A DNA stretch of 59,368 nt, the filler included. It is 6 parts of 6 records of this genome, joined end to end, with 100 filler letters (N's around TTAATTAATTAA, not from the genome) between each part and the next. Parts side by side here need not be neighbours in the genome. Positions count along the whole stretch, not along the records: positions 53,950 to 59,368 come from DRR723986_80234; 5 more parts are not named here. The stretch is one strand, 5' to 3'. Below, piece by piece: positions 1 to 59,368 of this stretch (positions are counted from its first letter, which is position 1; every line of letters begins with the position of its first letter). Both the position numbers and the translations under genes were made by a program. The notes beneath the pieces are model-generated. The model made no database searches and was not told the DNA's origin. It saw nothing but the letters and a program-made list of their open reading frames with translations.

Positions 1-26
1 GTCCTAGACCGCTAGACGATGGGCGC
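1..26 (-). tRNA. tRNA-Glu, 5' fragment truncated by contig edge
   Basis: Minus strand reads GCGCCCATCGTCTAGCGGTCTAGGAC, an acceptor 5' strand plus D-arm typical of tRNA-Glu; anticodon not in window. Confidence 0.75.
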
Positions 27-56
27 GCGGTCGACGCGGCTGCGTCGTGGGGAGGC

Positions 57-85
57 TTATAGGCGGGATTGAAGCAGCCCGCAAG
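57..85 (-). promoter_or_regulatory. sigma70-type promoter of tRNA-Glu
   Basis: Minus strand CTTGCG-N17-CTATAA, close to the alphaproteobacterial CTTGAC-N17-CTATAT consensus, just upstream of the tRNA. Confidence 0.6.
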
Positions 86-151
86 AGCCTTTGCGACAAT
101 TTTTTGCAAGCCCGGAATCCCGGGCCTGCGCCTGTTGAAAACTGTCCGGTT

Positions 152-592
152 TTACCATTCGCCGGTATTGGGCATGGAGGCCCAGGGTTCTTTGATTTCA
201 AGCGCTTCACCCTTTTGAAGCAGCTCGAAGGAGATGTTGTCCGGCGAACGGACGAAGGCCATGCGGCCGTCACGTGGAGGACGGTTGATGGTGACACCCT
301 TGTTCTGCAGGTTCTCGCAGAATTCGTAGATGTTATCGACCTCATAGGCGAGATGGCCGAAGTTGCGGCCGCCGGTGTAGGTTTCCGGATCCCAATTGTA
401 GGTCAGCTCGAGAAGCGGCGCAGCGTTTGCCTTTCCGGCTTCGACATCATCGGATCCGGCGAGGAAGATCAGGGTGAACCGGCCTTTTTCGTTTTCGTAG
501 CGACGGACTTCCGTCATGCCCATCTTGTTGCAATAAAAATCAAGTGAGTCTTCAATGTTGGTCACGCGGACCATCGTGTGCAAATAACGCAT
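152..592 (-). CDS. gloA: Lactoylglutathione lyase (glyoxalase I, VOC family)
   Basis: [26 protein letters not shown] and [14 protein letters not shown] motifs. Confidence 0.92.
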
Positions 593-646
593 GTCCTATC
601 CTTTTCCTCAATCGAGGGATTTTCCAAACGGGCACCGGACCGGCCG

Positions 647-1408
647 ATGAAGTGCATTGATACCTTGCCCGAAGCTCAGCGCTTTGTGGCACAGTTCAAG
701 GAAGGTTCCTACCGGCAGATCGTTGCCCTGACCGGGGCGGGGATATCGACGGACTCCGGAATTCCGGATTTCCGTTCACCTGGCGGGATATGGTCCAAAC
801 GTCAGCCTGTTCAATACCAGGACTTTGTTGCCGATGAGGATAGTCGCCTGGAAGACTGGGACCGCCGCTTCGAAATGATGGACTATTTCGCAAGAGCGGA
901 GCCGAATGCAGCACATCTGGCCATGACGAGCCTGGCGCAGGCCGGCAAGCTTCATTGCCTCATCACACAAAATGTCGATGGCCTGCACCAGCGAGCAGGG
1001 TTTCCGGACGACAAGCTTGTCGAGATCCATGGCAATTCCACATTCGCAACTTGTCTTTCCTGCGGGGCGCGGGCTGAACTGGAAGCTCAGAAGCCGATTG
1101 TTGACGCCGGGCAAAGTCCGAGATGTTCAGATTGCAACGGACTGTTGAAGGCGGCGGTCATAAGTTTCGGGCAGCAGATACCGGAAATGGAACTGGAGCG
1201 GGCAGCGGAGGCTGCTGCTGCTTGCGATCTGTTTCTGGTGTTGGGCTCGTCACTTGTCGTGCATCCAGCTGCACAACTGCCGGCCATCGCCGTTCGTGGC
1301 GGTGCAGACCTAGTGATTCTAAACGGCCAGGAAACGCCGCTCGATTCTTACGCGTCAACAGTCATTCGAACGCCTTTAGCTCAAACATTTGCGAGATTTG
1401 GCGAATAA
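647..1408 (+). CDS. cobB: NAD-dependent protein deacylase (Sir2 family)
   Basis: GAGISTDSGIPDFR, TQNVDGLH, HGN, CxxC/CxxC and GSSL motifs; start at ATG 647 avoids overlap with gloA. Confidence 0.9.
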   Translation: MKCIDTLPEAQRFVAQFKEGSYRQIVALTGAGISTDSGIPDFRSPGGIWSKRQPVQYQDFVADEDSRLEDWDRRFEMMDYFARAEPNAAHLAMTSLAQAGKLHCLITQNVDGLHQRAGFPDDKLVEIHGNSTFATCLSCGARAELEAQKPIVDAGQSPRCSDCNGLLKAAVISFGQQIPEMELERAAEAAAACDLFLVLGSSLVVHPAAQLPAIAVRGGADLVILNGQETPLDSYASTVIRTPLAQTFARFGE

Positions 1409-1562
1409 CCGGCCTGATTTCCGTAAATGGTCTGTGGTTAGTCCGACAATTTCCCTTCTCGCCAGAAAGCACAATGTTATCCTTTTGTTAGGAATCAGCT
1501 GGCTGGTGAGTCGAATTTTGCCTTCAGCTTAATGATGCGGACCAGAGACGGGACAAAAGGCT

Positions 1563-2144
1563 ATGGGGGTTAAAACCGCACGGGAGCCCCGCGCACTCGA
1601 AACATTGACGGACGAAGTCGCCGTTGATGTTCTCGAGATTGCCGGAACGATTAAGTGGTTCGACGTCGGGAAAGGATATGGCTTCATCGTCCCGGACGAC
1701 GGCGACGGTGATATCCTTTTGCACGTCACCTGCCTCAGGCGAGACGGGTACCAGACTGCTTACGAAGGCGCGCGGGTTGTTTGCGAAGTACTCGACCGGC
1801 CGCGCGGTCTTCAGGCCTTCCGCATCCTGTCGATGGACGAAAGCACTGCGACCCACCCGTCACAGTTGCCACCGTCGCGCACCCATGTTCAGGTTGTCCC
1901 CGAAAGCGGTTTTGAAAAAGCGACCGTGAAATGGTTCAACCGCGTCAAGGGCTTCGGGTTTCTGACCCAGGGTGAAGGTTCAGAAGACATCTTCATTCAC
2001 ATGGAGACGCTGCGACGCTTCGGCATCACTGAATTGCGTCCCGGCCAGGATGTGCTGGTGCGCTTCGGCGAAGGCCCGAAAGGCCGCATGGCCGCTGAAA
2101 TCCGGCCGGTCGGGACAGGCACCCATATACCTGCCTCTCACTGA
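1563..2144 (+). CDS. Cold-shock protein with two CSD domains
   Basis: Two KWF..KG(Y/F)GF RNP1 motifs; typical alphaproteobacterial tandem CSD gene upstream of DUF192. Confidence 0.93.
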   Translation: MGVKTAREPRALETLTDEVAVDVLEIAGTIKWFDVGKGYGFIVPDDGDGDILLHVTCLRRDGYQTAYEGARVVCEVLDRPRGLQAFRILSMDESTATHPSQLPPSRTHVQVVPESGFEKATVKWFNRVKGFGFLTQGEGSEDIFIHMETLRRFGITELRPGQDVLVRFGEGPKGRMAAEIRPVGTGTHIPASH

Positions 2145-2175
2145 CCCCACTTTCCGTCATTCTGCACATTGACTC

Positions 2176-2199
2176 GGCCGGACATGTTCCGGCCTTTTT
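2176..2199 (+). terminator. Intrinsic terminator after the cold-shock gene
   Basis: GGCCGGA-CATGT-TCCGGCC followed by TTTTT. Confidence 0.8.
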
Positions 2200-2313
2200 G
2201 TTTGTCGACCTTCAGGCAATCTTCTTCGGCAGACGGGAAGTGATATTCCGGTCTTGCCTTTGACTGCCAGTTTCCCAAACCGGTTCTGCCGGGCCTTTCA
2301 GGAAGTTTTCAGA

Positions 2314-2799
2314 ATGCGTCCTTTCTTTCTGTGTCTCTCGCTTTTTGCTGCAACACTCTGGATTTCGCTCGCGGGTTCGCCTGGACAGGCGCTGGCACAG
2401 GACCCGCAGTTGAACCTGCCGGTGGAAGATCTTCTCATTCGGTCTGGAGACAAGGAACACCAGTTCAAGGCGGAGGTTGCGGCAACGGACCGGCAACGGT
2501 CGATGGGATTGATGTTCCGCAAAGAGATGCCGGCGGAACGCGGCATGCTGTTCCTCTTCGAAGGGGAGGGCGACCGTTACTTCTGGATGAAAAATACACC
2601 CCTGCCGCTCGACATCATTTTCATTGACGCGAAGGGGGCCATCGTCAGCATCGCCGACAACACCACGCCTTTTTCCGAAGACGTCATTCCCTCGCTTGGT
2701 CCGGCGAAGTACGTGTTCGAAATAAACGCCGGTCTGGCGGAAAAACTCGAAATTTCGGCCGGAGACAAGGTCAGCAGCCCGTCCATGGGGCTGGAATGA
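2314..2799 (+). CDS. DUF192 family exported protein
   Basis: GLMFR, GMLF, FWMKNTPLPLDIIFI and YVFEINAG motifs; signal peptide after ATG 2314. Confidence 0.9.
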   Translation: MRPFFLCLSLFAATLWISLAGSPGQALAQDPQLNLPVEDLLIRSGDKEHQFKAEVAATDRQRSMGLMFRKEMPAERGMLFLFEGEGDRYFWMKNTPLPLDIIFIDAKGAIVSIADNTTPFSEDVIPSLGPAKYVFEINAGLAEKLEISAGDKVSSPSMGLE

Positions 2800-3041
2800 A
2801 ACCGAATGGCACTTATTCCAGCGTGCCCGAAAATTCTAAAAACATGAATTATAAGCGTTGACCGATGAGGCGGCCAGACTGGCGACCGACAGGACCAGCA
2901 GGACGCCTGTTGGTGCAGACACGGCGGTGATTACCGCGGAAGCAGAAAGCTCCATCACCGCACCGATGCACTGAGCCTTCTTTTTGTCACCGCCCGCAAT
3001 GGATACGATAATACCCGTCTTTTTGACGACTGTGGCACTGA

Positions 3042-3293
3042 CTGCAACCAACGCGGCTCCGGGCGATCTCGGCCGGCGCACGGATCGGCGCGGCGGCTGC
3101 GCAGTCACAGACAGATCCGCCGTTGCCGGAAGACTGCAGGAAGCGACAACGATCGGGCGTTGTTCTCGGCGATCCGTTTGATGTCGCGCTCATAAAAACA
3201 GACGAGACCCTCGGCCGGGCAATTAGCCGGGTTGCGCGCTGCGCAAGCTGGCACGACACCTATCGAAACTGCTTGGGCGGGGCTGTGGAATGA
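3042..3293 (+). pseudogene. Phage Rz1/o-spanin-like remnant lacking an intact start and lipobox
   Basis: Frame reads ...RIGAAAAQSQTDPPLPEDCRKRQRSGVVLGDPFDVALIKTDETLGRAISRVARCASWHDTYRNCLGGAVE*; its TGA overlaps the next ATG (ATGA); resembles small lysis lipoproteins of rhizobial prophages. Confidence 0.5.
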
Positions 3294-3648
3294 GAGTCTG
3301 GCATAGCTTTTCGGCGTGGATGCAAACCGCAACAGGAGAATTGGCAACCGCCGGCCTTGCCGGTGCGGCTGTGTCTGCTGCAATGGAGTGGTCAGCGTTC
3401 CTGCCGGCAATGCGGAAAATCGTCGTCGGCACTCTTTGCGCGCTTTATCTGTCGCCTTGGCGATCCCGCTTCTATCGCTTGTCCTGGGCGGACTGAATGT
3501 GCCGTTGGAGAAGACGGCCGGCATGTCCGGTTTTCTGATGGGGGGCCTTGGCGTCGTCGTCAACGAAATCCTGCTGAAGGCTTTCCGGCTCCACCGGATC
3601 TATCGTGTCGCGCTTCTACACGGGGGAACGCACGATGAAGAAGCGTAA
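3290..3648 (+). pseudogene. Frameshifted phage holin-like membrane protein
   Basis: ORF 3290-3496 (..KIVVGTLCALYLSP) joins ORF 3316-3648 (LAIPLLSLVLGG..GFLMGGLGVVVNEILLKAFR) across a one-base loss near 3456, giving ~119 aa with three hydrophobic segments. Confidence 0.6.
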
Positions 3649-3965
3649 ATAACCCAAGGAGGCAACACGCAGTCATGGCAGGGTGTTCCTTGGCTGCGTT
3701 GGCTATCGGTCTGCTCTACGTGATTTTTTTTGAGCGGATCTTTCCGCGGTGCAGTTGATGCGGGCTTGTCGTGGAAATGGGTCCGGTCTCCAATTAGTTT
3801 CTCGACCATGTCGTCGACCGCATCGCTCAAGTGCATGGCCGTCCGATATTGCGGCGAACCGATCTTTGCCGATCGTATGACCTGGACAGCTCCAGCTCTG
3901 CCAAAACTGAGCTTTTCCAGCACTTCCTGAGCGTTGATGAAACCGCGTCCACTGCGACGTGACAT
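3600..3965 (-). CDS. Small prophage-associated hypothetical protein, probably SOS-regulated
   Basis: MSRRSGRGFINAQEVLEKL..AVDDMVEKLIGDRTHFHDKP resembles small alphaproteobacterial prophage-end proteins; LexA box directly upstream; C-terminal tail may be read-through. Confidence 0.65.
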   Translation of the reverse strand: MSRRSGRGFINAQEVLEKLSFGRAGAVQVIRSAKIGSPQYRTAMHLSDAVDDMVEKLIGDRTHFHDKPASTAPRKDPLKKNHVEQTDSQRSQGTPCHDCVLPPWVIYASSSCVPPCRSATR

Positions 3966-3982
3966 ATCCAAACTTGAACTAA

Positions 3983-3997
3983 GTTCCTTATTTGTTC
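3983..3997. promoter_or_regulatory. Alphaproteobacterial LexA (SOS) box
   Basis: GTTC-CTTATTT-GTTC, exact GTTC-N7-GTTC, 17 nt upstream of ATG 3965. Confidence 0.75.
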
Positions 3998-4182
3998 TAT
4001 TATTTGCCGGTCAGTCAGTTTAGCAAGAGCAGAAATTTGAAATCACGGCATCTCAGACGACTAGCAATAGCCGGACAGTACATCGATGTATTTGTCTCGC
4101 AAGTGTCCCGAAATCCGAGGAAATTCACTCAGGATTTGCACGAAATCCGGCGATGGATTTCGGAGGAATGGCAACCTGTCTA

Positions 4183-5421
4183 TTACTTGTCAGTCAAATC
4201 CTTTTTTATAAGACTACGAAGACTTCTTTTAATACGTTTGCTATTGATTGGATCAATTTCTATGGCTTTCTTGTATATTTTCTCGGCTTCTTTCTTACGT
4301 TTAGGATCTCTGGCAATTAGATTGCCTAATGCGCCGTAAGCGTTAACAAAATCTGGCTCTATTTCTACAGCTTTCTTATATGCAATTTCTGCATCATCCC
4401 ACTGTTCTTTATTATCTTCTAATAGCAAACCTAGATTGTAGTATGCACCAGAGTTATCAGGACTCAATTCAATGACTGCCCTATATGAAGCTATCGCTTC
4501 ATCAGTTCTCTCAATGTCGCTGGATAACAAATATCCGAGATTAAAATGGAAACGAAAGTCCCTCGGATCTAGTTCGATCGATTTACGGAAACAATTTTCT
4601 GCCTCCTCTTTCATTTCAGGTGTTTCGCTAAGCAATTTCCCTAAATTGTTGTGAGCAATAGCAAAATTTGGATCGCATTCAATCGCCTTCCTGTATTCTT
4701 TTTCTGCCTCGTCCTCTCTCGCAGGATCATTCGCAAGTAGAACAGCAAGAGCATGGTGCGCTTTAGCATTGTCTGCTTGTATCTCGATTGCCTTTTTGTA
4801 ATCTCTCTCTGCCTCTTTTCTTCTCGAGGGGATCCTAGACTTTAACCTTCCAAGTTGAATTCTAGAAAAGACGTGATCTGGATCTATCTCTATGGCTCTG
4901 TTAAATGCCTCTTCAGCTTCATTTTGTCTTTGTGCGTCGGCGCTAAGTAAATAACCCAAGTTAAAATATGCCAAGGCACTTTCAGGATCCAATTCGATCG
5001 CTATTCGGTAAAAGCTTTCAGCCTCTTGATGTCTGGTAGGGTCGTCGGAGAGTAGTCGTCCAAGTGCTATATGTGAGAGCGTGTGTTTTGCATCGAGCCT
5101 AATCGCGTCACGGAATTCGTTTTCCGCTTTTTTGTGCTGGTTCATGCCCAAATAGTACAAACCTAACATCCTATGGCAATTTGGGTTGTCAGGATCCCTT
5201 TTTATTGCCTGATCAATAAATTCCCGTTTTGCTTTGAAAAGATCCGCTCGTGATGCGAATGCAACAATAGAGTTAGAATCGAGGTCGCCGCCCATTAACA
5301 GCCAAGCGTCGTGAAGTAGTCGATCGACCTCGGACGAAAGTTGTCGAAGGTCGGAAATACGTTTTTGTTCGGCTAGTTTTTCGGTTTGTTTTCTCGCCCG
5401 CCTGCCTTCGAAGAGGGCCAA
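4183..5421 (-). CDS. Tetratricopeptide-repeat protein (about 9 TPRs), possibly 5'-truncated by a nonsense codon
   Basis: Regular ~36-aa repeats A(H/Y)xNLGxLL...EAExxYxKAIExDP; frame stays open to 5517 and has an in-frame ATG at 5535 behind TAA 5520-5518. Confidence 0.85.
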   Translation of the reverse strand: MALFEGRRARKQTEKLAEQKRISDLRQLSSEVDRLLHDAWLLMGGDLDSNSIVAFASRADLFKAKREFIDQAIKRDPDNPNCHRMLGLYYLGMNQHKKAENEFRDAIRLDAKHTLSHIALGRLLSDDPTRHQEAESFYRIAIELDPESALAYFNLGYLLSADAQRQNEAEEAFNRAIEIDPDHVFSRIQLGRLKSRIPSRRKEAERDYKKAIEIQADNAKAHHALAVLLANDPAREDEAEKEYRKAIECDPNFAIAHNNLGKLLSETPEMKEEAENCFRKSIELDPRDFRFHFNLGYLLSSDIERTDEAIASYRAVIELSPDNSGAYYNLGLLLEDNKEQWDDAEIAYKKAVEIEPDFVNAYGALGNLIARDPKRKKEAEKIYKKAIEIDPINSKRIKRSLRSLIKKDLTDK

Positions 5422-5930
5422 TGTGGAGATAAATACAGCCGCTACGGTACCAATTGTTCGAATTGTGTCATTAGAAAATGACGAAAACCAGTTTTTGATG
5501 TCGATTAATGGTTGTATTTAGTCAGACCAATTCATTTTTTAACTCTACAGCGATTAACGGATAGCTTTTAATTGTGCGAACTTTCGAGTTATAAGTTGTA
5601 CTGGCGATAATATCTAACGCGGACCCCTTAGCAAGACCACTAACTGTATTAGGCAACGTTTTTGCTAATCTACGAGATTCACGTACTACCCGCAAAAACG
5701 CCAACTATCGCCCTATTTTGGGGCCTTGTTCGCTTGAAAATTGTCTGTGCTGATCAGCTGCGACAGTTAATGATTGGATTAATCTGTTGGGACATTTCCG
5801 ATAATTGCAATTCAGTGAGACGAGGGCGTAAGGATTTTTGTTGAATCGAAGAAGGAGCCTAAATATCAATTGACTTGTAATGCTTGCATATCACTTTCAC
5901 TGTAGAGTTTTTATTGAGGGGGGAAAGGTG

Positions 5931-6446
5931 ATGGTTTTGAATATTGACGAGATCAGCGATGTTAAAAAAGAAATATTTGGATCAGAAGATTTAGTGCCGC
6001 TAAAAAACCTTGATGTTATAAGAAATAGAGTTTCTTCTAGCGTGAGCATTGAAACGTTTTCTTCAAATATTTCAGCTAGGTGGAATCTTCGAAACGCACC
6101 TGGTAGTCGCCCCTATTACGAAGAGCTTTCGGAGTTTTCTGGAGACATAATTTTCTTTGACCGAAATTTTCTGGCAACTGGTGACGCAACGTACCGTTCG
6201 AACGTGACGCCACGATGGGTTGGCAGTTGGGGGGTAGATTATAACGACGCCAATCGTACGCTTAAACTGCTATCAAATACCGCTGAGTTTGTAATACCAG
6301 ATGCTCTTCAAAATCCAACGATCAGCTTTCGCTTAGATGTAGCGCGTTCAGGGTTTCAGATTGTTGTCAGGCACGATATTCAAGTCAGTACTGGTAGAAA
6401 TTGGTATATCCAAAAAGGTTCTTACATGTCTCTATTCCTTAGGTGA
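5931..6446 (+). CDS. Hypothetical protein (lower-GC cargo)
   Basis: 171-aa ORF with purine-rich RBS GAGGGGGGAAAG before GTG/ATG; no recognised motif. Confidence 0.6.
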   Translation: MVLNIDEISDVKKEIFGSEDLVPLKNLDVIRNRVSSSVSIETFSSNISARWNLRNAPGSRPYYEELSEFSGDIIFFDRNFLATGDATYRSNVTPRWVGSWGVDYNDANRTLKLLSNTAEFVIPDALQNPTISFRLDVARSGFQIVVRHDIQVSTGRNWYIQKGSYMSLFLR

Positions 6447-6858
6447 TATTTGATATTTTCTACATGTGCGATTTCATTACTTGATTAGTTGAGATTTATT
6501 GTCGGGTGCTAGAAACTTTGAAAAATTAATCTTGTTGTGACTAAAAGTCCTCGCGATGTGCCGCGAGTAGTCGACAATTGACTAATTGCTGCACTTCTGA
6601 CGCTATTTGCAATGCGCCATGGCAACATGGGCCAATGCCCGGTAAACCTGTTACTCACCTATTCTCGGTGCAATCTCCTCCCTCGAGAACTTGAGTAAAA
6701 AGACACCGAGTTGCGAACTAAAGTGTTCCACTTTATTGCGTATTGCAAAAAGTGGCACGTACAGACCCAAAAAGTCCGATGAAAACCAAAGTAGAAAACA
6801 CGTTTTGAGCGCTGACCGAACTGCCATCGCTTTGTCGGTCTGCGAATCAGAATGAAGT

Positions 6859-6873
6859 GAACAGGCCATGAAC
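6859..6873. promoter_or_regulatory. LexA-box-like direct repeat
   Basis: GAAC-AGGCCAT-GAAC, exact GAAC-N7-GAAC; a one-mismatch copy TTTC-N7-GTTC lies at 6930-6944. Confidence 0.5.
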
Positions 6874-6874
6874 A

Positions 6875-6919
6875 TATTTCGGGACTATTTCGGGACTCGC
6901 TTGTCCCATCTTGTCCACA
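6875..6919. repeat. Tandem short direct repeats resembling integrase arm sites
   Basis: TATTTCGGGAC twice (6875-6896), then CTTGTCCCAT/CTTGTCCACA (6900-6919). Confidence 0.55.
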
Positions 6920-6994
6920 AAGGCGCGATTTTCATGGTTTGTTCTAGCTTGACTGGTCTCAGTCAGAGCTATAAACCCAAGCAAATCAACGGAT

Positions 6995-7040
<46 letters not shown>

Positions 7041-7140
7041 NNNNNNNNNNNNNNNNNNNNNNNNNNNNNNNNNNNNNNNNNNNNTTAATTAATTAANNNN
7101 NNNNNNNNNNNNNNNNNNNNNNNNNNNNNNNNNNNNNNNN
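7041..7140. other. Artificial contig linker
   Basis: N-run + TTAATTAATTAA (stop codons in all frames) + N-run; identical linker occurs five times. Confidence 0.98.
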
Positions 7141-7854
7141 ACGACCTTCACCACCACCCATTGGGTGATCTACTGGGTTCATTGCTACACCTCTTACACG
7201 AGGACGAGCTCCGAGCCATCTCTTACGACCGGCTTTACCCAATACTACGTTCATGTGATCACCATTGGAAACAGTTCCAATAGTTGCCATACACGTATTA
7301 AGAACAAGTCTCATCTCACCAGATGGAAGTTTCACTGTCACGTATTTCCCGTCACGGGCTACGATCTGTGCATAACCTCCGGCACTTCTTACCATTGCGG
7401 CACCTTTTCCTGGCTTCAATTCCAAGCAGTGTACAATCGTACCCATTGGAATGTTCACCACTGGCATCGCGTTGCCCACTTCTGGAGCAACTTGCTCACC
7501 GGAAATCACTGTTTGTCCCACTGACAAACCTTCCGGGGCGATAATGTAGGCCTTCGCACCATCTGCATAATATAGTAGGGCAAGACGTGCTGTTCTGTTT
7601 GGATCATACTCGATAGATTTAACTACCGCAGGTACGCCGAACTTGTTTCTTTTGAAGTCTACAATACGTAGTCTTCTCTTATGACCACCGCCAATATTAC
7701 GGACAGTCATTTTGCCTTCATTATTTCGTCCACCTGACTTCTTGATAGGAGCAAGAAGAGATTTTTCCGGCTTTGACGTTGTAATCTCGTCAAATGCTGG
7801 AGCTACTCTGAATCTTGTCCCTGGAGTTACAGGCTTCAACTTTTTAATTGCCAT
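7141..7854 (-). CDS. rplB: 50S ribosomal protein L2 (3'-truncated)
   Basis: GGRNNEG, IEYDPNR and [17 protein letters not shown] motifs. Confidence 0.98.
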
Positions 7855-7867
7855 GATATAGATTCAA

Positions 7868-8155
7868 TTAAATTTCTCCGTAAAAATCAATCACTTCACC
7901 GTCGGCTACTTGCACGATTGCTTTCTTGAAAGCATTGGTAAAGCCTGAAACCACTTTAGCTTTGGTGTATCTAGATTTATGCTTTGCTGCATATCTGATG
8001 GTTCTGATAGAAACCACTTTCACACCAAACGTTTTTTCTACAGCAAGTTTGATTTCCGGTTTCTTCGCAGTTTTTTCCACGATGAATCCATAAACGCCTC
8101 TTTCGTTCATGGCAGAAATCTTTTCTGTAATTAAAGGCTGCTTTAGAATATCCAT
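7868..8155 (-). CDS. rplW: 50S ribosomal protein L23
   Basis: PLITEK and KKAIV motifs; operon position. Confidence 0.97.
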   Translation of the reverse strand: MDILKQPLITEKISAMNERGVYGFIVEKTAKKPEIKLAVEKTFGVKVVSIRTIRYAAKHKSRYTKAKVVSGFTNAFKKAIVQVADGEVIDFYGEI

Positions 8156-8159
8156 TGTC

Positions 8160-8789
8160 TTATTTCGATAAAATGGTTTCCAACTTACTTAAAGAACCTT
8201 CACAGATCACTAGGTGATCAGCGTTAAGAACCTGGTAAGTATTTACATCATTTACAGTCACAACTTTCGCCTTTGGCAAGTTTCTGCTGGAAAGGAACAC
8301 GTTAGCATTTTCCTCAGGAAGTACTAGTAGCGTCTTCTTATCTCCAAGAGACAAACCGTTCAGCAATGCCAAGTAACTCTTAGTTTTTGGAGAGTCAAAT
8401 GAAATGCTTTCCAATACTGACAAGCTGTTATCTTTCACTTTATAAGTAAGTGCAGATTTTCTGGCTAGTTGTTTTACCTTTTTATTCAATTTGAAAGAAT
8501 AGTCTCTTGGCTGTGGGCCAAATACTCTTCCTCCTCCTCGGAATAGCGGCGACTTGATAGATCCAGCACGTGCACTACCAGTGCCCTTTTGCTTTTTGAT
8601 CTTACGAGTAGAGCCAGCTATCTCATTTCTCTCTTTAGACTTGTGCGTACCTTGTCTTTGGTTAGCCAAGTACTGCTTTACATCAAGGTAGATCGCATGA
8701 TCGTTTGGTTCGATTGCGAAAATCTCATCAGACAAGCTGATTTTTCTACCTGTGTCTTCTCCTTTTTGATTAATTACTGCTAATTCCAT
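8160..8789 (-). CDS. rplD: 50S ribosomal protein L4
   Basis: [21 protein letters not shown] and [11 protein letters not shown] motifs. Confidence 0.98.
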
Positions 8790-8792
8790 GGC

Positions 8793-9425
8793 TTACTTCT
8801 CTAGAATAACGAAAGAATTTTTAGGACCAGGTACAGAACCAGAAACCAATAGTAGGTTTTTGTCAGCATAGATTTTCAACACTCTAAGGTTGACAACCTT
8901 CACTCTGTCTCCGCCCGTTCTACCAGCCATTCTCATTCCTTTGAATACTCTGGATGGCCAAGAACATGCACCAATTGAACCTGGGTGTCTACCTCTGTTG
9001 TGCTGACCGTGAGTTTGTCCACCCACACCAGCAAAACCATGACGTTTTACTACACCCTGGAATCCTTTACCTTTTGAAGTTCCGATAGCATCTACGAAGT
9101 CACCCTCGATAAATACTTCACCAGCCTTCACAGTAGCTCCTAGATTTACCTGGCCTTCAAACTCGACCCGGAACTCTCTGAACTCAACAACTTTGTGCTT
9201 TGGTGTTGTACCAGCCTTTTTAAAATGACCGATCAATGGTTTTGGCGTATTTTTCTCTTTACGCTCACCATAAGCCAACTGCACTGCGTTGTACCCGTCT
9301 GTTTCAACGTTTTTTACTTGCGTCACTACACAAGGACCAGCTTCTATTAGCGTGCATGCGACGTTACGTCCATCGGCACTGAAAATGCTAGTCATTCCTA
9401 CTTTTCTACCTATTATACCAGACAT
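8793..9425 (-). CDS. rplC: 50S ribosomal protein L3
   Basis: [22 protein letters not shown] and VFKGMRMAG motifs. Confidence 0.98.
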
Positions 9426-9488
9426 CTTTTATAAGATAATATAATAACCCACAGGCATTTGTCTGCCGGGGCTCCTTTTAAAGGACTG

Positions 9489-9519
9489 CAAAGTTACTGA
9501 AATAAAATTCTGTAACAAA
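9489..9519 (-). promoter_or_regulatory. Bacteroidota housekeeping promoter of the rplC operon
   Basis: Minus strand TTTG (-33) ... TAACTTTG (-7, consensus TAnnTTTG). Confidence 0.75.
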
Positions 9520-9612
9520 TCCGAAATCCTAAATTTTAACTGTATTGCAAAATATTTCCGTTGTGCCTCAGGCATTTATAGCCCTACAATCACAACAGCA
9601 AGCCTCTAAAGC

Positions 9613-9643
9613 AAAAAAGACCTGCTCCGAAAAGCAGGTCTTT
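9613..9643 (-). terminator. Intrinsic terminator after rpsJ
   Basis: AAAGACCTGCT / AGCAGGTCTTT inverted repeat with a T-run on the minus strand. Confidence 0.8.
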
Positions 9644-9663
9644 AGTATATTAATCCAGTCCGA

Positions 9664-9969
9664 TCAAACTTTGATCTCTACATCAACTCCACTTGGAAGC
9701 TCGATTTTCATCAAAGCATCTACCGTTTTGGAAGAGTTAGAGTAGATATCCACCAATCTCTTGTAAGTACAAAGTTGATATTGATCTCTAGCTTTCTTAG
9801 ACACGTGTGGAGATTTCAATACGGTGAATTTCTCCTTCTTTGTAGGCAATGGAATTGGCCCTACTACTACTGCGCCAGTGGCTTTCACTGCCTTTACAAT
9901 CTTCTCTGATGACTTATCCACCAGGCTGTGATCGTATGATTTTAGTTTTATTCTGATTTTCTGATTCAT
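9664..9969 (-). CDS. rpsJ: 30S ribosomal protein S10
   Basis: [18 protein letters not shown] and SPHV motifs. Confidence 0.98.
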
Positions 9970-9981
9970 CGCAAATATTAT

Positions 9982-12105
9982 TTAGTCCTTCTGACCTTTT
10001 ACTGTAGCAATTACACCTTCGGCAATGTTGTTAGGCACTGACTCATAGTGAGAGAATGTCAATGAAGCTGTAGCTCTACCAGATGTGATAGTTCTTAGAT
10101 CAGTAATGTAACCGAACAACTCAGACAATGGTACAGATGCTTTGATTACGGAAGAAGTACCTTTAGTGTCCATTCCCTTCATCAAACCTCTTCTTCTATT
10201 CAAGTCACCAGTGATTGGACCAGTGTACTCATCAGGAGAAACCACATCTACTGCCATGATTGGCTCAAGCAATTGAGGCTTACATCTCTTAGCGGCATCT
10301 TTGAAGCCAAGTCTAGCTGCTAATTCAAAAGAAAGAGCATCTGAATCGACATCGTGGAATGATCCGTGGAACAATCTCACTTTCATAGATTCGATAGGAT
10401 AACCTGCCAAAGGACCATTTTTCATGGACTCAGCAAATCCTTTCTGTATGGAAGGAATAAATTCTTTAGGGATTACACCACCTACGATAGCGTTTACAAA
10501 TTCAAGACCTGGCTTGATTTCTCCAGTTTCAGGATCTGGATCTCTCGGGCTAAGTTCGAATGAAATATCAGCGAATTTACCTTTACCACCTGTCTGCTTC
10601 TTGTAAACTTCTTTATGTTCAACCGAACCAAATAATGCTTCTTTGTAAGCCACTTGAGGAGCTCCTTGGTTGATTTCAACCTTGAATTCTCTCTTCAAAC
10701 GATCGATGATAATATCCAAGTGAAGTTCACCCATTCCTCTCAAGATAGTCTGGCCAGTTTCGTGATCAGTGTTCACTTGAAGTGTAGGATCTTCTTCTAC
10801 TAGTTTAGCGATCGCCATACCTAGCTTATCTACATCTGCCTGCGTCTTAGGCTCGATAGCATATCCAATTACTGGCTCAGGGAATACCATTGATTCCAAT
10901 ACAACCTTACGCTTTTCGTCGCAAAGAGTATCTCCAGTTTTGATATCTTTAAAGCCTACCACTGCACCAATATCACCAGCTCTTAGAGCATCGATTTGGT
11001 TTTGCTTGTTAGCATGCATTTGGAACACTCTAGAGATACGCTCCTTATTTCCAGAACGGCTATTAAATACATAAGAACCAGAATTCAGGATTCCTGAATA
11101 TGCTCTTACGAAACAAAGACGACCTACAAATGGATCGGTAGCAATTTTGAAAGCAAGTCCTGCAAATGGTTCAGTCTCATCAGGAGAGATTCTTACATCT
11201 TTATCCTCATCCTCCAAATCATGAGCAATGATATCGTCCTTGTCCATAGGAGAAGGAAGCAATTCCATTACTAGATCTAGCATAGTCTGAACACCTTTAT
11301 TCTTGAAAGAAGATCCACATACCATTGGCACAATCTTCATATCAATTACTGCTTTTCTTAAAGCTGTTAGGATTTCTTCCTCAGTGATTGAATCAGAATC
11401 TTCGAAGAATTTCTCCATTAAAGACTCATCGTAATCAGCAACTGCTTCAAGCAAGTACTCCCTGTATTCCGCTACTTCGTCTAGCATATCTTCAGGAATC
11501 GGAACTTCTTCGAAAGTCATTCCGAAATCTTCCTCATTCCAAACGATAGCTCTGTTATTGATCAAATCTACTACACCGCGGAATCTATCTTCAGCACCGA
11601 TAGGAAGTTGCAAAGGAACAGCGTAGCTGCCTAGCATTTCCTTCACCTGCTTACAAACCTCAAGGAAGTTTGCGCCGGCACGGTCCATTTTGTTTACGAA
11701 TCCAATACGGGCAACTTTATAGTTATCCGCAAGTCTCCAGTTAGTCTCGGACTGTGGCTCTACGCCATCTACAGCACTGAATAGGAATACCAATCCATCG
11801 AGAACACGAAGTGATCTGTTTACTTCAACAGTAAAATCAACGTGACCGGGAGTATCGATGATGTTGATCTGGTATTTTTTCTCTCTGTAATTCCAAAAAA
11901 CGGTAGTCGCAGCAGAAGTAATAGTAATACCTCTTTCCTGCTCCTGAGCCATCCAGTCCATGGTAGCAGCACCGTCGTGAACCTCACCTATTTTGTGAGA
12001 TACGCCCGAATAAAAAAGAATTCGTTCTGTCGTTGTAGTTTTACCCGCATCAATGTGCGCGGCAATACCAATATTTCTGGTAAGTGTTAAATCTCTTTTA
12101 GCCAT
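9982..12105 (-). CDS. fusA: Elongation factor G
   Basis: [27 protein letters not shown] and GMGELHL motifs. Confidence 0.99.
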
Positions 12106-12110
12106 ATTGA

Positions 12111-12578
12111 TTAGAATCTAAAGTGGGAGAATGCTTTGTTGGCTTCAGCCATTCTGTGCGTATCATCTTTCTTCTTCACTCCGGCACCTTCGCCTTTGGA
12201 AGCAGCGATAATTTCGCCAGCTAGTCTGTCCATCATTGTCTTCTCACCTCTTCTTCTGGCGTAGCTGATCATCCATTTCATTCCCAATGCAACCTTTCTG
12301 TCAGGACGGACTTCCATTGGAACCTGGAATGTAGCACCACCAACTCTACGACTCTTCACCTCAACGGATGGAGAAATATTGTTTAGCGCTTTTTTCCAAA
12401 CTTCAAGACCATTCTCACCTACTTTTTCTTCAACTTTTTCTACTGCATCGTAGAAAATTCTGTAAGCAATACTCTTCTTCCCGTCTACCATTAGGTTGTT
12501 AACGAATCTAGTTACTAGCGTATCGTTGAACTTCGGATCAGGAAGAATATATCTCTTCTTTGGTTTCGCTTTTCTCAT
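12111..12578 (-). CDS. rpsG: 30S ribosomal protein S7
   Basis: [12 protein letters not shown] and [12 protein letters not shown] motifs. Confidence 0.98.
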
Positions 12579-12600
12579 TTTTTCTAAATGTTATAAAGTA

Positions 12601-12999
12601 TTATTTCTTTGCCGGAGCGCCTTTTCCAGCCTTCGGTCTTTTAGCACCATACTTAGAGCGACCTTGCTTACGGTCTTTAACTCCTGCGGTATCTAGTGCA
12701 CCTCGGATGATGTGATATCTCACACCTGGAAGATCTTTCACACGACCACCTCTGATCAAGACGATCGAGTGTTCTTGTAGATTGTGACCTTCTCCAGGAA
12801 TGTAAGCATTCACTTCTTTTCCGTTTGTCAATCTCACCCTCGCCACTTTTCTCATTGCAGAGTTTGGCTTCTTAGGGGTTGTAGTGTATACTCTGGTACA
12901 AACTCCTCTTCGCTGTGGACATGCATCCAAAGCTCTTGATTTTGATTTGGTCTCCAGTGTAGTTCTACCTTTTCGTACTAACTGTTGAATAGTAGGCAT
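12601..12999 (-). CDS. rpsL: 30S ribosomal protein S12
   Basis: MPTIQQLVR start at 12999; TPKKPNSA and DLPGVRY motifs. Confidence 0.98.
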
Positions 13000-13046
13000 T
13001 AACTGATAAAATTTAGTTTTCCCGTAAACTGTTAAATTTTGGACTG

Positions 13047-13077
13047 CAAAGGTAAACAAAGTAATAAGAGTAACAAA
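13047..13077 (-). promoter_or_regulatory. Bacteroidota promoter of the rpsL operon
   Basis: Minus strand TTTG ... TACCTTTG followed by CAGTCC, same geometry as the rplC promoter. Confidence 0.75.
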
Positions 13078-13097
13078 GCTAAGCAATTATATTTTTA

Positions 13098-13421
13098 CTA
13101 GGCTTCTCCCGGTGTTCCGAAACTTATCGGAAACTGGGGTGCTCCTCCTGACTGGCTTATCTTTCCAAAGGCTGCTTCATACTTCTCGATATTATCTTTT
13201 AAAGCTGAAAGCAACCTCTTCGCATGATCCGGAGTCACGATGATGCGTGACTTCACTTTTGCCTTGGGCACGCCAGGCATCAGGCGAATAAAATCAATAA
13301 CAAATTCTGAATTAGAATGAGCAATCATCGCCAAATTGGAATAAACACCTTCAGCAACTTCTTCAGAAAGTTCTACATTGATCTGCTGATCTCCTTTTTT
13401 TTGTCCGTTGTCGTCTTGCAT
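13098..13421 (-). CDS. DUF3467 family protein
   Basis: EGVYSNLAMIAHSNSEFVIDF and RIIVTPDHAKRL motifs; usual Bacteroidota neighbour of rpoC. Confidence 0.88.
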   Translation of the reverse strand: MQDDNGQKKGDQQINVELSEEVAEGVYSNLAMIAHSNSEFVIDFIRLMPGVPKAKVKSRIIVTPDHAKRLLSALKDNIEKYEAAFGKISQSGGAPQFPISFGTPGEA

Positions 13422-13715
13422 GGTTGATGTTATTTATATAATTATCCCTAATGATGCCAGTACCGCTATTTTCTTTGTTTATTAGGCTGGATGACCGATG
13501 ACAGGTGACCGAAGTAGCCTCAATGCCATTGTTGATCCAATTCTGTAATTCATAAGTCTCTTAACTATTAACAAGGAGACTAGTGAAGACTAAATTACCT
13601 ATAACCAATTAACTAGCTTATTTATCCAGTTGGCAACTCTGGTTCATCATAAGATATCTAAACTGCGTTCTCTGCGCAAAACTTCGCGTCCACCGCGGTT
13701 AAATACGTCATTTAG

Positions 13716-13747
13716 AAAAAAAAGGCCTGTCGTGAAACAGGCCTTTT
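13716..13747 (-). terminator. Intrinsic terminator after rpoC
   Basis: AAAAGGCCTGT / ACAGGCCTTTT inverted repeat with a long T-run on the minus strand. Confidence 0.85.
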
Positions 13748-13766
13748 GAATTAATTTATTAAACTT

Positions 13767-16700
13767 TTACAGGATTGCTTCGCTAGATCTTTTAGTGTTG
13801 CGCTCCATGTTTTCTGAAAGCTTCTCATATTCTTCCTGAGAACCTACGATGATAGGCTGCAATCTTCTCTGACCAGTACCGGCAGGAATCAAGTGACCAA
13901 CGATTACGTTCTCTTTCAAACCTTTCAGCTCATCTCGCTTACCTCTGATAGCTGCTTCGGAAAGCACCTTAGTAGTCTCCTGGAAGGAAGCTGCAGAGAT
14001 AAATGACTCAGTACCCAAAGATGCTGCAGTGATACCCTGTAGAGTGGGCTTAGAAACCGCAGTTTCAGCATCTCGTACTTGCACCAACTTAAGATCCTTA
14101 CGCTTCAAGCTAGAATTCTCATCTCTCAATCTTCTTGCAGAGATAATCATACCTGGCTTCAATGTAGAAGAATCACCAGCATCCATAACCACCTTACGGT
14201 CAAGAATATTATCATTCTCTTCTCTGAATGCCCACTTGTCCACTACTTGGTTCTGCAGGAATCCAGTATCACCAGCATCAAGGATTTCAACTTTCTGCAT
14301 CATTTGAGATACGATCACCTCGATGTGCTTATCGTTGATTTTCACACCTTGAAGACGATAGACTTCCTGGATTTCATTTACTAAGTATTCTTGAACAGCA
14401 GTTGGGCCTTTGATAGACAAGATATCATTTGGAGTGATCGCTCCATCAGAAAGTGGTTCACCAGCTCTGATAAAGTCATTCTCCTGAACCAAAATATGCT
14501 TAGAAAGAGATACCATGTATTTCTTAATTACTCCATCTTTGGACTCAATGATGATTTCTCTGTTACCTCTCTTGATACCTCCATAAGATACTACACCATC
14601 AATTTCAGAAACTACAGCCGGATTGGATGGGTTTCTTGCTTCGAATAGCTCTGTAACTCGTGGAAGACCACCAGTAATATCTCTTGTTTTACCAACAGAT
14701 CTTGGGATTTTTACCAAGATTTGACCTGATTTAACTTTGTCTCCAGCCTCAATTGCCAAGTGAGCTCCTACAGGAATGTTATATCCTTTAGACTCTTCAC
14801 CATAGTTGACAATGATTGCAGGGTTCTTAGTTCTATCTTTTGTATCGATAATTACTTTCTCACGGAAGCCTGTCTGATCATCGGACACTTCTTTGAAAGT
14901 GACACCTTCTACGATTGCTTCGAATTCAATTTTACCGTCGAATTCAGAGAGGATAACTGCATTATATGGATCCCATTTACAAAGCGTCTGACCCTTAGTA
15001 ACTTTCTCCTTATCCTTCACATTGACAATTGAACCATATGGTGCATGATTAGACACTAATGTCTTACCTGTCTTAGGATCATTCACTTTGATCTCACCAG
15101 ATCTACCCATGACCACCGTTACTGGTTCGCCATCCTTATTGGTAGTCTCGATTAATCTCAATTCATCGTCAAATTCTACAACACCGTCGAACTTAGCTAT
15201 CACACTCGCCTCTACAGCCATGTTTGATGCAGTACCACCTACGTGGAAAGTTCTAAGTGTAAGCTGAGTACCAGGCTCACCGATTGATTGTGCAGCGATA
15301 ACACCTACAGATTCACCTGTCTGTACCATATGGCCAGATGAGGTTAGATTTCTTCCGTAGCATTTCCCACATACACCTCTACGAGTCTCACACGTCAATA
15401 CAGATCTGATCTCAACCTCGTCAATACCAGATTCGTCAATCAACTGAGCAACCTCATCGCTGATCATAACTCCTGATTCAATGATCAACTCATCCGTTTC
15501 TGGATGGTATATATCATGGACAGAAACTCTACCTACAACTCTCTCAGAAAGTGGCTCGACGATATCGTCATTATCTCTCAATGGCTGAACCATCAATCCT
15601 CTTAAACTACCACAATCGTCTTCAGTCACAATCATATCCTGCGCCACATCCACTAGACGTCTGGTTAGGTAACCAGCATCGGCAGTTTTCAATGCAGTAT
15701 CGGCGAGGCCTTTACGTGCACCGTGTGTAGAGATAAAGTATTCCAATACATCCAGTCCTTCTTTGAAGTTTGAAAGGATTGGGTTTTCGATGATCTCACC
15801 TACAGAACCTTGAAGGTTTTTCTGTGGCTTAGCCATCAAGCCTCTCATACCACCCAGCTGACGAATTTGTTCTCTGGAACCACGGGCTCCTGAGTGCATC
15901 ATCATGTAGATCGCATTGAATCCTTGCTTATCCTCTTCCATCTGCTTCATCAGATTATTAGTCAAATGAGAGTTGGTACGAGTCCAAATATCAATTACTT
16001 GATTGTATCGTTCGTTATCCGTGATTAGACCCATTAGGTAGTTGTTCCATACTTGGTCAACTTCGTCTTTGGCCTTAGTAATCATCGGCTCTTTTTCTTC
16101 TGGGATGATTACATCATTCAGACCCATAGATAGACCACCTTTGTAGGCCATCTGGAATCCAAGGTTTTTGATATCATCCAAGAATTGAGCTGTACGTGCC
16201 ATTCCACATACCTTAACCACTTTAGCAATAATCTGCTGAAGTTTTTTCTTGGTCAAAAGCTCATTTACATAACCTACTTCTTTTGGTACAAACTGGTTGA
16301 AAATCAATCTACCGGCTACGGTTTCAATAATCTCATCCTTGTAACCTCCATCTTCGGTTCTTACCTGCACTTTACATTTGATATTCGCATGCTTGGAGAT
16401 TTGCTCCTCATTCAATGCGATGATCACTTCTTCTGTGCTGTAGAATGTCATTCCTTCACCAGGAACTTTCTCCTCTGGAGTAGATCTCTTACCCTTGGTC
16501 ACGTAGTATAGACCCAATACCATATCCTGAGAAGGTACAGTAATTGGAGCTCCGTTGGCAGGGTTAAGAATATTGTGCGAAGAAAGCATCAACGTAGAAG
16601 CTTCCAAGATCGCTTCATGTCCAAGCGGTACGTGAACTGCCATCTGATCACCGTCAAAATCGGCGTTGAATGCAGTACATACCAATGGGTGAAGCTGGAT

Positions 16701-18080
16701 AGCTTTTCCTTCTATAAGCTTTGGCTGGAAAGCTTGGATACCTAGTCTGTGAAGAGTAGGGGCACGGTTAAGGAGCACAGGGTGTCCCTTCAATACGTTT
16801 TCCAAAATATCCCAAACCACAGGATCTTTACGATCAACAATTTTCTTTGCCGACTTAACTGTCTTCACAATACCTCTTTCGATCAGTTTTCTGATGATGA
16901 AAGGCTTGAAAAGTTCAGCAGCCATATTTTTAGGAAGACCACACTCGTGAAGCTTCAATTCTGGTCCTACCACGATCACCGAACGACCGGAGTAATCCAC
17001 ACGCTTACCGAGCAAGTTTTGACGGAATCGACCTTGCTTACCTTTCAACATATCGGAAAGGGATTTCAAAGCACGGTTTCCATCAGATCTTACTGCATTT
17101 ACTTTTCTAGAGTTATCGAATAGAGAATCTACAGCTTCCTGAAGCATTCTTTTTTCGTTTCTCAAAATTACCTCTGGAGCTTTGATATCTATCAATCTCT
17201 TCAGACGGTTGTTTCTGATGATAACTCTTCTATAAAGGTCATTCAAATCGGAAGTCGCAAAACGACCGCCATCCAAAGGAACCAATGGACGCAATTCCGG
17301 TGGAATAACTGGAACCATACGAACAACCATCCACTCAGGACGGTTTTCGATTCTTGTTCTAGCATCACGGAATGCTTCTACCACTTTAAGTCTTTTCAGT
17401 GCTTCTGCTTTTCTCTGTTGAGAAGTATCAGTAGCAGCTTGGTGACGAAGTGCATAAGAAAGGTCATCCAGATCAATTCTTGCCAATAGCATCTCCAACG
17501 CTTCAGCACCCATTTTGGCGATGAATTTATTTGGATCCTCATCGTCAAGCATATGGTTTTCCTTAGGAAGCTTGTCCATGATATCCAGGTATTCATCTTC
17601 AGTCAGGAAGTCCAAATATTGAACTCCCTCTTCTGCTTTGATGCCTGGCTGAACAACCGCATAACGCTCGTAATAGACAATCTGATCAAGTTTCTTAGTC
17701 GGAAGACCAAGTAGATAACCGATTTTATTAGGAAGAGATTTGAAATACCAAATGTGGGCAACTGGTACTACCAGCTCGATGTGCCCCATTCTCTCTCTTC
17801 TTACTTTCTTCTCTGTAACCTCTACACCGCAGCGATCACAGATAATACCTTTATACCTGATGCGCTTGTACTTGCCACAATGACACTCCCAATCCTTTAC
17901 AGGACCAAAGATTCTCTCACAGAACAAACCGCCCATTTCAGGCTTGTAGGTTCTATAATTGATGGTCTCTGGCTGGGTCACTTCACCGTTTGAGCTATCC
18001 AGAATTGATTCTGGGGAAGCCAAACTGATGGTGACTCTGGAAAAATCATTGTTAAGTTTTTTATTTTTTCTGAACGCCAT
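13767..18080 (-). CDS. rpoC: RNA polymerase beta' subunit
   Basis: NADFDGD catalytic motif, N-terminal Zn finger and [10 protein letters not shown]. Confidence 0.99.
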
Positions 18081-18128
18081 AGTTTTTTGAAAGATATGTA
18101 AAGGGCTCTTGCGAGCCCATTCGCTTTA

Positions 18129-18378
<250 letters not shown>

Positions 18379-18478
18379 NNNNNNNNNNNNNNNNNNNNNN
18401 NNNNNNNNNNNNNNNNNNNNNNTTAATTAATTAANNNNNNNNNNNNNNNNNNNNNNNNNNNNNNNNNNNNNNNNNNNN
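18379..18478. other. Artificial contig linker
   Basis: N-run + TTAATTAATTAA + N-run. Confidence 0.98.
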
Positions 18479-18509
18479 CGTGCGCCTTCGACCACTCGGC
18501 CACCTCTCT
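18479..18509 (-). tRNA. tRNA-Ser, 5' fragment truncated by contig edge
   Basis: Minus strand AGAGAGGTGGCCGAGTGGTCGAAGGCGCACG, a class II tRNA-Ser-type D-arm; anticodon not visible. Confidence 0.75.
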
Positions 18510-18586
18510 GTAAATTTTAGCCAAAAAAATTACAGTACGCCAAATAACGAAAAAAACTTCAAACTCTAAAATTTAAGTCGTTAATT

Positions 18587-19612
18587 TTAGGACATTTCCC
18601 CACGTAGTGGTTTTTCAAAATAGAATTTAAATTCGTCTGCTTTTATTTTATAGCCTAATAAGTACATAAGCTTTACTACGGCAGCCTCGGTTGTTATGTC
18701 TTTGCCAGAAATAACACCAATGTTTTTGAGTTGAGAACTGGTTTCATACTGACCCATTGCAACACTACCACCTGAACATTGTGTAACATTTATAATGTGT
18801 AACCCATTTTGTATTGCGCTTTCTAACAACTCAATAAGCCAAGGTTCTGTTGTTGCATTACCAGAGCCATAAGTTTCTAGAATAAGACCTTTTAAGTTTT
18901 CTGTTTGTAATACTGCTTCTACAATGGGTTTAGAAATACCTGGAAATAATTTCAAAATTCCAATATTAGTATCCATCGCCGTTCTTACAATTAATTTATC
19001 CTTAAAGGTTTCTCGTCTAAGAAATTCAAAATTTACTTTAAGATGAACTCCAGATTCTGCAAGAGTAGGAAAGTTTGGAGATTCAAATGCTTCAAAATGT
19101 TCTGCATTTATTTTTGTGGTTCTATTACCTCGGTATAATTTATATTCAAAATACAAACACACCTCTCTAATTATTGGTTTGCTATCTTTTTGTAGAGACG
19201 CAACTTGTATAGATGTTATTAAATTTTCTTTTGCGTCTGTTCTTAAATCTCCAATGGGTAATTGTGAACCTGTAAAAATTACTGGTTTCTCTAAATTTTC
19301 GAGCATAAAACTTAGCGCAGAAGCAGAGTAACTCATAGTATCACTCCCATGCAATACAACAAATCCATCAAAAGTGTTATAATTAGACTCTATTATTCTT
19401 GCGATATCCTCCCAATATTTTGGGTTCATATTAGAAGAGTCTATTGGCTCATCAAATGAAACAGTTTCTATATTACAATCGAGTAGCTTCAATTCTGGAA
19501 TCCTAATTAAAAGACTATTAAAATCAAAAGCTCTGAGTGAACCAGTATCTGCATCTTTTATCATGCCAATCGTTCCACCAGTATAAATCAATAATATATT
19601 AGGTCTTTCCAT
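18587..19612 (-). CDS. ansA: L-asparaginase type I
   Basis: YTGGTIGM, HGSDTM, TGSQLP and YGSGN motifs. Confidence 0.95.
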   Translation of the reverse strand: MERPNILLIYTGGTIGMIKDADTGSLRAFDFNSLLIRIPELKLLDCNIETVSFDEPIDSSNMNPKYWEDIARIIESNYNTFDGFVVLHGSDTMSYSASALSFMLENLEKPVIFTGSQLPIGDLRTDAKENLITSIQVASLQKDSKPIIREVCLYFEYKLYRGNRTTKINAEHFEAFESPNFPTLAESGVHLKVNFEFLRRETFKDKLIVRTAMDTNIGILKLFPGISKPIVEAVLQTENLKGLILETYGSGNATTEPWLIELLESAIQNGLHIINVTQCSGGSVAMGQYETSSQLKNIGVISGKDITTEAAVVKLMYLLGYKIKADEFKFYFEKPLRGEMS

Positions 19613-19614
19613 AA

Positions 19615-20382
19615 TTAAATACTGAATACGTCTTTTGAATTTTGTGTAGTAACACTCGCAATCTCTTCTTCGCTTAGGTTGTAAAGTTCGGCTAATTTCT
19701 CCAAAACTTTGGTAACATAAAAACTTTCATTTCTTTTTCCTCTAAATGGTTTAGGCGCCAAGTATGGAGAATCCGTTTCTAATACAATATGCTTTAAGTC
19801 TATTTGATTAATAAACTGATCAATTTTGCCATTCTTAAAGGTAACAACACCACCTATACCTAGTTTCATATTATAGGATATGGCTCTTTTAGCTTGGTCT
19901 AGGTTTCCCGTAAAACAATGAAAAATACCGAATAAATCATCTGATTTCTCTTGTTCTAACACCTCAAATATTTCATCAAAAGCTTCTCTGCAATGAATTA
20001 CAATTGGAAGATTATATTTTTTGGCCAAATTAATTTGATGTCTAAATGCTTCGATCTGTATCCCTAAAGTGCTTTTATCCCAATACAGGTCAATTCCTAT
20101 TTCACCAATTGCATAAAACTCTCGCTTGGCTAGCATATCTTCTACATGTTTCAATTCTTCTATATAATTCTCTTTTACATGTGTAGGATGAAGACCCATC
20201 ATAAGAAAAATATTTTCTGGAAATTCTTTTTCTAATTCTAGCATTGCAGCTGTGTAAGTAGAATCTATAGCAGGAATAAAAAACCGAGTAATATTAGCAT
20301 CAATAGCTCTATTAATCATTTCCTTTCTGTCATCTTCGAAAGCCTCGCTGTATAAATGAGTGTGAGTATCTGTAATTATCAT
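19615..20382 (-). CDS. TatD family deoxyribonuclease
   Basis: DTHTH, GLHP, IGEIGID, HCF and ETDSPYLAP motifs; start at ATG 20382. Confidence 0.95.
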   Translation of the reverse strand: MIITDTHTHLYSEAFEDDRKEMINRAIDANITRFFIPAIDSTYTAAMLELEKEFPENIFLMMGLHPTHVKENYIEELKHVEDMLAKREFYAIGEIGIDLYWDKSTLGIQIEAFRHQINLAKKYNLPIVIHCREAFDEIFEVLEQEKSDDLFGIFHCFTGNLDQAKRAISYNMKLGIGGVVTFKNGKIDQFINQIDLKHIVLETDSPYLAPKPFRGKRNESFYVTKVLEKLAELYNLSEEEIASVTTQNSKDVFSI

Positions 20383-20430
20383 ATTGCAAAAGTAATTGTT
20401 TAGAATATTATATTTACACAAATTGTGAAA

Positions 20431-20871
20431 ATGGAAACACTAAAAGACTTCCTCATAAATAAAGGGTATTCTAAGATTAAATTAAAGCTTACAAAGACAA
20501 ATCATTTTGAAATTAAAGCTTCCATAAATGATATTAATGGACATTTTATTTTAGATACTGGTGCCTCTAGTAGCTGTGTTGGATTTGAAGCTATTGAACG
20601 ATTTAACTTAAAGGTTAAGGATTCTGAAATTAAAGCTGTTGGTGCTGGTGCATCGGATATGCAAACTAAAGTATCTAACTCAAATAAACTTAAGATTGGT
20701 AAATGGCAAAATCAAAGAGTTGCCTTAATACTTTTTAATTTATCACATGTAAATAATGGATTAATTAATCATGATGCAGATCCTGTAGATGGTATCATTG
20801 GCGCTGATGTTCTTAAAAAGGGTAAAGCTATAATTGATTATCAGAAAAAATACCTCTATTTAAAGCTGTAA
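20431..20871 (+). CDS. Retropepsin-like (clan AA) aspartyl protease
   Basis: FILDTGAS and DGIIGADVL motifs. Confidence 0.88.
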   Translation: METLKDFLINKGYSKIKLKLTKTNHFEIKASINDINGHFILDTGASSSCVGFEAIERFNLKVKDSEIKAVGAGASDMQTKVSNSNKLKIGKWQNQRVALILFNLSHVNNGLINHDADPVDGIIGADVLKKGKAIIDYQKKYLYLKL

Positions 20872-20934
20872 GAAATTCCGATAAAATAAAGATTCTTAGT
20901 ATCTTCACAAATACCTTATAGAATTAATAGCAGC

Positions 20935-21558
20935 ATGAGCCCAACCATCATAATTGCAGATGACCATCCTCTGGTATTGAGAGGGTTACAAGATTTTTTA
21001 AATGAAACTAATTATAATGTTTTAGCAAGTGCTAAAAACGGAAAAGAAGCCCTTACCTTAATTAAAGCGCATACGCCTGATATTGCAATTTTAGACATTA
21101 AAATGCCCTTCTACACAGGCTTAGAAATTGCTGAAAAATGTAAGGAGTCTAACTTACTCACTAAAATCATTCTAATTACTTTCGAGAAAGATGAATTAAT
21201 CTACAACAAGGCTAAATCATTAGGTGTCTTTGGTTATGTTTTAAAAGAATTTGCTTTAGATGAAATTGAAAACTGTATCGCTTCAGTAATTAAAAATAGG
21301 CCATATTTTAGTCCGGAATTAATCGCCTACCTAAAAGCAAATAAGCCACCTGAGAAATTTGAGACTCTTACAGATACAGAAAAGAAAGTACTGAAGTTAA
21401 TCGCTGAAAATAAAACAGCTAAAGAAATAGCTAATGAGCTGTATATTTCATCAAGAACGGTTGAAAAACACAAAAGCCACATAAGGACTAAACTTGTATT
21501 GGACTCTAAACATGCTAGTTTACATTTATTTGCTAAAGAAAATTTAGCATTTCTATAA
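20935..21558 (+). CDS. NarL/LuxR-family response regulator with no adjacent kinase
   Basis: REC domain (IADDH, LDIKMP, LK) plus LuxR HTH (LTDTEKKVL..IANELYISSRTVEKH). Confidence 0.93.
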   Translation: MSPTIIIADDHPLVLRGLQDFLNETNYNVLASAKNGKEALTLIKAHTPDIAILDIKMPFYTGLEIAEKCKESNLLTKIILITFEKDELIYNKAKSLGVFGYVLKEFALDEIENCIASVIKNRPYFSPELIAYLKANKPPEKFETLTDTEKKVLKLIAENKTAKEIANELYISSRTVEKHKSHIRTKLVLDSKHASLHLFAKENLAFL

Positions 21559-21560
21559 AA

Positions 21561-21578
21561 ATACGTAGTTCTACGTAT
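21561..21578. promoter_or_regulatory. Palindromic operator copy 1
   Basis: ATACGTAG-TT-CTACGTAT perfect inverted repeat. Confidence 0.7.
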
Positions 21579-21610
21579 AGTATCGTATTATTTTATTTAT
21601 CACCTTTACA

Positions 21611-21701
21611 CTGTTATTAATTAGGGGTTAATAACGAGCTATTAATCAGTTCTTAGGGGATTATTTGAGCCTTAGACATTTGTCTAGGGCTCTTCTTTTT
21701 T
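21611..21701 (+). ncRNA. Candidate small RNA 1
   Basis: Lies behind an operator and a -7-like box; hairpin GTTATTAA-TTAGGGG-TTAATAAC, second TTAGGGG at 21653, terminator 21667-21701. Confidence 0.5.
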
Positions 21702-21717
21702 ATAAAAAAAATAAAAA

Positions 21718-21735
21718 ATACGTAGAACTACGTAT
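21718..21735. promoter_or_regulatory. Palindromic operator copy 2
   Basis: ATACGTAG-AA-CTACGTAT perfect inverted repeat, followed by AGTAT as in copy 1. Confidence 0.7.
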
Positions 21736-21767
21736 AGTATTGCCTTAAAAAAAGTTGCAACTTTCCA

Positions 21768-21838
21768 TCAGCTATTAATCAATGCCTCAAGTTAAGTTCA
21801 AAAAGCTCTGAACTAGAAATTACTTCAGAGCTTTTTTT
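21768..21838 (+). ncRNA. Candidate small RNA 2
   Basis: Shares AGCTATTAATCA with unit 1 and ends in an AAAAGCTCTGAA / TTCAGAGCTTTT terminator. Confidence 0.45.
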
Positions 21839-21850
21839 AAAATATGTATT

Positions 21851-21964
21851 ATGCAATCAGTAAACAACAACACAGAAAAAAAAGAGAAACTTTTTATTGC
21901 ACTTCTTGTAGTAAGTTCAGTATTAGTTATATCAGCCAATGTAGCTGTTAATTTTTTTAGTTAA
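21851..21964 (+). CDS. Putative 37-aa single-TM small protein
   Basis: MQSVNNNTEKKEKLFIALLVVSSVLVISANVAVNFFS; followed by a bidirectional terminator. Confidence 0.5.
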   Translation: MQSVNNNTEKKEKLFIALLVVSSVLVISANVAVNFFS

Positions 21965-21996
21965 TTTTAGTTAGTTGCTCTTTTGTTAGTAAGAGT

Positions 21997-22032
21997 AAAA
22001 AAAGGGCAATTTCAATGAAATTGCCCTTTTTT
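21997..22032. terminator. Bidirectional intrinsic terminator
   Basis: AAAAAAGGGCAATTTC-AAT-GAAATTGCCCTTTTTT. Confidence 0.88.
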
Positions 22033-22053
22033 ATTTTATACTATAATACGTAT

Positions 22054-23268
22054 TTACATTTCTAAAGCCTTATTAGGATTATTATCCATTAGTAACTCTA
22101 TAGGATTCTCAAGTGCTTCTTTAACAGCTACTAAGAAACCTACAGACTCTTTACCATCAATGATTCTGTGATCATATGACAATGCTACATACATAATAGG
22201 TCTTATTTCTACTTTACCATCAATAGCAACTGGTCTTTCTACAATATTATGCATACCTAGTATACCACTTTGAGGAGGATTAATAATTGGTGTAGACAAC
22301 ATACTACCAAAAACCCCACCATTAGATATTGTAAATGTTCCACCTGTCATTTCATCAACAGTAATCTGTCCGTCACGAGCTCTAATAGCTAATCGTTTAA
22401 CTTCAGACTCTACTCCTCTAAATGATAAGTTTTCTGCATTTCTAATAACAGGGACCATTAATCCTTTTGGGCCAGACACAGCAATACTAATATCTACAAA
22501 ATCATAAGTTAGCATTTCTTTACCATCGATCATTGAATTCACGGCTGGATATAATTTTAATGCTCTTACAACTGCAAGTGTAAAGAAACTCATAAATCCA
22601 AGACTTACTCCATGTTTGGCTTTAAAGTCTTCTTTATATTGTTTTCGTAAATCGAATATTGGAGACATATCAACCTCATTAAACGTGGTTAACATTGCCG
22701 TTGTATTTTTTGCCTCAACTAATCGCTCTGCTACTTTTCGACGTAACATTGACATCTTACTGCGCGACGTACCTCTGCTTCCACCTGTTGGAGTTCCCAT
22801 AGATGGTACTGCATTTACAGCATCATCTTTTGTTATGCGACCATCTTTGCCTGTGCCTTTAACGGTACTAGCTTCAATACCTTTTTCATCTAGTATCTTC
22901 TTAGCTGCAGGACTTGCTGTACCTGTAGCATAAGTCTTAGCTTCTGGTTGTGAAACTTTTGGTTCTTCCTTTTTAGGCTCAGTCTCTTTCTTTTCTTCCT
23001 TAGTGGCAGCATCACTTCCTTCAGGTTTTGATGCGCTTGTATCTATTAGGCACACCACAGCACCTACCTCAACTGCATCACCTTCTTCTGCTTTAAGCGT
23101 AATTGTGCCACTTGCTTCGGCTGGTAACTCGAGCGTAGCTTTATCGCTATCTACTTCTGCAATTGCCTGGTCCTTTTCTACGTAATCACCATCTTGCACT
23201 AACCATTCTGCAATTTCTACTTCAGTAATTGATTCGCCTGGAGAAGGCACTTTCATTTCTAAAATCAT
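22054..23268 (-). CDS. sucB: 2-oxoglutarate dehydrogenase E2, dihydrolipoyl succinyltransferase
   Basis: Lipoyl motif [14 protein letters not shown] and YDHRIIDG. Confidence 0.97.
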
Positions 23269-23305
23269 GGGCTTTATATTTATTTAAGCTCTAATTTGAG
23301 TTATT

Positions 23306-26071
23306 TTATTTCTTTTGTCTCTGGTTATTTTTTGTTTTATCAAAAACGTAATCTATAACTTCTTGATGTCTTATTTTTGAACGTACTGCGCTACCTGCTG
23401 CCGGAGCACCATAAGGTCTTCTACTTGCCGCTCTAAAGTCTTTTGCTTCTTCTAAATGCATTAACATATGAGAGTAAGCGCCCATATTCCTTGGTTCTTC
23501 CTGTGCCCAAACCAAATCCGCTGCATTTTCATATTTTTTTATGACGTCTCTTATTAGGTTTACAGGTAAAGGGAATAACTGTTCAATTCTTACTAACGCA
23601 ACATCATCTCTTTGAAGTTTTTCACGCTGTTCTAATAAATCGTAATAAAACTTTCCTGTTACAAACACTACAATTTTAACCTTTTCTGCCTTGACTTCAT
23701 CATCATCAATTAGCATTTGAAAACTACCATTAGCAAATTCATCTACTGATGATATCACCTTAGGATGACGAAGCAAACTTTTCGGTGTAAAAACAATTAA
23801 AGGTTTTCTATAATTGGCTTTCATTTGTTTACGGAGCAAATGAAACATATTGGCTGGTGTCGTGCAGTCGGCAATAAACATATTATCCTTAGCGCATGCT
23901 TGTAAATATCGTTCCATACGACCAGAAGAATGTTCTGCTCCTTGCCCTTCGTAACCGTGTGGTAATAACATAACCAGTCCATTCTGTGTTTTCCATTTAT
24001 CTTCACCTGAAGATATGTACTGGTCAATCATAATCTGAGCTCCATTACTAAAATCTCCAAATTGCGCTTCCCAAATTGTTAATGTATTAGGGCTTGCCAT
24101 AGCATAGCCATAATCAAATCCAACTACACCATACTCAGATAACAATGAATTATAGATACTAAAATGACCTTGATCTTTGGATATATTATTGTGCAATACT
24201 ATTTCTTCTTCACTATCCTCTACTTTGACAACTGCATGTCTGTGAGAGAAAGTTCCCCTTTCTACATCTTGCCCTGAAATTCTAACATCAAAACCTTCGA
24301 GTAAAAGTGACCCATAAGCTAAGTGTTCAGCCATTGCCCAATCTAATCGGTTTTCATCAAACATAGTTTGTCTAGATTCAATTAAACGCTGAATCTTCCT
24401 GATGAATTTTTTATCCTCTGGTAAATTAGAAATTACTTTAGTTATTTCTTTTAAAACCTTTTTAGAAACCTTTGTATCAACAGGCTTCATCATTACGGCT
24501 TCAGCAACTCTGGTAAATCCTTCCCATTCTTCTTGCATAAAAGCAGTAATTTCAGTTTTATCTTCTTTACGGGAATCTTCTAATTTCTCTTCGAGCTGTG
24601 CTTTATATTTAGCTTCAATATGTTTTACGTAACCTTCGTCAATTACTCCTTCCTCTATAAGTCGTTGCGCGTAAATATCTCTAGGATTTTTATGCTTTGC
24701 TATTGCTTTGTATAACAGAGGTTGCGTAAATTTAGGTTCATCTCCTTCATTATGTCCGTATTTTCTATAACCTAATAAATCAATAAATACATCTCTTTTA
24801 AACTGCATTCTAAAATCTAACGCAAACATTGCTGCATGTACCACTGCTTCGGCGTCATCTGCATTAACATGTAACACAGGAGACAATGTTACTTTACCAA
24901 CATCTGTACAATAAGTACTTGATCTTGCATCTAAATAGTTAGTGGTAAAACCAATTTGATTATTTACAACAATATGTATTGTTCCGTTAGTTTTATAACC
25001 ATCTAGTTTTGCCATTTGAACAACCTCATAAACCAATCCCTGACCAGCAATCGCAGCATCTCCATGCACTACAATTGGTAAAACCTGAGATGCATCATTT
25101 ATCTCTGGCTTGTCTTGTTTGGCTCTTGTAATACCTTGCACAACTGCGCCAACTGTTTCTAAATGAGATGGGTTTGGTGCAATGTTGAGATTTATTTTTA
25201 AGTTATTATAGGTTTCTCGATTACTCGTCCACCCTAAATGATATTTTACATCTCCATCAAAGACTTCTTCTTCGTAATCTTTTCCATCGAATTCACTAAA
25301 AATATCTTTAGCAGATTTCCCGAAGATGTTTGTTAAAGTACTTAAACGGCCACGATGAGCCATACCCATAACAAATTCTTTTACCCCTTGGTCAGCAGCT
25401 TTTTCTATAATGGCATCAACTGCAGGTATTAAAGATTCATTTCCTTCTAAGGAGAATCGTTTTTGACCAACATACTTTGTGTGTAAAAAAGACTCAAAAG
25501 AAACTGCTTGATTTAACTTTTTTAGTATATACTTTTTTTCGTCGTTAGTAAATTTGGTGTGATTATCATTGACATTTAACTTATCCTGAATCCACTGTAT
25601 TTCTTCAGGTTTTCTAATGTACATATATTCCACACCAATAGAATCGCAATAAATACGTTCTAAATGATCAATTATATTTTGAAGCGTTGCAGAACCTAGA
25701 CCTATTATTTCCCCAGCTGAAAACGTAGTCTGTAAATCATTCTGAGATAGACCAAAATTTTCAATTTCTAGAGTTGGCGCATACTTTCGTCTTGCTCTTA
25801 CTGGGTTAGTTTTTGTAAACAAATGGCCTCTATTTCTATATCCATCAATAAGTTTTACAACCTGAAATTCTTTTTGTAATTGTTCCGGAATTTGGGTAGA
25901 AACACCTTCAACAATTTCACCTTGTAATCCATAGTTTTCTGATCCAAAATCGTAACCTTGAAAAAAGGCACGCCAACTTGGTTCTACGGAATCAGGATTT
26001 TTTAGATATTGGTCATACAAATCGGCAAAATATGCCGTGTGTGCTGCGTTGAGAAAGGAATATTTATCCAT
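23306..26071 (-). CDS. sucA: 2-oxoglutarate dehydrogenase E1
   Basis: GMAHRGRL, HGDAA, WEAQFGDF and LPHGYEGQG motifs. Confidence 0.98.
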   Translation of the reverse strand: MDKYSFLNAAHTAYFADLYDQYLKNPDSVEPSWRAFFQGYDFGSENYGLQGEIVEGVSTQIPEQLQKEFQVVKLIDGYRNRGHLFTKTNPVRARRKYAPTLEIENFGLSQNDLQTTFSAGEIIGLGSATLQNIIDHLERIYCDSIGVEYMYIRKPEEIQWIQDKLNVNDNHTKFTNDEKKYILKKLNQAVSFESFLHTKYVGQKRFSLEGNESLIPAVDAIIEKAADQGVKEFVMGMAHRGRLSTLTNIFGKSAKDIFSEFDGKDYEEEVFDGDVKYHLGWTSNRETYNNLKINLNIAPNPSHLETVGAVVQGITRAKQDKPEINDASQVLPIVVHGDAAIAGQGLVYEVVQMAKLDGYKTNGTIHIVVNNQIGFTTNYLDARSSTYCTDVGKVTLSPVLHVNADDAEAVVHAAMFALDFRMQFKRDVFIDLLGYRKYGHNEGDEPKFTQPLLYKAIAKHKNPRDIYAQRLIEEGVIDEGYVKHIEAKYKAQLEEKLEDSRKEDKTEITAFMQEEWEGFTRVAEAVMMKPVDTKVSKKVLKEITKVISNLPEDKKFIRKIQRLIESRQTMFDENRLDWAMAEHLAYGSLLLEGFDVRISGQDVERGTFSHRHAVVKVEDSEEEIVLHNNISKDQGHFSIYNSLLSEYGVVGFDYGYAMASPNTLTIWEAQFGDFSNGAQIMIDQYISSGEDKWKTQNGLVMLLPHGYEGQGAEHSSGRMERYLQACAKDNMFIADCTTPANMFHLLRKQMKANYRKPLIVFTPKSLLRHPKVISSVDEFANGSFQMLIDDDEVKAEKVKIVVFVTGKFYYDLLEQREKLQRDDVALVRIEQLFPLPVNLIRDVIKKYENAADLVWAQEEPRNMGAYSHMLMHLEEAKDFRAASRRPYGAPAAGSAVRSKIRHQEVIDYVFDKTKNNQRQKK

Positions 26072-26185
26072 TACTTTTTTTGAGACGTTGTCGTTTCAAC
26101 AAAATTTCTTCAAAAATACAACTTTTGCCAAATATAGATGTGGATTTATTATATTTATAACACTTAGAAACTAACAATTATAGAG

Positions 26186-26728
26186 ATGATAAAATTGAAC
26201 TTAACTTATTGCAAAAAAATAATAATCTCCTGTTTATTAACTGGCTTCTTTTCATTATTATCAAATTCTCAAAATATTCCTGATGATAATAGTTTCTGGG
26301 AAAATGTACAATTTGGTGGTGGCATAGGACTAAATTTTGGAGATGGCTTTTTTAGTGGTGCGTTAGCACCTGCAGCATTGTACAGACACAATTCATATGT
26401 TTCTACTGGTGTAGGCCTAAATTTTCAATACAGCTCTCAGCGCGATGTATTTAAATCTACAGTTATAGGAGGAAGTATTATTGGTCTTTTTAATCCTTAT
26501 CGAGAGTTACAATTCTCTACAGAATTTGAACAATTATATGTTAATAGAGATTTTGACGAGCAATTTGTATCTAATGTAGACGATAGCTATTGGCATCCGG
26601 CTTTATTTTTAGGCGCTGGTTATCGTAGTGGAAATATCACTTTCGGAATACGATATGATGTTTTATACGACGAAAAGAAAAGCATCCAAAACCAAGCTTG
26701 GATGCCATTTGTGAGATTTTGGTTTTAA
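26186..26728 (+). CDS. Outer-membrane beta-barrel protein of unknown function
   Basis: Signal peptide, amphipathic beta-strands and C-terminal aromatic residues (FVRFWF). Confidence 0.75.
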   Translation: MIKLNLTYCKKIIISCLLTGFFSLLSNSQNIPDDNSFWENVQFGGGIGLNFGDGFFSGALAPAALYRHNSYVSTGVGLNFQYSSQRDVFKSTVIGGSIIGLFNPYRELQFSTEFEQLYVNRDFDEQFVSNVDDSYWHPALFLGAGYRSGNITFGIRYDVLYDEKKSIQNQAWMPFVRFWF

Positions 26729-26785
26729 TTGGCAAGAAAAATGATTTGAAAAAGAGGTTAGGTAATTTAATATTCAGCCTCTTTT

Positions 26786-27136
26786 TTAGCTATACTTAGC
26801 TTTATACCATACTTTTTGCCATTCTCGTTGAAGAATTAAGAATGTTACATCTTCAGACAATTTCACCATATCTTCTCCATCTAAAGCACGAATCTTTGGT
26901 TCTGAAACATCCACTTGATAAAGTAAATTAAGATAATCTGCAAACTTGTTTTGTATAAGGTGAAAAACCGTTTCCTGTAATACCAATTTTAAACTTGTTG
27001 GTAAGGTTTCTTTATCAAATTCCAGATCTACATTTGCAAATAACAAATCTTTGTTAAGTTGCATAATAAGCTTCTTATATAAATTCAGCGAATTTGCTTC
27101 GGTTATTAAATCTTTAAAATTAGCAGGTAATGACAT
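26786..27136 (-). CDS. Conserved hypothetical protein
   Basis: 116-aa ORF translationally coupled to the upstream gene; NLLYQVDVSE and REWQKVW segments. Confidence 0.75.
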   Translation of the reverse strand: MSLPANFKDLITEANSLNLYKKLIMQLNKDLLFANVDLEFDKETLPTSLKLVLQETVFHLIQNKFADYLNLLYQVDVSEPKIRALDGEDMVKLSEDVTFLILQREWQKVWYKAKYS

Positions 27137-28110
27137 TAGACACGTCTATTCATTAATTGCTCACCAAATAATCTTAATACCTGTTTTTTGTCTTCTGAAA
27201 TATTCAAACCTTCTAACACTTTAAATGCTTTGTCTGTATAATCCTTTACTGCGACTTGAGTTGCCTCTGATGCGCCTGAACTGTTAAAAAGAGATTTTAC
27301 AGATTCAACTTTCTCAGTTTCTGAAATTGAATTAGTATTCATAGTTTCGACAAGACTCGTTTTTTGGACATTAGAACCTAATTCTAGAGTTTTTAAATAA
27401 AGGTATGTTTTTTTGTTTTCCAGAATATCACCGCCAACTTGTTTTCCAAACGTTTCAGGATTTCCAAAAGCATCTAAATAATCATCTTGTAACTGAAATG
27501 CCACTCCTAGATAGCGTCCAAAATCATAAATCGCATTTTGATCTTTATCCGAAGCTTTAGCCACAATTGCACCCATTTTCATGGCAGCACCCACTAAAAC
27601 AGCCGTTTTATATTCAATCATTTTAAGGTATTCTGCAATGGATACATCGTTTCTAGTCTCAAAATCTATATCATATTGCTGACCTTCACAAACTTCGAGT
27701 GCCGTTTTACTAAACAATTTAGCTAGTGCCTGAAAAACGCTTGCTTCATAATTTTCAAACAGTTGGTATGCTAATATTAACATGGCATCACCTGAGAGAA
27801 TTCCAGTATTTAAATCCCATTTTTCATGGACGGTTTTTTTACCTCGCCTTAAGGGTGCATCATCCATAATATCGTCATGTATTAATGAGAAATTATGAAA
27901 AACCTCAACAGATAAAGCCGCATCTAAAGCTGTTTTGGCTGCACCACCAAAAATTTCTGTTGTCATTATAGTTAATACAGGACGCAAGCGTTTCCCTCCT
28001 AGTTTTAGGATATAATTTACAGGTTCATAAAGATTCTTAGGCTCTTTTTCTACGGCGAAAGTCTCTAAATATTCAAGAAAAGACTTTTGGTAAACTTCTA
28101 TGTTTTGCAT
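27136..28110 (-). CDS. Polyprenyl (geranylgeranyl/farnesyl) diphosphate synthase
   Basis: GGKRLRP, HDDIMD, LRRG, KTA and FQLQDDYLD motifs. Confidence 0.95.
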   Translation of the reverse strand: MQNIEVYQKSFLEYLETFAVEKEPKNLYEPVNYILKLGGKRLRPVLTIMTTEIFGGAAKTALDAALSVEVFHNFSLIHDDIMDDAPLRRGKKTVHEKWDLNTGILSGDAMLILAYQLFENYEASVFQALAKLFSKTALEVCEGQQYDIDFETRNDVSIAEYLKMIEYKTAVLVGAAMKMGAIVAKASDKDQNAIYDFGRYLGVAFQLQDDYLDAFGNPETFGKQVGGDILENKKTYLYLKTLELGSNVQKTSLVETMNTNSISETEKVESVKSLFNSSGASEATQVAVKDYTDKAFKVLEGLNISEDKKQVLRLFGEQLMNRRV

Positions 28111-28179
28111 AACACAAAAATAATGCATTAATAATATTTATAGCTAGTGATACCTATGTTAAAATAGTATTAAAACTTT

Positions 28180-28220
28180 GGAAACTATTTTTGTTTTTAA
28201 AGTTTCCGTTTGTACATTTG
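28180..28220 (+). promoter_or_regulatory. Putative TetR operator overlapping the promoter
   Basis: GGAAACT-N14-AGTTTCC inverted repeat followed by the -7 box TACATTTG at 28213-28220. Confidence 0.6.
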
Positions 28221-28230
28221 TACAGTAATT

Positions 28231-28836
28231 ATGAGAGAAAAGATTATACAAAAGTCATCAGAATTGTTTCTAACACTTGGTTTTAAAAGTGTAACGATGG
28301 ACGATATAGCCAACGCCTTGGGTATATCTAAAAAAACCATTTATGTACACTTTAGTAATAAAACAAAATTAGTAGAAGCCGTAACATTTACACTTTTTGA
28401 GAATATCTGCGATGGTATTGATTGTATTTGTTTAGAAGCAAAAAACCCTATAGAAGAACTATATGACATAAAGATGTTTGTAATGCAACATTTAAAAAAT
28501 GAACAAGCATCACCCATTTTTCAATTAAAAAAATACTATCCAACGATACATGATGCTTTAAAATCAAAGCAATTTAAAAAAATGCACGAGTCAGTATCAG
28601 ATAGTCTAAAAAAAGGAGTTGAAACTAAAGTATTTAGATCAAATATAGATATTGACTTTATTGCAAGACTCTACTTTAATGGAATGACAGGTATTAAAGA
28701 CGAAGCTATTTTTCCTCGTCAAAAATTTACCATGGAATACCTTATCGAAAACTTCTTAGAGTATCACCTAAGAGCTATTGTGACCGAAAAAGGTTTTAAA
28801 ATATTAAATCAATTTATTACAAAACATCAATCTTAA
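28231..28836 (+). CDS. TetR/AcrR family transcriptional regulator
   Basis: N-terminal HTH GFKSVTMDDIANALGISKKTIYVHF. Confidence 0.93.
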   Translation: MREKIIQKSSELFLTLGFKSVTMDDIANALGISKKTIYVHFSNKTKLVEAVTFTLFENICDGIDCICLEAKNPIEELYDIKMFVMQHLKNEQASPIFQLKKYYPTIHDALKSKQFKKMHESVSDSLKKGVETKVFRSNIDIDFIARLYFNGMTGIKDEAIFPRQKFTMEYLIENFLEYHLRAIVTEKGFKILNQFITKHQS

Positions 28837-28842
28837 TAACTG

Positions 28843-30183
28843 ATGAAACAAATTTCAACATTTATTTTACTCATTTGGTTAAGCTTCAGTTTTTCACAAG
28901 AAGCAACTATGAGTCTCAGTTTAGAAGAGGCTATTGATTTCGCTTTAGAAAACAATAGTCAAGCAAAAAATGCAGTAAGAGATATCGAAGCAGCTAAAAA
29001 AAAGAAATGGGAAACCACAGCAACTGGTCTACCTCAGATAAATGTAAGCATTGATTATCAAAACTTTTTAAAGCAACAAGTATCTGTTGTACCTGCAGAG
29101 TTCTTTGGTGGTGAACCTGGCGAATTTGCAGAGGTTATATTTGGTACAAAACAAAATATAAACGCCACAGCTACTCTAAGTCAGTTAATTTTTGATGGTT
29201 CATATCTTGTTGGCCTTCAATCTGCAAAAGTATTTTTAGAGATTTCAAAAAATGCTAAAGAAAAAACAGATTTAGAGGTTAGAAAAAGTGTCATTAATGC
29301 CTATGGGAATGTGTTACTTGCTGAGGAGAGTGAAGCCATTTTTAAAAAGAACAAAGACGTTCTCCAAAAAAATCTAAATGAAACTCAAAAGATTTATAAC
29401 AATGGCCTTACCGAGGAGGAAAGTGTTGAGCAATTAAAAATAACATTGTCTGGCATTGAGAGCGGCTTAAAAAATGTAACTCGACTAAAGAATATTGCCT
29501 ACCAAATGTTCAATATTGCCATTGGTACAGACCTAATGTCTAATATTACATTTACTGATACTTTAGAGAGTTTAGCAGAAGCTAATATCAGGTTAGAATT
29601 ACTTGAGAATGAGTTTAGTGTAGATAACACTATAGATTACAGAATAGCCGAGAATGACAAAGTTTCTAAAGAACTGTTGTTAAAACTAGAAAAAAGTAAA
29701 GCACTTCCCTCCCTTAGTGGTTTTATAAATGGTGGTTACCTAGCGTTTAGTGATGACTTTTCTTTTTTTCAAAGTGATCAAAGCTGGTCTGGTTTCTCGT
29801 TAGTTGGTCTTAACTTAAATATTCCAATTTTCAGTTCACTTGGTAGATCTGCATCAACCCAAAGAGCAAAAATAAATCTCGAAAAAGCAGAAGAAGATTT
29901 AAATTATATAGAACAACAACTTAGGTTACAGATAGAAACTTCTAAAAGCAACTATGAATATGCGATTGAGGAATATAAAAACAAAAAAGACAATCTAAGG
30001 CTAGCAGAACGTATTGAGAATAAAAATCAAATTAAATTCTTTGAAGGTATCTCAAGTAGCTTCGAGTTACGACAAGCGCAAACTCAATTATATACGGCAC
30101 AACAAAACTATTTGCAAGCCATGTTAAACGTTTTAACGCAAAAAGCAGAACTAGAAACCTTATTAAATACTCCAAACAATTAG
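28843..30183 (+). CDS. TolC-family outer-membrane efflux protein
   Basis: Signal peptide, LSLEEAIDFALENN and OEP repeat pattern; operon position. Confidence 0.92.
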   Translation: MKQISTFILLIWLSFSFSQEATMSLSLEEAIDFALENNSQAKNAVRDIEAAKKKKWETTATGLPQINVSIDYQNFLKQQVSVVPAEFFGGEPGEFAEVIFGTKQNINATATLSQLIFDGSYLVGLQSAKVFLEISKNAKEKTDLEVRKSVINAYGNVLLAEESEAIFKKNKDVLQKNLNETQKIYNNGLTEEESVEQLKITLSGIESGLKNVTRLKNIAYQMFNIAIGTDLMSNITFTDTLESLAEANIRLELLENEFSVDNTIDYRIAENDKVSKELLLKLEKSKALPSLSGFINGGYLAFSDDFSFFQSDQSWSGFSLVGLNLNIPIFSSLGRSASTQRAKINLEKAEEDLNYIEQQLRLQIETSKSNYEYAIEEYKNKKDNLRLAERIENKNQIKFFEGISSSFELRQAQTQLYTAQQNYLQAMLNVLTQKAELETLLNTPNN

Positions 30184-30213
30184 AGAATCAACCCATTGAC
30201 AGAATTATATATT

Positions 30214-31398
30214 ATGAAAACCAAATACATCAGTCTAATAATCATAGCACTTGCCGTACTAGCATGCGGAGAAGATAAAACAATCGATACTTCAAACACA
30301 TCGATTGAAATAATATTAGAATCTAAAAATCTAGACTCTATAAAAGCGAAAAAGCAAGAGTTAAACATTAAGCAAGAAGAATTAAACGCTCAAATTGCTT
30401 TACTAAATGAAAAAATTACTGCACTTGATGATAACAGCAAATTACCATTAATAACAAGCATCATAACTAAAGAAGAAGAATTTAATCACTTTATAGAACT
30501 ACAAGGTAATGTAACTACGAAAAACGTTGTAACAATAAGTTCTGAATTTAGTGGTCTACTCACTCAAGTTTATGTTAAAGATGGTGATCGCGTAAAAAAA
30601 GGTCAACTTTTGGCCAAAATTGATGATGGTGGCTTATCACAGCAAATAGCACAAATGAAAATTCAGAGGGATTTAGCTAAGACTACTTTTGATCGTCAAA
30701 AACGACTTTGGGATCAAAATATTGGCAGCGAAATTCAATATTTAGAAGCAAAAACTAACTATGAGTCTCAAAGTGAAGCTGTGAAACAAATGACACAGCA
30801 GCTTTCTAAAACCAGAGTTACAGCACCCTTTTCAGGTACAATTGACAATATAATTACAGAACAAGGAAATCTTGTAGCGCCAGGATCACCATTAATGTTG
30901 TTAGTTAATCTAGACAACATGTATATAGAAGCAGATGTACCAGAACGCTACATTGCAAATGTTGTAAAAGGCAAAAATGTAGAAGTCGAATTTCCTGTTT
31001 TAGGTAAAAAATTAAACTCAACAATTAGACAGGCGAGTAACTATATTAACCCATCCAATAGAACATATACAATTGAAGTTCCGGTGAGTGCAAAGGATGA
31101 TAATATAAAACCTAATCTCACAGCAAAAATGAACATCAATGACTATACAAATTCATCTGCCGTCTTAATACCTCAAAATATTATATCTGAAGATGCAGAA
31201 GGCGAACAATACGTGTTTATTTTAAGTGACATTAAAGACAATATTGCATCAGCTAAGCGCATAAACATCACTACTGGCAAAACCCAAAATGATATTATTG
31301 AAGTTTTAACAGGTTTAAAAGCAGATTTGCAAATAATAAAAGAAGGAGCCAGAAGCGTCAAAGACGGACAGCGAGTAAGAATAGATAGTGCTCAATAA
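30214..31398 (+). CDS. RND efflux periplasmic adaptor (lipoprotein)
   Basis: Lipobox VLAC, VKDGDRVKKGQLL and VTAPFSG motifs. Confidence 0.92.
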   Translation: MKTKYISLIIIALAVLACGEDKTIDTSNTSIEIILESKNLDSIKAKKQELNIKQEELNAQIALLNEKITALDDNSKLPLITSIITKEEEFNHFIELQGNVTTKNVVTISSEFSGLLTQVYVKDGDRVKKGQLLAKIDDGGLSQQIAQMKIQRDLAKTTFDRQKRLWDQNIGSEIQYLEAKTNYESQSEAVKQMTQQLSKTRVTAPFSGTIDNIITEQGNLVAPGSPLMLLVNLDNMYIEADVPERYIANVVKGKNVEVEFPVLGKKLNSTIRQASNYINPSNRTYTIEVPVSAKDDNIKPNLTAKMNINDYTNSSAVLIPQNIISEDAEGEQYVFILSDIKDNIASAKRINITTGKTQNDIIEVLTGLKADLQIIKEGARSVKDGQRVRIDSAQ

Positions 31399-31410
31399 AA
31401 ATCTAAACCT

Positions 31411-34400
31411 ATGACCAAAAAGAAGAAAAATATAGATAAAGAGTTTAAGCTATCATCTTGGGCAATTACTAATAAAACAACAATGTATGTTTTAATGATG
31501 CTTATCCTTGTTCTGGGTATTACAGCATATTTTAATATGCCAAGAGAAGATTTTCCTGAAATTAAAGAAACCAAAATCTATGTAAGCTCGGCTTATCCTG
31601 GCAATACAGCAGAAGATATAGAAAAACTTATAACAGATCCATTAGAAGATAAGTTAAAGACTGTTTCTAATGTAGTAGAAATCACATCAACCTCACAAGA
31701 AGACTATTCAATTATCATTGTAGAGTTTGATGACGATATGGAAGTAGAAGTTGCCAAGCAGTTGGTAAAAGATCAAATAGACACCGAAAAAGCTGGTGAA
31801 GATTGGCCTACATTTAATGGTGCCAAGGTAGATCCAAATGTTTTTGACCTTAGCATGTCAGAAGAAATTCCAATTCTTAATATTAATATTTCGGGTGACT
31901 ACCCTATTCAAAAACTTAAAGAATTTGCAGAATATCTAGAAGATGATATTGAAGATCTGCTTGAAATTAAACAAGCAGATATTAGAGGAGCACAAGAAAA
32001 AGAAGTTGAAGTTGCAGTAGATGTCTACAAAATGACAGCCATGCAAGTAAGCTTTGATGATATTATTAATGCCATTAATAGAGGTAATGTTACAACATCG
32101 GCAGGTAATCTAATTGCTAGTGGACAACGAAGAACAATAAGAATTTTAGGAGAAATAGAAGAGCCTGAAGACCTCTATAATTTCGTCGTAAAATCAGAAA
32201 ACAATCAACCTATTTATCTAAGAGATCTTGCAAAAGTAACATTTAAAGAAAAAGACAAAACCACTTATGCCAGAAAAGATGGAAAGAAGGTAGTAATGTT
32301 AGATGTTAAAAAACGTGCTGGTAAAAATATGGTTGCTGCGGCAGACCAAATTAAAGTTATTGTCAACGAGGCCGTTGAAAATGTCTTTCCAAAAAATTTA
32401 GAAGTAACAATTACAAACGATTTGTCCGATAAAACTATTGGTCAGGTTGATGATTTAGTCAATAATATCATATTTGGTATTATACTAGTAGTAACGGTTT
32501 TAATGTTCTTTTTAGGATTTAAAAACGCACTATTTGTAGGTTTTGCAATACCAATGTCTATGTTTATGTCACTTATGATTTTAGGTGCCATGGGTTATAC
32601 ACTTAACACTATGATCCTTTTCGGTCTTATAATGGGTCTTGGTATGCTTGTAGACAATGGAATTGTTGTTGTTGAAAACGTATATAGATTAATGGATGAA
32701 GAAGGTCTCTCTAGAATTGAAGCCGCTAAGAAAGGTATTGGTGAAATCGCATTTCCTATAATTATTTCTACAGTTACGACAGTTGCTGCTTTTGTTCCTC
32801 TTGGACTATGGCCTGGTCTTTTTGGGCAATTCATGATTTATTTTCCAATAACCCTTTCAGTTGTTTTAGGATCGTCACTTTTTGTTGCTATATTTTTTAA
32901 TTCAGTATTGGTATCACAGTTTATGACTATTGAGGACAAAGAAATGCCATTAAAAAGAATAATAACTATTTCAGCTATTGTAGGTGGATTAGGTATTCTA
33001 ATTTTGATTATTGGTGGTCCTTACAGAGGCTTAGGAGGTGTAATGGTATTTACTGCAATTTTACTCTGGATTTACCGTCTTTTTTTAAGAGGTGCTGCAA
33101 ACTATTTTCAGAAAAACACATTGGTTTGGCTAGAAGGTATATATGAAAAAACTCTTAAATCAGCTCTTAGTGGTTGGAAACCTTACATCATTTCTATCGG
33201 AACAGTAATTCTCTTGTTTGTGGCGTTTGGAGGGTTTGGTGCTTCAGTTGCTAGCCAACGTACTCAGATTGAATTTTTCCCAGATAATAAACCCAACCAA
33301 ATTGTAGTATATATTGAATATCCTGAAGGAACAGATATTGACAAAACCAACCAAATCACAAAAGAAATCGAGAAACGTGTTTACAGTATTTTAAATGAAG
33401 ATATTTACTTGGATGACGATTATAATTACATGATTGAAGCATCAGTTTCTCAAGTGGGTGAAGGAGCAGGAAATCCACAAACCGATGGTGGTTCTCAAGC
33501 GGAAATGCCACATCGTGGAAAAATAACTGCAACCATGCGTCAATACAAATATAGACGCGGGCAAGACAGTGAAGAACTGCGCCAAAAAGTACAAGAGGCA
33601 CTTACTGGTGTTTATCCTGGAGTACTTATTTCCGTTGAGAAAGATGCTGCAGGTCCTCCTGCAGGTGCACCAATTAATATAGAACTAGAAGGTGACGATT
33701 ATGATGAGTTAATTGCTACGGCAGAAGCTATGCGACGCTTTGTAAACGATAGAAACATACCTGGTATTGACGAATTAAAAATTGATGTTAACAAAGACAA
33801 ACCTTCTATGAAGGTTGAAGTTGATAGGCAAAAAGCTGGCGAACTTGGCGTAAGTGTTGGGCAAGTTGGTATGCAACTTAGAAATGCCTTATTTGGGAGT
33901 AAAGCTGGTATCTATAAAGAAGATGGTGAAGATTACGATATCTACGTAAGATTCAATGAAGATCTGCGATATAATAAGAGTGCCCTTTTTAATCAAAACA
34001 TTACTTTCAGAGATATGGCATCAGGTCAGGTAAAAGCAATACCTGTCGCTGCGCTTGCAGAGCAAAGTAATAGTTCTGGTTTTAGTGCAATTAAGCATAG
34101 AGATACTAAACGTGTTGTTACTGTTTATTCTGCATTAGCACCTGGTTTTGTAGATGCCGCAGCAGTTGTACAACAGGTTAAAGATGAAATGGTAGATTTT
34201 AATAGTCAATTACCAGATACTGTAAAGATTGACTACACTGGTCAGATAGAGGAGCAAAACAAACAACAGTCTTTTTTAATGGGAGCTTTTCTTAAAGGTC
34301 TAGGTTTAATTTTCTTTATTCTTATTTTCCAGTTTAACTCCGTGTCAAAACCTGCAATTATTATGATTGCAATTTTTTTAAGTCTTATTGGAGTCTTCGG

Positions 34401-34959
34401 CGGAATTGTGATAACTGGTTCTTCATTTGTAATTATGATGACCATGATGGGTATTATCTCATTAGCTGGTATTGTAGTAAACAATGGTGTGGTTCTTCTC
34501 GATTATGCCCAACTACTTATTGATAGGCGTAAAGACAAAATTGGCATAGACGAAAATAAATATCTACCAACAAAAGATTTATTTGAATGTGTAGTTAAAG
34601 CAGGTAAAGCTCGTTTGAGACCGGTTTTATTAACAGCAATCACAACAATTTTAGGCTTAATACCTTTAGCTATAGGGCTTAACATAAACTTTTTCACCTT
34701 TTTCAGTGAATTAGATGCCAACATATATTTTGGAGGTGACAATGTTATATTTTGGGGACCATTAGCGTGGACCGTTATATACGGTTTATTTGTAGCGACA
34801 TTCTTAACCTTGATTGTAGTTCCTATTTTATTCTTCCTATCTATTAAGTTTAAAATGTGGTTAAAGAAAAAATTTAGTTCTGAATATTCGGAACCGAAAG
34901 TATCTTCCGATGTTGCATTGGAAGAGGATACTTTAGTACTCAATGCTAAAGTTGATTAA
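31411..34959 (+). CDS. RND efflux permease (AcrB/AcrD/AcrF family)
   Basis: GMLVDNGIVVVEN, GIVVNNGVVL and RLRPVLLT motifs. Confidence 0.95.
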   Translation: MTKKKKNIDKEFKLSSWAITNKTTMYVLMMLILVLGITAYFNMPREDFPEIKETKIYVSSAYPGNTAEDIEKLITDPLEDKLKTVSNVVEITSTSQEDYSIIIVEFDDDMEVEVAKQLVKDQIDTEKAGEDWPTFNGAKVDPNVFDLSMSEEIPILNINISGDYPIQKLKEFAEYLEDDIEDLLEIKQADIRGAQEKEVEVAVDVYKMTAMQVSFDDIINAINRGNVTTSAGNLIASGQRRTIRILGEIEEPEDLYNFVVKSENNQPIYLRDLAKVTFKEKDKTTYARKDGKKVVMLDVKKRAGKNMVAAADQIKVIVNEAVENVFPKNLEVTITNDLSDKTIGQVDDLVNNIIFGIILVVTVLMFFLGFKNALFVGFAIPMSMFMSLMILGAMGYTLNTMILFGLIMGLGMLVDNGIVVVENVYRLMDEEGLSRIEAAKKGIGEIAFPIIISTVTTVAAFVPLGLWPGLFGQFMIYFPITLSVVLGSSLFVAIFFNSVLVSQFMTIEDKEMPLKRIITISAIVGGLGILILIIGGPYRGLGGVMVFTAILLWIYRLFLRGAANYFQKNTLVWLEGIYEKTLKSALSGWKPYIISIGTVILLFVAFGGFGASVASQRTQIEFFPDNKPNQIVVYIEYPEGTDIDKTNQITKEIEKRVYSILNEDIYLDDDYNYMIEASVSQVGEGAGNPQTDGGSQAEMPHRGKITATMRQYKYRRGQDSEELRQKVQEALTGVYPGVLISVEKDAAGPPAGAPINIELEGDDYDELIATAEAMRRFVNDRNIPGIDELKIDVNKDKPSMKVEVDRQKAGELGVSVGQVGMQLRNALFGSKAGIYKEDGEDYDIYVRFNEDLRYNKSALFNQNITFRDMASGQVKAIPVAALAEQSNSSGFSAIKHRDTKRVVTVYSALAPGFVDAAAVVQQVKDEMVDFNSQLPDTVKIDYTGQIEEQNKQQSFLMGAFLKGLGLIFFILIFQFNSVSKPAIIMIAIFLSLIGVFGGIVITGSSFVIMMTMMGIISLAGIVVNNGVVLLDYAQLLIDRRKDKIGIDENKYLPTKDLFECVVKAGKARLRPVLLTAITTILGLIPLAIGLNINFFTFFSELDANIYFGGDNVIFWGPLAWTVIYGLFVATFLTLIVVPILFFLSIKFKMWLKKKFSSEYSEPKVSSDVALEEDTLVLNAKVD

Positions 34960-34965
34960 TAGCCG

Positions 34966-34991
34966 AAAGCCTCAACAATTGTTGAGGCTTT
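34966..34991 (+). terminator. Intrinsic terminator at contig edge
   Basis: AAAGCCTCAAC-AATT-GTTGAGGCTTT. Confidence 0.8.
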
Positions 34992-35091
34992 NNNNNNNNN
35001 NNNNNNNNNNNNNNNNNNNNNNNNNNNNNNNNNNNTTAATTAATTAANNNNNNNNNNNNNNNNNNNNNNNNNNNNNNNNNNNNNNNNNNNN
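34992..35091. other. Artificial contig linker
   Basis: N-run + TTAATTAATTAA + N-run. Confidence 0.98.
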
Positions 35092-35178
35092 TCACTGCAC
35101 TGCGTTTGTTCTGCATGACATGCAAAGTAATTTAATTACATTTGTACAATATATTAGACATTAAAAATATTACTGTAA

Positions 35179-36117
35179 ATGAAACGAATTTTAGTCACTG
35201 GCGGTGCCGGTTTTGTAGGATCGCATTTGTGTGAGCGCCTACTTAAGGAAGGCAACGAAGTTATTTGCTTAGATAACTATTTTACAGGCTCTAAAAAAAA
35301 TATTGAGCATCTTATGGATAATCACTATTTTGAGTTGGTAAGACATGATGTGATTAATCCTTATATGATAGAGGTCGATGAGATTTACAATTTGGCCTGC
35401 CCTGCATCACCGGTGCATTACCAATACAATCCTATAAAAACAATTAAGACTTCCGTGATGGGAGCGATTAATATGTTAGGTTTGGCCAAGCGCGTAGGCG
35501 CTAAAATATTGCAAGCTTCGACTAGTGAGGTGTATGGTGATCCTGCTGTGCACCCACAACCCGAAAGTTATTGGGGTAATGTAAACCCTATTGGGCTGCG
35601 CTCTTGCTATGATGAAGGTAAGCGCTGTGCCGAAACCTTGTTTATGGATTACCACATGCAGAATGATGTGAATATAAAGATTGTTAGAATTTTTAACACC
35701 TACGGTCCGCGGATGAATCCTGAGGATGGCCGTGTAGTGTCTAATTTTATTGTTCAGGCCTTAAAAGGAGAGGCGATTACGGTGTTTGGTGATGGTACAC
35801 AAACACGTAGTTTTCAGTATGTGGATGATTTAGTGGAAGGTATGATAAGAATGATGAATAGTAGGGATGGATTTTGGGGGCCTGTTAATATTGGGAATCC
35901 TGGCGAGTTTACGATGTTACAACTGGCAGAGGAAATTATAAAACTTACCAATTCTACATCTAAAATAACATTCTTACCCTTGCCTCAAGACGATCCTTTG
36001 CAACGTCAGCCTGTCATCGATCTCGCAAAGAAAGAACTTAATAATTGGGAGCCGAGCATTCCATTACATGAAGGTTTGGTTAAAACTATCGATTATTTTA
36101 AAACTGTGATAGCTTAA
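35179..36117 (+). CDS. UDP-glucuronate decarboxylase (UDP-xylose synthase)
   Basis: [31 protein letters not shown] and GRVVSNF motifs; promoter TACATTTG at 35137-35144. Confidence 0.95.
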
Positions 36118-36443
36118 TGGCAAAAGAGACAACATATAATCTAGGTGTAGTGTTTTAAATCCGACGTGATAAAAGCACTACACCAGGGCTAATTTTAAAA
36201 TATACAGATATACCGCAATAACTTTTTAATTACTTTAAAGTGCTAAGAGTTAGGCGCGTAGAATGATGAGTAGTCTTTCACCAAATTCATAAGCACTCTC
36301 AATATAGTTTTATGAGACATTCATAGAGCCAAAAACATGCATATTCGTAAAATATTGTGATTATATTTAGGCCTATCAAAATAAAAAGTAAGCAAAACAG
36401 GGGTGCCAAAATCTAAAAATAATCTTTTTTCGACAACATAGTA

Positions 36444-37004
36444 ATGACACAGAGAAAGGTAGACCTATCGACATATGATAATTCTTGGTACCAACCAGGA
36501 CCAAAAATTAAGCGCTTGTTGTGGTATTTTTTTAATACTCTTATTTTAAAAAATGGGTGGCTTCCTTTTTCTAGTTTGCGCATTTGGGGCCTAAGGATCT
36601 TTGGTGCAACTATTGGTAACCATGTAGTTATTAAGCCTGGCGTAAGTGTTAAATACCCCTGGAAACTACGTATTGGAGATCACTGCTGGATTGGGGAGAA
36701 TGTTTGGATTGATAACCTCGATGAGGTGACTTTAGAGGATAATGTATGTATTTCTCAAGGGGCCTTATTACTTTGTGGAAATCATAATTATAAATCTAAG
36801 GCTTTCGATTTAATGATAGCCCCAATTCGGATTAAGGAAGGCGCTTGGATTGGTGCTAACTGTTCCATAGCTCCTGGTGTAGTTCTAGAGAGTCATGCGG
36901 TATTAACAATGGGATCAACAGCGACCAATCATTTAGAAGCTTATGGTATTTATACGGGCAATCCTGCGGTTAGAGTAAAGCAAAGACAACTGTATGAAAT
37001 GTAA
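36444..37004 (+). CDS. wcaF: WcaF-like hexapeptide acetyltransferase
   Basis: KYPWKLRIGDHCWIGE, ISQGALLLCGNH and GNPA motifs. Confidence 0.88.
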   Translation: MTQRKVDLSTYDNSWYQPGPKIKRLLWYFFNTLILKNGWLPFSSLRIWGLRIFGATIGNHVVIKPGVSVKYPWKLRIGDHCWIGENVWIDNLDEVTLEDNVCISQGALLLCGNHNYKSKAFDLMIAPIRIKEGAWIGANCSIAPGVVLESHAVLTMGSTATNHLEAYGIYTGNPAVRVKQRQLYEM

Positions 37005-37013
37005 CCTTATTTA

Positions 37014-37784
37014 ATGAAAGTATCTATAATTACGGCAACCTACAATAGTGCAAAAACCATAAGAGATTGTATTAATTCTGTCATTAATCAGAGTTATGGG
37101 ACTATTGAGCATATTATAGTAGATGGGGGCTCTACGGATGGTACAATGGAAATCATACAGGAGATGGCTGTATTTACCAAAAGTATGTATTGCATATCAG
37201 AACCAGATAATGGGATATACGATGCTTTAAATAAAGGTATAAAACGAGCCACAGGTGCTATTATTGGATTTTTACATTCGGATGATTTACTAGCGGATAC
37301 AGAGGGTATAGCTGCAATTGTGAAGACTATTGAAACAACAGGATGTGATGGGGTTTACACAGATTTAGAATTTGTACATAAGCACAATACTGATTCTGTT
37401 ATACGCTACTGGAAAAGCAGTAATTATAACCCTAAATTTCTAAGAAGAGGATGGATGCCGCCACACCCTACTTTATATCTTAAAATGGAGGTATACCAAA
37501 AATATGGTACTTACGACATGTCTTATAAAATAGCGGCAGATTATGATTTTTTATTACGCCTGTTGCAATCTAATGAATTGGTTTTAAACTATATCCCTAT
37601 AATTTTAACTAAAATGAGAGTTGGTGGTGCGAGTACTAAAGATCTAACTCAAATTATTTTAAAATCTAAGGAGGATTTTAAAATTTTAAAACAAAACAAT
37701 TTTAAATCACCCATATATACTTTGGTTTACAAAAACTTGAGAAAATTAAAGCAGCTCAAAATATCGTCTACATTAAAAATTTGA
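37014..37784 (+). CDS. Glycosyltransferase family 2 (WcaE/WfgS-like)
   Basis: VSIITATYNS, DGGSTDGT, EPDNGIYDALNKG, LHSDD, PPHP and ADYD motifs. Confidence 0.92.
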   Translation: MKVSIITATYNSAKTIRDCINSVINQSYGTIEHIIVDGGSTDGTMEIIQEMAVFTKSMYCISEPDNGIYDALNKGIKRATGAIIGFLHSDDLLADTEGIAAIVKTIETTGCDGVYTDLEFVHKHNTDSVIRYWKSSNYNPKFLRRGWMPPHPTLYLKMEVYQKYGTYDMSYKIAADYDFLLRLLQSNELVLNYIPIILTKMRVGGASTKDLTQIILKSKEDFKILKQNNFKSPIYTLVYKNLRKLKQLKISSTLKI

Positions 37785-37821
37785 TACTTTTGTATTGAAT
37801 TAGAGTGATTAGTTTTTTGGT

Positions 37822-38898
37822 ATGATTTCAATAGATATAAATAGTTATGGTTTAGAGTTCATGCTTTTCGCCTTTGTAGTTGGTTTTATTTTTTCTTATC
37901 TCTCTTATGAAACTATTATGGTTGTAGCTAAGGAACGACATCTTATGGATGAGCCTGATACACGCAGTAGCCATGAAATTAATACCCCTACTTTAGGCGG
38001 TATAGCCATTTATATAAGTTTATTAGTGGTAGTTATCCTATTAGGAAATTTTATAGATGCCAAACTTTTTTTGATGGTCATATGCAGTTTAAGCGTATTA
38101 TTATTTTTGGGTCTAAAAGATGATTTATTAGTACTTGCTCCAAGAAAAAAATTTCTCATACAACTTATCACAGGTTTACTTTTTATTCTCACTACGGACA
38201 TAAGAATAACAAGCCTTTTTGGCCTTTTCGGATTTACATCATTAACCTATCTGCATTCCATTATATTTAGTTTATTTGTTTATATTCTTATTATTAATTC
38301 TTATAATTTAATTGATGGTATAGATGGTTTAGCTGGTGGTTTTGGTGCAATGGCTAGTCTAGTGCTCGGTATTTTACTTTATAAATATAATATCAACTTT
38401 GCTTTACTTGGTTTTGCAGTTACAGGGGCATTACTCGCTTTTTTAAGACATAATTTATCGAAACATAAGAAAATATTTATGGGTGATACAGGCACCATGA
38501 TTGTGGGGTTTTGTATCGCAGTTCTAATCCTAGGCCTTTTACATACCTCAAGGCTGAGTGTAGATAATGACTACTACAATACCGCTCCTGTAATTGCCAT
38601 TGCTATACTTTTTTATCCGCTTTTAGATACCCTACGGGTTTTTATGCTGCGTATCTTTAAGTATAAAAAAAGTCCTTTTAGTGCCGATAGAAATCATATT
38701 CACCATCGCTTTATAGACTTAAAACTGTCACATCTGCAAGTGTCTTTAATTTTATTAATTATTAATCTTATTGCCATAATAATGGCTTTTGTCATCAACG
38801 TTAAAGATTGGTCCAATAAGTTATGGTTTATAGGTATATTTGGTAGTGCTTTATATGTCATTACATATGTTGTTTTAAAGTCATTAAGGAAACCGTAA
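37822..38898 (+). CDS. WecA/TagO-like polyprenyl-phosphate sugar-1-phosphate transferase (MraY family)
   Basis: TPTLGG, GLKDD, NLIDGIDGL, FMGDTG and DRNHIHH motifs. Confidence 0.92.
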   Translation: MISIDINSYGLEFMLFAFVVGFIFSYLSYETIMVVAKERHLMDEPDTRSSHEINTPTLGGIAIYISLLVVVILLGNFIDAKLFLMVICSLSVLLFLGLKDDLLVLAPRKKFLIQLITGLLFILTTDIRITSLFGLFGFTSLTYLHSIIFSLFVYILIINSYNLIDGIDGLAGGFGAMASLVLGILLYKYNINFALLGFAVTGALLAFLRHNLSKHKKIFMGDTGTMIVGFCIAVLILGLLHTSRLSVDNDYYNTAPVIAIAILFYPLLDTLRVFMLRIFKYKKSPFSADRNHIHHRFIDLKLSHLQVSLILLIINLIAIIMAFVINVKDWSNKLWFIGIFGSALYVITYVVLKSLRKP

Positions 38899-38916
38899 GC
38901 TTAATTTTATAAAATT

Positions 38917-39726
38917 ATGATCGTTAAAAACCTTTACAGAGCACATACTAGCCGCGTATTACGCTTTTTAGTGGTACTGCTATTAGTATGTAATGTATGG
39001 TCCTGCTCAACAAAAAAGCAAATTGTTTATTTACAAGATATTGATACCTATAATAATTCAGAGGTGATTTTACCAGATCATACCATACAGCCTAATGATA
39101 TTTTAAGTGTTCAGGTCACTTCTGCTGCAGATACAGAAGCTTCTGAGCCATATAATAATCCAAATACAGGGCGAAATATGATGAATGCTGGCGGTATGCA
39201 GGGTAATTTTCAAATGCAGGGTTATTTGGTCTCTAAAGAACTAACGATAAAATTGCCCATATTAGGCGAGGTGTCTGTAGCCAACAAAACATTAAAGGAC
39301 TTGGAAATGGCGATTGAAAAACGTTTAATTGAGGAAAAGCATCTCACGTCACCAACGGTAATGGTCACCTTATTAAATGCTAAATTTACCACATTAGGTG
39401 AAATAGGAACGGGGACGCATTATTTTAATGAAAATAACCTTACTATTTTACAAGCTATTGGTAGGGCAGGCGATTTAAACATTCAAGGCAAGCGCAACGA
39501 TATTATTATCATTAGGGAGGTTGATGGTATACGGCAAATAGGCCACGTGGATTTAACAGCGTCTAATCTTCTTGATAGCCCTTACTATTTTATTAAGCCC
39601 AATGATGTGATCTATGTAAAACCGAATGACGTCCGTGTGCGATCTGCAGGATTTATTACGGGACCCTCGGCACTTATTGGTTTTGCCACACTTTTAGTAA
39701 CGACCGCATTGTTAATTAAAAACTAA
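38917..39726 (+). CDS. wza: Polysaccharide export outer-membrane lipoprotein
   Basis: Lipobox WSC, IQPNDIL, LPILG and PNDVIYV motifs. Confidence 0.9.
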   Translation: MIVKNLYRAHTSRVLRFLVVLLLVCNVWSCSTKKQIVYLQDIDTYNNSEVILPDHTIQPNDILSVQVTSAADTEASEPYNNPNTGRNMMNAGGMQGNFQMQGYLVSKELTIKLPILGEVSVANKTLKDLEMAIEKRLIEEKHLTSPTVMVTLLNAKFTTLGEIGTGTHYFNENNLTILQAIGRAGDLNIQGKRNDIIIIREVDGIRQIGHVDLTASNLLDSPYYFIKPNDVIYVKPNDVRVRSAGFITGPSALIGFATLLVTTALLIKN

Positions 39727-39727
39727 T

Positions 39728-42082
39728 ATGGTAAAAGCATCTCAAAAAGGAGCTAAACAGGTTCAAAACAAAGGGCACCTCATTAAAAAGGAAATTGCTA
39801 AATATTTACGATTTTGGCCTTTTATGCTCATTGGCATAGCCATAGCTATTTCAACAGTTTTTATTCAGCTCCGCTATACAAAAAAGCAATATAAAAGTGT
39901 TGCAAAAATTAAAATTCTGAGTAGTAATAAAGGTCTTGAATTACCACAGGCTGGTTTTATATTTAGCAGACCCAATATTAACTTAGAAAATAACATTGAA
40001 ATTATAAAATCATCCCGATTATGGGAGGAATTAGTTGTAAAATTAGAATTAGTAAGTTCGTTTTATCAATATGGTAATGTGCTATTAACTGAGATTGATC
40101 AGATTCCTTTTAATTATACGTTAGAGGCACCTGTCTCAACAATAAATACCAATAAAACGTTTAAGTTAGAAGTGCGAGATGCCGGCTTATATGTTTTTGA
40201 AAATAACGCTATTGATCCCATAGTACTTCCACAATATACAACAGTTGGTGAAGCTCATAATTTACCGTTTCAACTATGGCCAACAAGTCTAGAGTCTATA
40301 AAAGCGGTTAAAGGAACCGTCTATGAAATTCATATAAATCCAGTTAAAACCGTAGCCGACCGCTTGAGGCAACAATTTAGTGTGGCCACGGTTGGCAAGG
40401 GTAGTGAGCTCCTTGAGTTAAGCATGGAGGGTGAAATAAAATCTAAATCCGAACGTATTCTAAATGGCCTGATGGAGGTATTTGAGTTAGATGGCATACG
40501 TCTGAGGCAATCCATATCAGAACGCACTATAGATTTTATTCAGGAGCGTTTTAGCGTTTTAGGAAAAGAGCTCGATTCTATAGAAACGGGTATCAAAGAT
40601 TATAAGGTAGCCAATAACATGTTGAGTATTGAAACCAAAGCAGCTTCAGATCTTACAAAATTTAATCTATCTGAAGAAGCTTTAGTTGCTATTGAAGCAC
40701 AATTTTTGGTATTAGAGTTTATAGAAAAGACCATTGAATTGCCCTTAGATCGCTTAGAGATTCTTCCCAATTTTATCATGGAAGAAGAATTGAGCATCAA
40801 CTCGGAGATAAAAGATTATAACGAGTTGGTATTTCAATTAGACCGCTTAAAGGTTGATGCCAGTACCAATAATCCAAAATATAAGCAATTACTCAAAGAA
40901 TTAGAGGGTTTAAAAGAAAATTTAAAGGTTTCTCTAGAGTTACTTAAGGTACAACTCCAAACCAAGAAGACCGAGATAGAAGCAAAAAACGATAGTTATA
41001 ATGCCGCTTTACAAGACATTCCTAGCATGGAGTTGTATATGCGTAATGTAGAGCGTCAGCAACAAATTAAAGAGACCTTATATTTATTTTTACTACAAAA
41101 ACGAGAGGAAGCTGCAATTAACAGGGCCATTACAGAGCCTACGATGCAAGTTGTAGAGTATGCGAGCTCTTGGTGGGATCCTATTTCTCCTGTGCCTAAA
41201 AATTTGTATACAATGGCATTACTTATAGGTTTGGCTGTGCCTGTAGGTATTATCTATCTTAGTATACTACTAGATACGAAGCTCAAGTCTACAGACGATA
41301 TGAAATCTCTTTTGGATGGGCTTCCTGTTTTGGGTGAAATACCTTTTGTAAAAGATAATAAGAGCCAACTATTATTAGAAAAAAATGATAACTCTCCATT
41401 TTCTGAGGCGTATAGAATATTGAGTTCTAATCTTAGTTTTGTTTTACCAATAAAACACAATAGAGAAGGGCATGTTATCCTCTCTACTTCTACCATAAAA
41501 GGTGAAGGTAAAACCTTTACAAGTATTAATTTAGCATTGGCATTGGCGAGCTTAGGAAAGCGTGTTTTACTTCTTGGAGGAGATTTAAGAAATCCACAAA
41601 TTCATAAAACATTTGGAGTTTCAAAAAATAATCCAGGCCTATCGAGTTATTTGTATAATTCCGAAATTAATTGGAAGTCGCTTATAATGCCCACAGAAAC
41701 CATTGATAATTTAGATGTAATTACATCCGGTCCTATACCCCCAAATGCACCGCAACTGCTTAATAATGGTAGGTTAGAAATGCTCCTTAAAGAAGCTAAA
41801 TTGGAGTACGATTATATTATTATTGATTCTGCACCGACATTATTGGTTACCGATAGTATGCTGATTGTGCCCTTAGTGGATCTCACCTTATTTGTTGTAC
41901 GTTACGGGTTTACCGATAAAGAGCTACTGAGTTACTCAAAAGATTTGAACGCTTCTGGTAAGATTACAAATTTAGGTTACATCTTTAATGGGGTTAAAGC
42001 GGTAAGGTCCTATGGCTATAAGTATGGTTATAAATACGGTTATAACTATGGCTATAACTATGGTTATGGAAATAAAAAATAG
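39728..42082 (+). CDS. wzc: Polysaccharide co-polymerase / BY-kinase
   Basis: Two TM segments, Walker A GEGKT, DLRNP, IDSAP and a C-terminal tyrosine cluster. Confidence 0.93.
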   Translation: MVKASQKGAKQVQNKGHLIKKEIAKYLRFWPFMLIGIAIAISTVFIQLRYTKKQYKSVAKIKILSSNKGLELPQAGFIFSRPNINLENNIEIIKSSRLWEELVVKLELVSSFYQYGNVLLTEIDQIPFNYTLEAPVSTINTNKTFKLEVRDAGLYVFENNAIDPIVLPQYTTVGEAHNLPFQLWPTSLESIKAVKGTVYEIHINPVKTVADRLRQQFSVATVGKGSELLELSMEGEIKSKSERILNGLMEVFELDGIRLRQSISERTIDFIQERFSVLGKELDSIETGIKDYKVANNMLSIETKAASDLTKFNLSEEALVAIEAQFLVLEFIEKTIELPLDRLEILPNFIMEEELSINSEIKDYNELVFQLDRLKVDASTNNPKYKQLLKELEGLKENLKVSLELLKVQLQTKKTEIEAKNDSYNAALQDIPSMELYMRNVERQQQIKETLYLFLLQKREEAAINRAITEPTMQVVEYASSWWDPISPVPKNLYTMALLIGLAVPVGIIYLSILLDTKLKSTDDMKSLLDGLPVLGEIPFVKDNKSQLLLEKNDNSPFSEAYRILSSNLSFVLPIKHNREGHVILSTSTIKGEGKTFTSINLALALASLGKRVLLLGGDLRNPQIHKTFGVSKNNPGLSSYLYNSEINWKSLIMPTETIDNLDVITSGPIPPNAPQLLNNGRLEMLLKEAKLEYDYIIIDSAPTLLVTDSMLIVPLVDLTLFVVRYGFTDKELLSYSKDLNASGKITNLGYIFNGVKAVRSYGYKYGYKYGYNYGYNYGYGNKK
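42010..42069 (+). repeat. Degenerate 12-nt tandem repeat encoding the Wzc tyrosine cluster
   Basis: TATGGCTATAAG/TATGGTTATAAA/TACGGTTATAAC/TATGGCTATAAC/TATGGTTATGGA. Confidence 0.8.
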
Positions 42083-42214
42083 TTAGGGTTTGTGTTTTAC
42101 TAGCGCTATAGTGTGGATATAATCAAAACTAAATAGGTGTATTATATACGTGATTTGTAGTAAAACGAAACCGTTAGATTGTAATTGTAGTTGCACAAAA
42201 TCATTTTATATTAG

Positions 42215-42243
42215 AAAAAAGCTCGGTATAACCGAGCTTTTTT
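42215..42243. terminator. Bidirectional intrinsic terminator
   Basis: AAAAAAGCTCGGT-ATA-ACCGAGCTTTTTT. Confidence 0.85.
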
Positions 42244-42265
42244 GTATTTATTAAAAAAAATGAAC

Positions 42266-42835
42266 TTACAGTCTAATTATAGCTTGCAGATGGTATTGAA
42301 AATGATTATTGTTAAATTGACTGTTAGAATGATCGAAAGCTGCCTTAGCTATGGTGTGTGCTTTCAGTCCAAAACTATTATCTTTATTTAGCCAAAACAC
42401 TACACCACCACCTACATTAGCAGAAAAATTACTATTGTCAATATGAAAAAAACCAACACCTACATTAGCAAAAATATCTAACCAGTCTGTTTTTGGAAAA
42501 ATATATTGGCCAAAATAATAGTTCACTCGGGCATCAAAAGACAGATAATCAAAAGCGTCTTTTAATTGAGCACCATCTATCGATTTATCGATAGAAAATT
42601 TATTTAAGGACGCCGATTGCTCTATTGTAAAATTGTCACTGAAGCTAAACTCCCCTGCGACGGATATAGGGATACCTCCAAATGCCCAATCATCAGGACT
42701 ATTGATAGGAGATTGTGTTCCTAAGCTATTAATGGCATTAGTTCCGACGCTTATATACCATTCTTTTGTTTGTAATTGTGCAAAAGTGTTTAAACTGATT
42801 GTAAGTACCGTCAGTAATACAATATGTTTTTTCAT
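42266..42835 (-). CDS. Outer-membrane beta-barrel protein (OmpA-like transmembrane domain)
   Basis: Signal peptide and about eight amphipathic strands. Confidence 0.75.
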   Translation of the reverse strand: MKKHIVLLTVLTISLNTFAQLQTKEWYISVGTNAINSLGTQSPINSPDDWAFGGIPISVAGEFSFSDNFTIEQSASLNKFSIDKSIDGAQLKDAFDYLSFDARVNYYFGQYIFPKTDWLDIFANVGVGFFHIDNSNFSANVGGGVVFWLNKDNSFGLKAHTIAKAAFDHSNSQFNNNHFQYHLQAIIRL

Positions 42836-43011
42836 AGTTATAAAATTAAAACAGAGTTATCCTTAATACTAAGGCAAATATATATTAAATTTATGTTGTA
42901 GGGGTAACTTAAAGTAGAGTGATTTAGTTTAAATACTTTTAATAATAGCGGTATAGTTGTATAATGACTATTGGACCTCCATTATTAATTAAAATTTGTA
43001 CTATCTAAACT

Positions 43012-44082
43012 TTACGAAAATTGTCGTTTTAATAGATTTAAAACACGTTTTTTATCTTTCCATAAAGCCTTACGATATGTTCTGTGTGTTAGTGCAAATA
43101 AAAATCTATGAATAAGGGTAGCTAAGTAAAGCTTAATAGTTAAAGTTCTATACCAAAATTTATAAAGTGTTCTATTATTTAGTTTAAGTAAGAAAAGCCA
43201 AGAGGCTTTGTTATGCCCAAGATATCTCAAATCTTCAAAAAAAACATTGAGATATTTAAAATAAGAAATAAGGGCCTTGTCTTTAGTAGTTTTAATTTTA
43301 GTTTCTGCTGTTTTAAAGCTTTTTAAATCTTTAGGTTGACTTAACATAATGGTATCATATGCCGATCTAAAATTTATGGTTTTATAATGTTGGCCCAGGT
43401 CATTGATTTGATAATTAAGAATATTATGCAAAAGAAGATGCCAATGACAAGGTACATAAGTGTCATTAATTTGTCTTTTGTGTTTAAGAATATTAGCGTT
43501 ACTCAGCGCTCTATCCTTATGCTTTACAAATAGCTTTTTATGCAATTCTACAGCGCAAATATAAGTTGTACTTGTTAGTCTAGGCAGATGCTTATGTTCA
43601 AAAAAATCTGCACCAAGGGTTGCTTCTATAGGTTGATAACTTTCGGTTTTTAGTAATTCAAAAGCATGGTTAAGGTCTTTTTCTTCAATAAGAACATCTA
43701 TATCTCCTATCATGCGTTCTGAATAATCTTCAAAGTAATCTGCTGCCAAAAGCGCAGCTCCTTTTAAGAATGCATGTTTAATATTGTGAGAATTTAGAAG
43801 TAGGGTAAGTGATTTAACTTGTTCTAAGATAGCAAGATTTCGTTGTCTGTTTTGCGAAGCAATATCATCCAAATAAAGTTCTAAGCCCTCAGGCAATAGG
43901 TGTAATAGGTTTCTAGATTTTAGTCTCTGATATAAAGCAGGTATAATGAGATGCTGGCTTCCTAAAACAACTATAGCATCCCAATTAAACTCTGTATGAT
44001 TCCATTGTTGTTGTAAAAAATTATTAGAAGTTTTAAAACTTAAAATATCGGCTATATGTTGGTATGTATTGCTAGGTTTCAC
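43012..44082 (-). CDS. Uncharacterised nucleotidyltransferase (NTP_transf_5-like)
   Basis: FLKGAAL, RMIGDIDVL and VELH motifs; N-terminal HLIIPALY and RNLAIL segments. Confidence 0.85.
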   Translation of the reverse strand: MKPSNTYQHIADILSFKTSNNFLQQQWNHTEFNWDAIVVLGSQHLIIPALYQRLKSRNLLHLLPEGLELYLDDIASQNRQRNLAILEQVKSLTLLLNSHNIKHAFLKGAALLAADYFEDYSERMIGDIDVLIEEKDLNHAFELLKTESYQPIEATLGADFFEHKHLPRLTSTTYICAVELHKKLFVKHKDRALSNANILKHKRQINDTYVPCHWHLLLHNILNYQINDLGQHYKTINFRSAYDTIMLSQPKDLKSFKTAETKIKTTKDKALISYFKYLNVFFEDLRYLGHNKASWLFLLKLNNRTLYKFWYRTLTIKLYLATLIHRFLFALTHRTYRKALWKDKKRVLNLLKRQFS

Positions 44083-44164
44083 TGATTGCTAAAAGTAATA
44101 AATTAATGGTATAGTTAATAACATTAAAGCTTACAGATAAAAGTATTGTTTAATACATCATATT

Positions 44165-44198
44165 AAAAAAAGAGCAACCAAAGTAGTGCTCTTTTTTT
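44165..44198. terminator. Intrinsic terminator after the small peptide gene
   Basis: AAAAAAAGAGCA...TGCTCTTTTTTT. Confidence 0.7.
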
Positions 44199-44233
44199 AT
44201 AAAATTTACAACGTGGGCATTTTTTACAAATTT

Positions 44234-44407
44234 TCACCCCGCACCAAAAGGGTTGCCAGATGGATCTGGAGGGTTTGGTGATGCGGCTTGCGCCTTTTGT
44301 GGGTTTAATATAATAAAGGTGCCAACTGCCGTTAAGGCAGTATATGTTGCCATTTTTTTAATGGCGTCTTTACGAGTGATTTTATCTGTATGAGTTTTCT
44401 TATTCAT
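44234..44407 (-). CDS. 57-aa peptide with Tat-like leader (absent from ORF track)
   Basis: MNKKTHTDKITRKDAIKKMATYTALTAVGTFIILNPQKAQAASPNPPDPSGNPFGAG; own terminator downstream. Confidence 0.75.
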   Translation of the reverse strand: MNKKTHTDKITRKDAIKKMATYTALTAVGTFIILNPQKAQAASPNPPDPSGNPFGAG

Positions 44408-44496
44408 TTGATAACTAAATTTGTTTAAAAGGAATAAAAGAAGTCTTCTTTTTATTACAATTATATAATACTCTAGAAGTTGCTCTTAGGTTTATG

Positions 44497-45414
44497 TTAA
44501 TTTAATATGACTTTTTCAGTTTTATAGTTTTTATTATGACTTAATTTAACAATATAAATCCCCGAACTTACGGAGTTCAAACCAATGGTTTTGGTATTTA
44601 AACTTGAATTTAAAATTGTATTATAAACCAATCTACCTTGAATATCATATACTCTAGCTACAGTGCCTTTTTCCAATTGTCCAGAGATAATGAGTTCTCT
44701 ACTTGATTGCTTGGCATAGATCGTTATATTATCGAATGTATTTTCTGGCGTTGCTAATGTATTTGCGTAATTTCTTGATCCTGAAAATGAAAAAGCTCCT
44801 GTTCCAGGATTACCCGAGCCAATACCATCTCCAAATGCCTCGTCTGAAGAAAACATATTAGAGCCATTATCATTTGGATTACCGTAGGTAATGACAAATT
44901 CAAAACCATCTAAATTAGTCAATCCTATTTCAGTCCAGTCAAAGGTGAATGAAAAAGATGCATCAGTACTTAAGGCAGGGCCACCTACAGCATCAATATA
45001 ATTTAGGCCATTATCTCCAATTGATCCACTTGAAGGTATTTCCCATAATCCTCCAAAGACAGTATTAATTGCTATACCATGTGTTGCCTCAAAGCCTGTA
45101 GGAAATGATATATCACCTGACCCAGTGTTTGAGATAGCTCTTCTATTGGAATCAGCGGTATCATTGACGTTACCATCAATAGTAGACCTACCCGAATTAC
45201 CGTTAGAAATATACATCACCATGGTATCGTTAAAATCGCCTCCACCTTTAGTAAAACTCACAGTAATCGTAGTACCATCGTCGCTTATTGTCATAGTTGC
45301 AGGTCCAACAGGCCCACCAAAACCGGTATTTCCATTACCTGAGTAGTTTGCTTGAGCATTTAAAGCAAATAAGCTACAAGTTAAAATTGTAAAACATAAG
45401 TAGAGGTTTTTCAT
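44497..45414 (-). CDS. T9SS type-A sorting domain protein (Gly/Ser/Thr/Asn-rich)
   Basis: Signal peptide ending AQA; C-terminal VYDIQGRLV...SGIYIVKL...KVILN. Confidence 0.88.
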   Translation of the reverse strand: MKNLYLCFTILTCSLFALNAQANYSGNGNTGFGGPVGPATMTISDDGTTITVSFTKGGGDFNDTMVMYISNGNSGRSTIDGNVNDTADSNRRAISNTGSGDISFPTGFEATHGIAINTVFGGLWEIPSSGSIGDNGLNYIDAVGGPALSTDASFSFTFDWTEIGLTNLDGFEFVITYGNPNDNGSNMFSSDEAFGDGIGSGNPGTGAFSFSGSRNYANTLATPENTFDNITIYAKQSSRELIISGQLEKGTVARVYDIQGRLVYNTILNSSLNTKTIGLNSVSSGIYIVKLSHNKNYKTEKVILN

Positions 45415-45453
45415 AAATATAAATATTGAGTTCAAATTATTTTTTTTAGGTGT

Positions 45454-45765
45454 TTATCTAATAATAAGCTTTACGGATTTGCTTTTAGTTTTAGTATAAA
45501 GTTTTACAATGTAAACGCCTGTACTTAAATCATCTGAGTTTATGCGTTGTAATATTGACTCAGAAGAAAGTTTTTGTGTAATGATTTCCCTTCCTTGGAC
45601 ATCATATACCATAGCAATGGTACCTGCATCAAGCTGTCCAGAAATATTAATGGTTTTGGTGGATTGATTGGTGTAAACCCTCACATGATCTAGATGCTGC
45701 TCAGTTGTAGTTAATGCATTATCAGAAAACACAACATAAAAACGTCCCGGTCCAGATAAGTTAGA
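45454..45765 (-). CDS. T9SS type-A sorting domain protein, C-terminal fragment
   Basis: Frame open to the contig edge (SNLSGPGRFYVVFSD); VYDVQGR...GVYIVKL...KLIIR. Confidence 0.85.
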   Translation of the reverse strand, partial: SNLSGPGRFYVVFSDNALTTTEQHLDHVRVYTNQSTKTINISGQLDAGTIAMVYDVQGREIITQKLSSESILQRINSDDLSTGVYIVKLYTKTKSKSVKLIIR

Positions 45766-45865
45766 NNNNNNNNNNNNNNNNNNNNNNNNNNNNNNNNNNN
45801 NNNNNNNNNTTAATTAATTAANNNNNNNNNNNNNNNNNNNNNNNNNNNNNNNNNNNNNNNNNNNN
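45766..45865. other. Artificial contig linker
   Basis: N-run + TTAATTAATTAA + N-run. Confidence 0.98.
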
Positions 45866-45885
45866 TGAACTTTTATAAAAGTTCA

Positions 45886-47943
45886 ATGTCAGAGAATAAA
45901 TATACAATTACAGCCGCCTTACCATATGCCAACGGACCACTTCATTTAGGGCACGTTGCCGGAGTTTATTTACCCGCAGATATTTTTGTTCGATTCTTAC
46001 GAATGAATGAAGAAGATGTGTTGTTTGTTTGTGGAAGTGATGAGCATGGCGCAGCAATTACTTTAAGGGCAAAAAAAGAAAGCACAACTCCGAAAGCTAT
46101 TGTTGACATGTATCATTCGATTAACTCAAAAGCTTTTTCGGATTTTGATATATCATTTGACATTTACTCAAGAACATCTAACCAAATTCATCACGAAACG
46201 GCGAAAGAATATTTTAAAAAACTAAATGCCAACGGGAGTTTTATTCAAAAAACTACCGAACAGTATTATGATGAAGAGTTTCAGCAATTTTTGGCTGATA
46301 GATATATCACTGGAACATGTCCAAATTGTCAAAGTGAAAATGCTTACGGCGATCAGTGTGAAAAATGTGGGTCAGATTTAAGTCCTACGGATTTAATCAA
46401 TCCCATCTCAACGCTTAGTGGAAAAGTTCCAACTTTAAAAGAAACTTCGCATTGGTTTTTACCATTAGATCAACATGAGGAATGGCTAAGAACTTGGATA
46501 AAAGAAGGAACTTTGAACGGTGCTCAACAGCACAATCCTAAAGATTGGAGAAACCAAGTCAATGGTCAATGCATGAGTTGGATAGATGGTGGGCTGCACC
46601 CAAGAGCAATGACTAGAGATCTTGATTGGGGAGTTAAAGTGCCAGTTGAAGGAGCTGACGGAAAAGTACTTTATGTTTGGTTAGATGCACCTATTGGTTA
46701 CATTTCTGCAACAAAAGAATGGGCCTTAGAAAACAATAAAGACTGGAAAGATTATTGGACTGGCGATAGAAAGCTGGTACATTTTATAGGTAAAGACAAT
46801 ATTGTTTTTCATGCAATCATATTCCCTGTTCTTTTAAAAGAGCATGGTGATTTAGTGCTTCCTGATAACGTCCCAGCTTATGAATTTTTGAATTTAGAGG
46901 GAGACAAGTTTTCCACCTCTCGAAACTGGGCGGTTTGGTTGCATGAATTTATTGAAGAAAATCCTGATAAGATTGATGAGTTAAAGTATGTGTTAACCTC
47001 AATCGCACCTGAAAGTAAGGATAGTGAGTTTACCTGGAAAGAATTTCAAGCAAGAATCAATAATGAGCTGGCAGATATTTTGGGCAATTTTGTGAACAGG
47101 GCAGTCGTTCTCACTAACAAATATTATGGTGGAAAAGTTCCAGAAATTGGTGAACTTACAAACCTTGACAAAGAAGTTTTATCGCAAATTGGAGAATTCC
47201 CATCTAGAATCGCGGAATTAATTAAAAAGTACAAGTTGCGTGAAGCGCAGGCGGAAGCTATGAATCTAGCCCGATTGGGTAACAAATATTTAGCCGAAAC
47301 TGAGCCATGGAAATTGGCTAAAACCGACATGAAGCGTGTAGACACGATCATGAATATCGCCCTGCAAATTACGGCAAACCTCACCATTGTATTTTCACCG
47401 TTTTTACCAAAAAAAGCACAAAAAATCGCTGAATTCCTGAATTTTGAGCAAAAAAACTGGTCATTTGCAGGAAAAACTGATTTATTAAGCACAGGTCATC
47501 AGCTCAATGCCGCATCTATTTTAATATCAAAAGTAGACGACTCTTTTATTGAAACACAAATTGAAAAATTAAAACAAAGTTCAGCCATGAATTCTACGAA
47601 TTTTGAACCTCAAAAAGATGAAGTTGCTTTTGATGATTTCATGAAAATGGACATTAGAATTGGCGAAATTTTAGCGGCTGAAAAAGTGCCAAAAGCTGAT
47701 AAATTATTAAAGCTTACAGTTGACACTGGTTTGGACAAAAGAACAGTGGTTAGTGGAATAGCTGAGCATTATTCGCCTGAAGAAATTATTGGAAAGAAGG
47801 TTTCTATTTTGATGAACCTTGCTCCACGTAAGATTAGAGGAGTTGAAAGTCAAGGCATGATTTTGATGGCCGAAAACGCAGAAGGAAAATTAAGCTTTGT
47901 TTCGCCTGAAGAAGGCTTTGAAGCAGGAGGAGAAGTGAGGTAA
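45886..47943 (+). CDS. metG: Methionine--tRNA ligase
   Basis: [11 protein letters not shown], CxxC Zn knuckle, KFSTS and C-terminal tRNA-binding domain. Confidence 0.98.
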
Positions 47944-48791
47944 TGTCATTGCTTCACGGCTGCATACAAGGATTACTTAAATCGCGAAAATTTCCTGGAC
48001 GCGATTATCTCATTGAAAACTTGCCGAAATGGTTTTTAAAACCCGCATCTGGTGAGGTAACTGTTAAAACTCGATTTGGATTTAGCATTCATCTTGACCC
48101 AACTTTTGATAAAAATATTGAGAACGTAATTTATCAACGCGGAGTTTACGAGCAAGGAACTACTGAATATATTCGAGAAACGCTAAAACCAGGAGACTGC
48201 TTTCTAGATGTTGGAGCAAACATTGGGTATTTATCTTTAGTAGCAGCAGCGGCGGTTACTAATACAGGAGAAGTTCATGCTTTTGAACCGGTAGCATCCA
48301 CTTTTAAATTACTGGATAAAAACAAAGCCCTGAATAGTTTCGATCAATTGTTCACTTATGATTTTGCATTGGGCAATAGCACCGAAAACGTCACCATCTA
48401 TCCAGAAGTAAATAACAGAGGAGGAGCTTCAATTATTGAGAAAAGATCATCAATAGGTCAAGACATTCGAGTAAAGCGATTGGATGATTTAGGGCTCATT
48501 AAGAAAATCAACATGCTAAAAGTTGATGTAGAGGGTTTTGAGTGGGAAGTCTTAAAAGGTGCTGAACAAACGATAAAAAAGGACATGCCTATTCTTATAG
48601 TAGAATACAGTCGGGGTCTTGAAAACAAGTTTTCTTCTCATGAAATGTTGAAATGGTTGCAATCTAAATTTGCATATAAAGCCTATCGCTTCACAAAAGG
48701 AAAGGAACGTAAATCAAAACTCGCTCCTTGCATATCTAAAACAGTTGGTCTTCCTGAGCATGACAACATCATTTGCCTGCCACCGCATTAA
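47943..48791 (+). CDS. FkbM family methyltransferase
   Basis: FLDVGANIG, AFEP and KVDVEGFE motifs; TAATG overlap with metG. Confidence 0.9.
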   Translation: MSLLHGCIQGLLKSRKFPGRDYLIENLPKWFLKPASGEVTVKTRFGFSIHLDPTFDKNIENVIYQRGVYEQGTTEYIRETLKPGDCFLDVGANIGYLSLVAAAAVTNTGEVHAFEPVASTFKLLDKNKALNSFDQLFTYDFALGNSTENVTIYPEVNNRGGASIIEKRSSIGQDIRVKRLDDLGLIKKINMLKVDVEGFEWEVLKGAEQTIKKDMPILIVEYSRGLENKFSSHEMLKWLQSKFAYKAYRFTKGKERKSKLAPCISKTVGLPEHDNIICLPPH

Positions 48792-48831
48792 TAATCTTAT
48801 CTTTGCATTAGCGCATCTAAAAGATTAACGA

Positions 48832-49782
48832 ATGAAACTCTATTTAACTTTATTGACGGCTTTGTTTATAGCTCCTGCTTTTTCTCAAGTTGCTGATTCT
48901 GTAGAAATACAGACTTCTAACACTGTTGTAAAGGGAACTTTAACTTGGTCTGGAGACCCCTCACAAGCTCAGCCATTGGTAATCCTTATTGCTGGTTCAG
49001 GTCCAACTGATAGAAATGGCAACAATCCGCAAATGACCAATAATTCATTAAAAATGCTCTCTGAAGGATTAGTTTCAAATGGATACGCTTGTTTAAGGTA
49101 TGATAAAAGAGGAACAGCTGCAAGCCGCTTACCCAATGGGTTTAATCAAAAAGAAATGTCTTTCGAATATTTTTTAGATGATGCAAATGACTGGGTCAAT
49201 AAGTTTGCCAATGATGTTCGGTTTAATAAAATCATCATTGCTGGTCATAGTCAAGGCTCATTAATTGGAATGATAACTGCCAATAAAAATGAAAATGTTG
49301 ACGCTTTTATTTCGTTGGCAGGTCCTGGTCAGCCAATTCAAGAAGTGTTAAAAAAGCAATTGTCAGCGACATTGAGTATTGAAATGCAAGGGTTGGTCAA
49401 TGCTAAGCTTGACACACTTGCCATGGGAGATACACTCCTGTTCGCTCCTGAAATTTTGTACAGCATTATGCATCCTACAGTTCAACCATTTTTAATTTCT
49501 TGGATGAAATATGATCCGGCCGTTGAGGCAACTAAATTAAAAGTTCCGGCACTTTTTGTTAACGGAACTACGGACGTACAAGTGAGTTTAGATGAATTAA
49601 ACAGTCTAGCTGAAGCCCAACCGAATGCCAAAGTGGTTAAAATAAAAAACATGAATCATATATTCAAACCTATCTCTAGCACAGACATGGGAGATCAATT
49701 AGAATTATATGACGACCCTGAAGTCGCGATCCATAAAAAACTTGTTCCGGCACTTACAAAATTTATAGGCGGGCTAAAATAG
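48832..49782 (+). CDS. Secreted alpha/beta hydrolase
   Basis: Signal peptide, GSGPTDRNG, RYDKRG, GHSQG nucleophile elbow, D-x-QV and NH motifs. Confidence 0.9.
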   Translation: MKLYLTLLTALFIAPAFSQVADSVEIQTSNTVVKGTLTWSGDPSQAQPLVILIAGSGPTDRNGNNPQMTNNSLKMLSEGLVSNGYACLRYDKRGTAASRLPNGFNQKEMSFEYFLDDANDWVNKFANDVRFNKIIIAGHSQGSLIGMITANKNENVDAFISLAGPGQPIQEVLKKQLSATLSIEMQGLVNAKLDTLAMGDTLLFAPEILYSIMHPTVQPFLISWMKYDPAVEATKLKVPALFVNGTTDVQVSLDELNSLAEAQPNAKVVKIKNMNHIFKPISSTDMGDQLELYDDPEVAIHKKLVPALTKFIGGLK

Positions 49783-51708
49783 ATGAGTGTATCTAAAAAA
49801 TACAACCATAGTTTATGCACTTACCACAGAATTGAAGCGGTAACGGTAAAAATTGGTAATGCTATAGTAGGCGGTAAACATCCCATTTTGTTACAGTCTA
49901 TGACCACTACTGACACCATGGACACCGCAGCAAGCGTTGAACAAAGCATTCGATTAATAGATGCTGGCTGTGAGCTTATCAGGTTCACGGCTCCTTCCAT
50001 TAAGGAAGCGGAAAATCTACAGAACATAAAAAACATCCTAAGCAACCTAGGATACAACACACCGCTAGTTGCAGACATTCATTTTACACCAAATGCAGCT
50101 GAAGTTGCCGCTAAATTTGTAGAAAAAGTTAGGGTCAATCCCGGTAATTACGCGGATAAAAAGAAATTTGAAGAAGTAGATTTAACTGAAGAGGCCTATC
50201 AGGAAAAGCTGCATCAAATCAAAGAAAAATTCGGACCACTAGTTGAATTGTGTAAGGTCAATAAAAGAGCTATACGAATAGGAACTAATCACGGTTCTTT
50301 ATCTGACAGAATCATGTCAAAGTATGGAGACACTCCTTTAGGCATGGTAGAATCTGCTTTGGAATTTGTGGACATTTGCGAAGAGCTCGAGTTTTACGAT
50401 ATCGTGATTTCTATGAAGTCATCCAACCCTATTGTGATGGTTCAGGCTTATCGTCTTTTAATGGCCGGAATGTTAGAACGATCAAGGATTTATCCTCTTC
50501 ATTTAGGAGTAACAGAGGCGGGTGAAGGAGAAGATGGCAGAATTAAATCTGCCATTGGTATCGGATCTTTATTAGAAGATGGTTTGGGAGATACGATTCG
50601 TGTTTCTCTTACCGAAGAGCCAGAAATGGAAATTCCAGTGGCAAAGATGCTTGCAGATCGCTATTTGAATAGAGCTATAGCCGTTCCTGATTTTGATTTT
50701 GAATTGCCTTATAACCCTTATGAATATAACAGGCGAAAAACAAGGGCTGTTCTCAATATTGGAGACCACAACGTGCCAGTTGTCGTGGCAGACTTGAGTC
50801 ATCTTCACACCATTAAGCCTTCACATCTTTATGCTTATGGCTATGTCTATCATGTAGAAGAAGATAAATGGACGATTAAAGATCAGGCGGTTGATTACAT
50901 CTATACTGGAAAAATTATTCCAGAATTTGCCTTACCCGGGACATTAAATGTTATTTGTAATGCCTCAAAATTTGAGGATCAGGCCCAAACCTATCCAGTT
51001 CATTCATCAGATCAGTATTTAAATCAGCAAAAAAAAAGCAAAACATTGAATTTTATTGAGGTTAACGCGCTGGATCTCGAGAAAATAAAAAGATTAAAAA
51101 ACGTTTTAAAAGAGGATAAAACAGCCGTATTGTTCGTTCATGCCAAGGCTAAAAACACCATTTATGGTATGCGCCGTTTTTTTATTGAGCTCATGCACGA
51201 ACAAATTGACGTACCTGTGATCATGAACTATCATTACGCGCAGATTAATCATGAGCAATTTCAGTTGTTTTCGTCCACCGACTTTGGTGCACATTTAATT
51301 GACGGCAAAGGAGACGGATTAATGATTTCTGCACACAGTATTGAATCTCCCATAAAAATTACTTCAACCGCTTTCGGAATTCTGCAGGCAACTCGTACAC
51401 GGATTTCTAAAACAGAATATATTTCTTGTCCTTCATGTGGAAGAACACAATTTGATTTACAAGAAACTACTGCTAAAATCAGGTCAAAAACCAATCATCT
51501 AAAGGGTTTAAAGATTGGTATTATGGGTTGTATTGTAAATGGGCCAGGTGAAATGGCGGATGCTGACTATGGCTATGTCGGAGTAGGTAAAGGTAAAATC
51601 AATCTTTATAAAGAAAAGGTCATTATTAAAAGAAACATTCCTGAAGAGGATGCCCTAGAAGAGTTAATTGATTTGATTCAGGAAAATGGTGATTGGGTGG
51701 ATGCTTAA
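49783..51708 (+). CDS. ispG: HMBPP synthase, long three-domain form
   Basis: QSMTTT, ADIHF, RIGTNHGSL, HLGVTEAG, SCPSCGRT and MGCIVNGPGE motifs. Confidence 0.97.
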   Translation: MSVSKKYNHSLCTYHRIEAVTVKIGNAIVGGKHPILLQSMTTTDTMDTAASVEQSIRLIDAGCELIRFTAPSIKEAENLQNIKNILSNLGYNTPLVADIHFTPNAAEVAAKFVEKVRVNPGNYADKKKFEEVDLTEEAYQEKLHQIKEKFGPLVELCKVNKRAIRIGTNHGSLSDRIMSKYGDTPLGMVESALEFVDICEELEFYDIVISMKSSNPIVMVQAYRLLMAGMLERSRIYPLHLGVTEAGEGEDGRIKSAIGIGSLLEDGLGDTIRVSLTEEPEMEIPVAKMLADRYLNRAIAVPDFDFELPYNPYEYNRRKTRAVLNIGDHNVPVVVADLSHLHTIKPSHLYAYGYVYHVEEDKWTIKDQAVDYIYTGKIIPEFALPGTLNVICNASKFEDQAQTYPVHSSDQYLNQQKKSKTLNFIEVNALDLEKIKRLKNVLKEDKTAVLFVHAKAKNTIYGMRRFFIELMHEQIDVPVIMNYHYAQINHEQFQLFSSTDFGAHLIDGKGDGLMISAHSIESPIKITSTAFGILQATRTRISKTEYISCPSCGRTQFDLQETTAKIRSKTNHLKGLKIGIMGCIVNGPGEMADADYGYVGVGKGKINLYKEKVIIKRNIPEEDALEELIDLIQENGDWVDA

Positions 51709-51720
51709 ATTGAACTTCGC

Positions 51721-52515
51721 CTAAAATCCTTTCACCATTTCAAGTTTTTGTTTTAACTCATTCACCGTCTTTTCTTGCTCAGAAATCTTAGATTTTAGTT
51801 CTGACTCCATGTTGGATTTCTCCGAGATCATTTTAGTTACTTCTGCTATTTCAGCGTCTTGCTGCTCAAGCTCCACTTTGTTCTCGTTCAAGCTCTGCTG
51901 TATGTCATCCAGCTTCTCTTGCATTTTTAACCTTTTTTTATCCAGCTTATCCCTCTTTTTTTGCTCCTTCACCTGGTCCTTATTTAAATCAATAATATCT
52001 TCTGTAACATCATTCAGCTCGTCCTGTGACTTTTCAAGAATTTTAGTAGACTGTGATAAGTCTTCTTCAATAAATGATGTGTAATACGCCTTACCAAACT
52101 CTTTCAATAAGCTTTGGCATTTAACTGATTCATCTGGATAATCCTCAGAATTCACAAAAACATCCGTTCCAAAGCTCACCCAATACCACAATACAAGCGT
52201 TGAACCTTTTTCTCTCACCTGTGCGTTCAAATTAAAGTGTTTTTCACTGAAGCTCGGAATCAATAAATTTTCAGCCGAAATTTTCTTGAAAAGAGATTTT
52301 ACATCATAAGACATGTCATCCTCTAAAAACTCTTCAAATGCTTTGATAATCTCTTTTTCGTTTCCTGCTAACTCAATTGAAAATCCATTTCTTTGAACCT
52401 TGTCCAATTCTTCTTTTCCCTCATTGATTTCAAGTTTATTAGGCACATTAATAGATTGCGCAACCGAAAAATGTCCAAGTAATGTTAGCGAGCAAATTAT
52501 AAATATCTTCTTCAT
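51721..52515 (-). CDS. Exported protein with C-terminal coiled coil
   Basis: Signal peptide and a long E/K/Q-rich heptad region. Confidence 0.75.
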   Translation of the reverse strand: MKKIFIICSLTLLGHFSVAQSINVPNKLEINEGKEELDKVQRNGFSIELAGNEKEIIKAFEEFLEDDMSYDVKSLFKKISAENLLIPSFSEKHFNLNAQVREKGSTLVLWYWVSFGTDVFVNSEDYPDESVKCQSLLKEFGKAYYTSFIEEDLSQSTKILEKSQDELNDVTEDIIDLNKDQVKEQKKRDKLDKKRLKMQEKLDDIQQSLNENKVELEQQDAEIAEVTKMISEKSNMESELKSKISEQEKTVNELKQKLEMVKGF

Positions 52516-52674
52516 AATACAAAGCTAACAAGCGAAAATGGCCTATAGTTCAATTTTCGATTAATGCATGCAAAAAAACGTTGAGTAGAAGAATTATACC
52601 ATCATGTTGCCCTTATGCTTAACAATAAGCTGTTTTCATAGGTGCCCGGGAAGAGAATGCTTTTCAATTAAAAC

Positions 52675-53849
52675 TTATTGAACTACTAATTTCTTTTTAA
52701 CGAGGTTTTCAGCACTTCTTGCTTCAACGAAGTAAAGTCCAGGAGCCCAATTTTTTACTTCAATTTTATACGTTGATTCACCAGACCCTGAAAAAACCAA
52801 TTTTCCAGCTGAATCAAATAGCTCAATATCAAATATTGTGCTTGATGTCAAGTGTACTGAGTTGTTTGCCGGGTTCGGGAAAATGTCAAACTCAAGCGGA
52901 TTCAAATTCTCCATTCCAACCGTGGACAAAACACTAAAAGTATTTGAACCGACAAGTCCAGAGCTATCTGTTACAGTAATCGTGTAATCACCAGCAGGTA
53001 ATCCGGCTATATCTTCTGTCACTTCAGCGTTGCTCCATAATATACTCTGAACAGGACCACCAAAAGTTGTAATTGTAGCATCTATAGCCCCGTTTGACGT
53101 TCCGTCATCATGGGTAATGACTGCCGTTATAATGGGAGGACTAATAGCAGTAACAATTATAGTGTCAGAACTAGGGCATCCCGTAATCGGGCTTGTGAAG
53201 CTCACGACATATTGATATGTTCCTGGACTCAAAGTAAATGGGGTGCCATCAGTGATTCCGCCTGACCAAATAATTGAAGAGCCACTTGGATTATAAGCCA
53301 TTAAACTAAAAGGCAGGTTTGCCTCAACGGTAGTATCATTTCCAGCAAATAGTATCGGCGCATCAATTATTTCTATTAATTGGCTAGAAGTGCCAGAGCA
53401 TATAGAGTTGGTCGGTTGATACTGAACAGTATATTGTCCAGGAACTGAATTAACATAATCAACATCTCCAGTTATTGAATCGATTACAATTCCTGTTGGA
53501 GATGCCGAAAAATAACCAGATGAACTCCCAGAAATTGTTGGAACCAAAGTAACCATTTCTGATGTACATATAGTGTCTGGGTCAAAACTAAAGCTAGGGT
53601 CAAATGGATTAACGGTTGCAGCAACTACCGCAACACAAGTGTCATCAATACCATTCGTATATTCAATAAAGTAATTGTGATTTGAACTTGTAAAAACCGT
53701 TGTATCTCCATCAAAAGGAGCATTATCAAGCAAATAATAGTAAGTATTTGAAGCGCATCCATTCGTTTGAAGGTTAAAATTGTCAATTCCCCAATGGTCC
53801 CATGTATTTGATGAATTCGCATCTTGACTAAAATTAAAAATTGTATTCG
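52675..53849 (-). CDS. T9SS cargo protein with SprB-like repeat (5'-truncated)
   Basis: Frame open to the contig edge (NTIFNFSQ..WDHWGIDN); SILWSN..DIAGLPAGDYTITVTD repeat; IFPNP..GLYFV..KKLVVQ C-terminal domain. Confidence 0.88.
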
Positions 53850-53949
53850 NNNNNNNNNNNNNNNNNNNNNNNNNNNNNNNNNNNNNNNNNNNNTTAATTA
53901 ATTAANNNNNNNNNNNNNNNNNNNNNNNNNNNNNNNNNNNNNNNNNNNN
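53850..53949. other. Artificial contig linker
   Basis: N-run + TTAATTAATTAA + N-run. Confidence 0.98.
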
Positions 53950-54379
53950 GACAATAGAAATCTAGCGAATAATTTGCCATCGCTTGGCCAGCGCACAAAA
54001 AAGCCTGGCTTTTAGTTATGGTTTAAAATTTCGCAAACGATAAAAATGTATTGGTCAAAAAATTTTAGACGATTCTCTCGTGGATTGCCACAAGAGCATA
54101 AAATTACACGTAACGATAATTTCTATGCACATATTATATGCAGAAATTCTAATAAACATTCTTTAAGGTCTATATCTTTTACCTTGATGCAAAAGAAACA
54201 AAAAATCAAGGCTGCATAACATTTTGGAAACAATTAACGCTTCCTTCCACAATATTTTAGGAAACATTGTAACTATTAAGATTGTGCTTAATATTATGTA
54301 AAATAGAATTGTTTAGAATGCTTTTTAGTAAACCCCTAAAATATGCTCGTTCCACTCACCTATTGTTTGAGCCAAAATT

Positions 54380-54796
54380 TTATGAGGCCGAAAAAACTTC
54401 ATTTATATCTTTAAAGCTCTTAAATTCTAACATATATCCATTCGGATCTTTCACAAAGAAAGATAGATGTTCACCAGATTTGTTCTTTAAAAATGTGGCT
54501 TGAGTTGTTAAATCTAAATTTGCACTATTCAATCTGGTATACATTTCACCCCAAGCATTTATGTCTAATATGATGCCGAAATGGAAAGAAGATAAAAGTT
54601 TGCCTTCAAAAGTATACTTAGGATTATTAAAATCAAATTTACCCACTTGTGTAAATGTGACTTGATGTCCAAAAAGGTTGATATCTACCCAATTATTCGC
54701 ATACCTTCCTAGATTAGCTCCAATAGTATCTATATAAAACTTTTTAGTTCCTACTATACTATTGCATGGAAGCGATAAGTGAAATGATGTTTCCAT
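54380..54796 (-). CDS. VOC/glyoxalase-family protein
   Basis: FHLSLP, WVDINLFGHQ, HFGI and FFVKDPNGYMLEFKSF motifs. Confidence 0.88.
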   Translation of the reverse strand: METSFHLSLPCNSIVGTKKFYIDTIGANLGRYANNWVDINLFGHQVTFTQVGKFDFNNPKYTFEGKLLSSFHFGIILDINAWGEMYTRLNSANLDLTTQATFLKNKSGEHLSFFVKDPNGYMLEFKSFKDINEVFSAS

Positions 54797-54807
54797 AGTT
54801 TAGTTCA

Positions 54808-55068
54808 TTAAATAAGTTTTAAATCAATAATTCTAAATGTTAAAAAGTCGTCGTCATCTAAATCATTAATAATTTCTTTATAGGTTACCTTGAATGCTAC
54901 ACCAATATATTCTTCACTTTTAAGGTCAAACACTTCCAAGACTGAGGTTTTTATTTCCTCAAAAACTATAATCTCGTCAAATGAAAATCGAAAAGTAAAA
55001 AATCCATCAAAGTGCTTAACAAATACACCTTCTTCAGTTCTGATTTCTTCTGTATTATAATAATTCAT
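54808..55068 (-). CDS. Small acidic hypothetical protein
   Basis: 86-aa ORF at operon-like spacing. Confidence 0.65.
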   Translation of the reverse strand: MNYYNTEEIRTEEGVFVKHFDGFFTFRFSFDEIIVFEEIKTSVLEVFDLKSEEYIGVAFKVTYKEIINDLDDDDFLTFRIIDLKLI

Positions 55069-55086
55069 AGTAGTATCGTTTTTAAA

Positions 55087-55398
55087 TTAAGCTTCCTCAA
55101 AATCATCGTTGGTTAAACTATCGAAATCAATATCTTCATTATCTTCATTATCTTCTTTATCATCATTATATGAATCTTCATTGTCTTCGAAATCTTCCAT
55201 AGCTTGTATTAAACGTTTTCCAACTTTTACAAGATATATGGTATCCTCCGTTCTAATCTCTACAGCTTCAATGTGTTCGTTCTGAGCATTCCTAAAGGCA
55301 ATGATGTCTTTATCATCATAACCCTCAGGGAATTTTTCTACTAATAGGTTTAATATTTCAGCATTAAGTTTTTGGTAGTCTACAATTTTACGTATCAT
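55087..55398 (-). CDS. Conserved Bacteroidota hypothetical protein with acidic tail
   Basis: IVDYQKL..LLVEKFPEGYD..AVEIRTEDTIYLVKV core followed by a D/E-rich tail. Confidence 0.8.
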   Translation of the reverse strand: MIRKIVDYQKLNAEILNLLVEKFPEGYDDKDIIAFRNAQNEHIEAVEIRTEDTIYLVKVGKRLIQAMEDFEDNEDSYNDDKEDNEDNEDIDFDSLTNDDFEEA

Positions 55399-55409
55399 TT
55401 TATTTGTTG

Positions 55410-56387
55410 TTACATGTCTAATAAATAGGCGAAAATTAAAGGTGCTACTATGGTAGCATCACTTTCTATTATGAACTTGGGTGTATTAATATCTAACTTT
55501 CCCCAAGTGATTTTTTCATTTGGAACAGCTCCCGAATAAGAGCCATAACTTGTTGTGGAATCACTAATCTGGCAGAAGTAACTCCAAAAAGGTGTGTCGG
55601 TACGCTCCATATCTTGATATAACATCGGTACAACACATATAGGAAAATCGCCAGCTATTCCACCGCCAATTTGAAAAAAACCAATTCCTTTTCTTGAATT
55701 ATCAGTATACCAATCAGCAAGAAAAGTCATATACTCAATGCCTGACTTTATGGTACTTGCCTTTAAGTCGCCTTTAAGCACATAACTGGCAAATATGTTT
55801 CCCATGGTACTATCCTCCCAACCTGGGCAAACGATAGGTAAATTCTTTTCAGCGGCTGCATACATCCAAGAGTCTTTTAAGTCTATCTCATAGTATTCTT
55901 CCAATACACCTGATAACAGAAGTTTATACATGCACTCATGTGGTAAATAACGTTCAGCTTTTTCATCAGCATCTTTCCAAATGGCATAAATGTGTTTTTG
56001 AAGTCTTCTAAACGCTTCTTCTTCTGGAATACAAGTATCTGTAACGCGATTTAATCCTTGTTCTAAAAGAGCCCATTCTTCTTGCGGTGTTAAATCTCTA
56101 TAATTTGGTACTCGCTTATAGTGCGAATGCGCAACTAAATTCATAATATCTTCTTCGAGGTTAGCACCAGTGCAAGAAATAATATGCACTTTGTCTTGAC
56201 GAATCATTTCTGCAAAAATTTTCCCCAATTCAGCAGTGCTCATAGCACCTGCCAAAGAGACCAACATTTTCGATCCATTATGTAATTGAAACTCATACGC
56301 TTTTGCAGCGTCTACTACAGTAGCTGCGTTAAAATGTAAGTAATACTCTTCTATAAAGTTCGAAATAGCTCCTTTAGTATTCAACAT
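55410..56387 (-). CDS. Deoxyhypusine-synthase-like protein (probable homospermidine synthase)
   Basis: AGAMST, TGANLEED, IGGGIAGD, SYSGAVPNEKITWGK (catalytic Lys) and SDATIVAPL motifs. Confidence 0.9.
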   Translation of the reverse strand: MLNTKGAISNFIEEYYLHFNAATVVDAAKAYEFQLHNGSKMLVSLAGAMSTAELGKIFAEMIRQDKVHIISCTGANLEEDIMNLVAHSHYKRVPNYRDLTPQEEWALLEQGLNRVTDTCIPEEEAFRRLQKHIYAIWKDADEKAERYLPHECMYKLLLSGVLEEYYEIDLKDSWMYAAAEKNLPIVCPGWEDSTMGNIFASYVLKGDLKASTIKSGIEYMTFLADWYTDNSRKGIGFFQIGGGIAGDFPICVVPMLYQDMERTDTPFWSYFCQISDSTTSYGSYSGAVPNEKITWGKLDINTPKFIIESDATIVAPLIFAYLLDM

Positions 56388-57315
56388 CTTCATCAAATTT
56401 TAAATAGTTTCCTAAACGGTTTGATTCTTCATAGGTATTCTCATAGTTCTCTTCTTCTTCTTCTTCATTTTGAAACTTATAGCTTAACATCTTGTAATAC
56501 AATTTAGCTGCTAAAAAGTCAGATGATTTTTCATTTTCATTAGGACATAATTCTACAATATCAAAACCAACCACGTTTTTCTCATTAAAAACTTCTTTTA
56601 AAAACTCTAAAGTTTCATACCAAAACAAACCTCCAGGTTCAGGTGTTCCTGTGCTAGGCAATATGGAAGGGTCAAAAGCATCTAAATCAAATGTGATGAA
56701 TACATTGTCTGTCATTTGGTCAATTGCCGAATCCATCCATGAATCATCTGTCCCCATTTCATGAGCAAAATAAGTCTTGTCAAAATCCATTACAGATTTT
56801 TCCTGTACATCCATAGAACGAATGCCAACTTGAATTAAGTTGGTGTTCTGACTTGCTTCATAAACCGCACAGGCATGATTACAAGTACTTCCTTCATAAG
56901 ACTTCCTTAAATCAGCATGCGCATCTATATGCAAAACAGTTAGGTTCTGAAACACCTCATTAAAAGCTCTTATAATTCCTATTGAAACTGAATGTTCCCC
57001 TCCAATAATGGTAACAAACTTATTCTTCTTTATATATTTTTTAGTTTCTTGGTGCACGGCATCTACCATAGCTTCAGGCGTGGCATTTAAGGTAACTGGT
57101 TCGGTAAGGTAAATTCCATTTTTATAGACCTCTGAATCTGTTTCTATATCATAGAGTTCCATATTTTCTGAAGCTTCCATAAAAGCTTTAGGACCTTTAT
57201 CAGCACCTTTTTGCCAAGTACTGGTACCATCATAAGGCACAGGTATTAAAACAATCTTTGATGTTTCTAATTTTGCATATTCGTCTGGTATCCCAGCATA
57301 GGTTTTAGTTTTCAT
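56374..57315 (-). CDS. speB: Agmatinase
   Basis: GGEHS, DAHAD, DLDAFDP and GTPEPGG motifs. Confidence 0.95.
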   Translation of the reverse strand: MKTKTYAGIPDEYAKLETSKIVLIPVPYDGTSTWQKGADKGPKAFMEASENMELYDIETDSEVYKNGIYLTEPVTLNATPEAMVDAVHQETKKYIKKNKFVTIIGGEHSVSIGIIRAFNEVFQNLTVLHIDAHADLRKSYEGSTCNHACAVYEASQNTNLIQVGIRSMDVQEKSVMDFDKTYFAHEMGTDDSWMDSAIDQMTDNVFITFDLDAFDPSILPSTGTPEPGGLFWYETLEFLKEVFNEKNVVGFDIVELCPNENEKSSDFLAAKLYYKMLSYKFQNEEEEEENYENTYEESNRLGNYLKFDEDVEY

Positions 57316-57316
57316 T

Positions 57317-58777
57317 TTATGAGTTAGCTAATTGCAATTCATTTTTAGAATTTGATTGCATTGTTGTTTTTATTTTTGAGTTTTTACCATAACCTAGTAT
57401 CTGCATTAGGTCTTCACTTTTTTGTTGTTCTCTGAATAGTTCTGTTGTTGTATTTCCTTTACTATCTTTATTAATTAAGATATGTTTTGGTGCTGGAATC
57501 AAACAATGTTGTAAACCTCCATAACCTCCAATGGTCTCTTGGTATGCACCAGTATTAAAAAAACCTATATATAGTGGTTTATCTTTATGGTATTTTGGTA
57601 AATAAATGGCATTGATGTGCTGTTCACTATTATAATAATCGTCACTATCACAAGTTAAGCCGCCTAATAGCACTCGCTCGTAGCTATCATTCCATCTATT
57701 GATGGGAAGCATCACAAACCGTTTATTAATTGCCCAAGTATCAGGAAGTGTTGTAATAAAAGATGAGTTTATCATATTCCATTTCTCTCTGTCATTTTGT
57801 TGTTTTTGATAGAGCACTTCATAAATTGCACCACCACTTTCTCCAACTGTAAAGCTTCCAAATTCCGTGAAGATATTTGGTACGGCTACAGCTTCTTCTT
57901 CACATGCGAGTTTAATTTGATTTACGATTTCATCAATTATGTACTGATAATCAAAATCAAAAGCCAATGAATTTTTTATAGGAAAACCACCACCAATATT
58001 CAAACTATTTAATGAAGGGCAAATCTTTTTTAAGCCTGTATATACTTTTAAACATTTTAGCAATTCGTTCCAATAATAAGCATTATCTCTAATCCCAGTA
58101 TTGATGAAAAAATGCAACATTTTAAGTTCAACTTTAGGATTATCTTTAATCTGTTTATTGTAAAAAGGAACTATGTTTTTGTAGCCGATACCTAATCTTG
58201 ACGTATAAAATTCAAACTTTGGTTCTTCTTCTGAGGCAATGCGAATACCAATATTAAATTTCCTTTCTATTTCGCTGGATAGTAAATCTATTTCCTCATA
58301 ATTGTCAATTATAGGAATGCAATTTCTGTGACCATTATTAATAAGTCTTGCAATGTTAGAAATGTATTGTTCTCTTTTAAAGCCATTACATATAATGAAT
58401 GTGTCATGGTTTATTTTGCCTTCTATCTTAAGGTCTTCTACAATATCAATATCGAAAGCCGATGATGTTTCAATATGAATATCATTTTTTAAAGCTTCAT
58501 CCAAAACATGTTTGAAATGCGAACTTTTAGTACAATAGCAGTATTTATAAGCACCACTGTATTTGTGATTCTTAATAGCATTGTTGAACCATTCTTTTGC
58601 TCTAATAATATTATTAGAAATCTGCGGTAAATAGGTAAATTTTAATGGTGTTCTATAGGTTTCTACTAATTCGTTTAAGTCTAAACCATGAAACAAGAGT
58701 TTGTCTTCCTCTAAATCAAATTCAGATTGAGGAAAATCGAATGTTTGATTGATTAAATCAACATACTTAGTGTTCAT
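57317..58777 (-). CDS. speA: Arginine decarboxylase (alanine-racemase fold)
   Basis: YCTKSSH PLP lysine, NIGGG, TEFG, LPDTW, TCDSD and GAYQ motifs. Confidence 0.92.
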   Translation of the reverse strand: MNTKYVDLINQTFDFPQSEFDLEEDKLLFHGLDLNELVETYRTPLKFTYLPQISNNIIRAKEWFNNAIKNHKYSGAYKYCYCTKSSHFKHVLDEALKNDIHIETSSAFDIDIVEDLKIEGKINHDTFIICNGFKREQYISNIARLINNGHRNCIPIIDNYEEIDLLSSEIERKFNIGIRIASEEEPKFEFYTSRLGIGYKNIVPFYNKQIKDNPKVELKMLHFFINTGIRDNAYYWNELLKCLKVYTGLKKICPSLNSLNIGGGFPIKNSLAFDFDYQYIIDEIVNQIKLACEEEAVAVPNIFTEFGSFTVGESGGAIYEVLYQKQQNDREKWNMINSSFITTLPDTWAINKRFVMLPINRWNDSYERVLLGGLTCDSDDYYNSEQHINAIYLPKYHKDKPLYIGFFNTGAYQETIGGYGGLQHCLIPAPKHILINKDSKGNTTTELFREQQKSEDLMQILGYGKNSKIKTTMQSNSKNELQLANS

Positions 58778-58778
58778 C

Positions 58779-59307
58779 TTATGATTTTTAAAAGTTGTTA
58801 AATAGAAGGCATAGCAAAGCTACCTTCACTAAAAGGCATTAATAACTTTTATCAAATCATAATCTGATATTGCGTTTTGGGGACAAAACACAATCTTTTG
58901 TATTGCGTAGTAAATATTTTAACTCCGGAAGTTAGCTCTAAATTTCGGGTACTTACACCATAAGCTGCTTTTGAATTTGACTTCCTAATTTTCAAAAGCC
59001 CGAACGTAAAAACCGTTTTCACTTTGTTCAGCTAAAAGCTCCTATGATAAAAGCTTTAGAAAACGAAGTTAACTCAAAATTTTAATATTTCAATTTTTTT
59101 TCATTCCACACACATTTTCTGCCACTTCTCTACCCTTACAGAAAAAGAGTGTTCCATTAACATCGCAGAATGAACTTTAGGAATAAAATTTTTTGAAGAA
59201 ACTGAAGTTATAACTTTCGCTTTTATCCAAAGCTCAAGTTACATAACGCAAGTATATTATAGGACAATTGCTGTTATTTGGTTTTCGATGTGAGTGTACC
59301 AATTGTC
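58779..59307 (-). ncRNA. Candidate large structured cis-regulatory leader of speA
   Basis: About ten nested inverted repeats, minus-strand G-U pairs, a tandem GA loop, a GNRA loop and no ORF; see findings. Confidence 0.6.
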
Positions 59308-59368
59308 AGCTATAATGTTATTATGTAAAATATCCCAGAATAATCCGTTTCCATAAGATTGTTCAGTA

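Follow-up and report, generated by a model that had tools for sequence, protein, structure and literature searches.

What occupies the long gap in front of the speA-like gene of this locus, and does it act as RNA, as peptide or as both? The gene lies on the minus strand of the window, by which we mean the whole stretch of DNA that was analysed (59,368 nt, filler included), and the ORF upstream of it on the same strand ends at 59257, leaving a spacer of ~480 nt. A sequence-only reading had proposed that speA is preceded, on the minus strand, by a structured RNA acting in cis. Conservation with strong covariation bears this proposal out. The RNA had, however, been described as a purely non-coding, multi-junction leader of ~530 nt. 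The conserved element is instead a pseudoknot of 116 nt, and the central spacer holds two overlapping elements, this RNA and a small upstream ORF (uORF) of 55-57 codons. The presence of the conserved, translated uORF means that the leader is not wholly non-coding. The features are collected in Table 1.

Table 1. Positions of the operon genes, the RNA helices, the uORF and the spacer features along the window
Feature	Position	Strand	Remarks
Candidate degenerate -7 box	59064..59071	minus	5/6 consensus positions
Clade-specific 5' hairpin, AAAGCU...AGCUUU	59035..59057	minus	between promoter and motif in the window's clade
RNA motif: P1, P2, P2a, P3 and pseudoknot, 116 nt	58922..59037	minus	alignment A1; source of covariance model R1
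P1 5' strand, AGCU	59030-59033	minus	pairs with 58934-58937; 8-11 nt upstream of the uORF start codon
P1 3' strand	58934-58937	minus	pair counts from A1 and A3
P2 5' strand, UUCGG	59000-59004	minus	pairs with 58944-58948
P2 3' strand, CCGAA	58944-58948	minus	pair counts from A1
P2a 5' strand, GCUUUUGAA	58991-58999	minus	P2 and P2a 5' strands together 58991..59004
P2a 3' strand, UUCAAAAGC	58967-58975	minus	pair counts from A1
P3 hairpin	58951-58965 (58960-65/58951-56)	minus	two-sided changes in A1 and A3
Pseudoknot 5' strand, GGAAGU, in the P2a loop	58980-58985	minus	also codes conserved R-K-S
Pseudoknot 3' strand, ACUUCC	58927-58932	minus	one base past P1 3' strand; also codes L-T-S
uORF (leader peptide), 56 codons	58852..59022	minus	GTG start 59020-59022; TGA stop 58852-58854
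uORF C-terminal half, outside the RNA motif	58855..58920	minus	window peptide ...CFVPKTQYQIMI; codon alignment
Spacer from uORF stop to speA ATG, 74 nt	58778..58851	minus	
Post-stop arm paired with pre-ATG arm	58839-58851 with 58789-58801	minus	window spacer MFE; ends 11 nt before ATG
Central hairpin of the spacer	58805-58827	minus	MFE
speA-like PLP-dependent arginine decarboxylase	57317..58777	minus	first gene of operon
Agmatinase (speB)	56374-57315	minus	downstream of the speA-like gene
Deoxyhypusine-synthase-like gene	55410-56396	minus	
86-aa protein ORF	54808-55068		one of the window's small downstream ORFs

The locus and its conserved pseudoknot

The speA-like gene is matched by Pfam PF02784 and by the NCBIfam speA models, in each case below their cut-offs. 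It is followed by genes for agmatinase and a deoxyhypusine-synthase-like protein, after which three small unnamed ORFs on the minus strand complete the operon row; besides the 86-aa ORF, the small downstream ORFs of the window encode a 103-aa acidic protein and a 138-aa VOC-like protein. Judged from its enzyme families, the speA-speB-deoxyhypusine-synthase-like operon would make putrescine and homospermidine.

The whole spacer folds better than its dinucleotide shuffles on the minus strand (z = -3.97) and also on the plus strand (z = -3.58), so that fold energy alone cannot choose between them. With the speA protein as query, 80 Flavobacteriaceae loci were collected, nearly all of which have a long non-coding gap upstream of speA; the culturable organisms among them include Wocania ichthyoenteri, Algibacter mikhailovii, Olleya namhaensis, Bizionia echini and Kordia. 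When the window leader was compared with these by blastn, only ~115 nt (58926-59039) aligned in 57 of the 80 loci, forming a conserved core ~140-160 nt upstream of the speA ATG. Longer alignments were confined to the five or six closest relatives, and a single locus, L001, aligned upstream to ~59269. The identity of the core is 75-90% across genera, and the speA proteins of the same genera are 76-86% identical.

The core folds into P1, P2, P2a, P3 and a pseudoknot. In alignment A1 (58 sequences), 93.0% of the cells are paired and 16 of the 30 pairs show two-sided changes; none of 500 shuffles was as good as the observed alignment, and slid controls, in which the partners were moved by 1-3 columns, gave 28-53% pairing. 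A second set, A3, which comprises 55 matches of covariance model R1 in a family-wide genome sample, yielded 91.1% pairing with two-sided changes in 26/30 pairs; over both sets, the slid controls lie at 27-53%. By helix, P1 is 93.4% paired in A1 and has two-sided changes at 4/4 pairs in A3; in A1, P2 is 99.3% paired (two-sided changes in 2/5 pairs) and P2a is 92.4% paired (7/9 pairs); and P3 has two-sided changes at 5/6 pairs in A1 and 6/6 in A3. The pseudoknot helix was recovered by RNAalifold unaided. It is 98.5% paired in A1, with G-C to A-U swaps (8 cells), and 95.8% paired in A3, the matches of a covariance model that did not contain the pseudoknot. P1 and the pseudoknot are both closed by a single 3' tail, AGCU-A-ACUUCC, and the unpaired bases of the fold include invariant positions. 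The window motif scores 125.5 bits in cmsearch with R1, and all motif matches lie on the speA strand.

The complementarities listed in the sequence-only reading can all be found by direct inspection of the sequence, and two of them, 58999-59004/58944-49 and 58991-99/58967-75, are the conserved P2 and P2a. For the others, complementarity and conservation part ways. The segment 58937-42 can pair with 59055-60 in the window, as had been suggested, but its conserved partner across species is the 5' strand of P1. The pair 59300-07/59263-70 is a perfect 8-bp match located within the 3'-terminal part of the upstream ORF and is not conserved, and the long-range 7-bp complement 59245-51/58870-76, whose 5' side is upstream of the likely promoter and whose 3' side is in uORF codons, is not conserved either. 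The GNRA-capped hairpin is not conserved in the blastn comparison. The hairpin built of 59236-41/59211-16 and 59229-33/59219-23 around a tandem GA/GA does exist, without being conserved; it stands 16 nt past the stop codon of the upstream ORF, a terminator-like placement. The upstream alignment across Flavobacteriaceae that the reading had called for retains a conserved, covarying core and none of the stems upstream of ~59060.

No Rfam family was matched. A permissive cmscan of 57500-59368 against Rfam 15 (E <= 10) returned no credible match and six weak rows, four of them in or overlapping the spacer. The best of these was FsrA at 23.9 bits, for which the gathering threshold is 80, and the only row to overlap the motif was Flavivirus-5UTR at 15.9 bits. 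The latter was taken as chance, as were the weak FsrA, snoRNA and UnaL2 rows. At the 5' junction, a crude and over-permissive all-against-all scan of column pairs established neither a hairpin at the start codon nor base pairs between the start region and the 3' junction.

The upstream reading frame and its peptide

The uORF begins at position 16 of the motif and extends ~70 nt beyond it. It was correctly stated before that ORFs of at least 60 aa are absent; the conserved ORF of 56 codons was overlooked. Among 105 distinct copies, the start codon is TTG in 66, ATG in 32 and GTG in 7, with no other, and the length is 55-57 codons in 98, despite the divergence of the post-motif sequence past detection by blastn. 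The stop codon is under selection. TGA is used in 90 of the 105 copies, compared with 30 of the 434 stops (7%) of long ORFs at the same loci and 4 of 36 in the window, and the bias is present in all three C-terminal sequence types. It should be mentioned that this count runs over related sequences, so that a binomial p-value attached to it overstates independence.

The two halves of the uORF are under different constraints. Over the first 33 codons, conservation at third positions equals that at the first two, and non-conservative amino acid changes occur at covarying base pairs; by this measure, the front of the ORF is constrained as RNA. The last ~20 codons are constrained as peptide. In the commonest of at least three C-terminal sequence types found among the 105 copies (n = 50), the codons for S, Q, H, F, P and the first T have zero diversity at positions 1-2, the second T codon has 0.08, and the diversity at position 3 of these codons is 0.27-0.71; no comparable third-position periodicity is seen in the N-terminal codons. 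Since the C-terminal codons vary almost solely at third positions, the uORF is translated. Pro48 is invariant in a protein alignment of 61 sequences (A4). The peptide also has a generic trait of arrest peptides, in that its conservation is concentrated in ~20 C-terminal residues whose distance from the stop is constant.

The peptide itself resembles little that has been named. The 56-aa sequence matched 0 families in Pfam and NCBIfam at E <= 0.01, NCBIfam leader-peptide models included, and a word-index protein search with the window peptide gave no candidate. A HMMER profile search of 1.84 billion proteins recovered 67 cluster representatives, which are 26-147 aa long apart from one repeat artefact; this protein, P0020 (1125 aa, 15 matches to the profile), is a tandem-repeat translation and no relative. 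The clusters that were looked up are annotated as 'hypothetical protein' or bear an automatic label that looks mistaken. A run of codons for a regulating amino acid, as in a classical attenuator, was found neither in the window peptide, which has three scattered Arg and no run, nor in the 105 homologues. A programmed frameshift before the pseudoknot was considered and rejected; no slippery heptamer was seen by eye, and the zero frame is conserved to the fixed stop.

Distribution, transcript start and spacer

The sequence-only reading mentioned similar leaders before speA in other Flavobacteriaceae, and the motif does recur there: it is present in 64 of the 78 speA loci that offer sufficient upstream sequence and entirely missing from the other 14. 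In a sample of the family Flavobacteriaceae, built around the closest complete genome, 73/151 genomes carry it. In the order sample it was found in 2/151 genomes, the centre genome G001 and G023 (also in the family sample), and in the class sample in 1/151, the query genome itself. As these figures come from samples, the statement for the order and the class is that the motif was not found outside Flavobacteriaceae in the genomes searched.

The position of the element is fixed. It is usually present in a single copy per genome, and 52 of the 55 matches lie upstream of speA at 126-236 nt, mostly with ~140 (134-160) nt from motif end to ATG. The other three matches, together with further extra copies in one genus, lie upstream of other genes. 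In that genus, 16/19 genomes carry the motif, 7 of them in two or three copies. Downstream of the extra copies are homologues of the 86-aa, 103-aa acidic and 138-aa VOC-like proteins of the window and, in some cases, an ATP-grasp-like gene. Because the genes after the extra copies match the operon of the window, the element marks a small regulon centred on that operon.

RNA module and peptide module can evidently separate, as comparison of divergent leaders suggests. In Arenibacter-type leaders the C-terminal peptide is nearly intact and the score of the RNA model is down to 25-40 bits. The extra copy L115 retains the RNA (60.8 bits); it has a stop inside the motif, in the motif's frame, as judged by eye, and a pattern search for start codons found no uORF start. 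Three further extra copies have ORFs with different C-termini and other stop codons, of 52 aa ending in TAA (L084 and G454/L139) and of 65 aa ending in TAG (L129).

To place the transcript start, 103 leaders were scanned for a promoter box, defined by at least 5/6 positions of what we take to be the Bacteroidota -7 consensus. Such a box ends 5-8 nt upstream of the motif in 53/103 leaders, 24-29 nt upstream in 11/103, which include the window's clade, and 36-41 nt upstream in 21/103. In L017, L004, L001, L002 and L019, better boxes stand at the position homologous to that of the degenerate box of the window. The box just upstream of the motif indicates that the RNA of most species starts at the motif edge; given its presence in 53/103 leaders, the outer stems of the sequence-only reading are probably outside the transcript. 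The transcribed leader of the window is probably ~280 nt rather than 530, and in most species the 5' leader of the uORF would be ~15 nt, containing the P1 5' strand. The hairpin 59035-59057, also described earlier, is present in the window and in the five relatives whose whole upstream sequence was available (L017, L001, L002, L004 and L019) but is specific to this clade; L009, in which the upstream sequence is cut by the contig end, was left out of the count. L019 preserves the hairpin, a G-C pair having become A-U through changes in both strands.

Four metatranscriptome runs were available as contigs, from which no strand, starts or ends can be read. One contig equals 58904-59042 exactly and has adapter letters at both ends, representing a 139-nt insert over the whole pseudoknot, and a second (58760-58948) runs from the last part of the uORF through the spacer into the start of speA. 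These contigs are weak hints of transcription only, for which an origin from DNA or PCR duplicates is possible. No contig covers 59056-59235 in the four runs, which says nothing on the transcript start.

The gap between uORF stop and speA ATG is 51-98 nt in 92/105 leaders, with a median of ~75. For these 92, a 5' arm of 28 nt that begins with the stop codon was paired with a 3' arm made up of the last 28 nt, 6 nt of speA included. The mean energy of the duplex between these arms is -6.27 kcal/mol, compared with -4.77 with shuffled 5' arms and a mean of -4.49 (range -4.76 to -4.24) when arms were swapped between leaders; the mean z of the complementarity against shuffles is a modest -0.83. At least six arm-to-arm pairs occur in the MFE structure of 54/92 leaders. 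A terminator-like hairpin followed by a T-rich stretch is found in 22/92 spacers, where 3.9 are expected. Arm helix and terminator-like hairpin are consistent with a spacer whose state is set by a ribosome at the uORF stop, and neither is universal. With the helix in only 54/92 and the terminator-like hairpin in only 22/92, the output mechanism may differ between lineages.

Proposed mechanism, alternatives and known systems

We propose, and hold to be slightly better than an even bet, a leader of two modules in which the pseudoknot gates initiation at the uORF and a ribosome held at the UGA unmasks the start of speA. Module 1 would be the 116-nt pseudoknot, situated at the transcript's 5' end or close to it and enclosing a uORF start that is usually a weak UUG or GUG; module 2 would be the ORF of 55-57 codons with its RNA-constrained front, peptide-constrained tail and UGA end. 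The folded pseudoknot, possibly stabilised by a ligand or a protein, would shut the uORF start and keep ribosomes out. A ribosome translating the uORF would melt the pseudoknot, and the conserved C-terminal nascent peptide would then slow release at the UGA, as TnaC does with RF2. The ribosome at the stop would cover the first 12-15 nt past the UGA, so that the post-stop arm is sequestered, the A-rich region before the speA AUG is freed and speA may be expressed. Alternatively, the paused ribosome would disrupt a weak terminator, and the sign of control would again be expression of speA. Since the regulon is centred on polyamines, the simplest candidate for the signal is a pathway product. In E. 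coli, polyamines have been reported to modulate weak UUG and GUG starts as well as termination at UGA. The pseudoknot could bind a protein or be a structural gate only, and a role as riboswitch-like sensor is possible; nothing in the analysis pointed to a ribozyme. In Bacteroidota, initiation proceeds without Shine-Dalgarno pairing and requires a start region free of structure (PMC6847099).

Among the alternatives is a classical riboswitch, which we think unlikely. The pseudoknot would be the sole sensor, for homospermidine, putrescine, agmatine or arginine, and the uORF would transmit the signal or be a by-product. A covarying conserved fold in the 5' leader of genes of one pathway is a generic riboswitch trait, and this one is compact and highly conserved, with invariant unpaired bases and with P1 and the pseudoknot both closed by a single 3' tail, an arrangement shared by many aptamers; L115 has the RNA without a uORF start found by pattern search, the associated genes all belong to one pathway neighbourhood, and a spermidine riboswitch of different fold exists in other bacteria (PMC10853860). 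Candidate parts of an expression platform are P1, 8-11 nt upstream of the uORF start, the arm helix (54/92) and the terminator-like hairpin (22/92). What a device made only of RNA cannot explain is the selection on the C-terminal peptide and on UGA, and Arenibacter-type leaders hold the peptide while the RNA decays. The roles may also be reversed, in that a TnaC/SpeFL-like arrest peptide would be the sensor, with arginine or a polyamine bound in the tunnel and blocking release at UGA, and the pseudoknot would tune initiation or stabilise the mRNA 5' end. The restriction of conservation to a final stretch of ~20 residues set at constant distance from the stop, the hydrophobic last residue, the invariant Pro and the strong UGA preference all point this way, and there are precedents: TnaC blocks RF2 at UGA (PMC8450073), and SpeFL controls a polyamine gene via a stalled ribosome (10.1101/604074). 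We nevertheless consider it rather improbable, as no Pfam or NCBIfam leader-peptide model was matched, the C-termini fall into at least three sequence types, the extra copies differ in C-termini and stop codons, and the strongest conservation of the leader is at the RNA level, which is excessive for a tuner of initiation.

Still another view takes the 56-aa product as a free-standing small basic protein, for instance an inhibitor or partner of the decarboxylase, whose own synthesis, rather than that of speA, would be regulated by the RNA structure. Purifying selection on the C-terminal part of the ORF and its prediction by gene callers in 67 cluster representatives would agree with this, but the N-terminal 33 residues change non-conservatively to preserve base pairs (for example, L-L-K to L-W-E opposite N-S to K-P), a conserved tail of ~20 residues is short for a folded protein, and the fixed spacing to speA and the pairing of the arms point to a role in cis; we regard it as very unlikely. 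That an AT-rich spacer folds by composition or chance, without function, is scarcely credible overall. The similar z-scores of both whole-spacer strands and the lack of conservation in the outer stems speak for it, and for the stems upstream of ~59060 this reading stands; for the core it is already refuted by the 75-90% identity, the covariation and the length-conserved ORF.

A bolder version of the two-module leader can be imagined, in which the pseudoknot is a new riboswitch class (for homospermidine, putrescine or agmatine) set within the codons of an arrest peptide that itself responds to a metabolite. It is a speculation to which we give roughly a one-in-five prospect. If it were true, one leader would integrate an RNA-sensed signal at uORF initiation with a tunnel-sensed signal at the UGA.

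By analogy, the element would work like SpeFL, TnaC and leaders with embedded small ORFs, while standing outside their sequence families. Small ORFs in structured leaders are known from mgtA with mgtL, where the position of the ribosome selects between RNA pairings, and in the erm leaders a ribosome stalled on the leader peptide opens the hairpin in which the following start site is masked. These have other sequences, signals and phyla; in the present leader the coding sequence itself forms a conserved pseudoknot. For ermBL, ribosome stalling is reported as the mechanism of induction (PMC8274638). SpeFL is likewise a short ORF before a polyamine decarboxylase gene, which is switched on by a ribosome held at the ORF's end, and its description (10.1101/604074) gives it 34 aa, the DUF2618 family, all three stop codons, an involvement of Rho and ornithine as the molecule sensed. 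In contrast, the element of the window has 55-57 residues, prefers UGA, precedes an arginine decarboxylase and overlaps a conserved pseudoknot. At E <= 0.01 its 56-aa peptide falls neither in DUF2618 nor in an NCBIfam leader-peptide family, and its context is a speA-like gene in Flavobacteriaceae instead of the ornithine decarboxylase gene speF of gamma-proteobacteria. The likeness to TnaC would lie in blocked release at UGA with a conserved C-terminal nascent chain (PMC8450073). The window peptide has no sequence-family match, and TnaC itself, of 24 aa, senses tryptophan and controls the access of Rho. The spermidine riboswitch shares with our element that a cis RNA precedes polyamine-synthesis genes for feedback control, but it is a four-stem SAM-I junction (PMC10853860) acting on transcription termination, whereas the RNA of the window is a pseudoknot inside a translated ORF. 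No SAM-I match was obtained down to E = 10, and the fold is P1/P2-P2a/P3 plus the pseudoknot.

The element, in which a 116-nt pseudoknot is joined to a leader ORF that is translated, represents a new family of a known kind of regulator. To our knowledge, the control of bacterial polyamine synthesis is understood in very few systems, such as SpeFL and the SAM-I-derived spermidine riboswitch. No prior description of the motif was found in the literature outside subscription journals and supplements, an earlier listing in a supplement being possible, and no polyamine cis-regulator described for Bacteroidota was found in the literature searched. A strongly covarying RNA fold absent from Rfam occurs in an abundant marine family, fused to a leader ORF with a selected UGA, and provides a new RNA family for the databases. 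The peptide is a candidate for a new arrest peptide, and its phylum begins translation without Shine-Dalgarno pairing. The selection at the RNA level and at the peptide level in adjacent halves of one ORF is unusual. Several unnamed small proteins and an ATP-grasp-like enzyme are linked by the extra copies to the polyamine regulon.

Small ORFs and additional copies of the RNA motif

In the window, the deoxyhypusine-synthase-like gene has three small unnamed ORFs behind it. Their products have 103 residues with a very acidic tail, 86 residues, also acidic, and 138 residues with a weak likeness to the glyoxalase/VOC proteins. For each of the three, other genomes have homologues directly 3' of a separate copy of the RNA motif, and the three ORFs are therefore members of the same regulon.

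At locus L129, the first of two tandem motif copies is followed by a VOC-like gene and a second ORF of 144 aa, and the second copy, which is weak at 43 bits, lies upstream of speA. At locus L143 (genome G467), the speA match behind the motif copy is limited to the first 49 residues, with 62% identity, and it looks like a remnant of speA. It is followed by homologues of the acidic 103-aa ORF and of the VOC-like gene.

A second motif copy was also observed at locus L052, where the 100-aa protein encoded behind it has a signal-peptide-like N-terminus and is a homologue of the 86-aa ORF product of the window. The next gene encodes an ATP-grasp-like protein of >409 aa, with a faint similarity to the RimK family (E 0.007). 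The same arrangement is present at L138, L139, L141 and L142, and all of these loci, L052 included, are from one genus.

Coordinates and strands of the features described
Feature	Location	Strand	Remark
Three small unnamed ORFs	window 54380-55398	minus	after the deoxyhypusine-synthase-like gene
Hairpin with tandem GA/GA internal loop	window 59211-59241	minus	16 nt past the stop of the upstream ORF
Two tandem motif copies	L129 (G086) 1746-3162		both on one strand
Second motif copy, 100-aa protein gene and ATP-grasp-like gene	L052 2-1632	minus	

speA loci lacking the element

Both the RNA and the peptide are absent at 14 of the 78 speA loci (L040, L044, L047, L049, L053, L061, L064, L065, L068, L072, L075 and L078-L080). 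In some of these, among them the Leeuwenhoekiella loci, just 113-147 nt lie upstream of speA; in others the gap measures 270-830 nt and may contain a different leader.

Database matches of the peptide and the upstream hairpin

In the protein database, the 50-55-aa leader ORF is in some cases (P0071-P0078) labelled automatically as 'predicted component of type VI protein secretion system', a name without any support in the present analysis. Another match, P0020, is a predicted protein of 1125 aa made up of ~15 tandem repeats. Its similarity is to the C-terminal part of the profile and comes from a ...GFG-VPTTEP... stretch. This protein probably represents a DNA repeat in translation, and its resemblance to the peptide is probably due to chance.

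The GA/GA hairpin is placed like a terminator of the upstream ORF. Its 15-nt Rfam row, UnaL2, has an E-value of 6.5, which is chance level. When the window leader was compared by blastn with the speA loci of relatives, the part of the spacer with this hairpin was aligned by a single locus, L001.
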